Part shown: positions 1-64,000 of the stretch, piece after piece | Layout: each line of letters starts with the position of its first letter | Position numbering within the stretch: the first letter of the stretch is position 1 | From: Octopus vulgaris | Lineage: Eukaryota | Direction of reading: 5' to 3' | Length of the DNA: 64,000 bases | NCBI GenBank assembly: GCA_951406725.2 | Contig: OX597833.1 | Span: forward strand, 53,940,001-54,004,000 | Notes under the pieces: generated by a model | Seen by the model: the letters and a program-made list of their open reading frames with translations, nothing else | Databases searched by the model: none | Told to the model about the DNA's origin: nothing | Position numbers and translations under genes: made by a program

Positions 1-195
1 TGTGTGTTTGTGGTTATGTATGTATTTATGTGTGTGTGTTTGTGGCTATGTATGTATTTATATATGTGTGTGTGTGGTTATGTATTTATATATGTGTGTG
101 TGTGGTTATGTATTTATATATGTGTGTGTGTGGTTATGTATTTATATATGTGTGTGTGTGGCTATGTATGTATTTATATATATGTGTGTGTATGA
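1..195. repeat. TG/TA-rich minisatellite, ~28-30 bp unit (tgtgtgtgtggttatgtatttatata)
   Basis: Unit visibly repeated about 6 times. Confidence 0.85.
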
Positions 196-252
196 GTGTG
201 ATTTAACGAGCAATCTTCGAGAAAAACATGGGCATTGTAATATATAATATAT

Positions 253-285
<33 letters not shown>

Positions 286-549
286 CACAAATATATATAT
301 ATTATATACATAGTCTTCTCCACAGACGATCCTTCTTTCGCTAAAGAAACCAACAACGATATATAAAGAAAAATAAGAGAACAGACATATATACATATAT
401 AAATATAAATATACCTATATATACATATACATACATACATATATATGTATATATATATATATATATATAGATGCACAGATCTACACGAAGACAACATATA
501 TATACATCGATGGGTAGACGGAAAAAATAATATTTAAAAGACTACAAAC

Positions 550-619
550 CTGTACTGCATTGTAAAAAATAGCCCATCCTGGTCGGGCCTGATGGTCCGA
601 AATACTCCTCATGAGCCAT
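550..619 (-). CDS. NFI: Probable first coding exon, MAHEEYFGPSGPTRMGYFLQCST(G); resembles the N-terminus of invertebrate Nuclear factor I
   Basis: ATG at 619, 23 open codons in a non-repetitive, higher-GC island, then donor ACAG|GTTTGT at 550/549 (phase 1). RMGYFLQCSTG resembles the MGYYIExSSG segment I recall preceding DEFHPFIEALL in protostome NFI (recall, not a search). Confidence 0.42.
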
Positions 620-889
620 GCTATGGATATATTTATTTATATGTGTGTATATATGCGATTTCGGTGTATGTGTATTTTAGATATATTTTTTTTTTGTATG
701 TGTTTTGCTCCTGTTTTCTTTTTTTTTTCTTTCCTTTTTTAAAGGTTCCCCCCTTAAGGTTCCCCCTTTTTTTTTTAAAAATTGGTTTTTCCTTCAGGAG
801 ATTCGAATTTTTTTTCTCTTCTTCTCTTCTCCTCCTTTTAGTGTTTGGTAAGGTATGGTTCGCAGTTTTAGGTTTCCTCCAGACTTGAG

Positions 890-925
<36 letters not shown>

Positions 926-1734
926 GGGGACGATTTTTCAGGTTGAAGTTGAGGTTGAAATCCTTTTTTTTTCTTTGTAACCTTTTGTGGTGGGGGAGGT
1001 TTTTTTTTTGTTTTTTGTTGTTAAAGGGGACACACACAAAAAAAAAAAAGCACAGACAGAAATGGATAGAAAGAGAGAGAGAGAGATCAAGAAATTTGTT
1101 AAAAATAAATGGCCATAATCGTTATCTTGTTATGAGACTGCCATAGATCGGGAGAGAAGAGAAGACAAAAGTGAAGGATACGAACGAACTTCACAGATAT
1201 ATATATATATATATGTGTGTGTAGTGTGTGTATAGATGAGCTATATAATAAATGTGTGTACGTGATATATATACTATTGTGCATACATCATATATAGACA
1301 GATAGATAGATAGATAGATGGGTAGGTAAGATATGTGTAGTGTGGTGTGGTGTATATATATATGTATATATATGTCTATGTCTATGTCAGTATACAGTCC
1401 GTTCCTTGTAGATGAGATACATAGATTTCTTTTTTTTTCCTCTGGTGACTTTAAGCATTATAACAACCATTGTACTCTCAATACTCAGAATATGCAGTGG
1501 CCACCAGATAGTAATAGAGTCGAAGAAGGAGGAAAAAAAATAGTAGTGATAGTAATAATAATAATAATGATTATGATGATGATGATGGTGGTGGTGGTGG
1601 TTAAAAGAACTGAAAAGGATCGGTATAAGAGTCGACTGTATATGTATTTTTTTTCTTCTTTTTTTTTGAAACCAAACTGAGTGGGAGATTTAGGTGTCAG
1701 TTGGTTAGAGTTACTGTGGCTTTTTACAATGCAC

Positions 1735-2345
1735 CCCCTCTCTCTGTCTCTGTATGTCTCTGTATGTATCTTTCTCTTCCTCTCTCTGTCTCTGTATGTC
1801 TCTGTATGTATCTTTCTCTTCCTCTCTCTGTCTCTGTATGTCTCTGTATATTTCTCTCTTCCTCTCTCTGTCTCTGTATATTTCACTCTTCCTCTCTCTG
1901 TCTCTGTATGTCTGTGTATATTTCACTCTTCCTCAGTCTGTCTCTGTATATTTCACTCTTCCTCTCTCTGTCTCTGTATAAATCTCTCTCTTCCTCTCTC
2001 TGTCTCTGTATATAACCCTCTCTGTATATTTCTTTCTTCCTCTCTCTGTCTCTGTATATTTCTCTTTTCCTCTCTCTGTCTCTGTATATTTCTCTTTTCC
2101 TCTCTCTGTCTCTGTATATATCTCTCTCTTCCTCCCTCTATTTCTCTTTTCCTCTCTCTGTCTCTGTATATTTCTCTCTTCCTCTCTCTGTCTCTGTATA
2201 TCTCTCTCTTGCTCTCTCTCTCTGTCTTTGTATATTTCTCTCTTCCTCTCTCTGTCTCTGTATATCTCTCTATTCCTCTGTCTCTCTGTCTTTCTCTACC
2301 TTTTTCTCTATCTCTCTCCTCCCATCTTTCTCTCTGTCTCTGTCT
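1735..2345. repeat. Polypyrimidine minisatellite, ~30-38 bp unit (tctctgtctctgtatatttctctcttcc)
   Basis: Tandem CT-rich units; source of spurious ORFs. Confidence 0.9.
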
Positions 2346-2941
2346 ACCACTCTCTTCCTCTCCACTCGCTCTCACGTTATTTTACTCTCACTTTCCCTCC
2401 CTCGCAGGAGATGTAACACATCGAGAGAGAGAAAGACTATAGACAGATAGAGAGGACGTAATGAAGGGGAGGAAGGACAGGGGGCAGAGGAGTGAAATGG
2501 AGATAGAAAAAATACTTAAAATTAAGAACAGGTTTCTGAATAAAACCCAAAAGAGTTCTCCAGAAGCGATTACCTGCCCTTGCTTTATGCTTGTTGCCAC
2601 CAGGATTAAATTGCGTCGTGAGCTTCCGAAGGCGGAACTTTTGGATCTTCGACAAGTTTTTTTTTCTCTCCCCCACCACGATAATATTAGAAAGATTTTA
2701 AATACAGCAGTTTTTTTTTTTTTAATAATTTAAAAAAATTTTTGAGATCGGATTAATTTCATAATCTTGACTGTCAGCATTTATTAGGGGCAAACTTTTT
2801 TTTCGAATATTTAAAGTAATTTTTTTTTTAATGGTTATTAATTAATAAATTAATTTGTTGATGATTATGACTAATAGGAATAATCAAAGATTAAATTTGT
2901 GTATTTTCAAAATTTAGAGTTTGGAAAAAAAAAAATTACCT

Positions 2942-2955
2942 GTTGTCATGGAAAC
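2942..2955. promoter_or_regulatory. RFX X-box-like motif GTTGTCATGGAAAC
   Basis: Matches the X-box consensus GTHNYYATRRNAAC in non-repetitive sequence ~2.3 kb upstream of the 619 ATG. Confidence 0.4.
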
Positions 2956-3029
2956 AGTGGCCGTGTACATTTTTAAAGTTTGACTTATTGCCTCTGACTG
3001 CTATTTTTTTCTTTTTCTTTCAACTTTCA

Positions 3030-3226
3030 TCTTTTGTCTGTTTCAGCAATTGAACTGCGGCCATGCTGGGGCACCACCTTGAAGAGTCTAGCTGAACAAA
3101 TCAACACTACTTATTTTAGGCCCAGCACTTATTCTGTTAGTCTGCTTTTGCTAAACTGATTAAGTTACAGGGATGTAAGCAAACCAACACCCGTTGTCAA
3201 GTGGCTGATGGGCAACAAATACAAAT

Positions 3227-3258
<32 letters not shown>

Positions 3259-3412
3259 GCATGGTTGTGTGGTAAGAAGCTTCTCAACCGCTTGGTTCTG
3301 GGTTCAGTCCCACTGCATGGCACCTTGGGCAAGTATCTTCTACTGTAGCGTCAGGCCAACCAATGCCTTGTGAGTGGATTTGATAGACGGAAACTGAAAG
3401 AAGCCCGTCAGA
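3030..3412. mobile_element. SINE family A fragments (3' half on minus, tRNA-like head on plus)
   Basis: Similar to the full copies at 23889 and 29664. Confidence 0.75.
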
Positions 3413-3433
3413 TATATATATATACATACATAC

Positions 3434-3750
3434 ATACATATATATATATATATCACCGTGACCAACCAGGCTATCAGATGTTGCTACACATCGCTGATCA
3501 CAATGCGCTTCGCATTGTTTTAGCCTTCAAATGACGCCACCCCGCTGGCTAAGCGAGCAGGCCAACAGATGAAAGAGTGAGAGAAAGTTGTGGAGATAGA
3601 GTACAGCAGGGATCACCACCCCCTGCCGGAGCCTCATGGAGCTGTTACGTGTTTTCGCTCAATAAACACTCTCAACGCCAGTCTGAGAATCGAAACCACG
3701 ATCCTACGACCGCGAGTTCGCTGACCTAACCATTGGGCCATTGCGCCTCC
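3434..3750 (-). mobile_element. tRNA-derived SINE, family C
   Basis: Minus strand begins ggaggcgcaatggcccaatggttagg (A box) with gtttcgattc B box; tail shared with 47277-47445; flanked by (TA)n. Confidence 0.8.
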
Positions 3751-3837
3751 ATATATATATATCACTTTGATCACTTTGACCGACCAGTCCGTCAGGCATC
3801 CATTTATATATATATATGTATATATATAAATATATAT

Positions 3838-4060
3838 CATCATCATCATCATCGTTTAACATCCGTTCTCCATGCTAGCATGGGTTGGACGGTTCGACCG
3901 GGGATCTGGGAAGCCAGAAGGCTGCACCAGGCTCCAGTCATATCTGGCAATGTTTCTACAGCTGGATGCCCTTCCTAACGCCAACCACTCCGTGAGTGTA
4001 GTGGGTGCTTTTTACGTGCCACCTGCACAGGTGCCAGGCGAGGCTGGCATCGGCCACGAT
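3838..4060 (-). mobile_element. SINE-like family D (ggttggcgttaggaagggcatccagc core, (ATG)n tail)
   Basis: Same sequence recurs at 18670, 21930, 29265, 46815, 52436, 55010. Confidence 0.8.
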
Positions 4061-4099
4061 TACCAGTCCAGGGGTCCTGGCATCTGCCGGGTGCCAGTC

Positions 4100-5881
4100 A
4101 TAGGATTGGTTCAATTTTGATTCCGATTTCGATTTCACTTGCCCCAACAGGTCTTTGCAAGCAAAGGGGGTTGGCATGGGTGCCTGTCGTCGGATGAGGT
4201 TTGATATCGACTTCGCTTGCCTCAACAGGTCTATGTGTGTCCAAGGGAGGAAAGGCATGCATAAGTGGGCTGGACTCACTTATCCTGCCTGGTCTTCTCA
4301 CGTACAGCATATTTCCAAAGGTCTCGGTCGGTGGTCATTTCCTCAGTGAGGCCTAAAGTTCGAAGGTCGTGCTTCACCACCTCGTCCCAGGTTTTCCTGG
4401 GTCTACCACTTCCATGGGTTCCCTCAACTGCTAGGGATTGGCACTTTTTCACACACCTATCTTCATCCATTCTCGCCACATGACCATACCAGCGCAATCG
4501 TCTCTCTTGCACACCACAACTGATGCTTATTAGGTCCAACATTTCTCTCAAGGTACTAACGCTCTGTTGAGTATGCACACTGACATTACACATCCATCGG
4601 AGAATACTGGCTTCATTCCTCGCGAGCTTACACATGTCCTCAGCAGTCACGGCCCATGTTTCACTGCCATGTAGCATGGCTGTTCGTACACATGCATCAT
4701 ACAGTCTGCCTTTTACTCTGAGCAAGAGGCCTTTAGTCACCAGCAGAGATAAGAGATCCCTAAACTTTGCCCAGGCTATTCTTACTCTAGCAGTTACACT
4801 TTCAACGCACCCACCCCCACTACTGACTTGGTCACCTAGATAACGGAAGCTATCAACTACTTCTAGTTTTTCCCCCTGGAAAGTGACAGAAATTGTTTTC
4901 TGCAGATTTTCAGAGTTTAATGCTCCCGAGCATCTGCCACATACAAAAACTATCTTCCCATTTAGCCTTCCTTTGACATTGCTGCATCTCTTATGTGTCC
5001 ATAGCTTACACTGGGTACATCTTATAGAGTTTCTACCTACACCTTTTCTACAGATCGAGCAGGGCCATCTTCCTGAAGACATTTGTGGATTGTCTACCTG
5101 CCTACTTATTAGTACTTTGGTTTTAGCTAGGTTGACTCTAAGGCCTCTCGATTCTAAACCCTCCTTCCACACCTGGAACTTCTCCTCCAGTTCTGATAGT
5201 GACTCAGCAATTAGAGCAAGGTCGTCAGCATAGAGGAGCCCCCAGGGGCAACCTGTCTTGAATTCTTCTGTTTACATGTTGCCAACCCGAACCTTACTTA
5301 CGGCATCCCTGTACATGGCTTGCACAGCCCTCACCAGTCATTCATCTATCCCTAGTTTCCTCATTGACCACCAGATAAGGGATCAGGGGGGCCCTGTCAA
5401 AGGCTTTCTCCATGTCAACGAAAGCCAGGTACAGGGGCTTATCTTTAACTAGGTATTTTTCCTGCAGCTGTCTCACCAGAAATATGGCATCAGTGGTGTT
5501 TTTCCCTGGCATGAAACCAAACTGCATCTCGTCCAAGTTGAGTCTCTCCCTAATCAGTTGGGCTATGACCCTCTCTGTAACCTTCATTACCTGATCCAAC
5601 AGCTTGATACCTCTGTAATTATTTGTATCTAGGGCATCACCTTTACCTTTGTAGCCGTTGACTAGTACGCTGCTACACCAGTCATTGGGTATGACTCCTT
5701 CGTGTATCACCTGGTTAACTATACGGGTGACTAGGTTATAGCCGACACTGCCAGATATTTTGAGCATCTCGGCAGTAATTCCTGATGGGCCTGGGGCTTT
5801 TCCTGTCTTCATGCTTCTAATTGCTTTAACTACCAAAGAATTGTCAACTCGGATGGCTGGTCCCTCTGTTGGGTTGACATT

Positions 5882-5885
<4 letters not shown>
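4100..5885 (-). mobile_element. 5'-truncated RTE-clade LINE, disrupted reverse transcriptase with embedded PHD-type finger
   Basis: ORFs 5342-5953 ([29 protein letters not shown]) and 4276-5172 (FRYLG, RRLRWYGHVARM, GRPRKTW); YADD at ~5221-5232; frameshifts and an internal deletion between the ORFs. Confidence 0.95.
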
Positions 5886-5950
<65 letters not shown>

Positions 5951-5962
5951 CATATATACATA

Positions 5963-6003
<41 letters not shown>

Positions 6004-6005
<2 letters not shown>

Positions 6006-6358
6006 TTGAGCTTTGGTGTTGGAGAAGACTTTTGCGGATTCCATGGACAGCGAGGCTCACCAATGGAGAAGTTCTGAAGCAGATAAGGCCAAAAATGTCA
6101 TTAGAAGCTGGGATCACCAAGCGTAGATTGGCACATTTCGGTCACATTATGCGGAGAAAATCGCTGGAGAAGGACATCATGCTCGAAATGGTCAGTGGCA
6201 AGAGAGGAAGAGGCTGACCAAGAACCCGCTGGCTTGACACCATCAGGAGTGATACCGGAATGGACATGGCCAGTCTGAAGAAAGCGGCCCAGGATAGAAC
6301 TGATTGGAGGACACTGATCCAACGAGTGACTGAGAGTCGACTTTGACTAAGCGGATAG
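6004..6358 (+). mobile_element. RTE/BovB-like LINE 3' fragment
   Basis: [17 protein letters not shown]...FGHIMRR...GKRGRG*PRTRWLD; in-frame stop; flanked by (TA)n. Confidence 0.9.
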
Positions 6359-6373
6359 AGAGAGATATATATG

Positions 6374-6457
<84 letters not shown>

Positions 6458-6844
6458 AATGTATATATTTTTCTGTATATTGCAAGCTGGAGCAGATTGC
6501 TGCTATTTCTAGCAGATGGGTGTTCACCCTTGAGGACGAGCACAAATAGCTCAAAACCATATTGTTTGATGGTCCCATCGTCTGCAAGAAGATGCCAGCG
6601 ATCTTCTCCCCTGCTTGCAATATATATCAGATGCAGATTGCATTGACAGCCAGCTGGGGGAGGTTCCTCCTGGGTTAAATCATTGACAAGACTGTGAAAG
6701 GCACTTGGCCAAATGGTTAGGTTGTTTGGATCATGATCATAAAATCATGGGCTCAATTTGTGAACCAGATAATACATTGTATCCTCAAGCAAAGAACAGC
6801 TGGATGCCCTTCCTAATGCCAACCACTCCATGAGTGTAGTATAT

Positions 6845-7233
6845 ACTCTCTTTACTCTTTTAATCTTTTACTTGTTTCAGTCATTTGACTGCGGCCATGC
6901 TGGAGCACCGCCTTTAGCTGAGAAAATCGACCCCGGGACTTATTCTTTGTAAGCCCAGTACTTATTCTCTCAGACTCTTTTGCCGAACCGCTAAGTGACG
7001 GGGACGTAAACACACCAGCATCAGTTGTCAAGCAATGCTAGGGGGACAAACACAGACACACAAACACACACATACATATATACAACAGGCTTCTTTCAGT
7101 TTCCGTCTACCAAATCTACTCACAAGGCATTGGTCGGCCTGGGCCTATAGCAGAAGACACTTGCCCAAGATGCCATGCAGTGGGACTGAACCCGGAACCA
7201 TGTGGTTGGTTAGCAAGCTACTTACCACACAGC
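6845..7233 (-). mobile_element. SINE family A (tRNA head, internal microsatellite, (gagtaaaa)n tail)
   Basis: A box tggctgtgtgg and B box ggttcagtccc on minus; high identity to other copies. Confidence 0.9.
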
Positions 7234-8456
7234 CAAAAATATTAACTGTTATGGTCTTTTATTTATTTGTTACAATGTAGGAAGCAACTTCTTCAAATTG
7301 TTGTTGTACACAGATTATTTTTAGCTCTATTGTACATCTCATAGGAAGTTAAATTCATCTTCTGTTGACTGCTAGAAGATTTATGTAAAAAGGAGGGAGA
7401 GAAAAAGTAAAAGAATTTACCTCTGTGTTGACAGGTAGAGGAAGGGAAATATGTGTTGTCACACAGTGACAAGCCATAAGTGAAAGCAGAAAAATAGACG
7501 TGTGCTCTTTGGGGCTGGCACACAGTGAAAGAGGTACAAAAGAGAATCTGGGTTCTGTATTTATATTTTTTCTTACTAAATTAGATGAAGCTAAACAAAG
7601 GACTTTCCATTTCCTATCTGCTTTAAGGTTACAAGTGAATTGATTTACATAAATTTTCTTAGCACAAAAGCCAAGAACAATAGGAAAGAATACAGTTCTA
7701 TATTTAAGAGATGAAGAATTATGTACCAGTTGCATACTGGGGTCAATGTAACTGACCATCTCCTTCCCCCAAATTTCAGGCTTTGTGCCTATAGTGGTAC
7801 AGATTTTTATTGTCATGAGTATTGCTGTTGTCATCACAGAGATTGTCATCATTAGACAGCACTTCTATGTGCTTCCTTGACCTGCTAGAAATAGCAGCCT
7901 AATCATTTTCAATCCATAGCTATCATCTCACATTAGAAAAGGTCACATTAGATCAGTGAATCTCAGCCCTTTTTTTTTTTTTTTCTTGTAGCAGCCCTTT
8001 TTAAGCAGTTGTTATGCCTGGCACCCACCTAAGTGATGTCTCAGGTATCACGACTATACTAGCTTAACATCTTTTTTCTGCCTTCATCTGCTGGTATCCT
8101 TCATAAATGTTTAATCATTCTCGAAGGCTTCGTTGCTTCATTTGAGAACGTTTTTTTTCACATATTAAACACAGTAACAGTTGCTCATTATTTATAGATG
8201 GAATAAATCCATATTTCAAATATTCACACGAGTATTGACTATACTTTATTTTTTCCCCACACATTCTAAATTTTTAAAAAGGTAACATACACAACAATTG
8301 TGTATATATAATTACATCACTATACAAAATATGATGGAGATTGCAATATACAAAGGAAATAAGCAAAATTGCACACCTGGAAAACACCAATCAAGACAGA
8401 AATATAACATTAAAGATGAATTACTCTTGTTCAAACACGTTTTTATCTATAATATA

Positions 8457-8858
8457 TACTCTTTACTCTCTTTTACTCTTTTACTTGTTTCAGTCATTTG
8501 ACTGCAGCCATGCTGGAGCACCGCCTTTAGTCGAGCAAATCGACCCCAGGACTTATTCTTTGTAAGCCCAGTACTTATCCTATCGGTCTCTTTTGCCGAA
8601 CCGCTAAGTGACGGGGACGTAAACACACCAGCATCGGTTGTCAAGCAATGCTAGGGGGACAAACACAGACACACACACTTATATATATATATATACGACA
8701 GGCTTCTTTCAGTTTCCGTCTACCAAATCCACTCACAAGGCATTGGTCGGCCCGGGGCTATAGTAGAAGACACTTGCCCAAGATGCCATGCAGTGGGACT
8801 GAACCCGGAACCATGTGGTTGGTTAGCAAGCTACTTACCACACAGCCCCTCCTGTGCC
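8457..8858 (-). mobile_element. SINE family A, full length
   Basis: Same structure as 6845-7233. Confidence 0.9.
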
Positions 8859-9285
8859 TATATTTATCTCTCATTTTATTTTTATAGCCATAACTAGTTT
8901 TATCATGTATAATATGATTACTACAATAGGTAAAATTTAATATGTTGATTGCGTTACTTCATTGTCTCCTCATCATCCCTGAAAGTCTAATTCTACCTTT
9001 GACATGCCCAGTGCCCCCACCCCCTGGGGGCAACACCACCTGATTTAGATACTGTGTAGTGTGATGGATGAAGAGGACAACAGAAGGAGAAGGGGAAAGA
9101 AATACAAACAGGCCTTACCTCGGCGATGATCAGAGGTCTCTTACAAATTCGACACCTCCTGTCGCTTCCTCGTCTATGCTCGAACTGCCCGCTTCCTCGA
9201 TCACCACACATGCGTCCCGCTTGACCGCTTCCGCTTCCCCCCGGCACATGCGCCCTCCAGTCTTCCACCGGCCCCTGCAAGCCCT

Positions 9286-9535
9286 CATCATCATCATCAT
9301 TGTTTGACCGTGGTCGAGACAATGGAATTTACCATGCTACGCCAGACTTCACGGTCCATCATAGCATTACAGAGGTCCTGTTGCTGGATGCCTGTATCCC
9401 TGGAGATTACATCAGGGTTGGAGAGTGTGCGCCCTCTGGTATTGCGAGCAGATGGCTTCCAGAGGAGAAGAGTAGAAATTGCCTCGTTTTCAGCTCTACA
9501 ACAATGTCCAGCAAACTGGACTCTCCTACCTACTT
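9286..9535 (-). mobile_element. RTE-like LINE 3' end with (TGA)n tail
   Basis: RRVQFAGHCCRAENE...LLLWKP...AMMDREVWR. Confidence 0.8.
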
Positions 9536-9629
9536 CTGCCCACCTCATTTGTCGTCCTCTCCACCGACACCACAAGCTCCCATAACACCGACTGCCAACA
9601 TCACATACTGAAATCCTACATATCCACTG

Positions 9630-9860
9630 TGAAGGCATATGGTTTAGTGATCAGGGTATTCACCTCACGATTGTAAGGGCATGAGTTCAATCCCCAGAAA
9701 CGTGCTGTGTCCTTGAGCAAGACATTTTATTTCCTGTTGCTCCAGACCACTCAGCTGGCGAAAATGAGTAGTACCCTATAGTTCAAAGGGGCCAGCCTTG
9801 TCACATTCTGTGTCATGCTGAATCTCCCTGAGAACTACATTAAGGGTACATGTATCTATG
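9630..9860 (+). mobile_element. SINE family C-related, degenerate
   Basis: tRNA-like head plus ccttgagcaagac and cactcagctggc...aaaatgagta. Confidence 0.7.
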
Positions 9861-10199
9861 AGGTTGTTTGACCAGCTAGAATTAGCCACCAGATTTATTT
9901 CAGATCACTTCCTACTATCTGAAAAGAGAAGGACATGCTGGGTAAAATGGTTCTTTGTTTGCAGTACTTAGGAAAGAGACTATGATGGTCACAGCTGCAA
10001 TGGTTTCAATTTAAGGATGACCTAGAACTTAACAATTCACCACAAGGCCCAGTTCTTGTGGTCTGGTGGTTTGTGTGTCTCAATACACAATGATGAGAGC
10101 TATGCAAGCAGAGTATAAGATCCTGGTATGGGCCTCCCATGTTGGACAGATAAAAAGATATAGGCCAGACTAATATGGAATGCCTCTTCCCAGAGGTAA

Positions 10200-10443
10200 A
10201 AATGGGTTTGTATAGGGCCAACACCCCTCTCTAGGTAAAAAGCAAAGTTACAGAAGCATAGAGGACAATTCAAAACTAACAACACCTGGAAAAGGACAGC
10301 CTTCCCCCCAGGAAACATGATGCATTGAAGCAAATTCCAAACGGAAAAACAGGGATCCAGCTGGAGAGAAGATAGTCCAGAATTAAGAATGCTGGAGAAA
10401 TGTTGTCAATGGCCTATGCTCCACAAGGAGTGAAGGGCTTAGG
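10200..10443 (+). mobile_element. Degenerate RTE LINE 3' end
   Basis: ...ECWRNVVNGLCSTRSEGL-type C-terminus with frameshifts. Confidence 0.55.
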
Positions 10444-10455
10444 TAAACACTAAAC

Positions 10456-11104
10456 CAGGCCTGGCCAACTCAAATTACATTGCGGGCCACTTTAATCACA
10501 GAAAGTTTTTTGAGGGCCGCTTGTATACTTTATGCACTAATAGTTAAATAGTCGTAAAGTATACTAGCCATCTCAATATGGCTAACCACTAGGGGTGGGT
10601 GTTACTGTAGCTTTTTAGCCCCAGGAGATCATCGTCTCCAGCTGGCTTTAGACACAATTCCTGTGCTCTTATGATATTTGCAAAGGGATTACAGAATCAA
10701 GATTTTCTATACTTTTCGTTTGTTTAAAATTATAAGATTGTAGGTTATTGTTTTATTGCCAGTTATAAGTTTTAAAAGATAGCAAAAAAGATGTTCAGTT
10801 AATACTTGCAAAGTACATTTGTGTGCTATGAGAATAGAGCACTGCTGACCCAATTGAAAGCATTTTGCTTTCTCATGCTGTTATTACAATAATGAATGAA
10901 TGATCATTGGTTCAACATGAAATTTTATACTTGCAAAAACAGTTGCATCTTTCTTTTTCACTTTTCATTACAATCTTTAATTTTCAATAAAATTTTTAAA
11001 ATGTCTGTTTAAATAAACCTATTTCAAGAAAGTATCAAGCAGGCCCCAAGATAAAAGTTTGCAGGCTGCATGCATCCTGGCAGGTCTCAGGTTGGCTAAC
11101 CCTG
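10456..11104. mobile_element. hAT-type MITE
   Basis: Imperfect TIRs CAGGCCTGGCCAAC / GTTGGCTAACCCTG; 8-bp TSD CACTAAAC (10448-10455; 11368-11375 beyond a later SINE insertion). Confidence 0.8.
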
Positions 11105-11111
11105 CACTAAA

Positions 11112-11360
11112 AAAATAAATAAATGCGCCCTTTTAAAGCCTAGCCAGGCTCATGGGCCTGATTTCCCGGTTTCTATGGCGTATGTGTTCCCTAGCTGGAC
11201 AGGACGCCAGTCCATCACAGCGTTACTCATTTTTGCCAGCTGAGTGGACTGGAGCAATGTGAAATGAAGTGTTTTGCTCAAGAACACAATACATCACCCA
11301 GTCCAGGAATCGAAACCACAATCTTACGATCACCCTAACCACTAAGCCACACGCCTTCAC
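11112..11360 (-). mobile_element. SINE family C with 14-bp TSD
   Basis: aaccctgcactaaa at 11098-11111 and 11361-11374. Confidence 0.85.
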
Positions 11361-11539
11361 AACCCTGCACTAAACAATAGCAAATTCTTTTAATCTTTTA
11401 ATCCAATCAACATCCATGCAGCAACACTTCTTTCAAGGATTTTAGTTGGTTATATTGATCCCAACACATTTTTCAGTTTGGTACTTATTGTATTGATCTC
11501 TATTTATTGAACAGCTAAGTTATTCCTATTAGATTTTTT

Positions 11540-12000
11540 TTTCAATTCAATTCAATTTTTATTGGCTCAAAAAGCAAAAGCAATGCCATGTAGGGGGACA
11601 TGGAGTTATGTACAGGGAGGGTGATCATACAAAGAGTTCAGGCCATTTCTGGTCAAGAGGGACTTTGAACCGAGTGGTCATCGGCATCTTCACTATCTCG
11701 TCCGGCAGCTTATTCCACGGATCTGCAACCCGGACGGAGAAAGCCCCTCTCCTTCGATTGAGATGAAATCATCGTAGATAGAGCTTTTCGGAGTGAACCT
11801 GCAGCCGACGCTCTGGAGCAGGAGTGAAGAACAGCTCTTTCAAGAGGTTACACTTTCCGCTTATGATGTTGTGAGCGAGAATGAGATCACCACGGCAGCG
11901 TCGTTTTTCAAGAGAATAAAGGTCGAGCGTCTTCAGCCCTTCTTCATAAGACAAATGCTTGAGACCAAGAACCATGCAGGTAGCCAGCTTCTGGACTCTA
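11540..12000 (-). mobile_element. CR1-like LINE 3' fragment
   Basis: GLKHLSYEEGLKTLDLYSLEKRRCRGDLI...FSVRVADPWNKLP; short (ttcaa)n tail. Confidence 0.85.
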
Positions 12001-12284
12001 GATGTAAAGGAATGTAAATTGGTGCAGCCATTTAAACCAGTTTACATGGACATACATACATACATGAATCAATGAAGGAATCACAATATGGTTGCATGAT
12101 TTGTTAGAAATAGCAGCTAAATTTCCCTTAAATTGCACCAGCCATCTTAGAAATGGATTCATTGGATAATATAGTCTTGGATTTCTTTTACATGAAAAAA
12201 AAAAGAAACATATAGGTCACAGATGGTTTGTCTTTGATTATAGGTCTGCTCAATATTGACAAAAGTGGGGTTAAACAATGCTTT

Positions 12285-13140
12285 CAAATTCCGGCACAAG
12301 GCCAGCAAGTTTAAGGATGGGGTAAGATCGATTTCATTACCCTCAGTGCTCAGCTGGTATACCTATTCTATCAACCCCGAAAGGATGAAAAGCAAAGTTG
12401 ACCTCAGTGGAATTTGAACTCAGAACGTAAAGATGGATGAAATACTGTTAAGCTTTTTGCTTGCTGTGCTAACAATTCTGCCAACTCATTAACTTATCTG
12501 GTGTCAAATAATCCTTTTTACTAAAGGCACAGGGCCTGAAAATTTGGGGGAGAGGACTAGCCGATAACATCAACCCCAGTGTGTTACTGGTACTTAATTT
12601 ATCAACCCTGAAAGGATGAAAGGCAAAGTCAACCTAAGTGGAATTTGAACTCAGAACATAGAGACGGGTGAAATACTTATTTCTTTACTACCCACAAGGG
12701 GCCAAACACAGAGAGGACAAACAGATTAAGTCAATTTTATCAACCCCAGTGCGTAACTGGTACTTATTTATTTGACCCCGAAAGGATGAAAGGCAAAGTC
12801 GACCTCTGCGGAATTTGAACTCAGAACGTAGCAGCAGACGAAATACTGCTAAGCATTTCACCAGGTGTGCTAATAATTTTTGCCAGCTCGCTACCTTAAT
12901 CTGATGCCAAATAATCCTTTCTACTATAGGCACAAGGCCTGGAATTTGAGGGGAGAGGGAGGCCAGTCAATTTGATCAACTCCACTATGCAATTGGTACT
13001 TAAGTTATCAACTCCGAAAGGATGAAAGGCAAAGTTGACCTCGGCAGAATTTGAACTCAGAACGTAAAGACAGACGAAATACGCCTAAGTATTTGGCCCA
13101 GAGTGCTAACACTTCTGCCAGCTTGTCGCCTTAATCTGAT
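12285..13140 (-). mobile_element. Cluster of SINE family B copies (gttctgagttcaaattcc...gcctttcatcctttcggggtcgat)
   Basis: Four partial to full copies on minus. Confidence 0.85.
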
Positions 13141-13401
13141 GCCAAATAAGGACAACAAAAACTCGTTCTAGAATTCAGATCTAACCCAGTTTCCCAAATT
13201 GTCCCAATCAGCTGTGAGCTGTTTTGTAATCATTAATTTGATGCTTCAAACACCTCACAACTGATTGCTTATCATCCAATTTATTACTCCCGTGACTGTT
13301 ATCATCATCATCATCATCATCATCACCATTGTCATCATTGTCATCACTCTTGTCATCATTGCTGTTGTGATCCTTATTAGCATTGTTGCCATTATTATTG
13401 A

Positions 13402-14320
13402 TGGCAAGCTGGTGGAATCGTTAGCACGCCGGGCGAAATGCTTAGCGGTATTTCGTCTGTCTTTACGTTCTGAGTTCAAATTCCACCGAGGTCGACTTTG
13501 CCTTTCATCCTTTCGGGATCGATTAAATAAGTACCAGTTATGCACTGGGGTTGATGTAATCGACTTAATCCGTTTGCCTGTCCTTGTTTGTCTCTTCTGT
13601 GTGTAGCCCCTTGTGGGTAGTAAAGAAATAGGCATTTCATCTGCCGTTACGTTCTGAGTTCAAATTCCGCCAAGGTCGACTTTGCCTTTCATCCTTTCGG
13701 GGGGTCGATAAATTAAGTACCAGTTACGCACTGGTGTCGATATAATCAACTTAATCCGTTTGTCTGTTCTTGTTTGTCTCCTCTGTCTTTAGCCCCTTGT
13801 GGGTAGTAAAGAAACAGGCATTTCATCTGCCGTTACGTTCTGAGTTCAAATTCCGCCGAGGTCGACTTTGCCTTTCATCCTTTCGGGATCGATTAAATAA
13901 GTACCAGTTATGCACTGGAGTTGATATAATCGACTTAATCCGTTTGTCTGTCCTTGTTTGTCCTCTCTGTGTTTAGCCCCTTGTGGGTAGTAAAGAAATA
14001 GGCATTTCATCTGCCGTTTCGTTCTGAGTTCAAATTCCGCCGAGGTCGACTTTGCCTTTCATCCTTTCGGGATCGATGAAATAAGTACCAGTTATGCACT
14101 GGGGTCGATATAATCGACTTAATCCATTTGTCTGTCCTTGTTTGTCCTCTCTGTGTTTAGCCCCTTGTGGGTAGTAAAGAAATAGGCATTTCATCTGTCT
14201 TTATGTTCTGAGTTCAAATTCTACCGAGGTTAACTTTGCCTTTACATACTGGAGCTGATCTAATCGACTGGCCCTGCCTCCCACCAAAGTTCAGGCCTTG
14301 TACCTATATCAGTAAAAAGA
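13402..14320 (+). repeat. Tandem array of SINE-B body, ~184-bp period
   Basis: gttctgagttcaaatt at 13467, 13651, 13837, 14021, 14205. Confidence 0.9.
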
Positions 14321-14329
14321 ATCATTATT

Positions 14330-15740
14330 GGTAAGCTGGCAGAATTGTTAGCATGCCAGGCAAAATGCTTTGTGGTATTTCGTCCCATCTTTACATTCTG
14401 AGTTCAAATGCTGTCGAGGCCAAATTTGCCTTTCATCCATTCGGGGTTGTTAAAATCAGTACCAGTTGAACACTGGGGTTGATGTAATCAACTTAACCCC
14501 TCCCTGAATTACCCTTGTGCCGAAATTTGAAATCATTATTATTGTTATCACGAAGGTGGTGAGCTGGCAGAATCATTAGCATGTTGGACAAAATAGTGAC
14601 CTTTCTTCCAACTCTTTATATCTTTACATTCTGGGTTCAAATTCCACCGAGGTCAACCTTGCTTTTCCTCCTTTCAGGCTTGATATAAACAGTACCAATT
14701 GACAGACAGACACTTCACGAATCATATACACTCATAGGGATGGTTACCATGGTGCATATATTCTCCCCTGGATGGGATGCCAGTCTGTTGAAGGGTTACT
14801 CATTTTTGGACAGCTGAGCAGACTAGAGTAATGTGAAATGAAGTGTTTTGCTCAAGAACACAATGCGTTGCCCAGTCCAGGAATCAAAACCACAATGTTA
14901 CAATCATGAGCCCCACACCCTAACCACTAAACCATGCACCTTCACATTGAGTTCTGGGTCAATGTAATTGATTAGCTCCTCTGCACAGAATTTCAGGTCT
15001 TGTACTTATAGTAGGAAGAATTATTATTGCCATGAAGGTTATGAGCTAACAGAATCATTAGAGCATCCGGTAAATGCTCTAGAGTAAGGCGGCGGGTTGA
15101 CAGAAATGTTAGCATGCCGGGCGAAATGCGTAGCGATATTTCATCTGCTGCTACGTTCTGAGTTCAAATTCCGCTGAGGTCAACTTAGCTTTTCATCCTT
15201 TCGGGGTCGATTAAATAAGTACCGGTTACTGGGGTCGATGTAATCGACTTAATCCTTTTGTCTGTCCTTGTTTGTCCCCTCTATGTTTAGCCCCTTGTGG
15301 GCAGTAAAGAAATAAGAATCGTTAGAGCATCTGACATAATGCTTCGTGGCATTTCATCTCAGTTCAAGTTCCATCTGAGCTAAAATTCCATTGTCTTTCA
15401 TTCTTTCAGGGTCGATAAAATCAGTAGCAACTGAGAACTGGGGTCAGTAGTATAATTGCTTAAACCTCTCCCTACAAAGATTTAAGGCCTTCTGCCTATA
15501 ACAGAAAGAATTATTATTGATTTCAATTTTCAAATTTTGGCATAAGGTCAGCAATTTTAGGGGTGGGGTGGGGGTAAGAAGATTACATCAACCCCAGTTT
15601 TCAACTGGTACTTATTCTATCAGCCCCCAAAACGATGAAAAGCAAAGTCAATCTCAGTGGGATTTGAACTCAGAATGTAAAGACAGATAAAAAAACCGCT
15701 AAGCATTTTGCCTGGTGTGCTAACGATTCTGCCAGCTCAT
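14330..15740. mobile_element. Further SINE B copies with an interspersed SINE C (~14760-14945, minus)
   Basis: Repeated B-family motifs. Confidence 0.75.
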
Positions 15741-15994
15741 TGCCTTGAGAAAGAATTATCATTGTTATCATTCTTGTCATCTTTATGATCATCATTATTA
15801 TCATCATTATTACCAACAAATTCAAGGCAGCAAGCTTGTAGAATTGTTAGCATGCCAGACAAAATACTTGGCATGCCAGACAAACTTTCAGGTCTCTGGC
15901 CTACGGTAGAAAGGATTATTGTCAACATACTTAGCTGACGGATTTGCAGAATTGTTAGAGCATCTAAAACAAAGAAAAAAAGGCTTTTTTATCT

Positions 15995-16625
15995 TTTATC
16001 TTTTACTTGCTTCAGTCATTAAACTGCGGTCATGCTGGGGCAATGCCTTGAAGAATTTTAGTTGGAAGAATTGACTCTTGGGTTTATTTTTATCTTTAAA
16101 GCCTGGTACTTATTCTATCGGTCATTTTTGTTGAATTAGAGAATTAAACAAACCAACACTGGTTCTCAAGCATGTGTGAGCAACAAACACTCACACACAC
16201 ACACACATACACACACATGCACACACACATATGACAGGCTTCTTTCAGTTTCTTATTTCTTTACTGCCCACAAGGGGTTAAATATAGAGGGGACAAACAT
16301 GGACAGACAAACGGATAAAGTCGATGATATCGACCCCAGTGCATAACTGGTACTTATTTAATTGACCCTGAAAGGATGAAAGGCAAAGTTGACCTCGGCA
16401 GAATTTGAACTCAGAACGTAGCGGCAGACGAAATACCGCTAAGCACTTCGCCTAGCGTGCTAACGTTTCTGCCAGCTCGCCACCTTTCAGTTTCTGTCTA
16501 CCAAATCCACTCACAAGACTTTGGTCAGCCTGAGGCTATAGTAGAAGACATTTGCTCAAGGTGCCATGTTGTGGGTTTGAACCCAGAATCATGTGGACGA
16601 GAAGCAAGCTTCTTACCACACAATA
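15995..16625 (-). mobile_element. SINE A with nested SINE B (~16254-16483)
   Basis: TSD ctttcagtttct flanks the nested copy. Confidence 0.85.
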
Positions 16626-17175
16626 GGCTCTTTACAGTTTTGATGCTTCAAATTAGGGATTACAAGCAATTGTAATTACAAGCAATTGCAGCTGATTGGG
16701 ACAACTTTGGTAACTGGCCCTGGTCTGAGTTCGAGAAAGGCTTTTAGCTATTGTTTAGCTTCAATTTTGCTCTTATTGAGTTGATTTATGATCAAAGGTA
16801 ATCCAAATGTGACCTTCCTGTCTTTTTTTTTTTTTACCTATGTATTAGGAACCAAAGATCTCATTATTCAATGTGCTCTACATTAAGCCCTGCCAAGGTC
16901 AACTTTCACTTTCATCCCTCTGGGATTTGATAAAATAAACTACCTGTGAAATACTGGGACCATTGTCACCAACTAAACCCCCTCCTCTCAAAATTACCAG
17001 TCTGTGTTTAAATAAGAGACAATTACCAAAGACGATAAACTAACAGAAGCATTAGAGTCTTGGACAAAATGCTGTTGCAGTATTTGGTCCAAATCTTTAC
17101 AATCTGAGTTCAAATCCTGCTGAAATCTACTTTGCTTTATAGCCCTCTGGGCTCAATAAAGCAAAGTGCCATTAG

Positions 17176-17382
17176 CCCTTTTATCACAGTATTTATTTTG
17201 AGATGCTCTGTGTTTCTTTCAATTAATTCTAAATTAATTAGTAAAATAACTTAGTTATCATTAAGTTGGTGTTAGGATCATAAATTGTGACTAAGGTTTG
17301 GTGGAAGATTTTAATTCAGAACTTATGAAAACAAGACATTTGTACTACTGAGCCAGAGACGGTTTCAGCCAGGCTGAAAGGG
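17176..17382. mobile_element. piggyBac-type MITE inserted in a SINE B
   Basis: Ends TTAG|CCCTTT and AAAGGG|TTAA. Confidence 0.6.
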
Positions 17383-20300
17383 TTAAAGAGCCGGGGTCTC
17401 CCCTCAAAATCACTGACCTTGGGCCTAAATTTAGAAACTGTTATTATCAACATAAGTTGTCATCATAGTTGCTATAATCAATATTGCTATCATTGTAATC
17501 AACATTGTGTTCGTTATAGTTTGTCCCATTTGAAACTCATTGCATCTAGGCATTGATAACACTGTGTAACACATTCTTTGCCCTTGGGTTGCGACTGTTA
17601 TTTCCTATTTGCTTACCCCTAAAAAAAAGGAATAAAAAGGACCCCCTTCGATCATGAATGATCATGGGATTGCACCTAGAGAGTTCCCGTCCTAGGCATA
17701 AGTCTGGGCAAGGTTGTTTTTATGCAAGACCAGTGGTCACCCATACATACTAGGCTCCTCACTCCATGCACTGATGTTATCCAAGTGAAAGGTAAAGGCA
17801 GATACAGCTTGGCACCAGTGATATCATGACTCATTTCTAGAGTTGAATGAACTGGAGCAATGTGAAATAAAGTGTCTTGCTCAAGAACACAACACAGCTC
17901 AGTCCAGGAATCGAACTCACCACCTCATGATAGTGAGCCCGGTGCTCTAACTACTGTGCCATGTGCCTAGAAAGCATGAAAAATGATTGATATTTTCTTT
18001 AAACTTTTTGTTACATTTATTTAAACCTCAAAGAATCCCTCTCAACACATGGCTATGGTGCTCCCCCACTACTCCTGTTCATGATCAGTGATGCATATAT
18101 TGTCTGCCATTAACAGACATGCTCAATTGGTTATGGTCAAGCAAATTTGTGGTATTGAGCAGAATATTTGCTATAACGATATTTCTGCTTCAGCAATTCA
18201 GCGCTGAATCAGTTTGAAGTGTAATGGAAAATAAGTCAGTTTCAAAATATTGATGTCCAGGTCACAAAAGCAAAGTTTGAAGGGAATAGTAGCAATTTCC
18301 TTTGATTTCTAGATAGAAGCAAATATGAAATAACATTTATTGGCCAAAGACAAGAAAGATTTTAATTTTGTTACACAGTGTAATCAAAGGAACGAGTTTT
18401 TGAAGACACCAATGCACAGTTGAACAAACAGTTAAAAACAGCAGAAAAATCTCCCTCAAAATCACACCCTGCCATTATTGAAATTAATAAATTAGATAAT
18501 GTAGACACAGTTCCACAATGCCTCAGGGAAGAAAAGAGACAGGATGACAACACTTGAAATGAGTCTTTGATCAAAGATCTGCTTGTTTAGAGAACAACTT
18601 GGACCAAACAGTAACATCTATCAAGGCCTTAATCATCTCTGATATATTCTGATGACAGTTTCTTGCTTCATCATCATCATCATCATCATCATTTAGCGTC
18701 CGCTTTCCATGCTAGCATGGGTTGGACGGTTCAACTGGGGTCTGGGAAGCCAGAAGGCTGCACCAGGCCCAGTCTGATCTGGCAATGTTTCTACGGCTGG
18801 ATGCCCTTCCTAACGCCATGCCCTTCCTAACGCCATGCCCTTCCTAACGTCAATTGCTTATTGCTAAATTATATTTGTATATTTGACTCCCAATTTGTGT
18901 AATTTTTCCCGATGTATTATATCTAATTACCCTTCATATTTTTTTTTTTTATTTGTCTAATAACTCTCACTCAAGAAATAAATTTAGAATAATAACAAGC
19001 ACTCAAAGACGGTGTTAAAATTTGTGAAGAAACACAAACTGTGAAGTTCTCATAAAAATAATTAACTATTGGAAATATATAACAGATTCCACATTATAGT
19101 CCTTATCATGTACTGCAACAATCCTCTATAATGGTTAATTTACTTCCAAACACTATGTGCAATAATCAAAAACTTGAAAGAAAATGAGTCAATTTTGTAT
19201 TTGGTACAATTGATGTAAGTAAATTAAATCCACTTTCTTCTTCAGTTTTCTATTTCTTCATAATTACCCGCCAAATATAAAAGGATACCGGAATCAACGT
19301 AATTTGGCTGATGTTGGATTAAACTTATAATTTGGGAGAAATGTCTTTCTGATATGTTTGTAGAATAGCAACACAAAGTGTGAGAGAAGGAGAAAAGAAA
19401 AAGAGAAAGAAGAAAAGCACTATTTGGCTGTGAATTAAAATTAGCTTTTTGTTGTAGAAATTCTTCTGTAATACAAAATATTTGTCAACCACATTTTGAT
19501 AAAAATATGCTAAAATTAGAATTTTTAAGAATTTTCTAGACACTTTAAACTTGAATAATTGTTTTCTTTTACTAAAAGTGTCATACTCCCAACTAATTAA
19601 TGAGTATCTTTCTTTACTGTAGTATAGATGTACCATGTCTCAGAGCATAATATGATGGCTATAGCCCAGTTTCAAATCCAAGGCTATGTAATGTTCAGTT
19701 CACCAGCTCAGCTTACCCTTGTGACCTGTGTATCAAATAACTAATTGACTGAGGAATTACAACCGTTTTTCGTGGTCTGCTACCACAACAGCTCCTTTAT
19801 AGGATCCAGTTAGCTCAAGACATCATCAGGGGGAACCACGTCTGGTTTCGGCCCCTACTCCTCTACCGTTTTGACATGGCGCCCCCCCCCCTTTTGGAGG
19901 TGTCTTCAGCTCTGGTGTTGGGTGCATGTTTTCTTTTTTCTTCTTTCTTCTGTTCCCTGGCCTCTTTGATGTATCGTCAGCAAGTGTCAGCCATTGACTG
20001 ACTGACTTGTCAAATTTTTCCCGTTAAATTTTTCCCTTTTTCCTATCAGTGGCAGACGTCACTAAAAAAACTCTTATATATTTGCAAAGCAGGCCTTGTC
20101 TTTCATCGTGACCTGGTGGTTACTGCCCATTGATAAGAGACAATAATCTCGAAACTGGTCCGTGCGTATCACTCAGGCTTACGAGGAAGGGATGGCCTTC
20201 CTTTGCAAATACTTCAAGGGCACAGAAAGTGTGCCTAAAGCCAGCTGGAGACGATGATCTCCTGGGGCTAAAAAGCTACAGTAACACCCCCACTTTGTGG

Positions 20301-20699
20301 TTAGCCATACTGAGATGGCTTTTATACTTTACATTGTCGAGCGGTTGCTGTTTACATCTCGCTCTGAGATTTAATAATGCTTACAGTCAGTTTTTTTAAA
20401 TCAGTGGCAGACGTCACTAGAAAAACTCTTATATATTTGCAAAGCAGGCCTTGCCTTTCATCGTGACCTGGTGGTTAGCCCCTTGTGGGTAGTAAGAGAA
20501 ATATATAATGGTTGTATACTAGATGCAGGCCTAGCTGTTGGGGGTATTTGTCTCCCTTCGTGAATATACTTAAGGACACAGTAAGTGTGTCTAAAGCCAG
20601 CTGGAAGCGACGATGCTTCCTAGGGTTAAACTAGCAGTGGTGTAATCCCCTACTGTCACGTTAAGCCATGACAGATGGCTTTTATACAACCATTATAAT

Positions 20700-21290
20700 T
20701 AATGATTTCTTTCTTGATAAAAGTTTGCTGATGATACTTCTTTGTATTCGTGCTTCAATGAGGTGTTTGATTCATCTAATCAACCAAAAATAGTTGGTTC
20801 TCTTGAGCACGACCCATATTCAGGGACTGATTGATGTTTCCAGCAGTTGGTTGTCTTCAACCGTGCAAAAAGCCATATTACTTTCCATCAAATATTGCAG
20901 GAACTCTGATGACATTCTTATTTCTATGTCTAACACTGTTCTTCTGAAGTCTTCTCATTTTGTCTTTTTATTTTCTTTTAACCTTACCTTTTTCTTGAGA
21001 TCTTATCTGGCATGATTATATCAGATCTATTGCTAAAACAGCCACTATCTACAAAGGTTGGTTCTGTATATCAAAGTTGTCATTATCTTGCCTCCGAATC
21101 TCTTCATTTGTACAAATCACTTATTCACCTTTGCACGGAATACTTTTACCAATTTTGAGTTAGTGTCCCTGCTGACATTCTTTTTCTCCTTGAGCAAGTT
21201 CAAAGCGAGTTTCTAACACTATTGATCTTGTTTTGGCAGCTAAACTCCAGTCCTTGACGCATGACCAAAACATCGCTTCTACATTTCAAT
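20700..21290 (+). mobile_element. Old CR1/L2-group LINE RT fragment
   Basis: FADDTSLYS; DLIWHDYIRSIAKTA; LYKSLIHLCTEY; many stops and frameshifts. Confidence 0.75.
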
Positions 21291-22222
21291 TCAATAAATA
21301 TTCCCATGCTTATTGTTCAGCCTAACCTTCTCTTATGCTTTCTAAATTTACTAATCAATTGACTTATCTGTTTGCTAAATCTCACCCTTTCATTCTTGTT
21401 ATTCCCAGGTGTGGCTCTATGGTAAGATGTTTGCTTTTTTTCTCAACCGCAAGAGTCAGGGTTCAGTCCCTGTGCATGGCCCCTTGGGCAAGTGTTTTCT
21501 ACTATAACTTTGGGCTGACCTAAGCCTTGTAAATAGATTTAGTAGTCAGAAACTGAAAGAACTTCAACTTGTGTGTGTGTGTGTGTGTGTGTATGTGTGT
21601 GTGTGTGTGTGTCTTTGTACCACTGCTTGACAGCTGGTTTTGGCATTAGGAAGGGCATCCTGCTGTTGAAACCATGTCTAAGCAAACACTGGAGCACAGT
21701 GCAATCCTTGGGTTTATTGGATTCTGTCAAACTGCCTAGCCCATGTCAGCATATGTTCAATGATGATGATGGTGATGGTGATAGTGGTGATGATGACGAT
21801 GACGACGACCTGATGGGTGAATGTCATTCCAGGTGAGATTGGAATTCCGAATGTCAAAATTAAAAAATGCAAAATATTTACACCTGGTGCACTACTATTT
21901 CTTATATTCTACTACGTTTGCTACTCATCATAAAAAACACCATTTGAGCATGGCTGTTGCCAGTACTCCCTGACTGGCCCTCTTGCCAGTGGCCCTCATG
22001 CCGGTGGCACGTAAAGCACCCAAAACACTTTCAGAGTGGTTGGCGTTAGGAAGGAGATCCAGCTGTAGAAACTCTGCCAGATCAGATTGAAGCCTGGTGC
22101 AGCCATCTGGTTCGTCAGTCCCCAGTCAAATCGTCCAACCCATGATAGCATGGAAGGCGGACATTGAACAACAACAATGATGATGATGATGATGATGATA
22201 TACACACACACACACACACACA

Positions 22223-22608
22223 GGTGCAGGTGTGGCTGTGTAGCATGAAGCTTGCTTCCCAACCACATGGTTCCGGGTTCAGTCCCACTTCATGTCACCT
22301 TCAGTGAGTGTCTTTTACTCTGGACTCAGGCTGACCAAAGGCTTGTGAGTGGATTTGGTAGACAGAAACTGTAAAAAGCCCATCGTATATGTGTGTGTGT
22401 GTCAGTATTTGTCACCTCTTCATCGCTTGACAACCAGTATTGGTGTGTTTATGTCCCCATATCTTAGCGGTTTGGCAAAAGAGACTGAGAGAATAAGTAC
22501 TAGGCTTACAAAGAATAATTCATGGGGTCGAATTGTTCAACTGAAGGCGGTGCTCCAGCATGGCTGCAGTTAAAATGACTGCTTTGAATGAATAAAAGAA
22601 TAAAAGAA
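22223..22608 (+). mobile_element. SINE family A
   Basis: Family sequence. Confidence 0.85.
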
Positions 22609-22629
22609 TATATATACACACACACATAA

Positions 22630-22681
<52 letters not shown>

Positions 22682-22683
<2 letters not shown>

Positions 22684-23087
22684 TCTTTTTTACTCTTTTA
22701 CTTGTTTCAGTCATTTGACTGCGGCCATGCTGGAGCACCACCTTTAATCGAGCAACTCGACACCGGGACTTATTCTTTTGTAAGCCCAGTACTTATTCTA
22801 TCGGTCTCTTTTGCCGAACCGCTAAGTAACGGGGACATAAACACACCAGCATCGGTTGTCAAGCAATGCTAGGGGGACAAACACAGACACACAAACACAC
22901 ACACGCATATATATACATATATACGACGGGCTTCTTTCAGTTTCCGTCTACCAAATCCACTCACAAGTCTTTGGTCGGCCTGAGTCCAAAGTAGAAGACA
23001 CTTGCCCAAGGTGCCACTCAGTGGGAATGAACCCGGAACCATGTGGTGCGTAAACAAGCTACTTACCACACAGCCACTCCTGCGCCA
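22682..23087 (-). mobile_element. SINE family A, full length
   Basis: Family sequence. Confidence 0.9.
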
Positions 23088-23115
23088 TATATATATATAT
23101 ATATATATGTATATG

Positions 23116-23198
<83 letters not shown>

Positions 23199-23203
23199 CG
23201 ATT

Positions 23204-23259
<56 letters not shown>

Positions 23260-23619
23260 TAAATACACACTCACACACACACACATATTATGTAGGTGGG
23301 GTAAAATCCCAGCTGTGTCCTCTTGAAGCACATCTTCTCATTCCAGTATTACAATCCTGTGTATGTAGCTGCTGTAGTGATTGTATTGATGTAAGAGATG
23401 TTTTAGAGTTGAAATTTGTGGAAATATTGTTTGCAGAGCTATTTTATAACAAACCAGGAAATTGGAAAATATTTTGGTATTATATATATGTATAAATATA
23501 TATATATATACTTGGAAAAGGATGCGTGGCGTTCGATCATATAATAACATAAATAATATATAAATATATGCATATATATATACATATATGTACATATCTA
23601 CATCTATATGTATATATAG

Positions 23620-23870
23620 ATGCATATATGGGTACAAGACATAAAAAAAAAACGTTGAACACAATGAGAAACAAAAACATAAAAACAAAAACATGGAAAC
23701 GAACTATTTTTTTCAAACAATGAAAAAAGCAGAGTACAAGACATACAACACAAGGAATATTCCCCTTCTTCAGTTGTCCCTGTTTCGTCTACTCTGCGTT
23801 TTGAAGGTAAGGACAAGACGCGACTTCATTGAAACAGTCCTTCCCGCAAAGCAAATTAAATAAAATTTGG
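23620..23870. repeat. Unclassified interspersed repeat
   Basis: Reverse-complement partial copy at ~54555-54705 (gaaacagggacaactga...ggggaatatt). Confidence 0.65.
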
Positions 23871-23888
23871 ATATATATATATATATAT

Positions 23889-24309
23889 AGGCGCAGAGGT
23901 GGCTGTGTGGTAAGTAGCTTGCTAACCAACCACATGGTTCCGGGTTCAGTCCCACTGCGTGGCATCTTGGGCAAGAGTCTTCTGCTATAGCCCCGGGCTG
24001 ACCAATGCCTTGTGAGTGGATTTGATAGACGGAAACTGAAAGAAGCCTGTCGTATATATGTATATCTATATATGTGTGTGTATGTGTTTGTGTGTCTGTG
24101 TTTGTCCCCTCCAACATCGCTTGACAACTGATGCTGGTGTATTTACGTCCCCGTCACTTAGCGGTTCGGCAAAAGAGACCGATAGAATAAGTACTGGGCT
24201 TACAAAGAATAAGTCCCGGGGTCGATTTGCTCGACTAAAGGCGGTTCTCCAGCATGGCCACAGTCAAATGACTGAAACAAGTAAAAGAGTAAAAAAAGAG
24301 TAAAAGAGT
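23889..24309 (+). mobile_element. SINE family A, full length
   Basis: Family sequence, (TA)n on both sides. Confidence 0.9.
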
Positions 24310-25187
24310 ATATATATATATATATACTAGTTTAAAAGCTGCCCTATTAGGTGGCTCTTAAGCTAGTTCCTGTGGAGGGCTCTTCATTTAGGCCTTGGGC
24401 CCAACAATGACACTTCATGCATTGAATAAATATTAAATTTTATTAAACTTGACCAATATTTTTCAAGCCCGGAACAATTTTAATCAAAAGAAAGATAGAA
24501 TTTGTTGACTTGGAACTTATTGCAAAGCTGCATGATAAACAAGACATTTTGTCTTCCCATTCGGGGCTCAGTACAATTTTCTTCTGTCTAACCTCTATCT
24601 TCCTCTTTCTCTTTCTGTTGATTGTTTTCAACCATCACCATCACCTCTGTGTGTAGCCCCTTGTGTGCAGTAAAGAAATAAGAAACAGATGTCTTGTTGT
24701 AAGGGAGGTACATAGTTACATAACCACAGAGAGAGAGAGAGAGGTATGGAGGGAGATAAAGAGAGAGAAAGAAAGGGAGAGAGAGAGAGAGTGTGGGTAA
24801 GAGAGTTAATGAGAAAGAGGGCAGAAACAGGTGTGCTGCTATAAAGGAGATACTTGGTTACCTAGCTGAAAGGGAGAGCAAAAGAAGGAGAGAGAAAAAG
24901 TGATCAAACATATCTACAAATAAGGCTCTCATTGGCCCCCCCAGGCTGTGGTAGAAGACACTCTTGCCCAAGGTGCCAGGCAGTGAGATTGAACCTGAGA
25001 CCATGTAGCTGAGAAACAAACTTCTTATCTCACTGTCATATTGATTATTAATCATCAACAAAGAAACGAAAGCGCTAAGATTTTCTTGTCTAGAATAAAA
25101 CCTACATGAATATATAAGATGTAAATTGTATTTTGCTGCAATGCATTCTGGGAAGAACTAATGTTCACTAACATTGGCAGCACTTAC

Positions 25188-25307
25188 AATAGATACAGCA
25201 TATAATTAATTCATCTCTAAATCTTGTTAATGAGGTAACCCTTTCATGTTTATGGTAGCTAGAAGCATATATAACTGTTCCATATAGAACTATTCCGACC
25301 GTTAATC
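25188..25307 (-). CDS. Candidate internal exon (G)LTVGIVLYGTVIYASSYHKHERVTSLTRFRDELIICCIY of an unidentified gene
   Basis: Acceptor ctttaactcattcataacag, perfect donor GTAAGT, 120 nt symmetric phase 1-1, open frame, non-repetitive. Confidence 0.45.
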
Positions 25308-25614
25308 CTGTTATGAATGAGTTAAAGTGAATAACAGCCTTTGTTCTTATTTGTAATAATATAAGCCAGCAATCTGGTGGAATTCTTAGCATGCCGGGCA
25401 AACTTCCTAGTTGGCATTTTTTTTCCACCTTTGTGTTCTGAGTTCAAATTCCGCTGAGGTCGACATTGCCTTTCATCACTTTGGGGTTGATAAATTAAGT
25501 ACCAGTTGAATAGGGTGGGGGTGGATCGATGTTGAATTTCAGGCCTTGTGTCTATAGAAGAAATGATTATGTATATTAATATTAATATAAGTCAGCAAAA
25601 TGGCATAGCTGTTG

Positions 25615-25768
25615 GTGGCTGTGTGGTAAGTAACTTGCTTACCAGCCACATGGTTCTGGGTTCAGTCCCACTGCGTGGCACCTTGAGCAAATGTCTTCTA
25701 CTATAGTCTCAGGTTGACCAAAACCTTGTGAGTGGATTTGGTAGATGGAAACTGAAAGAAGCCTGTCG

Positions 25769-25799
<31 letters not shown>

Positions 25800-25950
25800 G
25801 TATGTGTGTGTATATGTTTGTGTCTGTGTTTGTCCCCACCAACATTGCTTGACAACTGGTGTGTTTACGTGCCCACAACTTAGCGGTTCAGCAGAAAGAG
25901 ACCGATAGAATAAGTACTAGGCTTACAAAGAATAAGTCCTGGTATCGATT
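25615..25950 (+). mobile_element. SINE family A
   Basis: Family sequence. Confidence 0.85.
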
Positions 25951-27717
25951 TCTAATGATTCTTCCAACCACTGCTCTCACTTAATACAATAATGTAATTC
26001 ACAATGCACTTACACTATCACTTTACTTAATTAAGTCCTTTACTACTAATGAGGTAAAGGCCATTGATGACTTTTTTTTGTTGCTATTCTCAAGATTGAG
26101 TTGTCTTTTCTGTTTCTCTCTAGGTAGACGATGAAGAGAAATCAAAAATGGACAGTCCTCTCCCAGGACTTGGTTTTTAACTATCATCAATAACTCTGTA
26201 ATTTGAAAAGAAAAATTATGTTGATCTATACGAAAGCAACTTTAAAAAATGTTATGCAAACTATCAGTATTGTTTCTGACATATTGATAAAAATGAAGCC
26301 ATTAAGTTGGCTAGTCATGTATGAGTTCCTAAAAACCAACTGCACACCACATACAATCAAATACCCCAATATGAAAGACATTGTCACTTTGCATGCCTCA
26401 TTGAGATCCCATTCTCAATTGTAACTGGTGAGACCCTAAAACTTGCCCACTAGATCAGGTGTGTTTTATGAATCCAGTAGTGTATGTAGCTGAAGTCACA
26501 GCAGTGCTTCAACATAATATAATAGAAACAAAATATTACATCAGTTCATATGAAGGCAATTTTAAAAGACATAATGCAAACCACAAGTTTTCTTTCTGAT
26601 ACATCAATATCAATAAAAATAAAGTGACTAGGTTGGCTAACCACATACGGGGTCTGAAGTCCAACTGCACACTAAACAATCAGGTAGAAAATTGTGGATA
26701 AATATATGCCATTTGTAAATGAATCAAAGAGACGCAACTTATGTGTAGCCTAATGAGTGCACATTGTTATTAGATCCAAGAATTTCATGACATAACTTAA
26801 TTCCAGACATGAAATTTTCAGCAAATGCAAGTACATGGACAAATTTCTTTAGTCAAACTGGTGGACACAAGCCTCTCTAAATTGAGCTGCTGTCTTGCAG
26901 ACTTTAGGACTCCTCACCATTGAATTATTCTATACCAGCTAGATTATGACTGATATGGTCAAAGGTGATGTAACTCTCAATTTCCCTTTATTTTTCTGTT
27001 TTTATTCACCCTTTGCCTTCTCATTCCACATTTGACATCAACTTTCTTCTTGTATTTTCACATGGATTTTCATGTACCAGCATCCTGGTTTTCAGATCAA
27101 ACTAACCATGTGGCCTGAGCCTGAAGATGGCTTGGTGACACCAGGCATACATAGCATTGGTAAAGCATTGGTGTAATCATGATGTTCAAGTTAGTTGGTG
27201 TGCTACTTTCTTTATCTGCACTGATTTGTAAATAGAGAATTTTATTGCATAATGCGGAGCATACATACTAGTGCAGACATGTAAAATAATTTATTATACA
27301 CTGAAATAATAATTACATGGAGAAAGCTACGAAACAGCTGTAATCTTAACGATGACAAGTGGTTAAATACATATATTTACCTCTCATACCTTTTGACTTT
27401 TTATAGCTTATATGTGCCTCATGAAATAATTTCTTCAATTGGATGTCCTGGATTTCAGCTGCATAGAATTCTGCATTCTACTTCTCCATATTGGATTTCT
27501 AGGTTGTCTGTTAGCCAGGTCTGCTGGAAGAGCTTTGCTTTGTGTCATAGCCACATGATTTTATGAATATATATATATTACACAACATACACATATGTAT
27601 GTATGAATGAGTGTGTGTGTGTGTGTGTGTGTAACATATATATATATATATATAAATATGTAAATATACATATATACATATATAAATATGTAATATGTAA
27701 TATATATATACATACAT

Positions 27718-27772
<55 letters not shown>

Positions 27773-28384
27773 CACACATATATATATATATACATGTGTG
27801 TATGTCTGTTTGTGCTTGTGTGTGTATGTATATATATATATATATATATACATACACACACAAGCACAAACAGACATACACATATGTATATATATCAATA
27901 TGTATGCATGTGTGTGCGTGCGTGTGTGAATGTGTGTGTGTGTGTGTGTCCATGTGCATGTGTGCTGTATGGTCATAAACAAGTGAAAATACAAAAAAAA
28001 AAAACTTACATAAAGTATTTTTGAATGTAACAAAGCATTGCTAATGTCAGAATCTGAGAAAGAGGAAAAAAAAAGTATAAAAAGGAAAAAAAAAAAAGAA
28101 ACAATAAAATAAGAAACAAAAAAAAAGCTTCTTTTAATGTACAAACTCTAAAAAAAAAAAAACCGAAATGAAACAAAGAATAGAAAAGTCGACAAGAAAG
28201 GTTTTATTTAGGTATTTGAATTTTAACAAATAGTTTATAGAGGAAATATTACAATACACAAAACCACTCCTTGATATGTTTTTGAACTGTATAACTGGAT
28301 AGATGGCTGGTCAGAACAATATAAATCCCGATAGACATATTTCCTTATATGTGTTTATATATATGTATATATGTGTGTGTGTAT

Positions 28385-28473
<89 letters not shown>

Positions 28474-28488
28474 TATACATATATATAT

Positions 28489-28564
<76 letters not shown>

Positions 28565-28643
28565 AACATGTATATATACATATATATATATATATAAAAA
28601 CATACCCACACACATACACATATTTATATATATGTATATATAT

Positions 28644-28683
<40 letters not shown>

Positions 28684-28969
28684 TATATATATATATATAT
28701 ATGCATATATATATATATATACATGCACATATTTATATACATAGCCTCACCTCATGTACATAATATACACAGCCTCACACACATCGACACACGTCCATAC
28801 ATGCATGTGCATATACACACATACACACAAATACACAAAACATACATCACTTCAAAAAAAAATGAATGCACTAGGTTACTTATACACATACACACACACA
28901 CTCTCATAAACACACACAGGCCCACATAACTTTAAGCTCGCCCATGCATAAATTCACACATGCTCACCT

Positions 28970-29004
<35 letters not shown>

Positions 29005-29131
29005 ACCGATCTCACATACACACATGTGCTTGTGCACCCTAGTTCAGCCAGGTTATCATTATAATCTCCCTTTTGTTCAGCCTCTTTCTTCCAGTCATTT
29101 CATCATGTTGAACCATTAATCCCTACACATC

Positions 29132-29167
29132 CTTTCTGTTGAAGAGCAAAGGCTTGAAACATGAAAG
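29132..29167 (+). ncRNA. Degenerate minimal type I hammerhead-like motif within a small repeat (~29040-29260)
   Basis: cttt CTGTTGA agagc aaag gctt GAAAC ATG aaag; homologous to 60014-60049. Confidence 0.4.
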
Positions 29168-29264
29168 ACTTTTCCATTTTTCCCAAGTGTCAAACTAATA
29201 CCCTGCTTGTTGTTCCCTCACCTGTCTTCGTCTTTTGTTTTCTGTAAATTCAAGCTATATATAT

Positions 29265-29604
29265 AAAAGCACCATCTGTTCATGTCCGTTGCCAGCCTCG
29301 CCTGGCCCCTGTGCCGGTGGCACGTAAAAGCACCATCCGCTTGTGTCCATTGCCAGCCTCGCCTGGCCCCCATGCCGGTGGCACTTAAAAGCACCATCCA
29401 TTCGTGGCCGTTTGCCAGCTCCGTCTGGCACCTATGCGGGTGGCACATAAAAAGCACCCACTACACTCACGGAGTGGTTGGCGTTAGGAAGGGCATCCAG
29501 CCGTAGAAACACTGCCAGATCAGACTGGGCCTGATGCGGCCTTCCGGCTTCACAGACCCCAGTTGAACCGTCCAACCCATGCTAGCATGGAAAGTGGACG
29601 CTAA

Positions 29605-29635
<31 letters not shown>
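29265..29635 (+). mobile_element. SINE-like family D with tandem ~60-bp ggcacgtaaaagcacc units
   Basis: Family sequence, (ATG)n tail. Confidence 0.85.
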
Positions 29636-29663
<28 letters not shown>

Positions 29664-29665
<2 letters not shown>

Positions 29666-30060
29666 CGCAGGAGTGGCTGTGTGGTAAGTAGCTTGCTAAC
29701 CAACCACACGGTTCCGGGTTCAGTCCCACTGCGTGGCATCTTGGGCAAGTGTCTACTGCTATAGCCTCGGGCCAACCAAAGCCTTGTGAGTGGATTTGGT
29801 AGACGGAAACTGAAAGAAGCCTGTCATATATATGTATATATATGTGTATGTGTGTGTATATGTTTGTGCTTGTCCCTCCAACATCGCTTGGCAACCGATG
29901 CTGGTGTGTTTACGTCCCCATCACTTAGCGGTTCGTCGAAAGAGACTGATAGAATAAGTACTGGGTTTACAAAGAATAAGTCTTGGGGTCGATTTGCTCA
30001 ACCAAAGGCGGTGTTCCAGCATGGCCGCAGTCAAATGACTGAAAGAAGTAAAAGAGAGAA
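29664..30060 (+). mobile_element. SINE family A, full length
   Basis: Family sequence. Confidence 0.9.
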
Positions 30061-30663
30061 AGAGAGAGATATATATATATGGATATATGGCTGTATGGTA
30101 AGTAGCTTGCTTACCAACTACACGGTTCCAGGTTCAGTCCCACTGCATGGCACCAATGTTAGTGTGTTAACATCCTCATAGCTTAGCAGTTCAGCAAAAG
30201 AGACTGATAGAACTAGTACCAACTTTAAAAAGAGCAAGTTCTTGGATCAATTTGTTTGGACTAAATTTCTTCAAGGCTGTGCCCCAGCATGGCCACAGTC
30301 CAATGACTGATACATATGATAAACAGAAGATAACAGATGAAAGTAGATACCAGTCATGTGCTGGGGGGGGGGGGGGTTGATGATATTCACTAACACCGTC
30401 TCCTCAAAATTGCAGGCCTTCCTTATGCATAAAATTTAAACCAATTATTTTGTTGGGTAGCTGTAATTGTACTCATGTGTGATGTCTAATTTGTGTTACG
30501 TGTTTTTAAGTGTTGGATGGTAATTGTGCAGAGCATGTGCCGTGTGTGTGTATGGGGTGGGGGCGTGGGGGTGTTAGTTGCGTTATTTTATTGGTGGTGG
30601 TGATGGTGGTGATGGATGGAGCATTTGTGTAGAATGCGAGTTGCGTGAGATGTTGGTGTCATG

Positions 30664-31470
<807 letters not shown>

Positions 31471-31474
31471 ATAC

Positions 31475-31523
31475 CCTATTATCTCACGAGCAGAAAAAGT
31501 AGTATTGCTCCGTTGAAATGTAT
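31475..31523 (-). CDS. Candidate short exon (x)TFQRSNTTFSAREII(G)
   Basis: Strong acceptor ttttaattgtttttag and donor GTATGT; reading frame ambiguous. Confidence 0.3.
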
Positions 31524-31590
31524 CTAAAAACAATTAAAACAATGAAATAAAAAAGAAATGCTACACACATTTAAAATAAAGTACACACAC

Positions 31591-31639
<49 letters not shown>

Positions 31640-32020
31640 TACAACGGGGTTTCTTTCAGTTTCTGTTTACCAAACCCACACACAAGGCTTTGGTTGACCT
31701 GAAGCTATAGTAGGAGGCACTTGCCCATCATCATCATTAGCAGTTGTAGTAAAGTGGCAAGCCGGCAGGATTGTTCTCATGCCAGATAAAATGCTTAGCT
31801 GCACTTTGTCCGTTCCTATGTCCTGAGTTCAAATTCCACCAAGGTCAACTTAGCCATTCATCTTTTCGGATTTGATAAAATAAGCACAAGTGAAACACTG
31901 AGGTCGATGTAATCAACTAAGCCCCCTACCTTCCTCTGAATTTGCTGGCCTTGTGCCAAAACTTTGAAATTATTATTGGTGTTTACAGTGTACTGAAAAT
32001 GATCAATAATCTCTGATACC

Positions 32021-32254
32021 TATTTCTTTATTACCCACAAGGGGCTAAACATAGAGGGCACAAACAAGGACAGACATAGGTATTAAGTCGATTACATCGA
32101 CCCCAGTGCGGAACTGGTACTTAATTTATCGACCCTGAAAGGATGAAAGGCAAAGTCAACCTCGGTGGAATTTGAACTCACAATGTAACGGCAGACGAAA
32201 TACCACTAAGCATTTCATCCGGCGTGCTAACGTTTCTGCCAGCTCGCCGCCTTG
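32021..32254 (-). mobile_element. SINE family B with ~15-bp TSD
   Basis: aataatctctgatacc on both sides. Confidence 0.85.
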
Positions 32255-32289
32255 AATAATCTCTGATACCGATGCATGTTTTATATATT

Positions 32290-32597
32290 GTTGTTGTTTG
32301 TTCCTTCTCGAGCCATGCCTGGCTCATAAGGGCCAGTTTCCTGGTTTCCTTGGCGTATAGGTTCCCCACCTGGATGGGACGCCGGTCCGTCACAGGTGAG
32401 CTGCAAGATGCAGGAGGAAAGAGTGAGAGAATGTTGTGACGAAAGAGTCAGCAGAAGTTCACCATTACCTTCTGCCGGAGCCGCATGGAACTTAGGTGCT
32501 TCACTCATAAACACACACATCGCCCGGTCTGAGATTCGAACCCGCGATCCCTCGACTGCAAGTCCGCTGCTCTAACCACTAGGCCATGTGCCTCCAC
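32290..32597 (-). mobile_element. SINE family C
   Basis: Head ggaggcacatggcctagtggttagagc, B box ggttcgaatc. Confidence 0.85.
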
Positions 32598-32989
32598 CTG
32601 TTATATATATTCTTGTGTAAGAACTGACGACTTATAGATATTGTTATACTTCTTGTTATCCGATGCCTAATTTCATCTTTCACACTGATCTGAAATTTGT
32701 TAAATATTTCATATACATTCACTAATACAATGCGGAGTGAATAACTTTTCACCCGGAATCTCTCCTATCAATGTTGTTATTACGTGGGTATGATGCCAAA
32801 ATTCAGAACCATTTTAGACTGTCTTGTAGTTTAAATGCTTTTGTGCCAACTGCATCTTCACAGTTGCATAAATTTTGCTGATGGGAGGAATTGACCTCAG
32901 TAACTGAAGCCAATACAGAATTTATCAGTCATGCGGTTCTTCCTGTGTTCTAGTAATTACACCCTCGTTATGCTATATGTTACTGTTTT

Positions 32990-33640
32990 GTTAAGAAGTT
33001 TGCTTCTCAACCACATGGTTTCAGGTTCAATCCCACTCAGCGGAATCTTAGGCAAGTGTCTTTTACTATAGCCTCAGGCCAAGCAAAGCCTTGTGAGTTG
33101 ATTAAGTAGACGGAAACTGAAAGAAGCTTGTTGTGTATATAGCAGAGGTAGCTATAGGTATAGGAATGGCTGTGTGGTAAGTAGCTTGTTTACCAACCAC
33201 ATGGTTCCAGGTTCAATCCCACTCAGCGGAATCTTAGGCAAGTGTCTTTTACTATAGCCTCAGGCCAAATAAAGCCTTGTGAGTGGATTTGGTAGACAGA
33301 AACTGAAAGAAGCCTGTTGTGTATATAGCAGGAGTAGCTATAGGTATAGGAATGGCTGTGTGGTAAGTAGCTTGCTTACGAACCACATGGTTCCGGGTTC
33401 ATTCCCACTGCATGACACCTTGGGCAAGTGTCTTCTACTATAGCCTCGGGCCGACCAAAGCCTTGTGAGTGGATTTGGTAGACAGAAACTGAAAGAAGCC
33501 TGTTGTGTATATAGAAGAGGTAGCTATAGGCATAGGAATGGCTGCGTGGTAAGTAGCTTGCTTACCAACCACATGGTTCCAGGTTCATTCCCACTGCGTG
33601 GCACCTTGGGCAAGTGTCTTCTACTATAGCCTTGGGCCTG
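32990..33640 (+). repeat. Tandem array of SINE-A heads, 186-bp period
   Basis: Equivalent positions (actatagcct) near 33071, 33257, 33443, 33629. Confidence 0.9.
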
Positions 33641-33805
33641 TGTGTGTGTCTTTATGCATATGTTCGTCCCCCACCACTGCTTGGCAGCCAGTGTTGGTGT
33701 GTTTACATCCCCATAAATTAGTGCTTTGGCAAATGAACATTGATGATGACAATGATTATTACCTTATTTCTAATGAAAGACACTGCTTTTGTTTCAATTA
33801 ATTTT

Positions 33806-34235
33806 GAGTGGCTGTGTGGGAAGTAGCTTGGTTATGAACCACTTGGTTCCAGGTTCAGTCCCACTTCGTGGCACCCTAGGTAAGTGTCTTCTACTATAGC
33901 CTCGGGCCGACCAAAGCCTTGTGAGTGGATTTGGTAGATGGAAACTGAAAGAAGCCCGTCGTATATATGTATATGTGTATATATATACATACATATGTGC
34001 GTGTATGTATGTTTGTGTGTCTATGTTTTTCCCCACCACATAGCTTGACAACCGTGATGCTAGTGTGTTTACGTCCCCATAACTTAGTGGTTCGGCAAAA
34101 GAGACTGATAGAAAAAGTACTAGACTTACAAAGAATAAGTCCTGGGTTCGATTTGTTCGATTAAAGGCAGTGCTCCAGCATGGCCACGGTCAAATGACTG
34201 AAACAATTAAAAGAGTAAAAGAGTAAAAGAGTAAA
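33806..34235 (+). mobile_element. SINE family A
   Basis: Family sequence. Confidence 0.85.
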
Positions 34236-34401
34236 GTAACTGTCTTTATTAACTGGGACTCCATTGATTATAATGATGAATACTCCAATTAATCTGATCA
34301 ACAGAACATCCTACTCATGAAATTAGTATGCAAGTGGCTGAGTACTCCACAGACACATGTACCCTTAACATAGATCTCAGAGAGATTCAGTCTGACACTG
34401 A

Positions 34402-34886
34402 ATGATGACAATGATAATGATAGTGATGACAATGGCAGTAGTAATGGTACTGGTGGTGGCGGTGGTGATGGTGATGGTAGTGATGATAATGGCAGTGGTG
34501 ATGGTGGCGGTGGTGGTGGTGATGGTGGTGGTGTTGGTGGTGGTAGTGATTTTGGTGGTGATGGTGGTGGTGGTGGTGGTGTTGGTGATGGTGGTGGTGG
34601 TGTCGGCGGTGTGTTGGTGGTAGTGGTGATTTTGGTGGTGATAGTGGTGGTGGTGGTGATGGTAGTGATGGTAGCGGCAGTGGTGATGGTGGCGGTGTTG
34701 GTGATGGTGGTGGTGGTGGTGTTGGTGATGGTGGTGGTGGTGTCGGCGGTGTGTTGGTGGTAGTGGTGACAGTGGTGCTCATATTGCTGGTAGTAGTGAT
34801 GACACCGCCGCCGCCGCCGATGATGATGATGGTATTAACAACACAAACGAGAATGATGATAACAATGATGAATATGACGATGATGG

Positions 34887-34921
<35 letters not shown>

Positions 34922-35243
34922 GTGATGACGATGATGATGATGACGATGACGATGATGATGATGATGATGATGATGATTATGATGACAATGGTGATGATGA
35001 TGATGATAACAATGATGAATATGACGATGATGGTGATGATGATGATGATGATGAACACGACAATGACAATGATAATGATGATGACGATGACAGCAATGAT
35101 GATGAGGATGATGTTGATGACAACGACAACGATGATGATGATGATGATGACGATGACAACAACGATGATGATGATGATAATGACGACAACGATGATGATG
35201 ATGATGATGATGACGACGACAACGATGATGATGACAATGATGA
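34402..35243. repeat. Compound (GGT)n/(GAT)n microsatellite
   Basis: Direct inspection. Confidence 0.95.
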
Positions 35244-36238
35244 ATCAAGTGCAATCTAATAAGACACCATAAAAGAAAATTCTATTGAATATTCAAGAAA
35301 AAACAAATGTAATTACATTTATTGTGAAAATATTACAATAAGAAATAAAAATGCAAATTGACATTTTTAACTGGATTTTGTTTTTGAGAATTTGCAAATC
35401 ATTAGAATAATAAATACAGCATTATATAATCAGTAAAAACGTATTTATTTTATGCAAAATCCAGACTTTTTCTTGAAAGCTACAAATAACCTTTAAGCTA
35501 TGTGTTCCTTCCTCACCTTTAGATTAAACCATAAAACACAAAATTTTAAAGTTTATCTTTACAGGTTTTCTATAGAATTTAGAGCCAGTACTGAAAGTTT
35601 CTATTTTTCATTTATGAATACATTTATGTAAACAATGTGATTGAAGGTAGAAAAAAAAAAAAAAGAAGGTAATGGGCGTATGTGCATATTTCAGGAATTA
35701 TTGCTCTTTCATCAGTACCACATCAAACCCATTAAGTATCCATGAATACATTGCTTAAATATCCACCAAGTTTAGTGGTGTTAAACTACTGGATAGACAA
35801 ATTTACAACTGGTATGTACAGAAAAAAATACATGTTTTACATGCCATCAAATATGGTGATTGAACTAGCTACTCAGAATGTATTATATATATATATGCAA
35901 ACTAGTCTATCCAATTTATGTAAGCCATGAGTAATAATGGGTTTATTAGTAGTGTCTGTGCAGGCAGTTAAAAAGATCTGATGGAATCATAACATAGGAT
36001 CCCTCTCTTCATCTTTTGACTTAGATATTGTATTCAAAGACAAGATGTCTACATTTATTTACAACATAACAGCAGTTTTATCTCATATCCAAGAATTTAG
36101 TTTCTTCTTTGTTGAACACTTCCTTTATGGTTATGGACTTGATGACTAAGCAGACCAATTCTTGCATAGAAGAAGAGCTGATGGCATTGAATGCATGATA
36201 ATGCTGGTGGAGAATGAGATTGATTCATTGAGCCTTAC

Positions 36239-36325
36239 TCTCATTTTGCATGATTTCTTCCTTTTCTCTTCTAGTGGGTTCAAAGTTTTTGGTTCTGATG
36301 GTGATAGAACATCACAACTTGGTAC
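36239..36325 (-). CDS. Candidate internal exon VPSCDVLSPSEPKTLNPLEEKRKKSCKMR
   Basis: Acceptor cttttctgtag, donor GTAAGG, 87 nt phase 0-0, the only open frame. Confidence 0.38.
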
Positions 36326-36395
36326 CTACAGAAAAGCTGTATATTAGAGACAGAGGCAGTATTAATACAGAGAGGTAATATTTATCCTCACTTAA

Positions 36396-37098
36396 CCCTT
36401 TAGTGTTTTAACTGACTGTATCCGGCCCAAATATTCTATGCATTTTATGCTCAAACTGGCCAGAACATGCATCTCACACCTACCCTACAATGTCATTCTA
36501 AAAATAAGCAATTACATCTTTCCTATCTTGATGTAAAGTTACATTTGTTTGTAACTTTGCTAATTTTTGACATATATAGTTGCAGGAGTGGCTGTGTGAT
36601 AAATAGCTTGCTTACGAACCATATGGTTCCGGGTTCAGTCCCACTGTGTGGTACCTTGAGCAAGTGTTTTCTACTATAGCCTTGGGCCAACCAAAGCCTT
36701 GTGAGTGGATTTGGCAGACGGAAATTGAAAGAAGCCTGTCGTATATATGTATATGTATGCATGTGTGTGTATATGTTTGTGTGTCTGTGTTTGTCCCCCC
36801 AACATCGCTTGACAACTGATGCTGGTGTGTTTACGTCCCCATAATTTAGTGGTTCGGCAAAAGAGACCGACAGAATAAGTACTAGGCTTACAAAGAATAA
36901 GTCCTGGGGTCGATTTGCTTGACTAAAGGTGGTACTCCAGCATAGCCGCAGTCAAATGACTGAAACAAGTAAAAGAGTAAAAGAGTAAAGAGTATAGACT
37001 TAAAATCTTGTCAGTATGTATAAAATAATATCAGATAATTTTTTTAAATGTGAATAAATAAGGATTACTTTTGACAAATTAATCTGAATGCTAAAGGG
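36396..37098. mobile_element. piggyBac-type MITE containing a SINE A (~36580-36992)
   Basis: TTAA|CCCTTTAG ... CTAAAGGG|TTAA. Confidence 0.8.
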
Positions 37099-37441
37099 TT
37101 AAACATGGATGCTTTGTTAGAACAAGCTATTCTGCAGTAGACACCATGAGAGAAACTCTCGTATAGGCTTTTGGTACAGAATGCACACTTGTTTGTTCAT
37201 TTTGCGAGCGGGGAGATAAACCCTCATAAACTCCAGCTCTAAGACCACCATTAGATCACATGACTTTGACCTTTCTTGGTCTCATCAATGACTGGTGGTA
37301 TTGGTGCTGGAGTTGGTGGAGATTTATCTCCCCGCTAGCAATATAAACAAGCATGCATTCTGCACCAAAAGCCTATATGAGAATTTCTCTCATGATATCT
37401 ACCTTAGTAAAAGTTTGTTCTAAGAGAACATCTATGTTTAA
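37099..37441. repeat. ~150-bp imperfect inverted repeat (rod-like hairpin)
   Basis: Arms ~37099-37250 and ~37293-37441 align as reverse complements. Confidence 0.9.
37244..37299 (-). ncRNA. Degenerate type I hammerhead ribozyme at the hairpin apex
   Basis: TTGATGA gacc aagaaa ggtc AAAG tca tg tga TC; three core substitutions. Confidence 0.5.
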
Positions 37442-37456
37442 GTGGGAATAAATATT

Positions 37457-37669
37457 GATTTCAAATTTTGGTACAAGGCCAGTAATTTCAGCAGTGGGGA
37501 TAAGTCGATTATATCGATCCCATTGTTCAACTGGTGTTTATTTTATCGACCCTGAAAGGATAAAAGGCAAAGTTGACCTCAGCAGAATTTGAACTCAGAA
37601 CGTAGAAACAGACAAAAGTCCGCAAATTATTTTACCTGGTGTGCTAACAATTCCGCCAGCTCACCACTT
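37457..37669 (-). mobile_element. SINE family B with 19-bp TSD
   Basis: ttaagtgggaataaatatt on both sides. Confidence 0.85.
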
Positions 37670-38006
37670 TTAAGTGGGAATAAATATTACCTACAGAATA
37701 AAATTTTCCCATACAAGATGGTTGGTTCTGATCTGAGAGTGATTCTGATGCCATTTCAAACTGAACGACTGCTTAGAGCATTGGTTCTCAACCTTTTGAA
37801 TATCCAGACCAGATCCAAAACCTGGATTCTTTAGGGGGTCCAAAAAAAAAACCCATAAAACATAAGTCAATTAACTCTTTAGCATTCAGATTAATTAATC
37901 TCTCTCAAATATAATGCTTATTTGTTATTTATTTCGAATTTATCAGGTTCAAAAGGGGTGGCCACAATATTTGTTTGTAACTTTGCTAATTTTTGACATA
38001 TATATG

Positions 38007-38179
38007 TGCAGGAGTGGTTGTGTGGTAAGTAGCTTGCTTACCAACCACATGGTTCCGGGTTCAGTCCCACTGCATGGCACCTTGGGCAAGTGTCTTCTAC
38101 TATAGCCTCGGGCTGACCAAAGCCTTGTGAGTGGATTTGGTAGACGGAAACTGAAAGAAACCCACCATATATATATATG

Positions 38180-38210
<31 letters not shown>

Positions 38211-38430
38211 ATGTATGCGTGTGTATATGTTTGTGCGTCTGTGTTTGAACCCTACCCAATATCGCTTGACAATCGATGCTGGTATGTTTATGTCTCCATA
38301 ACTAAGAATAAGTACTAGGCTTACAAAGAATAAGTCCTGGGGTCGATTTGCTGGACTAAAAAGGTGATGCTCCAGCATGGCCACAGTCAAATGACTGAAA
38401 CAAATGAAAGAAAAGGAAAGAATAAAAGAA
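38007..38430 (+). mobile_element. SINE family A
   Basis: Family sequence. Confidence 0.85.
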
Positions 38431-39145
38431 TACTTAGAACCACCCTCACCCATAAAACTCACTTGGAAAACTTCCACGACCATATTTTCAATGAAATACA
38501 CTTTCTTTATGTTTTCAATAAATATGAAAATAATCAAAAAAATTTGCCGTGATTTAATTAATTAACAAACTATTGCCATGCAGTTTTGAATTAATATTTG
38601 GGCCGTAATTATTCACAGTTCTTAATTTAAATTATAATGCAATATTTTAAATTCAAATACGAACGCTTTATAAACAGGAGGTTTTATATTATGGACGTAA
38701 GAGACAGGCTCAGGTATGTCAGTATTGAAAAGGTTAAGCAATAATTATTCTTCCTTGTTACCTAGTTTAAGTACCACCCGTCTAGAATACTCATGATTGA
38801 TTGGGATGCACCGAAAAGCCCACATATAATAATAATTATTATTTATCATTATTTAATTGTCGTACTGTTGTTGTTGTTGTTGTAGTGGTACTGTCACATT
38901 GCCAAAAAAAACTAAGTATTTGGATTTGCTTGTGCTATATTCTTGAAATACCATCTGGTAATTTCCCTCGGGCGTTCTTTAAACTGTAATTTAGATTAAA
39001 CGCAGAGTACCACGACAAAAACTGTTTCCAGTGAACGGTATCAACTATCTCAGGATCACTTGCCCCATTAAAAGCAGCAACCAGCTCTATATTAAATCAC
39101 AATAAGCTGCCTTGAAAAATAAAAAAAAATAAAAAATGTGAGAGA

Positions 39146-39981
39146 GGCATAGGAGTGGCTGTGTGGTAAGTAGCTTGCTTACGAACCACATGGTTCCATG
39201 TTCAGTCCCACTGCGTGGCACCTTGGGCAAGTGTCTTCTACTATATATTTCTTTATTGCCCACAAGGGGCTAAACACAGAGGGGACAAACAAGAACAGAC
39301 AAACGGATTAAGTCGATTACATCGACCCCAGTGCGTAACTGGTACTTTATTTATCGACCCCGAAAAAATGAAAGGCAAAGTCGACCTCGGTGGAATTTGT
39401 TCTCAGAATGTAACGGCAGATGAAATACCGCTTAGCATCTCGCCCAGCGTGCTAACGTTTCCGCCAGTCTTCTACTATAGCCTCGGGCTGACCAAAGCCT
39501 TGTGAGTGGATTTGGTAGACGGAAACTGAAAGAAGCCTGTCGTGTATATGTATATATATATATATGTATGTGTATGTGTATATGTTTGTGTGTCTGTGTT
39601 TGCACCCCCAACCTCACTTGATAACTGATGCTGGTGTGCTTACGTCCCCATAACCTAGTGGTTCGGCAAAAGAGACCGATAGAATAAGTACTAGGCTTAC
39701 GAAGAATAAGTCCTGGGGGTCGATTTGCTTGACTAAAAAAGGTGGTACTCCAGCATGGCCACAGTCAAATGACTGAAACAAGTAAAAGAGTAAAAGAGAG
39801 AGAGAGAGAGAGGCGTAGGAGTAGCTGTGTGGTTATAGCTTGCTTACGAACCACATGGTTCCGGGTTCAGTCCCACTGCATGGCACCTTGGGCAAGTGTC
39901 TTCTACTATAGCCTCGGGCTGACCAAAGCCTTGTGAGTGGATTTGGTAGATGGAAACTGAAAGAAGCCCGTCGTATATATG

Positions 39982-40050
<69 letters not shown>

Positions 40051-40267
40051 ATGTTTGTGTGTCTGTGTTTGCACTCCCAACCTCACTTGACAACTGATGC
40101 TGGTGTGTTTACTCCCTGTAACTTAGCGGTTCGGCAAAAGAGACCGATAGAATAAGTACTAGGCTTACGAAGAATAAGTCCTGGGGGTTGATTTGCTCGA
40201 CTAAAAAAGGTGGTACTCCAGCATGGCTGCAGTCAAATGACTGAAACAAGTAAAAGAGTAAAAGAGA
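39146..40267 (+). mobile_element. Two tandem SINE A copies, the first with a nested minus-strand SINE B (~39247-39466)
   Basis: TSD gtcttctactata around the nested copy. Confidence 0.85.
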
Positions 40268-40764
40268 GCAAGAAAGAGAGAGAGAGAGAAAAGATACACT
40301 GTGTATTGTAGTCCTAGATGTACAATGACTGAGAAAAAAAAATAGTCACAGCTGGAATTCTATTGATTATGTGTGTACTTGATCAACAATAACAATTCTA
40401 GATAAGGAAGGGAGACCTAATATGAGTTAGGGAGAGAAGAAAAAAGTCAGATATGATAAAAATCTTTATTCAGAACACTTGTCAATCTGGTAAATTGTCA
40501 ATATAAAAGTCTAGTCCTATATTTTAACTCATGAGCACCACCTTATGGCCAGGCGAAAAATTACTCGGAGGCCATCCGTATGAAAAATTGAATGGTTATG
40601 CTGTCTACTAATGTGTTTAATATTCAGTTAAATCTATATCTGTAGTGATGAGGAAAAAAAAATAATAAAACCAGAAAAATCAACCCAGATTATATTTATG
40701 CTTAATTCTGGTCAAGAAAGACAAGGGGAGACAACTTTTATCATCATCCTCCTTATCATCACAA

Positions 40765-40832
40765 ATGCTACCACCATCACCACGACCACCACTACCACCA
40801 CTACTACCAGCACCAGCACCACCACCACCAGC

Positions 40833-40863
<31 letters not shown>

Positions 40864-41185
40864 CCACCACCGCTGCCACCACCACCACCACCGCCGCCAC
40901 CGCCGCCGCCACCGCCGCCGCCACCAACCACCACCAGCACCACCAGCACCATCACCACCACCACCACCACCGCCGCCACCGCCGCCGCCACCGCCGCCGC
41001 CACCAACCACCACCAGCACCACCAGCACCATCACCACCGCCACCACCAACCACCACCAGCACCACCAGCACCACCTCCACCACTGCTGCTAACACCATCA
41101 GCAACGCTGCCGCAGTTGCTGCTACCTTTGCCACTGCCATTCCTGGCACCGCTGCTGCTGCCCCCCCCCCCCCCCACCACCATTG
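40765..41185. repeat. (CAC)n/(CGC)n compound microsatellite
   Basis: Direct inspection. Confidence 0.9.
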
Positions 41186-41429
41186 TCCTTATCATCATCA
41201 TTTCATGTCTGCTATCCATGCTGGTGAGGTGCAAGGATACTCACACACACAAACACACACACATATATAAATTTATATAAATAAGGATAAGATTGTTATT
41301 TAAATACCAATCTTATCAGGTGGCCAACATGGGAATAAGAACCTTCATAGGTAATAATTATTATTAAAATTATAATTTAGGGTATCTAAGAGATACCACC
41401 ACGCAGGAAATAGCAGCCAAAACTTGACA

Positions 41430-41765
41430 GTCAAGTTTTGGCCGCATGGCTGGAAAGTGCTGCCACACCCGCCATACTCTCTTGGTTTGGCACCAACGGA
41501 TTCCACCTCTTTCGATCTCTTTCAAATGCTATGCGTGGAGTTTCGTTCAATACTGATGCAGAATTGAGAGCTTGTTTGGATCAATTTTTCGAGTCAAAAT
41601 CAGGTGATTTCTACCAACAAGGTATTGAAAATCTTGTTGAACATTGGGAAGAAGTTGTAAACAACAAGGGTGAATACATTATTGATTATTTAGTTGTTAC
41701 TTTTCATTAAACCTTTTAAAAAATGTAAGTTTTAAAAAATGGCGGGAACTTAGTTGCCAACCCAA
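41430..41765 (+). mobile_element. mariner transposase 3' relic with right TIR
   Basis: WKVLPHPPYS / FHLFRSLSN...LDQFFESK...WEEVVNNKGEYI; ends gttgccaacccaa|TA. Confidence 0.9.
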
Positions 41766-42010
41766 TATATAGTCAATTCAAAGAACAAACAAATAAAAAA
41801 AAAAAGCAGAGAAAAAAAAGAGAAGAAAATGAATTTGAGGACGTGCATAAGCAACATATTAATTTGATGCTTGGTGAAAGGAGAGAGCTGTTAATGTTTT
41901 GAGCTTAGCTCTTTGTTGGAAGGAGGAAAGTCCAAAGAGAAAGAAGGAAAAAACAAGGAAAAATCGCCAACAATCCACACGCATTTACATTTCTGAAGTC
42001 TATATATATG

Positions 42011-42068
<58 letters not shown>

Positions 42069-42629
42069 AAGAACACTGGAGTCTGTTGAGATTTTCGATA
42101 AACAAGATTTTCTTTTTTGTACACAAAAAAACTATGATGACAATAACAATTATGATGATGATGATGATGATGATGATGTTGATGGTGGTGGTGGTGGTGG
42201 TGGTGATGATGGCAGTGGTGACGGTGGTGGTGGTGTTGGTGTTGGTCATTGATAAAATAAGTACTAGACTGAAATAAACATGTAAAGTAAAAAAGAGATG
42301 AAGGAAATAATAGCAAGAGAGGGAGAGAGAAAGAGAAAGAGCCGAGAAAGAGAGAGAAGAGAAGATTTATATAAACACATTCATGGTTATAAGCAGAGCC
42401 AGAGCTGCCTGAATCGATAGATTGCTTACCAAAGGGTCAACCATGGTGATGGTGATAGGGGGTGGTGGTCAGAATGTGACTAAATAGAAACCTTTAAGAG
42501 TTGTCTCTTAAAACAATGTCTGAAAACAGTAAAAGAATAATATCGACTAATTTGTCTTTTCCTCACTGCATAATTATTTCTAATTAACTTTGCATAAAAT
42601 ATGTTAACAAACTTAATTATGGTAAAATT

Positions 42630-42668
<39 letters not shown>

Positions 42669-42871
42669 GTATATATGTATATATGTATGTATGTATATAT
42701 ATGTATGTATGTATATATATAGACATACACATACATATATATATATATATATACATACACACACACACAAACATATATATATATTTACACACATATAAAA
42801 ATACATTTACATACAAACATACATACATGCATACATACATACATACATATATACATACATACATACATACA

Positions 42872-42909
<38 letters not shown>

Positions 42910-44632
42910 ATATATATATATATATACATATACACACAAACACACACACATATTTATGCACATATATATGTGTATGTATGAATATGTATATGTGTGTGTG
43001 TGTTTTAGAATGGGCAAAATTAAGAAAAAATACAAAATGAACAAGTTTTCACGGAAGTGTTATTAGACTCACACTTTTTAAGGAAAGGGAAAGTGTGTTA
43101 ATATTTTGGGTATTAGTCCTTCATCACTAAAATGGACAAGGAAGAAAGGTAGTGGCTCTCATGGCTTTTGATCTTAACTGATTGGAAGTGCTATCTTGCA
43201 TATGTTTTGTCTTGATATAAAAAATGGGCTACAGCAAATATTTTGCTCAATACCACAGAGTTGCTTGTCAGTTGCTTGACTTTAACCAACTGAGCATGTC
43301 CCTTAGTTGCTGATGATATGTGCATCTCTGATCATGAGCAGAAGTAGTTGGGGAGCATTATAGCCATGTGTTGAGAGAAATTCTTTGGGATTTAAATAAT
43401 TTACCTCTGGTTGTTTCGTTCATCATCCTTAAACAAACCTTATTCAGGGATCTTTTGAGTAGGATGGGCTACTCACCCTGAAGAAACGTAAGTAATGGTA
43501 GCCATGTCCAACTTACTGCTTTACCAGAACCAACCTGGAGAAGGAGCAACTGGTATTTCATACTTTATATAATGTACACATGTTTCAGTAAACTGATTAC
43601 TGTTATTCCATAAGTCTGTTGGTCCTAATATGAGATACAATCAATTCACCTCCTCGGCATTATAGTAAAAATAGAACATAAAGGAAACTCTGAGCACTCA
43701 CATAAATCAGTATGCAAATGAGGAAGCATGTGGTTATCAGAGTAGAATATAAGATGAAGGACATGTGAAGGTGAAAATGCAAGAGAGAGGTGCATTATGG
43801 GGGTACAGATATGAAGGTTAATAGGTCAATGTCTTCCCTCACTCACACTCAGGTTGGCCTGCATGCACTTACATACATTTGTATGTGCTATACAAGAATA
43901 TGTATGTATGTATGTATGTATGTGCTGTAAAGTGGTCTTTTGCCACTGATGTATCTGTCGTTCGATGACGGTTGTCACTCTGACAGATATTGTTATTTTG
44001 TTATATTGTCGAAATTGTTGATAGGATGGTTCTATTTGGCACTGTACGAACCCCACCAGTGATATAGTGTTATCATCCTCAAAAGGTTGGATTAATATAA
44101 CGTCCACTCAGTATCATAGTAGGATTACTATATCAGCACAGACACGACTATCAACACAATCTACACACACTCTTGACCTTCTGTCCACTGCTTAACTGGT
44201 CTATTTATAATGGCTGGCTACTGCCACTTTTTACCAGGAGGAGTGTACAGTTTCACCATGCGCCAGTGTGCATGGCCAAGTGGTTAAGGCATTATACTCA
44301 TGATTGCTAGACCACCATTTCAATTCCTAGACCATGTGGTGTGTTGTGTTCTTGAGCAAAGCACCTCATCTCACATTACTCTGCGATCACTTCGACACCT
44401 GACGCGTTGTACACAGTACACCTGTTCAGACAATCTCAATTTGATGGAGAGAGTGAGCTAACATGTAACATGAACATTTGATCACTATAAACAAATAACA
44501 AATCATTTGTGCTGGTCGATCAGCAAAAGTGGGAAGCTCATACGTCTTTGTCGACAGGAGAGATCACCATATGTATGTATATGTATTTATATACATACAT
44601 AATGCATGTATTTATATATGTGTGTGTGTGTG

Positions 44633-44741
<109 letters not shown>

Positions 44742-44749
44742 TATATTGT

Positions 44750-45000
44750 GGAGGCACATGGCTTAGTGGTTAGGGTGTCAGCATCATGATCGTAAGATTG
44801 TGGTTTCAATTCCTTGACAGGGTGACGCATCGTGTTCTTGAGCAAAACACTTCATTTCACGTTGCTCCAGTCCACTCAGCTGGTAAAAATGAGTAACACT
44901 GCGATGGACTGGCATCCCGTCCAGCTGGGGAACACATAAGCCATAGAAACCAGGAAACTGGGCCCATGAGCCTAGCTAGGCTTTAAAAGGGCACATTTAT
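44750..45000 (+). mobile_element. SINE family C, full length
   Basis: Reverse complement of 11112-11360. Confidence 0.85.
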
Positions 45001-45126
45001 TATTTTTATTATATATATATTCAATTAGAGGTTAAATTAGTCTCATTAAGGGATGGTATCATCCAATGAATTACTAATATAATACCTAATATTTGTTGTG
45101 AATAATAATATTATTCATAAAACAAT

Positions 45127-45172
<46 letters not shown>

Positions 45173-45729
45173 CATAGTTTGTAAACATTCAAAAGAAAGT
45201 TAGAAAATGGAGATATAACATTTAATAAAAATTTATTATCCACAAAATTTATTATATGTATGTATATGTGTGTGTGCATATATATAGGTATATATATATA
45301 TTTTTGTATACATGTATACACATTTACAAACTTGAATGAAACTTTAGCTATAACCTGAAGCATAGAACAGACATTTAGATTCAATTCCTTTCAGTATATT
45401 TTTTTTTTCCAAAATATTTTGATTTAAAATTTCAAATTGATGAAATAATTAAATAAATAATTAAACTGAAGAATTTTTTTTTTAAAACAAATTTTGCTGA
45501 AATTTAAATCTTAATCAATGAAAATTTCACTTTCTCTCAAATTTTTTTTATTTCATGTCAAATTTTCAAATTGACAGAGAGAACAGGAAAACAAACTTTG
45601 AGTGGAAAATTCTTCATACATAGAAGATTTTTATCACTTGAAGACAAAAAAAAATATGCTCACAAGTGGGAGCATTAGATTAAGAGCAATCCGAACGAGA
45701 GATATATTGATCCAATCAAAGGGCGTTAC

Positions 45730-45852
45730 CTGAAAATATTTTCAAGAAAAAGTAGCATTTTGTAAGTTGGTTTGCCTGCGATGGTTGTCTTGTGATTATT
45801 CCGGAGACATTATTCTTGTACCAAAGTTCTATTTCACTCAACGAGAACTGGT
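45730..45852 (-). CDS. Candidate exon (x)QFSLSEIELWYKNNVSGIITRQPSQANQLTKCYFFLKIFS(G)
   Basis: 123 nt open, phase 1-1, donor CAG|GTAACG; acceptor weak; an alternative parse is an exon at 45664-45729. Confidence 0.28.
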
Positions 45853-45944
45853 CTTAATTAATCATTTTCAATTACATATGAATTTCTCTCCTAATTGGAT
45901 TTCTGTTTATCTGCATGTGAATAATGTAAATAATTATGTGCAAG

Positions 45945-45978
<34 letters not shown>

Positions 45979-46251
45979 CATGCATGTATACATACACACA
46001 TACATGCATGTACATACATGCATGCATACATACATACATACATACATACATACATACATACATACACACACATGCATGCATACATACATGCATGCATACA
46101 TGCATACATGCATACATACATACATACATACATACATACATACATACATACATGCATACATATATATACATATGTATATAATATACATGTATATATGTGT
46201 GTACTTCTGTATGTGTGTATATGTGTGTGTGTACATGTATGCATGTGTGCA

Positions 46252-46293
<42 letters not shown>

Positions 46294-46490
46294 TGTATGT
46301 ATATTTATTATATATATTTCTTTATCTTACAGATATAACTATTTGTTCTCCAGTTATATTTAGCTCATACTGAGTCCACTTTGGATTTCTGGTCTCCTTG
46401 ATCTTTGATTCAAGAATTTTCCTATATTCCATACACACGCACACACAACACACGCACAACACACACACTCACTCACACATGCATACCTAC

Positions 46491-46521
<31 letters not shown>

Positions 46522-46814
46522 CGTACGTACGTACATACATACATACATACATAGATACATACATACATACGTACATAAATACATACATACATACGTACTA
46601 TGTACATACATACATACATACATATATACACACATATATATATATATATATGGTTGTATACTGTCAATCTAACAAAAACGTGACAGTAGGGGGTACACCA
46701 CCGCTGTATAGCCCTAGGAAGCATCAAACGCCTCCTGATGGCTTTGAAACATTTTTCCCTGTGTGCTTATATACATATAGCTAATCACATATACATTATA
46801 TATATATATATATA

Positions 46815-47198
46815 TTGGCCCCCGTGCCGGTGACACGTAAAAGCACCATCCATTTCGTGGCCGTTTGCCAGCTCTGTCTGGCCCCCGTGTTGGTGGCACA
46901 TAAAAGCACCATCCGTTCGTGTCCGTTGCCAGCCTCGCTTGGCCCCGTGCCTGTGACACGTAAGAGCACCATCCGTTCGTGGCCGTCTGCCAGCTCTGTC
47001 TGGCACCTGTGCGGGTGGCACGTAAAAAGCACCCACTACACTCACGGAGTGGTTGGCGTTAGGAAGGGCGTCCAGCCGTAGAAACACTGCCAGATCTGAC
47101 TGGGCCTGATGAAGCCTTCCAGCTTCACAGACCCCAGTTGAACCGTCCAACCCATGCTAGCATGGAGAACGGACGCTAAATGATGATGATGATGATGA

Positions 47199-47200
<2 letters not shown>
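46815..47200 (+). mobile_element. SINE-like family D
   Basis: Near-identical architecture to 29265-29635. Confidence 0.85.
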
Positions 47201-47276
<76 letters not shown>

Positions 47277-47440
47277 ATCCCTGCTGTACTCTTTCACCAC
47301 TCCTTCTCTCACTCTTTCTTCTGTTGGCCTGCTCGCTTAGCCAGCGGGGTGGCGGCGTCCGAAGGCTAAAACAATGCAAACGCATTGTGACCAGCGATGT
47401 GTAGCAACATCTGATTGTCTGGTCGGTCACGGTGATCACG

Positions 47441-47491
<51 letters not shown>

Positions 47492-48197
47492 ATATATATA
47501 TAAATATATATACATTTACTTTGTGTAAGTGTGTGTGTCTGTGTACATATATCTGAGGCAGAACATGCTTATAATTGGCTTTAATTTTCATTTCTTTCAT
47601 ATGTGTATATGTTTACATGTGTTTACTCAAGATATTTGCACTAGCAATATCTTTATCCTCACTGCTGTACACTCTCACCCTCAACATCATCATCGTCTTC
47701 ATCATTCTTTGACGTCCACTTTTCCATGCTTGCATAGGTCAGATGAAATTTACAGAGGCAGATTTTCTAGTCGGATGCCTTTAACTATTTAACGATTAAG
47801 GCAGCCTTTAACTAACACTCCAGCATGGCCACAGTCAAATGACTGAAACAAGTCTAAGAAAAAGCAATAAAAGAAAGATTATATATATAGAAATAATTAA
47901 GATTCAGTTGAATTTGGTACTGAAGTTGAGGCACCAAGTCAGTCTGGTATGGTCCGCACATCTCAAAGTGAATAAAAAGCAAATAAGTAACAAGCATGTC
48001 CAGGTGTCAGTGCATTACAACCGTTTCAAGCAACTCCATTTAATCAATCAATGCAAACATTACATCAATTTGAAATAAGCTGCTCTCCTCAGAGGCGTAA
48101 GACCACATAGATTTCCTACATACAAGATACTCCATTATAATTGTTTAGCAAATTTTTCATCAGTGCTAGAAACTAAAATAATTACATTGCTTTTGTT

Positions 48198-48590
48198 AGC
48201 TGGCAGAAACGTTAGCACCCTGGGTGAAATGTTTAGTGGTATTTCGTCTGCCGTAACATTCTGAGTTCAAATTCTGCCGAGGTTGACTTTGCTTTTCATC
48301 CTTTCGGGGTCGATTAAATAAGTATCAGTTACACACTGGGGTCAATATAATTGACTTAATCTGTCTGTCTGTTCTTGTTTGTCTCCTCTGTGTTTAGCCC
48401 CTTCTGGGTTGTAAAGAAATAGGTATTTTGTCTGCTTTTCTGTTCTGAGTTCAAATTCCACGGATATCCACTTTGCCTTTTATCCTTTCGGGGTTGATAA
48501 ATTAAATACCAATTGCGTACTGGGTCGATCTAATCGACTATCCCCCTTCCTCAAAATTTTGGGCCTTGTGCCTAGAGTAGAAAAGAAGGA
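48198..48590 (+). mobile_element. SINE family B, dimeric
   Basis: Two B bodies in tandem. Confidence 0.8.
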
Positions 48591-48739
48591 ATTCATGGAA
48601 AAAACATCTAAAGCCTACTATAATTTAGAACAGTAGAAGAAAATAATAGGGATCAAGAAAGAGGAATGGTGATAGAGCTACCCTCATCTTTATCCTCATC
48701 ACATTCAAAAGACCCAATGCAGCAAGTGGTCTACATCCC

Positions 48740-48775
<36 letters not shown>

Positions 48776-48818
48776 CAATAATTCATCATTAATAAACAAT
48801 GTTTTTACTATGCATATA

Positions 48819-49360
48819 TTGGGTTGTCCGGAAAATGAATGCCTATTTTTAAAAGAAAGAAAAAGGTCAATAAATACTTGCCATTACATTTTTAATCAAC
48901 CAAATATAAACCATTTTGTTGCACAATGCGTCTTCATCTTTCCTTTAACTTGAAACTACCCTCTTCCCAGAATTGAGGTGGTTTCATGGCAAAGAATTCA
49001 TCAAGGTATCTTTTTACGTCATCCAAGGAATTGAAATTTTTACCATTAAGACTATTCTGCAGAGACCTGAATAAGTGGAAATCCGAAGGAGCAATATCTG
49101 GGGAATATGGAAGGTGCAGCAATTTTTGTCTGGTTCCCAAAGCATCAAGTGCCGAAAATGAACTTTCTTATCTTCCATTTTAAAGGGTTACAGAATTAAA
49201 ACAGGTTATAGGAACATAAACCTTCTTCCACGAAAAGATAGCTTAAACTGTGCTCTAAATGGAGGTGTAGTCAAATCCTATTTTATGGACTCAACCATGT
49301 TCTAAAATAAGTCGAAAGGTAAGCTACTATAAATTGGCACGAACTTTGCGGACAGCCCAA
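48819..49360 (-). mobile_element. Internally deleted mariner element
   Basis: Imperfect ~30-bp TIRs (ttgggttgtccgg / gcggacagcccaa) flanked by TA; ORF remnant LPYSPDIAPSDFHLFRSLQNSL. Confidence 0.92.
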
Positions 49361-49567
49361 TACATACATAATTTGGATAACAGAAGCGAACGTTATTCTA
49401 CACTTCTACTCACTAAACTTCTGTGTTTCGTAGAGATTATTATCTTTATTTGTGTTTGTGAGCTGATTTTTATGCTGTCATAATCGAGTCACACAGGGGA
49501 AGCAAAGTTCACTCTTTCTCTCTTGCCTTGATGACGAATGGACAAGATGATGTAGCTACGTGCTTTG

Positions 49568-50180
49568 TGACACACACAGACACATAACACAATACATGCA
49601 TGCACACACATACACATGCACGCACACACACATACACGCATACACACACACATACATTCACACTCATACAAGTGCATGCACACACACATACACGCATACA
49701 CACACACATACACACACATGCACACACATACATAAGCACACGCACGCATACATAAAAACATGCACACACACACGCGCACATGCACACAGACATACATATA
49801 CACACACACACGCACACATACACACACATACACACTCATACATGTGCATACACACACTTCATATCCACACATACATATAAGCACACATACACACATGTGT
49901 ACACAGACACATACACACATACATGCACACACACACACATGCACAAACATACACGCATGCACACACACATACACACATACGCACACATACTCATGCACAC
50001 ACACATACACACTCGTACACATGCACACACAGAGACTTGCACGCACACGCATACATGCACACATACAAACACACACACACACGCACACATGCACACACAC
50101 ACTCACACACGCACACACATACGCACACACACACACACACTCATTCACTCATGCATAAAAACACACACACACACACACAC
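49568..50180. repeat. Degenerate (CA)n tract
   Basis: Direct inspection. Confidence 0.95.
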
Positions 50181-50651
50181 TCTGAAGCAATTTAATTCAT
50201 GCTTCAGAAAAAACCAATGCCTTGGTTCCTGAGTGCAAAATATTTAAAATTACTTTCAATTTTTGTCTCTCTTTCTGTTTTCTACATTTATATATTTTTA
50301 TATATGGTTTAGGAAATTCATTCATTTGTAATGGCACCATTTTCAATGTTATGCACTCTCTCTCTCTCTGTCTCTCTCTTTCTTTCACTCTCTCTGTCTC
50401 TCTCTTTCTTTCTCTTTCTCTCTCTCTCTCTCATATAGTAATTGATATTTGCTATGAGATGAGTTTTGATTTGTCTTTTGAGAATTCAGTTTTATAATAT
50501 TTATAGATAGGTGTGTGTGCATGTGCGTGTGTGTGTGAGTGTGTGTGTGTGCATATGTGAGTGTGCGTATGTGCATGTGTGTGTTCATATACATGTATGT
50601 GTGCATATATCTATCTATCTATATATCTATCTATCTATCTATCTATCTATA

Positions 50652-50690
<39 letters not shown>

Positions 50691-50761
50691 TCACGTGCGT
50701 GCACACACACACACATATGTATGTGTATATTTGTATGTATATATATATATATATATATGTA

Positions 50762-50829
<68 letters not shown>

Positions 50830-51658
50830 TACTTCAATTAGGTACTTAAATTGAAGCACCAAGCCAGTTTGGTATAGTCCGTGCACATATATATATATTT
50901 ACACACATACACACACACACACATACATGATGATGATGATCATCATCACATCCATTTTCCTTTTTGCCGTGCTGGTATGGATTAGACATTTTAACAAGAG
51001 CTGGCTAGTCAGAGAGCTGCACCAGGCTCCAGTTGTATATTTTGCCATGGTTTCTACAGCTGGATGCCCTTCATAATGCCAACCACTTTACAGAGTATAC
51101 TGAGTGTTTTTTACTTGGCAGAAGCAGCAATGCTTTGTGTGTGACACTGAAATAGGTGCTTAACTCATAGCATCAGCACAGGTGCTTTCTACACGGCACC
51201 AGCACAGGTGGTTTTTTATGTAGCACAAGTAGAAATTGATATTAATCAATTAAAACCAATGGCTTAGCTTGTTTTTAAAAAATCCGAAGGTTAAAAATTG
51301 TTTTACATACAAAATTTAGAGGACTGACCACTGAAAGTGGACAGCCTATATGCTAAACATAGATGTCTAATCGCCATTACCACGAAGAATGTGTTCTCAA
51401 GAAAAATCTCGGCAAAAAACCAAAATGTAAAAATAATATCAATTTCTACCCTTATTTAATTTTAAATAAAAAATGTTCTCCAACTGGTAAATTGACTGCT
51501 GTAGTTTATTAACTGCAGAGTAGTTTCCGATCTCAGTGCGCCAAAGTGAAGAAATTTAAAAGATAAACCTAAATATAATTTCTAGAACTTTATACATGCT
51601 GGATTTCGGTTGAGTGTTCTGTATCATGTTCTAGAAATTGTGTTTTATAAACGACAGA

Positions 51659-51731
51659 CTATGCTGATGATCTTGCAGATGTTTGCATGTCCATATATGT
51701 AAATATTAACAAGTGAAACCAATGGTACATA
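51659..51731 (+). ncRNA. Type I hammerhead ribozyme
   Basis: tatg CTGATGA [stem II cttg..atgtttgcat/atgtaaatat..caag] GAAA cca a tgg TA cata; intact core, predicted cleavage after GUA at 51727. Confidence 0.7.
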
Positions 51732-51952
51732 CTCTTACTCTTTTACTATTTTACTTGTTTCAGTCATTTGACTGCAGCCATGCTGGAGCACCGCCTTTAG
51801 TCAAGCAAATTGACCCCGGGACTTATTCTTTGTAAGCCCAGTACTTATTCTATCGGTCTCTTTTGCCGAACTGCTAAGTGACGGGGATGTAAACACACCA
51901 GCATCGGTTGTCAAGCAATGGTAGGGGGAGAAACACAGACACACAAACACAG

Positions 51953-52005
<53 letters not shown>

Positions 52006-52122
52006 TATATACGACAGGCTTCTTTCAGTTTCCGTCTACCAAATCCACTCACAAGGCATTGGTCGGCCCGGGGCTATAGCAGAAGACACTTGCCCAAGAT
52101 GCCACGCAGTGGGGAACTGAAC
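51732..52122 (-). mobile_element. 5'-truncated SINE A flanked by a 46-bp duplication
   Basis: 51686-51731 and 52123-52168 differ at 2 positions. Confidence 0.9.
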
Positions 52123-52965
52123 CATGTCCATGTACGTAAATATTAACAAGTGAAACCAATGGTACATAGGTAATCGCTTTTTATTTCGTATATTTTCATT
52201 TGTCTTGCTTATTTTCACATTTTGGTTTTTCACTGAGATTTTTCTTGAGAACACGTTCTTCTTGGTAATGGCGATTTGACGTCTATGTTTAGCATATAGG
52301 CTGTCCACTTTTAGTGGTCAGTCCTCTAAATTTTGTATGTAAAACAATTTTTAATCTTTGGATTTTTTAAAGATAAGCTAAGCCACTGGTTTTAATTGAT
52401 TAATATCAATTTCTACCCTTATTTAATTCTATATATCATCATCATCATCATCATTGTTTAGCGTCCGCTTTCCATGCTGGCATGGGTTGGACGGTTCAAC
52501 TGGGGTCTGGGAAGCCAGAAGGCTGCAACAGGCCCAGTCTGATCTGGCAATGTTTCTACGGCTGGATGCCCTTCCTAACGCCAACCACTCCATGAGTGTA
52601 GTGGGTGCTTTTTATGTGCCACTGGCACAGGTGCCAGGCGAGGCTGGCAACGACCACGATCGGATGGTGCTTTTTACGTGCCACTGGCACTGGTATCACA
52701 GCTACAATTTCCATTGATGTTGATCGATTATATATATATATATATTATAATATATTATTATTAATATCAGGAATTCAATATTAGAAAATTCTTCAGAAAA
52801 ATATATACGTGTGCAAAATAATTGTTGTATTAAAAATATAAATATATATAAATATATATGTAAATATGTATAAGTATAAATATATGATATATATATAACA
52901 GCTTAAAAGTTTTGAATTATGTTTTTAAAGCATCTTACTATCATTTCACGGAAGTGCTTTCCCTA

Positions 52966-53586
52966 TAATGGAATCCTATATTGATAAACATTTATAGACA
53001 ACTCTTCTGCTCTTCAGAGATATAAAATTTGAAATTTGTATAATTTATCGAATGGTAGTTTTTTAAAAAATATGAAGTAATATGATAAAATGGTGTTTGT
53101 TTGAAATATAAATTATAAATTAAAAATTACTGCTTTTGATTTTGTTAAGTACACTTTTGCATGAGAGTCTTTAAATCCATATATGCTTCCTTGGTAATTC
53201 TTCTGAAATAATCCACAATAGTTATGTGTAAAATCCATTATATTGTCCTGTATTCCAAATATAGTCCACAGACTTAGATAATATAGAATAATGGAATCCT
53301 ACATTGATAAGCATTTATAGATAACTCTTCTGCTCCTCAGAAATATCAAATGTGAAATTTGTATAAGTTAACGAATGGTAGTTTTTTAAAAAAATTATGA
53401 AGTAATATGGGAAAATGGTGCTTGTTTGAAATACAAATTAAAAATTACTGCTTTTGATTTTGGTAAGTATACTTTAGTAAGAGAATCTTGAAATTCATAT
53501 ATGCCTCCTTGGTAATTCTTCTGTAGTAATCCATAATAATTATGTATAAAATCCATTATATTGTCCTGTATTCCAAATATAGTTCA
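52966..53586. repeat. ~323-bp tandem duplication followed by an inverted segment to 53657
   Basis: taatggaatccta at 52966 and 53289. Confidence 0.9.
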
Positions 53587-53730
53587 AATATAAGATTCCA
53601 TTATTCTATATTATCTAACTCCATGAACTATATTTGGAATACAGGGCAATATAATGGCACGAGAACACTTGCTCATACAAGCATCCACAAAAATGTGAGC
53701 ATATGCACACATGAGGTTTGGTGCACTCAC

Positions 53731-53807
53731 AATCACAAAGAGAGTTAACTAATCTATTTGGTGTTTGTAAGAATGGGAAGGTTGACAGTGAACTTAAGTC
53801 ATCCATA
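53731..53807 (-). CDS. Candidate exon MDDLSSLSTFPFLQTPNRLVNSLCD (internal, phase 2-1)
   Basis: Acceptor atttactttaaag, donor GTGAGT; joins in frame to 54775-54823. Confidence 0.35.
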
Positions 53808-53943
53808 CTTTAAAGTAAATTAAATTATGTTAATGGTTACTCAAAGTTCATTCCCACTTCATTGTGCGAAAGTACATTTATACGCATATGGGCATCTCAA
53901 GAATCTTTCAGAGAGTCTATCAATGATCTCCTCGTTAGTCCAC

Positions 53944-54337
<394 letters not shown>

Positions 54338-54340
<3 letters not shown>

Positions 54341-54560
54341 GGAGCAGGAGTGAAGAACAGCTCTTTCGAGAGGTTACACTTTCTGCTTATGATGTTGTGA
54401 GCAAGAATGAGATCACCATGGCGTCGTCGTTTTTCTAGAGAATAAAGGTCGAGCATCTTCAGCCTTTCTTCATAAGACAAATGCTTGAGACCAAGAACCA
54501 TGTAGGTAGCCAACTTCAGGACTCTTTCGAGATGATGTATGTCTTTGAGGATGTGTAGAT
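54338..54560 (-). mobile_element. CR1-like LINE fragment, same family as 11540-12000
   Basis: DIHHLERVLKLATYMVLGLKHLSYEERLKMLDLYSLEKRR. Confidence 0.85.
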
Positions 54561-54774
54561 GAAACAGGGACAACTGAAAAAGGGGAATATTCTTCATGTT
54601 GTACATGTCTCATTGCTCTGTTTCTTTTTCGTTGTTTGGAAAAAGAGTTCATTTCTATGTTTTTGTTTTTATGTTTTCGTTTCTCATTGTGTTCAACATT
54701 TTTTTGAAGTGTTGCACCATAAAATACTCTTTTGTTTGCCATGATGCTATGGAAAAAGTTCAAAGAGAAATTAC

Positions 54775-54823
54775 TTGAGTTGTGTTGATGTTGTTAAATC
54801 CTTATTCCATAAAAAAACTTGTC
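54775..54823 (-). CDS. Candidate exon (G)QVFLWNKDLTTSTQL(N)
   Basis: Acceptor tttatccttacag, donor GTAATT, phase 1-2. Confidence 0.3.
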
Positions 54824-55009
54824 CTGTAAGGATAAACTGTTTGTTATTGAGTAACAAGGGAACAGGAATTACATAATCAGTTTCATTAGCTTACAACAGT
54901 TTCTGCTATAATAAGCGGTACACTTAGAGATGAGTGTTTGTGCAACATGACATAGCTTCCTTGGAGCCATTGAAATGCATACATATTTTAGTAAAAACTG
55001 GAAGAATAT

Positions 55010-55340
55010 ATCCGTGTCGGTGGCACGTAAAAAGCACCATCCGAATCGTGGCCGAAGCCAGTGCCGCGTCGACTGGCTTCCGTGCTGGTGGCACGTAAAA
55101 TGCACCAATCCGACTGTGGCCGATGCCAGCCTCACCTGGCACCAGTGCAGGTGGCACGTAAAAAGCACCCACTACACTCACGGAGTGGTTGGCGTCAGGA
55201 AGGGCATCCAGCTGTAGAAACATTGCCAGATAAGACCGGAGCCTGGTGCAGCCTTCTGGCTTCCCGGATCCCCGGTCAAACCATCCAACCCATGCTAGCA
55301 TGGAGAACGGACGTTAAATGATGATGATGATGATGATGAA
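55010..55340 (+). mobile_element. SINE-like family D
   Basis: Family sequence. Confidence 0.85.
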
Positions 55341-55945
55341 TAAGTATTCAACTCTAGGAAGGTTCTTTTCAATAAAATTTTTGTTACATTTCTGGGACCT
55401 GAAGTTTCCTGCTGATGGGGATCAGCTACTTTTCAGCAAGAATTTAAATCACAAATGACTCTCTGCCATTAAAGTTAGCAGAGTATCCTGTGCTATCAAG
55501 GTTGAAAAGTAGCTTTAAAAAATCTAATTTTTGTTCTCAATGAAGACATATTCAGTTGAAGAGAACATGATTGTATTTTTTATGCGATATTATTTTTCAA
55601 GTTAGAAATGATGTTATTTTCCAAACCATTTGCTGCAGACTGGTATCTAATGAACTGTAATACAGATACAGTCTCGATATTAATTTTATATTTTGTAATT
55701 TAATTGAATAAATGACAAAATATCTAATTCAAGCACATTAAATAAAAACAAAGGATTAGGTAAATGTGAAAACAGTTGTATTTCATTCAAAACTATTATT
55801 GAATATATCATATTATTTATCTTCGCTTCGTGAATTTTTTAAATTTTAAAAATAATTTGAAATACTTGTAGAAGCCAAAGTGTTGAGAGGTAAATCATCT
55901 TTGGGCAAGTGTCTTCTACTATAGCCTCGGGTCCACTCAGCAGTT

Positions 55946-56170
55946 ACTCTTTACTCTTTTCTCTTTTACTTGTTTCAGTCATTTGACTGCGGCCATGCTG
56001 GAGCACCACCTTTAGTCGAGCAAATCGACCCCGGGACTTATTCTTTTGTAAGCCCAGTACTTATTCTATCGGTCTCTTTTTGCCGAACCGCTAAGTGACG
56101 GGGGACGTAAACACACCAGCATCGGTTGTCAAGCGATGGTGGGGGGACAAACACAGACACACAAACATAT

Positions 56171-56211
<41 letters not shown>

Positions 56212-56375
56212 CGACAGGCTTCTTTCAGTTTCCATCTACCAAATCCACTCACAAGGCATTGGTCGGCCCGAGGCTGTAGCAGAAGACACTTGCCCAAGAT
56301 GCCACGCAGTGGGACTGAACCCGGAATCATGTGGTTGGTAAGCAAGCTACTTACCACACAGCCACTCCTGTGCCT
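55946..56375 (-). mobile_element. SINE family A, full length
   Basis: Family sequence. Confidence 0.9.
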
Positions 56376-56724
56376 ATTTAGTTAGTGGATAACCCTGCAA
56401 CAGACTGCTAAGAAGGCATGTTGGCCTACCTGCCTAGCAAATGGGGTAGCATTATTCTTAAGCTACAACAATGTGAGAGTGGTGTATAACAACACCCAAT
56501 AGTGTGGCTGATACTGTGATATCTCTATGCATGAATGTGTGCGTGTTTGAATTTATGTTATATTTGACAGCTGGTGTTGGTTTATTTATGACCCCTGTAA
56601 CTTAGCAGTTTGGCAAAAAAGATCTGTAGAATAAGTTTTTTTTCTTCTTTTCTCTCTTTAGTCTACATTCCTCCATAAGTAGCATAGGTTAAAAAAAAAA
56701 AATTATCTTCTTGAGTGAAACCAA

Positions 56725-56945
56725 CTCAAAAGGGTCAGTTTCCTGGTTTCATGGTGTATAAGTTCCCCACCTGGATAGGACACTAGTCCATTGCAGGATT
56801 ACTCATTTTTGCCAGCTGAGTGGACTGGAGCAACATGAAATGAAGTCTTTTGCTCAAGAACACAACCTGTCACCCAGTCCAGGAATTGAAACCATAATCT
56901 TATGACCATGTCCAACACCCTAACCACTAAGCCATGCACTTCCAC
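56725..56945 (-). mobile_element. SINE family C
   Basis: Similar to 11112-11360. Confidence 0.8.
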
Positions 56946-58102
56946 AGGAGCATGGGGCCACCTCCATTTCATGTCAGTGGACTCTTTTCATGGGCTACCT
57001 CCTTGGTTTTAGACCAAGAGAGAATGATTGGTTTCCTTTCATCCTCCATGCATCTTTTCCAGGTTTTTGTAGGTCATCCAACTTCCCTCTTTCCTTCAGG
57101 TTGCCAGTCTAACACTTATCTTGCAATGCTGCTTTGAGGTCTCCCAAGAGTGTAACCAATCCTGCCTCATTTCTTTTTCAGAATTTCTTGCTTGATGTGA
57201 CTTTGGTTCATTCTGTCCCATTAGGCTTCCATTTGAAATTTCATCTGGCCACCAGATCTTGAGCAAGTGGTACAGACATTGAGCAAAAGTCTATGGGTTA
57301 CATTTTATGGCTAGAATAAGTACTAGACTTAAAAATGAGCACTGGTGTTCATTCATTTGGGTAAAAGGTGGCGCCCCAGCATGGCCATTAACCAATGACT
57401 GAAACAAGAAGAAAAACAAAAGGTAAATAGTCTTGGAGAAATGATGCAACAAGTGGGATTTGAAGAAATTGGTGCAGGGTATATTCAGGATTTATTGCAT
57501 GCTGAATATAAAACCTTGCCCCTTAAGTTCTTATACAGTTAGCAGAACAGGAGTAGTCTAGTTCAGATTGCAAGGGAGAGACTTCTTCATTACCAGTTTT
57601 TAACAGCAGAGACTTTTATCTGAATGCTTTAGTGCAAACTTCATAAAAAAAAGATTCAAATGTTCAACAAAGCATCAAAGTTAAAAAGATCTGAAATATT
57701 AGCACTGAATTGTTATAAGGAAGAATTAGAAGTTCGCAAAAAGAAGATAAAGAAATCAGTCCTTTAAACAAAAAAAAAAGAAAATATGAGTCTAACAGAA
57801 CCAATAACACCATTTTTATTGTTTATCTATCTACCTTTCTTTTTGTTGTTTTTGATTTTAACGTGTTGAATAAAATAAAGAAAGTGTAAAATTTTTTTTC
57901 AGAATGAATTACATATAAATTTGTTCAAGCAATTTTTTTTCTCTATAAAGTATATATAGTTTTTGATTGAATCACACAAAATTTTGTTCATCAGATTCCT
58001 CCTAAGCAAAGAATGTGAGGTTTTTTTTATTGATTTACACAATGTTATTCAAAGAATTTACATATATATATGTATATACATACACCCCCCCCACACACAC
58101 AC

Positions 58103-58220
<118 letters not shown>

Positions 58221-58288
58221 CACACTGCTATGTTAAGTTTATATGTGTGTGTGTATTATATGTATGTATATGTATATGTATGTATATG

Positions 58289-58344
<56 letters not shown>

Positions 58345-58556
58345 CGTACATGCATACAAATACATTCACACACACGCAAGCATGCATAAACATACGCACA
58401 CACACAAACACATGCGCACGCACACATACACACTCACATACCCACCCATATATATATATATATATATATGTAGCAACATTGTAAATTAATTCAGTTCAAA
58501 TTCTAAATAAGTGTGTATTCCTTTGAATAACTAAAAGAAGTTAACTGTATATATCC

Positions 58557-58596
<40 letters not shown>

Positions 58597-59260
58597 TAAT
58601 TCAGAAAAAAAATTTGTGTTAAGCTTCCTCTGATAAGGAAGTTACTGCTGATAGCAAAGTGAAAAAGAAGTGGAATTTGTTAACTTCATTAATTGAGGCA
58701 TTACTATACACACAAGCACAAACATATGCACACATACATACTCAGACACACACACACACATACACCCCCACACGCGTCACATGTCACATGTATATATGTA
58801 TGCGTGTATTATATATAAAGACAGATATGTATGTTTGTGTGTGTTTATATATACACATATACATATATATGCGTGCGTGTGTGTGCATCTATATATATAT
58901 ATATATATATATATTGATAAAACGGTAAGATAACAAAAGAAAGAAAGAGACCTCAATATTATGTAAATAGAGGAAATTTATCTATACAATATGTTACATT
59001 ACTCGGTAGTCAAGATAAAACTCTGAGTTTCAGATGCCGAAGTGGAAATCAAATTTTTCATAACGTTTTCAAATAGCACACACACATACACCCCCACATG
59101 CGTCACATGTCACATGTATATATGTATGCGTGTATTATATATAAAGACAGATTTGTATGTTTGTGTGTGTTTATATACACATATACATGTATATGATATA
59201 TGTATATATATATATATATATACATGTACATTTATATGTATACACACATACCTATATGCA

Positions 59261-59297
<37 letters not shown>

Positions 59298-59310
59298 GTA
59301 TACATATACA

Positions 59311-59348
<38 letters not shown>

Positions 59349-59420
59349 GACATATACATATATATATGTGTGTATATATATATATATATATGTATGATAT
59401 GTATGTATATATATATATAT

Positions 59421-59492
<72 letters not shown>

Positions 59493-59579
59493 ATAAACAC
59501 ACACACATATAAAATTAACATAGCAGTGTGCAATGTTTTACCAAAAGGGAAAACAATATGTAGTGACAATTATATATAC

Positions 59580-59910
59580 ATAACATTGCAGGTAAAACTG
59601 TGCTATAGATGCCATTAAACGCCTTCCATCTGGCCCTTACTCTCCGTGAGATCTCCTTTTCGATATCTCGGCACATAATCACTTCCTGCCCCAGGTAGAC
59701 ACATTCCTTTACCTCCTCTATTTCATCACTGCCGATCATCATTCGACCTGTTGTTACATTGTCTGACCGCATGAACTTCATTTTCATGCGGTTCATCTTG
59801 AGACCTACTGCAGAGCTTTTGATGTCGAGCTCCGTCAGCATGGTCTGAAGCTGATCTGTGGTTTCAGCGGATCAGCTCCAGATCATGCTGTGTGCTTGCG
59901 CCCACGAAAC
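59580..59910 (-). mobile_element. RTE LINE RT fragment
   Basis: VGLKMN..K.KFM...EIEEVKECVYLGQEV...EISRRVRARWKAF. Confidence 0.85.
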
Positions 59911-60013
59911 TTAGCTCCAGCATGGCCACAGTCAAATGACTGAAACAAGTAAAAGAGTATAGATTGTTAGCCACTACACAAATTTTTTTCTCTCCTTGTT
60001 TTTTTCTGTGTCC

Positions 60014-60049
60014 CTTTCTGTAGAAGAGCCTAGGCTCGAAACGTAAAAG
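60014..60049 (+). ncRNA. Minimal type I hammerhead-like motif (A6U variant) in a small repeat (~59960-60140)
   Basis: cttt CTGTAGA agagc ctag gctc GAAAC GTA aaag. Confidence 0.55.
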
Positions 60050-60137
60050 ACTTTTTCTGTTCCTGAGTGTTATACCAATACATCTGTTTGTTTTGTACAC
60101 CACCTGTCTTCGTCTTTTGCTTTTTTCGTAAACTCTC

Positions 60138-60194
<57 letters not shown>

Positions 60195-60771
60195 CATACA
60201 TATATACATATACAAGTCATTGTTGACTTATGACCACAATTTTCATAAGTCAATTTGGTCGTAAGTCAGCCTATAGGCCAACTTAGCTTTGTTTATAATT
60301 TTACATTCTCAAGGTACATTCTCAGGTAAAAGTCACACACAGCATTCTGTATTATACTATTATACTGGCGTTAGTCAAACATTTTGGAGTCTTATAAACA
60401 AATATGAGCTTGCCTCGATGTCTATGCAACAGGATAGTCGTCCAATACAGTGGTGATCAATAGTCAAACCTAGGGAAAGCGTTTGTTAGCTGACATCATC
60501 CGTAGATGGGTTAATTTCTAAGAAATTAAACCCATTAGATTTCAACTGGACTAATTTATTATTGCTGCCGGTAAGATTTCTTGACCTGGATACCCTTCCT
60601 AATGCCAACCATGCCAAGAGTGTAGTGAGTGCTTTTATGTGCCACTGGCATGGGAGCCAGTTAGGTGGCACTGGCATCGGCTATGCTTGAATGGTGCTTG
60701 TTATGTGCCACCGGTATGGGTGCCAATCAGGCGGCACTTACAATATATATGTACACACACACACACACACA

Positions 60772-60995
60772 TCTATTATATAAAATCCGTTCTGTCTGTG
60801 TATGTATGTGTCTTCTAGGATCTCGGGCATCCTCCATCCGATTGCACTCAAATTTGATATGTAGATACCGATGGTATCAGGGGGTGTATAAGTCTTGAAA
60901 AAATTACAAAAATCGATTCCAGGTGAGAATGCGATCAATAAAGCCGTGGGAATGTGCACTTGTATGCGCAAGTACATCAGTGGAAATCCGTTTTT
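60772..60995 (+). mobile_element. Helitron-like non-autonomous element 5' end
   Basis: A|TCTATTATATAAAA start, ctgtctgt microsatellite, ccgatt...aaattt motif. Confidence 0.5.
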
Positions 60996-61324
60996 TGCTG
61001 GTGTCTCAAATTTAGGTTAAGTCAGTGTTTCTCAAAGGGGAGGCCTATGGGATGGTCAGACAAGTTGTTTTGAGAAAATTTGGTTCAAATGTTTGACAAC
61101 TTAGCACCGTCCATTGGACGGGGGTGGGGCGTTTTTGCTCGTATATATATATATATATAAATGAAATATAAATGTGTGCATGTGTTTGTGTGTGTGTATG
61201 TATATATATGTATATTTATATATATATGTGTGTGTATGAATGTATTGTATAGCTGTCATCTTTTGAGTTGTGTATGTTAACATTGCGTATATGTATTTAT
61301 TTGTTTGTGCGTGTGTGTGTGTGT

Positions 61325-61360
<36 letters not shown>

Positions 61361-61653
61361 TTATGTAGGACAGTATTTCCAGGCTTCAACACATTGTATC
61401 ATATTAGTAGTCAATACAATATACATATTGTACAGGTTATGTTATGACCTCTTCAGGAAAAGTTGATGTTCGGTGCTTGGATAAGGAATGGTTATTCCAC
61501 CTGGATTAACAAGCTGCCGTTTTGACCTTTAACAGGACAAGAGTCCATGCTCTTGAAATGGGAAAGTGTGTGTGTACATGTGTGTGTATGTATGTGTATG
61601 TTTGTGTGAGTATGCACACATACATATATATGCATACATATATAATTTTATTC

Positions 61654-61727
<74 letters not shown>

Positions 61728-61843
61728 GTACCTATCTATCTGTGTCTCTATATATCTGTATCTGTGTGTGTATTTATCTCTTTTTCTCTCTACCCTCTGC
61801 CTGCCTGTCTGTCTGTCTGTATATCTGTATATATGTATATATG

Positions 61844-61889
<46 letters not shown>

Positions 61890-61890
<1 letters not shown>

Positions 61891-62047
61891 TTTATTTAAA
61901 AGCAGCAGAAATTCAACAAAACCTGTTACACGGAGTTTCACGTTCCCGTTCATCAGACAGTTTTGCTAGGGTTAGGGTGAGGGTCGAACGGGAACGTGAA
62001 ACTCCGTGTAACAGGTTTTGTTGAATTTCTGCTGCTTTTAAATAAAG
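61890..62047. repeat. Perfect 62-bp inverted repeat with telomere-like loop
   Basis: 61890-61951 is the exact reverse complement of 61986-62047; loop contains tagggttagggtgaggg. Confidence 0.97.
61918..61964 (-). ncRNA. Minimal type I hammerhead ribozyme
   Basis: aaaactgt CTGATGA acg ggaa cgt GAAAC tccgt GTA acaggtttt. Confidence 0.72.
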
Positions 62048-62116
62048 CATATTACTCTACCCCTGGTATTTGAGTACTCTTTTTTCCACCTTGTTTCACA
62101 TTTATGTGTTTACTCC

Positions 62117-62153
<37 letters not shown>

Positions 62154-63343
62154 CAGGCTTCTTTCAGTTTCCATCTACCGAATCCACTCACAAAGCTTTG
62201 CTCAGCCTGAAGCTAAAGCAGAAGACACTTGTCCAGGGTGCCATGCACTGGGACTGAACCTGGAACCATGTGCTTGAGAAGCAAGCTTCTTCCCACTCAT
62301 CCATATCTGTACCTATATCATCATCATCCTCATCATCATCATCATCATCATCTCAATGAATCAATCGTAGTAATACCATTCATATATTTTTATTATGTTT
62401 TTTATGCTATGCTTAAAGTACCATTCACTGCTGAAAAACTTTTGGGTAATATTGGAATCGCAGTTTACCTAACAACAGTGATCTCCTTTCATCAATACCT
62501 TTTGTACAATGATAATTGATTACTTAAGTGTCTGCTTTGTGTGATTCTGTCTAGCCAATTACTGGCATGCTTCACTTTGATATGCCTTGGTCCTTTATGG
62601 AACCCTTGTAATTGAAACTCTGTGTGTGTGTGTGTCTGTGTATGTGTGTGTGTGTGTGTTAAATTACATAATGTGTGTGTGTGTGTGTTTGTGTTTGTCC
62701 CCCATCAATGAATGACAATAATTGTTGATTTGGTTACGTTCCTGTAACTTAGCTATTCAGAGAGAATAAGCGTCAGGATTTAAAAACGTCTTTGATTTGT
62801 TTGTATTCTGATTAGAAATTTCACTTGTTAATTATCTGTTGATTAGTTAACAAGTCATTGTTCACCTGTTCACCCGAGTGCCTGATGAGTTGGGACTTAT
62901 GAAAAATTATGCAATTTAACTAATTGTATTATGCTTCAAGACAGTGCTCTAGCACTGAAGCAAGTAGACTAAATGACTGATGGAAGTAAAACACAAAACA
63001 ATCCATAATCCAATGAAGAACCGAGACAAACTATAAAATGCATAATTTACAAAGAATGCTTTATTTAATATTACAAAAATAGGGATTGAGAAAATATTCT
63101 CAAATAAACTATTCTGAAAAAAATCTATTTTTCTATTAGTTTCTTCAATGATCTCACTGAACTTCTCGATTGGAAAGTTACCAAGTGCAAACTGATCAAA
63201 ATGAAAAATCCATAATCCATAGATTGGTTTTAAGTTTACCAAAGATCATTCAATCAACCAAAATATTTGGACAAAATGTGTAGACTATATATATTTAATT
63301 ATGAAGATTTCATTCAAGATTATTTATACTGTGAAACCATAAA

Positions 63344-63542
63344 CATCATCATCATCATCATAACCATCACCGTCACCACCATCATCATCATCATCATCAT
63401 CATCATCACCATCATCATCACCATCATCACCACAATAATCATCATCATCATCATCATCATCACCACCACCATCATCATCACCACCACCACCACCACCATC
63501 ACCACCACCACCACCACCACTACCATCATCATCATCACCATC

Positions 63543-63576
<34 letters not shown>

Positions 63577-63593
63577 TCATCATCACCATCACC

Positions 63594-63627
<34 letters not shown>

Positions 63628-63635
63628 TCATCACC

Positions 63636-63666
<31 letters not shown>

Positions 63667-63731
63667 CCACCACCACCACCACCATCATCATCATCACCAT
63701 CACCACCACCACCACTATCATCCTCATCATC

Positions 63732-63763
<32 letters not shown>

Positions 63764-63823
63764 CACCATCACCATCATCATCATCATCATCATCACCATC
63801 ACCATCACCACCATCACCATCAC

Positions 63824-63867
<44 letters not shown>

Positions 63868-63890
63868 CCATCATCGTCATCACCATCATT
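63344..63890. repeat. (CAT)n/(CAC)n compound microsatellite
   Basis: Direct inspection. Confidence 0.95.
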
Positions 63891-64000
63891 TAACATTCAT
63901 TGAGAAATAAGTACTCCGAGGTTGGATGCTTCTGATAAAAACCTATTTTCAATTATTTCTTCGACAGTCTCGCTTATCTTCTGGACTGGCTTGCTACCAA

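Follow-up and report, generated by a model that had tools for sequence, protein, structure and literature searches.

A hammerhead-bearing repeat unit in Octopus vulgaris, interrupted by a SINE, as a likely non-autonomous Penelope-like element

The window analysed here is a 64,000-nt stretch of Octopus vulgaris DNA (contig OX597833.1). It contains a non-coding repeat unit that is 530 nt long once 437 bp (a 391-bp SINE and a 46-bp duplication) are subtracted (Table 1). The first-pass annotation had defined a unit of this length by a 25-bp direct repeat, and this is borne out by the recomputed length and by identical 25-mers at 51437 and 52404; the match widens to 35 nt at 94% from 51434. It had also described ~208 bp of the 3' part as copied inverted in front, and indeed 51229-51436 and 52209-52416 differ at 14 of 208 positions (93% identity). 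The layout is a truncated inverted arm, a 3-nt microhomology, one unit, and 25–35 nt extra. The locus holds ~1.05 units and is not a tandem of two or more hammerhead-bearing units. The forward copy ends at 52428-35, 12–19 nt past the end of the arm at 52416, and no target-site duplication is seen around the whole insertion on inspection by eye. Compared with what appears to be the family majority, ~6–8 of 208 sites differ in each of the two, the arm and the forward copy, as would fit a single insertion and later neutral decay. On either side of the element lies a copy of one interspersed repeat headed by (CAT)n (50936-51228 and 52435-52730), one copy old and the other young, and at least six more copies of it occur in the window. 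ARAGORN finds no tRNA gene in the window.

Table 1 Features of the element, with positions in the window
Feature	Position	Strand	Basis or remark
Inverted arm, a 5'-truncated repeat of the unit's 3' part that faces the forward copy head-to-head	51229-51436	-	Corresponds to 52209-52416, without the last 12–19 nt of the tail; repeat alignment
3-nt microhomology at the inversion junction, common to the arm end and the direct-repeat start	51434-51436		Overlapping repeat alignments
Terminal direct repeat, copy 1	51437-51461	+	Extends to 51468 at 94%
Non-coding 5' body	51462-51648	+	Order recurs in diverged contigs; no Pfam match
Predicted body hairpins	51486-51528, 51571-51645	+	Fold prediction; predicted long-range pairing with 52199-52253
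Stem I, 5' strand	51649-51663	+	CTATG at 51659-63; predicted extension at 51652-54 beyond a 4x4 internal loop
Hammerhead core CUGAUGA	51664-51670	+	Read directly; 0 variant rows among the 40 of 106 listed
Stem II, 17 bp (4+13) with 2x2 internal loop, closed by U10.1·U11.1	51671-51714	+	Fold prediction
Distal part of stem II, varies between copies	51674-51699	+	10 of the 40 variant rows listed (of 106)
SINE target duplication, left copy	51686-51731	+	
GAAA, palindromic stem III, GUA	51715-51727	+	GAAA at 51715-18, palindrome ACCAATGGT at 51718-26, GTA at 51725-27; predicted cut after 51727
Antisense SINE, later insertion, with internal (TA)n	51732-52122	-	391 bp; compared with 8 copies at the ends
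SINE target duplication, right copy (second hammerhead 3' half)	52123-52168	+	First 5 nt common to the SINE
Stem I, 3' strand in the SINE-free allele	52165-52176	+	CATAG at 52165-69, extension at 52174-76; 7 contigs of run X3
3' part of the unit, non-coding, pLTR-like end	52169-52416	+	No Pfam match
Terminal direct repeat, copy 2 (tail), then TA remnant	52404-52435	+	Repeat search; contigs into (TA)n

The 437 bp inside the unit, annotated earlier as a SINE plus duplication, resolve into a 391-bp antisense SINE and the 46-bp duplication. The SINE is 5'-truncated, with ~31–36 nt of its own 5' end absent, and at least 11 further SINE copies of 300 bp or more lie in the window. The two copies of the duplication differ at 2 of 46 positions. 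Because the SINE and its target share a 5-nt microhomology, the duplication measures 41–46 bp. Seven contigs of run X3 (among the loose ends listed) pass from 51731 straight into the sequence of 52169, and two contigs of run X1 (among the joints listed) join 51731 to the opposite-strand arm. Therefore, the SINE-free allele is real. The stem I pairing of CTATG with CATAG that had been proposed for the pre-insertion allele holds, with both strands in place and SINE-free contigs at hand. In the seven X3 contigs position 52177 is T, with which the predicted extension of stem I would grow from 3 to 6 bp. Since the SINE landed at stem I and duplicated the 3' half of the ribozyme, the present copy is probably inactive as a source. 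The stretch 51640-51740, earlier proposed for in vitro transcription, is this SINE-damaged allele with a 4-bp stem I. We also considered, and rejected, the SINE duplication as a working intramolecular 'half dimer' made of the left core and the right cut site: the cross-duplication fold is predicted to lie 4.3 kcal/mol above the free ensemble and is no better than the left monomer in the extant transcript.

A type I hammerhead core with three stems is predicted in the unit. The core CTGATGA, the GAAA, the palindromic stem III and the GUA site re-read at the coordinates given by the first-pass annotation, and the long bulged stem II that it described folds as 4+13 bp with a 2x2 internal loop (z -4.2; 0 of 200 shuffles equally stable). 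Stem III would consist of 3 bp and a 3-nt loop in the monomer and of 4+4 bp in a dimer. The palindromic positions 15.2-16.2 and loop 3 are present, and the self-duplex is predicted at -8.2 kcal/mol with a central A·A. Stem II opens with a mismatch, U·U in place of G-C (51671·51714), a detail absent from the earlier annotation. The unit thereby departs from the consensus of minimal PLE (Penelope-like element) hammerheads, which has an extra nucleotide after A9 and then G10.1-C11.1, the latter pair as given in the accessible part of PMC4209133; counting the first U as the extra base gives C·U instead of U·U (51671/2·51714). A natural stem II that starts with U10.1·U11.1 is described in the available text of PMC3088659, where it keeps activity and is the most active mismatch.

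A strict three-stem descriptor, composed after the motif had been seen, matches only 51664 in the 64 kb and has no match in 150 dinucleotide shuffles. A looser descriptor matches 51664 and 61956, with 0.013 matches per shuffle, and for a loose core pattern the expectation is 0.38 occurrences per window. Rfam gives no hammerhead match at the gathering threshold or up to E=10 in a scan of the extant, SINE-split allele. The match at 61956 is the core of a second, unrelated minimal hammerhead element on the minus strand (61870-62120), with a short stem II, a palindromic stem III, a long inverted arm, a spacer of telomere-like CCCTAA repeats and (TA)n on both sides; as another hammerhead-plus-inverted-arm element in the window, it is counted in favour of the PLE reading developed below. 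Elsewhere, a 318-bp unit is repeated in tandem at 52965-53657 (1.9 copies) and has an inverted arm of 71 nt; the unit alone is not structured. One copy forms a three-way junction with a U3-A8-type core (53304) and GAAA (53354); the motif at 53304 is doubtful as a hammerhead because position 17 is G and the core is preceded by an additional base. On the minus strand at 62790-62870, a 9-bp perfect hairpin is followed by GAAA and has 14 nt in common with the end of the hammerhead stem II, with no CUGANGA core.

In a SINE-free fragment of 101 nt, the hammerhead with its 5-bp stem I and extension is a minimum-free-energy (MFE) fold (-20.0 kcal/mol, 1.6 above the free ensemble), and monomer stem III contributes 1.6 kcal/mol. 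Therefore, dependence on dimers is doubtful as far as predicted folds go, and dimers should help. In a 114-nt fragment the hammerhead lies 1.8 kcal/mol above the MFE, an alternative hairpin sequestering the core, and the MFE fold of the whole unit sequesters the hammerhead. A similar exception, with the hammerhead blocked in the predicted fold, is described for mussel retrozyme circles in the accessible text of Cervera & de la Peña 2020 (PMC7229834). For frog retrozymes, the available part of a preprint reports eight of nine predicted dimers as uncleaved in vitro (bioRxiv 10.64898/2026.07.22.740005). The dimer cleavage of minimal PLE hammerheads is reviewed in PMC6765202.

The unit as a whole is strongly self-paired in prediction, with z-scores, rough at 20–30 shuffles each, of -7.0 in linear genomic order, -8.5 linear from the cut site, and -7.2 and -10.1 in two circular runs; the minus strand gives -3.9 to -4.4. 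Among composition-matched controls (18 of 27 candidates), 17 of 18 have z of at least -3.7 and one has -7.4; this outlier is explained by a 71-nt inverted repeat, its repeat unit scoring +1.2 on its own. A noisier control set (12 windows, 8 shuffles) spans +4.2 to -5.1. The GC content is 30.8%. None of 12 read-through frames matches Pfam, the longest stop-free frame is 73 aa, and these 12 frames contain no ORF for a PLE reverse transcriptase (RT) and GIY-YIG endonuclease. The unit is thus predicted to be a low-GC, short, highly self-paired non-coding monomer, as non-LTR retrozymes are.

The unit belongs to a large, multi-copy, diverged family. Parts of 51229-51731 are contained in 20 of the 24 listed runs (9 studies, 4 coded organism labels), none of which contains half of the sampled words from that stretch. 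At 80% likeness, contigs of 4 of the 24 listed runs are placed on 51190-51770; the family evidence comes from the contigs of three large runs, two guessed to be DNA and one unlabelled, and runs with small shares beyond the four carry no weight here. Each large run places 7,900–11,900 contigs, a large part of which belongs to the SINE end, so that distinct contigs per site are more telling than this total: run X1 has at least 106 contigs with one arm variant and 68 with one stem II variant. Contigs with 26–37 other letters span 51435-51610, 51455-51658, 51438-51654, 51583-51728 and 51571-51728. Thus, the tail, the body and the hammerhead are colinear in diverged copies. Contigs that pass from the tail into (TA)n number at least 36 in run X3 and at least 17 in run X4 (24 of 722 loose-end rows listed). 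There is no head-to-tail joint among the 15 of 53 joints listed, and none of the 32 contig pieces listed covers the whole stretch; contigs cannot distinguish a tail from a tandem repeat. Just behind 51470, near an ATG, four X1 contigs diverge (agreement 0.7), which may mark another subfamily, or perhaps the point at which a partner element begins. Among the listed runs that contain parts of the stretch, none is labelled as RNA. Two contigs of run X11 lie over the hammerhead; its status as RNA is a guess, and it is weighed neither way. Exact-pattern scans of metagenome and viral contigs return 0 loci. Nine exact-pattern loci in prokaryote genomes are rejected as chance matches, none extending beyond 24 nt. 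A hammerhead family in octopus or other cephalopods is undescribed in the literature searched, itself seen in part and excluding most subscription papers and Repbase, and the word 'ribozyme' occurs 0 times in the accessible text of the Octopus vulgaris repeat paper.

The ribozyme appears to match the family majority at its core. The variant table lists 40 of 106 rows, with a lowest best-run share among them of ~0.41; the other rows are presumably minority variants. Among the 40 listed, none falls in 51648-51673 or 51700-51731, which together make 58 nt and comprise stem I, the core, proximal stem II, GAAA, stem III and the cut site, while 15 fall in the 178-nt body and 10 in distal stem II. 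Since proximal stem II has no variant rows, the U·U is probably the family majority. Calculated by hand, zero differences in 58 nt has p ~0.01 at the body rate (14 majority differences in 178) and p ~0.1 at the arm rate (8 in 208). These comparisons lend moderate support to the ribozyme being conserved better than the body. When 28 majority differences are set against the predicted fold, some improve pairing and many break it; two-sided changes can be CpG decay, and the check is limited by hidden rows and uncovered partner positions. Of the conservation that had been looked for among copies, the part that concerns the 58 nt of core and stems is moderately supported, and the pairing check is mixed.

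We consider it likely that the unit is a non-autonomous Penelope-like element, that is, an animal non-LTR retrozyme monomer, for which the RT and endonuclease of an autonomous PLE are the likely mover and which was later interrupted by the SINE. The first-pass annotation had proposed a non-autonomous Penelope-like retroelement with a hammerhead, and both the anatomy and the family contigs support this well. The unit shows three hallmarks of a PLE derivative: an inverted 5'-truncated arm at the 5' end, terminal redundancy with a one-sided tail, and a bias to AT-rich or microsatellite DNA, with tails running into (TA)n in the contigs (24 of 722 loose-end rows listed). For PLE insertions, the available portions of PMC8557442 and PMC3846280 describe a 5'-truncated copy in inverted orientation at the 5' end and, at one of the two ends, a tail. 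In vitro, as given in the accessible part of PMC11167929, a Poseidon PLE makes nicks in AT-rich DNA and initiates cDNA at two internal positions, the distance between which is the tail. This insertion plan and the in vitro data, taken together, suggest trans-mobilisation by a PLE enzyme. The same source presents the Poseidon hammerhead as protein-assisted and dispensable for insertion, PAc hammerhead mutants still inserting in vitro. No autonomous PLE partner is found in the window, where the only RT is LINE-like (30 of 91 ORFs scanned): at 4276-6097, on the minus strand, broken reverse transcriptase frames are followed by a PHD-like finger, a LINE-like arrangement not shown to be a PLE.

The terminal redundancy of 25–35 nt points to a template of more than unit length, in line with the multimeric RNA suggested earlier. 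A source locus would give rise to such an RNA, with a tandem transcript as the favoured form and a ligated circle as a somewhat less probable one; by analogy with PMC11167929, in the part available, a linear tandem transcript would explain the tail equally well as a circle. The hammerhead is predicted to cut this RNA after GUA once per unit. AT-rich or (TA)n DNA would then be nicked by a PLE enzyme, with cDNA synthesis beginning within the RNA ~250–270 nt downstream of the cut site; two start points close together would be available, and use of both would account for the forward copy ending 12–19 nt beyond the arm, as an optional tail. Synthesis would cover one unit plus 25–35 nt, and a second cDNA, truncated to 208 nt, would be joined head-to-head via the 3-nt microhomology. 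Later, the SINE would have landed at stem I and duplicated the 3' half of the ribozyme.

The class (animal non-LTR retrozymes or non-autonomous PLEs) and its architecture are already published. Retrozymes were presented in 2020 as low-GC hammerhead repeats of 150–450 bp, expressed as circles, also in mussel, with PLEs as their likely movers (PMC7229834, accessible text). Li, Clavereau & Pollet 2026 add, in the part of their preprint available, families of 51–972 bp, dispersed monomers and kinship with pLTRs (bioRxiv 10.64898/2026.07.22.740005). The unit resembles animal non-LTR retrozymes in being non-coding, with GC below 45–50%, a type I hammerhead and high predicted self-pairing, and likewise in that movement by PLEs has been proposed and dispersed monomers are known for them. 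At 530 nt it is longer than the retrozymes of 2020 and falls inside the range of the 2026 preprint, and in contrast to retrozymes it has ~1.05 units instead of a tandem of at least two hammerheads, as well as a 17-bp stem II with a basal U·U. Under the strict definition, which asks for both such a tandem and circular RNA, the unit is a candidate retrozyme.

With endonuclease-bearing PLEs (Penelope/Poseidon, Neptune; Pen2a_Av, PMC3846280, and PAc, PMC11167929, in the text available of each) the unit shares the head-to-head arrangement at the 5' end, where the inverted copy is 5'-truncated, as well as redundant termini with a tail on one side only, a hammerhead upstream of the 3' end, and AT-rich or microsatellite targets. 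Unlike them, it has ~190 nt of non-coding body in place of the RT/GIY-YIG ORF, a tail overhang beyond the arm of 12–19 nt compared with the usual 30–40, and no target duplication that can be seen. Its hammerhead is like the minimal PLE hammerheads of Cervera & de la Peña 2014 (PMC4209133, accessible part) in being type I, with a 5-bp proximal stem I, a long stem II and a palindromic stem III. It differs from them in the absence of G10.1-C11.1, in a longer stem III (3 bp and a 3-nt loop), in a stem II of about twice the length, and in a stem I that is predicted to continue beyond an internal loop, a trait of canonical type I motifs.

The closest competing account sees in the 530-nt unit what deletion or truncation has left of a longer autonomous PLE, with an ORF between the tail and the hammerhead, the depth then representing mostly solo pLTR ends. 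The summed depth, which is not copy number, counts in its favour: up to ~90,000 in the 3' part (X1), 22,000–59,000 over the hammerhead, and 5,000–13,000 in the body. The four X1 contigs that diverge behind 51470 would fit as well, and PLE insertions are mostly 5'-truncated in the accessible portions of PMC8557442 and bioRxiv 10.64898/2026.07.22.740005. However, contigs with 26–37 other letters in 146–217 nt keep the order of tail, body and hammerhead in three runs; therefore, the short form is old and multi-copy. The depth also dips where the present copy diverges, and the 12 frames carry no protein remnant. We regard this account as improbable.

Still less probable is spread by an agent other than a PLE, such as a LINE or duplication at the DNA level, in which case the hammerhead would be an inherited and now non-functional relic. 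The window does hold a LINE-like RT and many SINEs, and the U·U at 10.1·11.1, the lack of an Rfam match and the full-unit fold that sequesters the hammerhead could all be read as signs of a relic. However, the head-to-head arm with an optional tail is a PLE signature, the unit has neither poly(A) nor a SINE-type tail, and the core agrees with the family majority where the body does not (40 of 106 variant rows listed). It is scarcely credible that chance produced the hammerhead motif in a repeat rich in AT and in hairpins, even with a descriptor drawn up after the fact and a loose core that should turn up by chance in a good share of such windows. The strict descriptor never matches in the shuffles; only the SINE-free allele, present in other copies, has a complete and extended stem I; and the motif sits within PLE-type anatomy, where type I hammerheads are expected.

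A non-autonomous Penelope-like element moved by PLE enzymes remains the preferred reading, and its overall gain is incremental. A bolder one, which we hold to be unlikely, is that the family is an active high-copy retrozyme whose source loci yield an abundant, rod-like circular RNA of ~530 nt; the hammerhead variant that cuts it would function as a monomer and have a 17-bp, U·U-closed stem II. If it were true, dispersed copies with an inverted arm, a tail and a (TA)n target would offer direct evidence, from anatomy, for the copying of retrozyme RNA by PLE enzymes. In the literature consulted, the link between PLEs and retrozymes has been argued from co-occurrence, shared features and phylogeny. 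With its long stem II closed by U·U, the unit adds to the natural variants of the hammerhead, and the large family allows RT start sites to be mapped and a circular template to be tested against a linear multimer. Movement of animal retrozymes by PLEs is proposed, not proven, and the anatomy of the 530-nt unit supports the link.

What the first reader, a model, noticed from the sequence alone, without database searches (positions are those of the whole stretch)
61890..62118. Perfect 62-bp inverted repeat carrying a hammerhead, joined through telomere-like repeats
Seen: zero-mismatch arms; a complete minimal hammerhead on minus (61918-61964); the plus copy is truncated inside CTGATGA and preceded by TAGGG TTAGGG TGAGGG; the whole unit sits in (TA)n. 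Known: TTAGGG is the common metazoan telomere repeat, and some Penelope-like clades attach to telomeric repeats and show inverted pLTRs. Inference: a young insertion in which telomeric sequence was captured at the inversion junction, suggesting telomere priming or telomerase-like addition at an interstitial site.
Basis: partly seen in the sequence, partly recalled or inferred. Interest (0 to 1): 0.8.

Follow-up and report, generated by a model that had tools for sequence, protein, structure and literature searches.

The report
Penelope remnant with telomere-like junction patch
Two short fragments of a very abundant repeat family, likely a Penelope-like jumping gene, sit head to head in a TA microsatellite of a probable octopus, and the 15 telomere-like bases between them are not the family's normal sequence but likely a one-off repair patch, possibly written by telomerase.

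Summary
In detail: 62-bp zero-mismatch arms (61890-61951 / 61986-62047), a 34-nt spacer, a 71-nt tail on one side, (TA)n on both sides and a hammerhead core on minus. Contigs of four public runs show a very abundant family (4,261-10,619 contigs laid in each of the three large runs). Its 3' ends abut (TA)n, and other head-to-head junctions fall at varied positions. This is the published layout of endonuclease-bearing Penelope-like elements (PLEs); no linked RT was found. The telomere-like run is not the family's normal sequence: relatives continue A-rich after ...GCTAG, and none of 12 shown junction fillers (of 45) is telomeric. Family-wide telomere priming is therefore not supported. The filler (61970-61984) matches the telomere repeat at 14/15, in register with the element's own TAG, as telomerase addition to a truncated cDNA end would give. 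A tRNA-derived SINE in the window shares its first 10 nt and is a real rival. Both arms carry one rare allele that breaks the family's helix-III palindrome, so they likely come from one template and this hammerhead is probably dead. Known kind of element, one curious junction, n = 1.

The parts
61848..61889 (.). (TA)21, left half of the target microsatellite
61890..61969 (-). Left copy: 80-nt 5'-truncated 3' end of the element, ending at the short (tail-less) end; carries the whole hammerhead motif
   Evidence: family contigs cover to 61969 and then continue A-rich; an X5 loose end (7 contigs) shows relatives with (TA)n directly against this same end
61890..61951 (.). Left arm of the 62-bp perfect inverted repeat
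61914..61968 (-). Type I minimal hammerhead motif; helix III palindrome broken by a rare allele at 61930; probably inactive
61967..61969 (+). TAG of the element, in register with the telomere-like filler
   Evidence: (relatives read TGCTAG then A)
61970..61985 (+). Locus-specific junction filler, 15-16 nt; 14/15 match to the telomere repeat; first 10 nt also identical to the head of a tRNA-derived SINE
61986..62118 (+). Right copy: 133-nt 5'-truncated 3' end, cut inside the hammerhead core, with the long end
   Evidence: longest family pieces start at 61985-61995
61986..62047 (.). Right arm of the inverted repeat
62048..62118 (+). 71-nt tail present on one copy only; the most abundant part of the family
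62119..62151 (.). (TA)16.5, right half of the target microsatellite, abutting an unrelated abundant SINE

Best explanation
This is a perfect inverted repeat made of two short 3'-end fragments of a very abundant hammerhead-bearing repeat family, likely inserted head to head into a (TA)n run in one Penelope-type retrotransposition event, with a locus-specific 15-nt filler that was likely derived from telomeric repeat, probably added by telomerase. Inferred steps: (1) the element's endonuclease cut both strands in (TA)n; (2) each target 3' end primed cDNA on the same RNA, one from the outer start site (62118) and one from the inner one (61890), which explains the one-sided tail; (3) both stopped early, after 133 and 80 nt, leaving two 3' ends facing each other; (4) the left cDNA ended in ...TAG-3' and was extended by 2.5 G-rich repeats in register; (5) end joining closed the gap. 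The copy is likely inert: no ORF, a damaged helix III, and the motif is predicted to be buried in a 62-bp hairpin in any read-through RNA. Odds: about 0.87 for the PLE origin, about 0.6 for a telomeric origin of the filler (telomerase 0.4, capture from telomeric DNA or RNA 0.2).
For: Shown. The family is very abundant: 10,619 / 4,261 / 4,359 / 587 contigs laid in runs X1, X2, X5, X12, with parts held under 4 organism labels. Summed depth falls from the tail toward the hammerhead, a 5'-truncation gradient. Loose ends show (TA)n against both the long end (62115, all 4 runs) and the short end (62052, 61909). The 15 joints shown (of 70) include many left-to-right joins at different positions. Relatives continue after GCTAG with A-rich letters, and 0 of 12 fillers shown (of 45) and 0 of 24 loose ends shown (of 528) are telomeric. 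At 61930 the window's allele is at most 0.7% of family depth in all 4 runs, yet both arms carry it, which points to one template. The filler matches at 14/15, p about 5e-7 per junction for any phase or strand, in register with 3 element nucleotides. Known. Inverted 5'-truncated copy plus one-sided tail, and (TA)n as a preferred PLE target (PMC8557442; PMC3846280). Both-strand cleavage and extension with two RT start sites that define the tail (PMC11167929). Minimal palindromic hammerheads in pLTRs (PMC4209133). In-register nucleotides as the mark of telomerase insertions at breaks (PMC2246262; PMC7215372). Telomeric repeats added to truncated 5' ends of EN- PLEs. Host context: the named hits with the highest identity to a LINE RT in the window are Octopus, 75-77%, and TTAGGG is the one telomere motif determined for a cephalopod (PMC13218726).
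Against: No RT or GIY-YIG partner was found, so PLE membership rests on non-coding features. Helix II is 3 bp closed by A-U, not the long G-C-closed helix described for most PLE minimal hammerheads. The tail is 71 nt against the usual 30-40. The filler has one mismatch to the telomere repeat exactly where a SINE of this window matches; a rough likelihood ratio favours telomere over SINE only 3-8 fold. With 1e4-1e5 junctions per genome, 0.025-0.25 such fillers are expected by chance, before the scan's own selection. Strand polarity is not a test, because a head-to-head junction has a free 3' end on each strand. The mirror position of 61930 (62007) is not listed as variable, nor are the mirrors of 62023-62024 (61913-61914); I attribute this to how contigs fitting both arms are counted but could not verify it. 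No listed contig piece spans the whole unit. One event only.
Confidence: 0.52

Rival explanations
1. Same PLE insertion, but the filler was copied from the head of an abundant tRNA-derived SINE (template switch or templated repair), and the last 5 nt are a local re-copy of the preceding five.
For: Four SINE copies in the window read GGTTAGGGTG, identical to 61970-61979 including the one base that departs from the telomere repeat; one copy matches 11 nt exactly, the longest shared word in 64 kb. The SINE has TAG one base upstream of that word.
Against: Beyond nt 10-11 the copies diverge: 12-13 of 15 for three copies (the fourth was read with an offset slip there, 11 of 15 by eye). The last 5 nt continue the telomere repeat exactly (chance about 1e-3).
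Confidence: 0.17
2. Same PLE insertion, but the filler is untemplated or slippage synthesis from end joining that resembles the telomere repeat by chance and was picked out by the scan.
For: Other junctions carry short unrelated fillers (table 5c). The expected number per genome is 0.025-0.25 for 1e4-1e5 junctions, and many genomes are scanned.
Against: p about 5e-7 per junction under a base-composition null; only one such element lies in this window; the fillers shown are mostly AT-rich, not G-rich; the element and 2-kb flanks share at most 4 and 6 nt with the filler.
Confidence: 0.14
3. The unit is not from a PLE but is a MITE or a retrozyme-type non-autonomous repeat that happens to carry a hammerhead.
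For: No protein partner found. A short element with inverted repeats in (TA)n resembles a MITE. Type I hammerheads occur in animal retrozymes (PMC7229834).
Against: The repeat is not terminal (71 nt lie outside it). Junction positions vary between copies and depth shows 5' truncation, which are marks of retrotransposition. Animal retrozymes are 150-450-bp tandem direct repeats; no direct tandem copy is present here.
Confidence: 0.08
4. One reading: the family attaches to or primes on telomeric repeats, like Athena/Coprina, and the telomere-like run is a regular part of it.
For: In element sense the run is C-rich and lies directly 5' of the hammerhead, the arrangement described for EN- PLEs. 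The read tool silently drops contigs that match human DNA, which could remove contigs with long TTAGGG runs.
Against: 3' (priming) ends abut (TA)n. Relatives continue A-rich at this place in 10-42 contigs per run. Contigs join across the spacer with non-telomeric letters. The site is interstitial, with no other telomeric run in 64 kb.
Confidence: 0.04
5. The inversion or the filler is an assembly or library artefact.
For: No listed contig piece spans the unit; no raw long reads could be examined.
Against: Both ends coincide with natural family ends and similar inverted joins occur in independent runs. The filler bin has depth 37.1 in X1 and 9.8 in X2, about one locus, in the two runs that hold most words. 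That is weak, since either run could be the assembly's source and the depth could come from other contigs.
Confidence: 0.04

Closest known systems
Endonuclease-bearing Penelope-like elements (Penelope/Poseidon, Neptune, Nematis, Hydra): inverted pLTR plus tail (PMC8557442 passages; PMC3846280 passages; PMC11167929 main text)
   Same: Head-to-head 5'-truncated copies, extension on one end only, AT-rich/(TA)n target, hammerhead a short way upstream of the two 3' ends, high copy number.
   Different: No ORF left, so the clade cannot be assigned; tail 71 nt rather than 30-40; the junction holds a telomere-like filler rather than the palindrome or microhomology described for rotifer copies.
Minimal type I hammerheads of metazoan PLEs (PMC4209133, abstract to discussion read)
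   Same: Full catalytic core, small palindromic helix III in the family (suited to dimer folding), occurrence as nearby copies on opposite strands.
   Different: Helix II is 3 bp with A-U at 10.1-11.1 and helix I is long (12 bp); this copy's palindrome is broken (self-duplex -0.3 against -7.4 to -7.9 kcal/mol).
Short interstitial telomeric sequences inserted at breaks by telomerase (PMC2246262, PMC7215372; passages)
   Same: G-rich repeats starting in register with 3 nucleotides at the break; interstitial.
   Different: Only 2.5 units (those studies used at least 4); the inferred break end is a retroelement cDNA, not chromosomal DNA; invertebrate host.
EN-deficient PLEs Athena/Coprina (passages in PMC8557442, PMC3846280)
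   Same: Telomeric repeats next to the truncated 5' end, same polarity; hammerhead nearby.
   Different: Those prime on telomere overhangs at chromosome ends and carry the reverse-complement repeats as part of the element; this family's 3' ends sit in interstitial (TA)n and relatives lack the repeats.

Membership tests
EN+ Penelope-like element | PLE-clade RT with GIY-YIG endonuclease | tested here: inconclusive
   No GIY-YIG among the 150 longest of 201 non-repetitive frames; the only RVT_1 hits lie at 4279-6097, a LINE-like element. The 44-codon frame of the right copy found no homologue and 2 spurious repeat-protein hits. The parent element could not be fetched.
EN+ Penelope-like element | Inverted 5'-truncated copy joined head to head | tested here: met
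   (here and at varied positions in relatives)
EN+ Penelope-like element | Optional tail at one end only (two 3' ends) | tested here: met
   71-nt tail on the right copy only; relatives end at both sites against (TA)n; longer than the typical 30-40 nt
EN+ Penelope-like element | Hammerhead motif in the pLTR | tested here: met
   (motif); no Rfam model hit
EN+ Penelope-like element | Target-site duplication | not testable with these tools
   Both flanks are (TA)n
PLE minimal hammerhead | Conserved core with palindromic 15.2-16.2 region | tested here: inconclusive
   Met by the family majority allele (at least 99.3% of depth at 61930); not met by this copy
PLE minimal hammerhead | G10.1-C11.1 pair and long helix II | tested here: not met
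   3-bp helix II closed by A-U
PLE minimal hammerhead | Self-cleavage | not testable with these tools
   Needs an assay
EN- telomeric PLE (Athena/Coprina) | Reverse-complement telomeric repeats as part of the element; 3' end attached to telomeric repeats | tested here: not met
   Relatives continue A-rich; 3' ends abut (TA)n; the tool's human-match filter is a caveat
Telomerase-made interstitial telomeric insertion | 1-8 nt at the break in register with the repeats | tested here: met
   3 nt
Telomerase-made interstitial telomeric insertion | Clean array of at least 4 units with no other donor | tested here: not met
   2.5 units, one mismatch, a SINE shares 10-11 nt
MITE | Fixed terminal inverted repeats | tested here: not met
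   Repeat is not terminal; junctions vary
Animal non-LTR retrozyme | Tandem direct 150-450-bp monomers each with a type I hammerhead | tested here: not met
   No direct tandem copy at this locus; other loci not examined for tandems

The most novel reading that the evidence does not exclude
Telomerase competes for the free cDNA 3' ends of an ordinary, endonuclease-bearing Penelope-like element during integration inside chromosomes, heals them with a few repeats, and the intermediate is then closed by end joining. This junction would be a fossil of that, and the family's thousands of inverted junctions would let its frequency and register rule be measured in one genome.
Probability: 0.25. Interest if true: 0.6.

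Novelty: new member of a known kind. Interest (0 to 1): 0.3.

Why it matters
The element is a known kind. I found no paper describing hammerheads in octopus PLEs (listing; passages), but Penelope-like families are annotated in Octopus vulgaris and I did not see that repeat library. If the filler is telomerase-made, it shows that the free cDNA end of a retrotransposition intermediate can be treated as a broken chromosome end, linking PLE integration to interstitial telomeric repeats. I did not find this reported for interstitial EN+ PLE junctions (searches; listings and passages only). The shared rare allele in both arms also supports both halves of an inverted PLE insertion coming from one template, which bears on the open question of how these inversions form. 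With one 15-nt event the case stays anecdotal.

Tried and rejected
Own-genome search: no genome is held. Exact-pattern scans for other copies with flanks: viral contigs 0 and 0; metagenomes 3 hits, all isolated 20-nt chance matches in 54-56% GC DNA; GTDB 0, then 2 chance hits. So no relative with flanks could be read. Low depth over 61970-61977 (37.1, 9.8, 0, 0 against 79,029, 85,901, 34,075, 2,522 in the bin before) fits a locus-specific filler, but a dip alone is no proof because human-like contigs are filtered; I rely on loose ends and joins instead. Peak depth over the median depth of the 8 longest pieces is 5e4-1e5 in X1, X2 and X5: an order of magnitude only, not a copy number. No RNA holder is on record; X12 is only guessed to be RNA, so nothing is claimed on expression. 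Protein link: searches gave nothing real (both hits are tandem-repeat translations with 36-41% local identity). The variable sites listed show no third-position bias in that frame (read by eye), so it is not claimed to be coding. Rfam hits at E<=10 were generic hairpin models. Local templating of the filler: at most 4 nt shared with the element and 6 nt with the 2-kb flanks. Earlier-findings look-ups by sequence, genome and relatives were empty. The supplement of PMC13282606 was listed but not read; a repeat library there could already name this family.

Full report
Observation. The 229 bases at 61890-62118 contain an exact 62-bp inverted repeat (61890-61951 / 61986-62047) around a 34-nt spacer, followed by 71 nt outside the repeat, between (TA)21 and (TA)16.5. 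There is no second copy in the window. On the minus strand the hammerhead core is complete, with helix I of 12 bp and one bulge, helix II of 3 bp and helix III of 2 bp; predicted cleavage lies between 61927 and 61926. Rfam gives no hit at gathering level and no hammerhead family among 41 matches at E<=10. The telomere-like run at 61967-61984 matches the repeat at 17 of 18 and is unique in the window.

Host. The window is microsatellite- and SINE-rich animal DNA. The named homologues with the highest identity to a LINE RT fragment in it are Octopus proteins at 75-77%, against about 50% or less for other named animals (best 120 of 207 hits listed, most unnamed). So an octopod is likely but not proven. 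TTAGGG is the only telomere motif determined experimentally for a cephalopod (PMC13218726, passage).

The family. No genome was held and collection scans gave only chance hits. Twenty of 24 listed runs, from 8 studies and 4 organism labels, hold parts of the stretch. Laying contigs of four of them at 80% likeness placed 10,619, 4,261, 4,359 and 587 contigs. Summed depth peaks in the tail and declines toward the hammerhead, as 5' truncation gives. Loose ends show (TA)n against the long end in all four runs (14-78 contigs) and against the short end in X2 and X5. The 15 joints shown of 70 are mostly left-to-right joins at many different positions, each in 1-2 contigs: other head-to-head insertions with their own truncation points. 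This is the layout described for EN+ PLEs: an inverted 5'-truncated copy and a tail at one end, with (TA)n as a preferred target of some clades (PMC8557442, passages; PMC3846280, passages). The tail corresponds to two RT start sites, and the purified anole enzyme cuts and extends both target strands (PMC11167929, main text). The coding partner was not found, so clade and strict membership remain open.

The junction. Relatives do not continue with telomeric repeats after the helix I strand. Loose ends behind 61964-61965 are A-rich (10-42 contigs per run), one X5 consensus and one X2 filler read TGCTAG followed by A, and none of 12 fillers shown (of 45) or 24 loose ends shown (of 528) is telomeric. 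The left copy therefore ends at 61969, and the right copy starts at 61986; position 61985 is C where the left copy has T. The filler is 61970-61984/5. Depth across it is near the single-locus level in X1 and X2 and zero in X5 and X12, which fits; I do not lean on it, because the tool drops human-like contigs, which may include long TTAGGG runs. Telomere priming of the family is not supported: priming ends are in (TA)n.

One template. At 61930 the family has the other base in 99.3-99.9% of depth in all four runs, yet both arms carry the window's rare base. The simplest reading is that both halves were copied from one RNA in one event; later conversion between arms is possible. The mirror position is not listed in the variant table, and two variants listed on the right arm have no listed mirror on the left; I put this down to handling of contigs that fit both arms, unverified. 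The same change breaks the family's helix III palindrome: the self-duplex is -0.3 kcal/mol against -7.4 to -7.9 for the majority forms. Such palindromes are what allow PLE minimal hammerheads to work as dimers (PMC4209133, abstract to discussion). A read-through RNA would fold the arms into one long hairpin (-118 kcal/mol). This copy is very probably not an active ribozyme.

Mechanism. From strand geometry (inference): the left copy's antisense strand runs 5'->3' out of the left (TA)n and the right copy's antisense strand runs out of the right (TA)n, so both are what target-primed cDNAs would be, with 3' ends meeting in the middle. The left one ends in TAG, and the filler continues the telomere repeat in register for 15 nt with one substitution. 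In-register bases at the break are the published mark of telomerase-made interstitial repeats: 3 or more nt at 33-40% of informative mouse, rat, human and chimpanzee loci against under 2% expected (PMC2246262, passages; similar in horse, PMC7215372, passages). Telomeric repeats are added to truncated 5' ends of EN- PLEs at chromosome ends. Polarity itself is not a test, since either strand offers a 3' end. A second telomeric route is template switching onto telomeric RNA or capture of telomeric DNA; TGAGGG is a common telomere variant repeat in humans (recalled, no call).

Rivals for the filler. A tRNA-derived SINE with four close copies in this window carries the filler's first 10 nt, including the substituted base, but not the last 5. 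A rough comparison favours telomere by 3-8 fold. Chance is about 5e-7 per junction, or 0.025-0.25 per genome for 1e4-1e5 junctions with five boundary choices, so selection by the scan cannot be excluded. I put telomerase at 0.4, telomeric template capture at 0.2, SINE at 0.2, chance at 0.15 and the remainder at 0.05, given a PLE origin.

Novelty. Inverted PLE remnants with minimal hammerheads are known, and earlier unchecked notes of this scan describe similar ones in other animals. Penelope-like families, 31 with recent insertions, are annotated in Octopus vulgaris (PMC13282606, passages; supplement not read). I found no report of a telomeric filler at an interstitial EN+ PLE inversion junction (searches; open-access library only). 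It is one 15-nt event with a credible non-telomeric donor. Interest 0.3.

Noticed in passing
61969-61992 (+): Four GGG tracts (61969, 61975, 61981, 61990) form a G-quadruplex-type motif across the junction; three lie in the hairpin loop.
   Followed up: no
about 11129-11362 (-), 14741-14946 (-), 44745-44990 (+), 56736-56946 (-): tRNA-derived SINE family whose head contains one TTAGGG; it accounts for 4 of the 15 single telomere hexamers in the window and is a rival donor for the filler.
   Followed up: partly
62150-62320: Another very abundant SINE-like repeat (26 further hits in the window); the element sits in the (TA)n next to it.
   Followed up: partly
13450-14243 and 32992-33632: Tandem arrays of 184-186-bp SINE-like units (4.3 and 3.4 copies, about 90% alike).
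   Followed up: no
4279-6097 (-): Broken LINE-like RT with a PHD-finger hit, with a (TA)n run at 5886-6002 at its upstream edge.
   Followed up: partly
62048-62054 and 62110-62123: Both family 3' ends are a G followed by ATAT-like letters in the template or target, so a (TA)n primer could pair at the inner RT start site; 6-9% of depth has T at 62048 in three runs.
   Followed up: no
29264-29458, 46815-47033, 55019-55169, 60635-60738: A family of short 60-63-bp tandem units recurs several times in the window.
   Followed up: no
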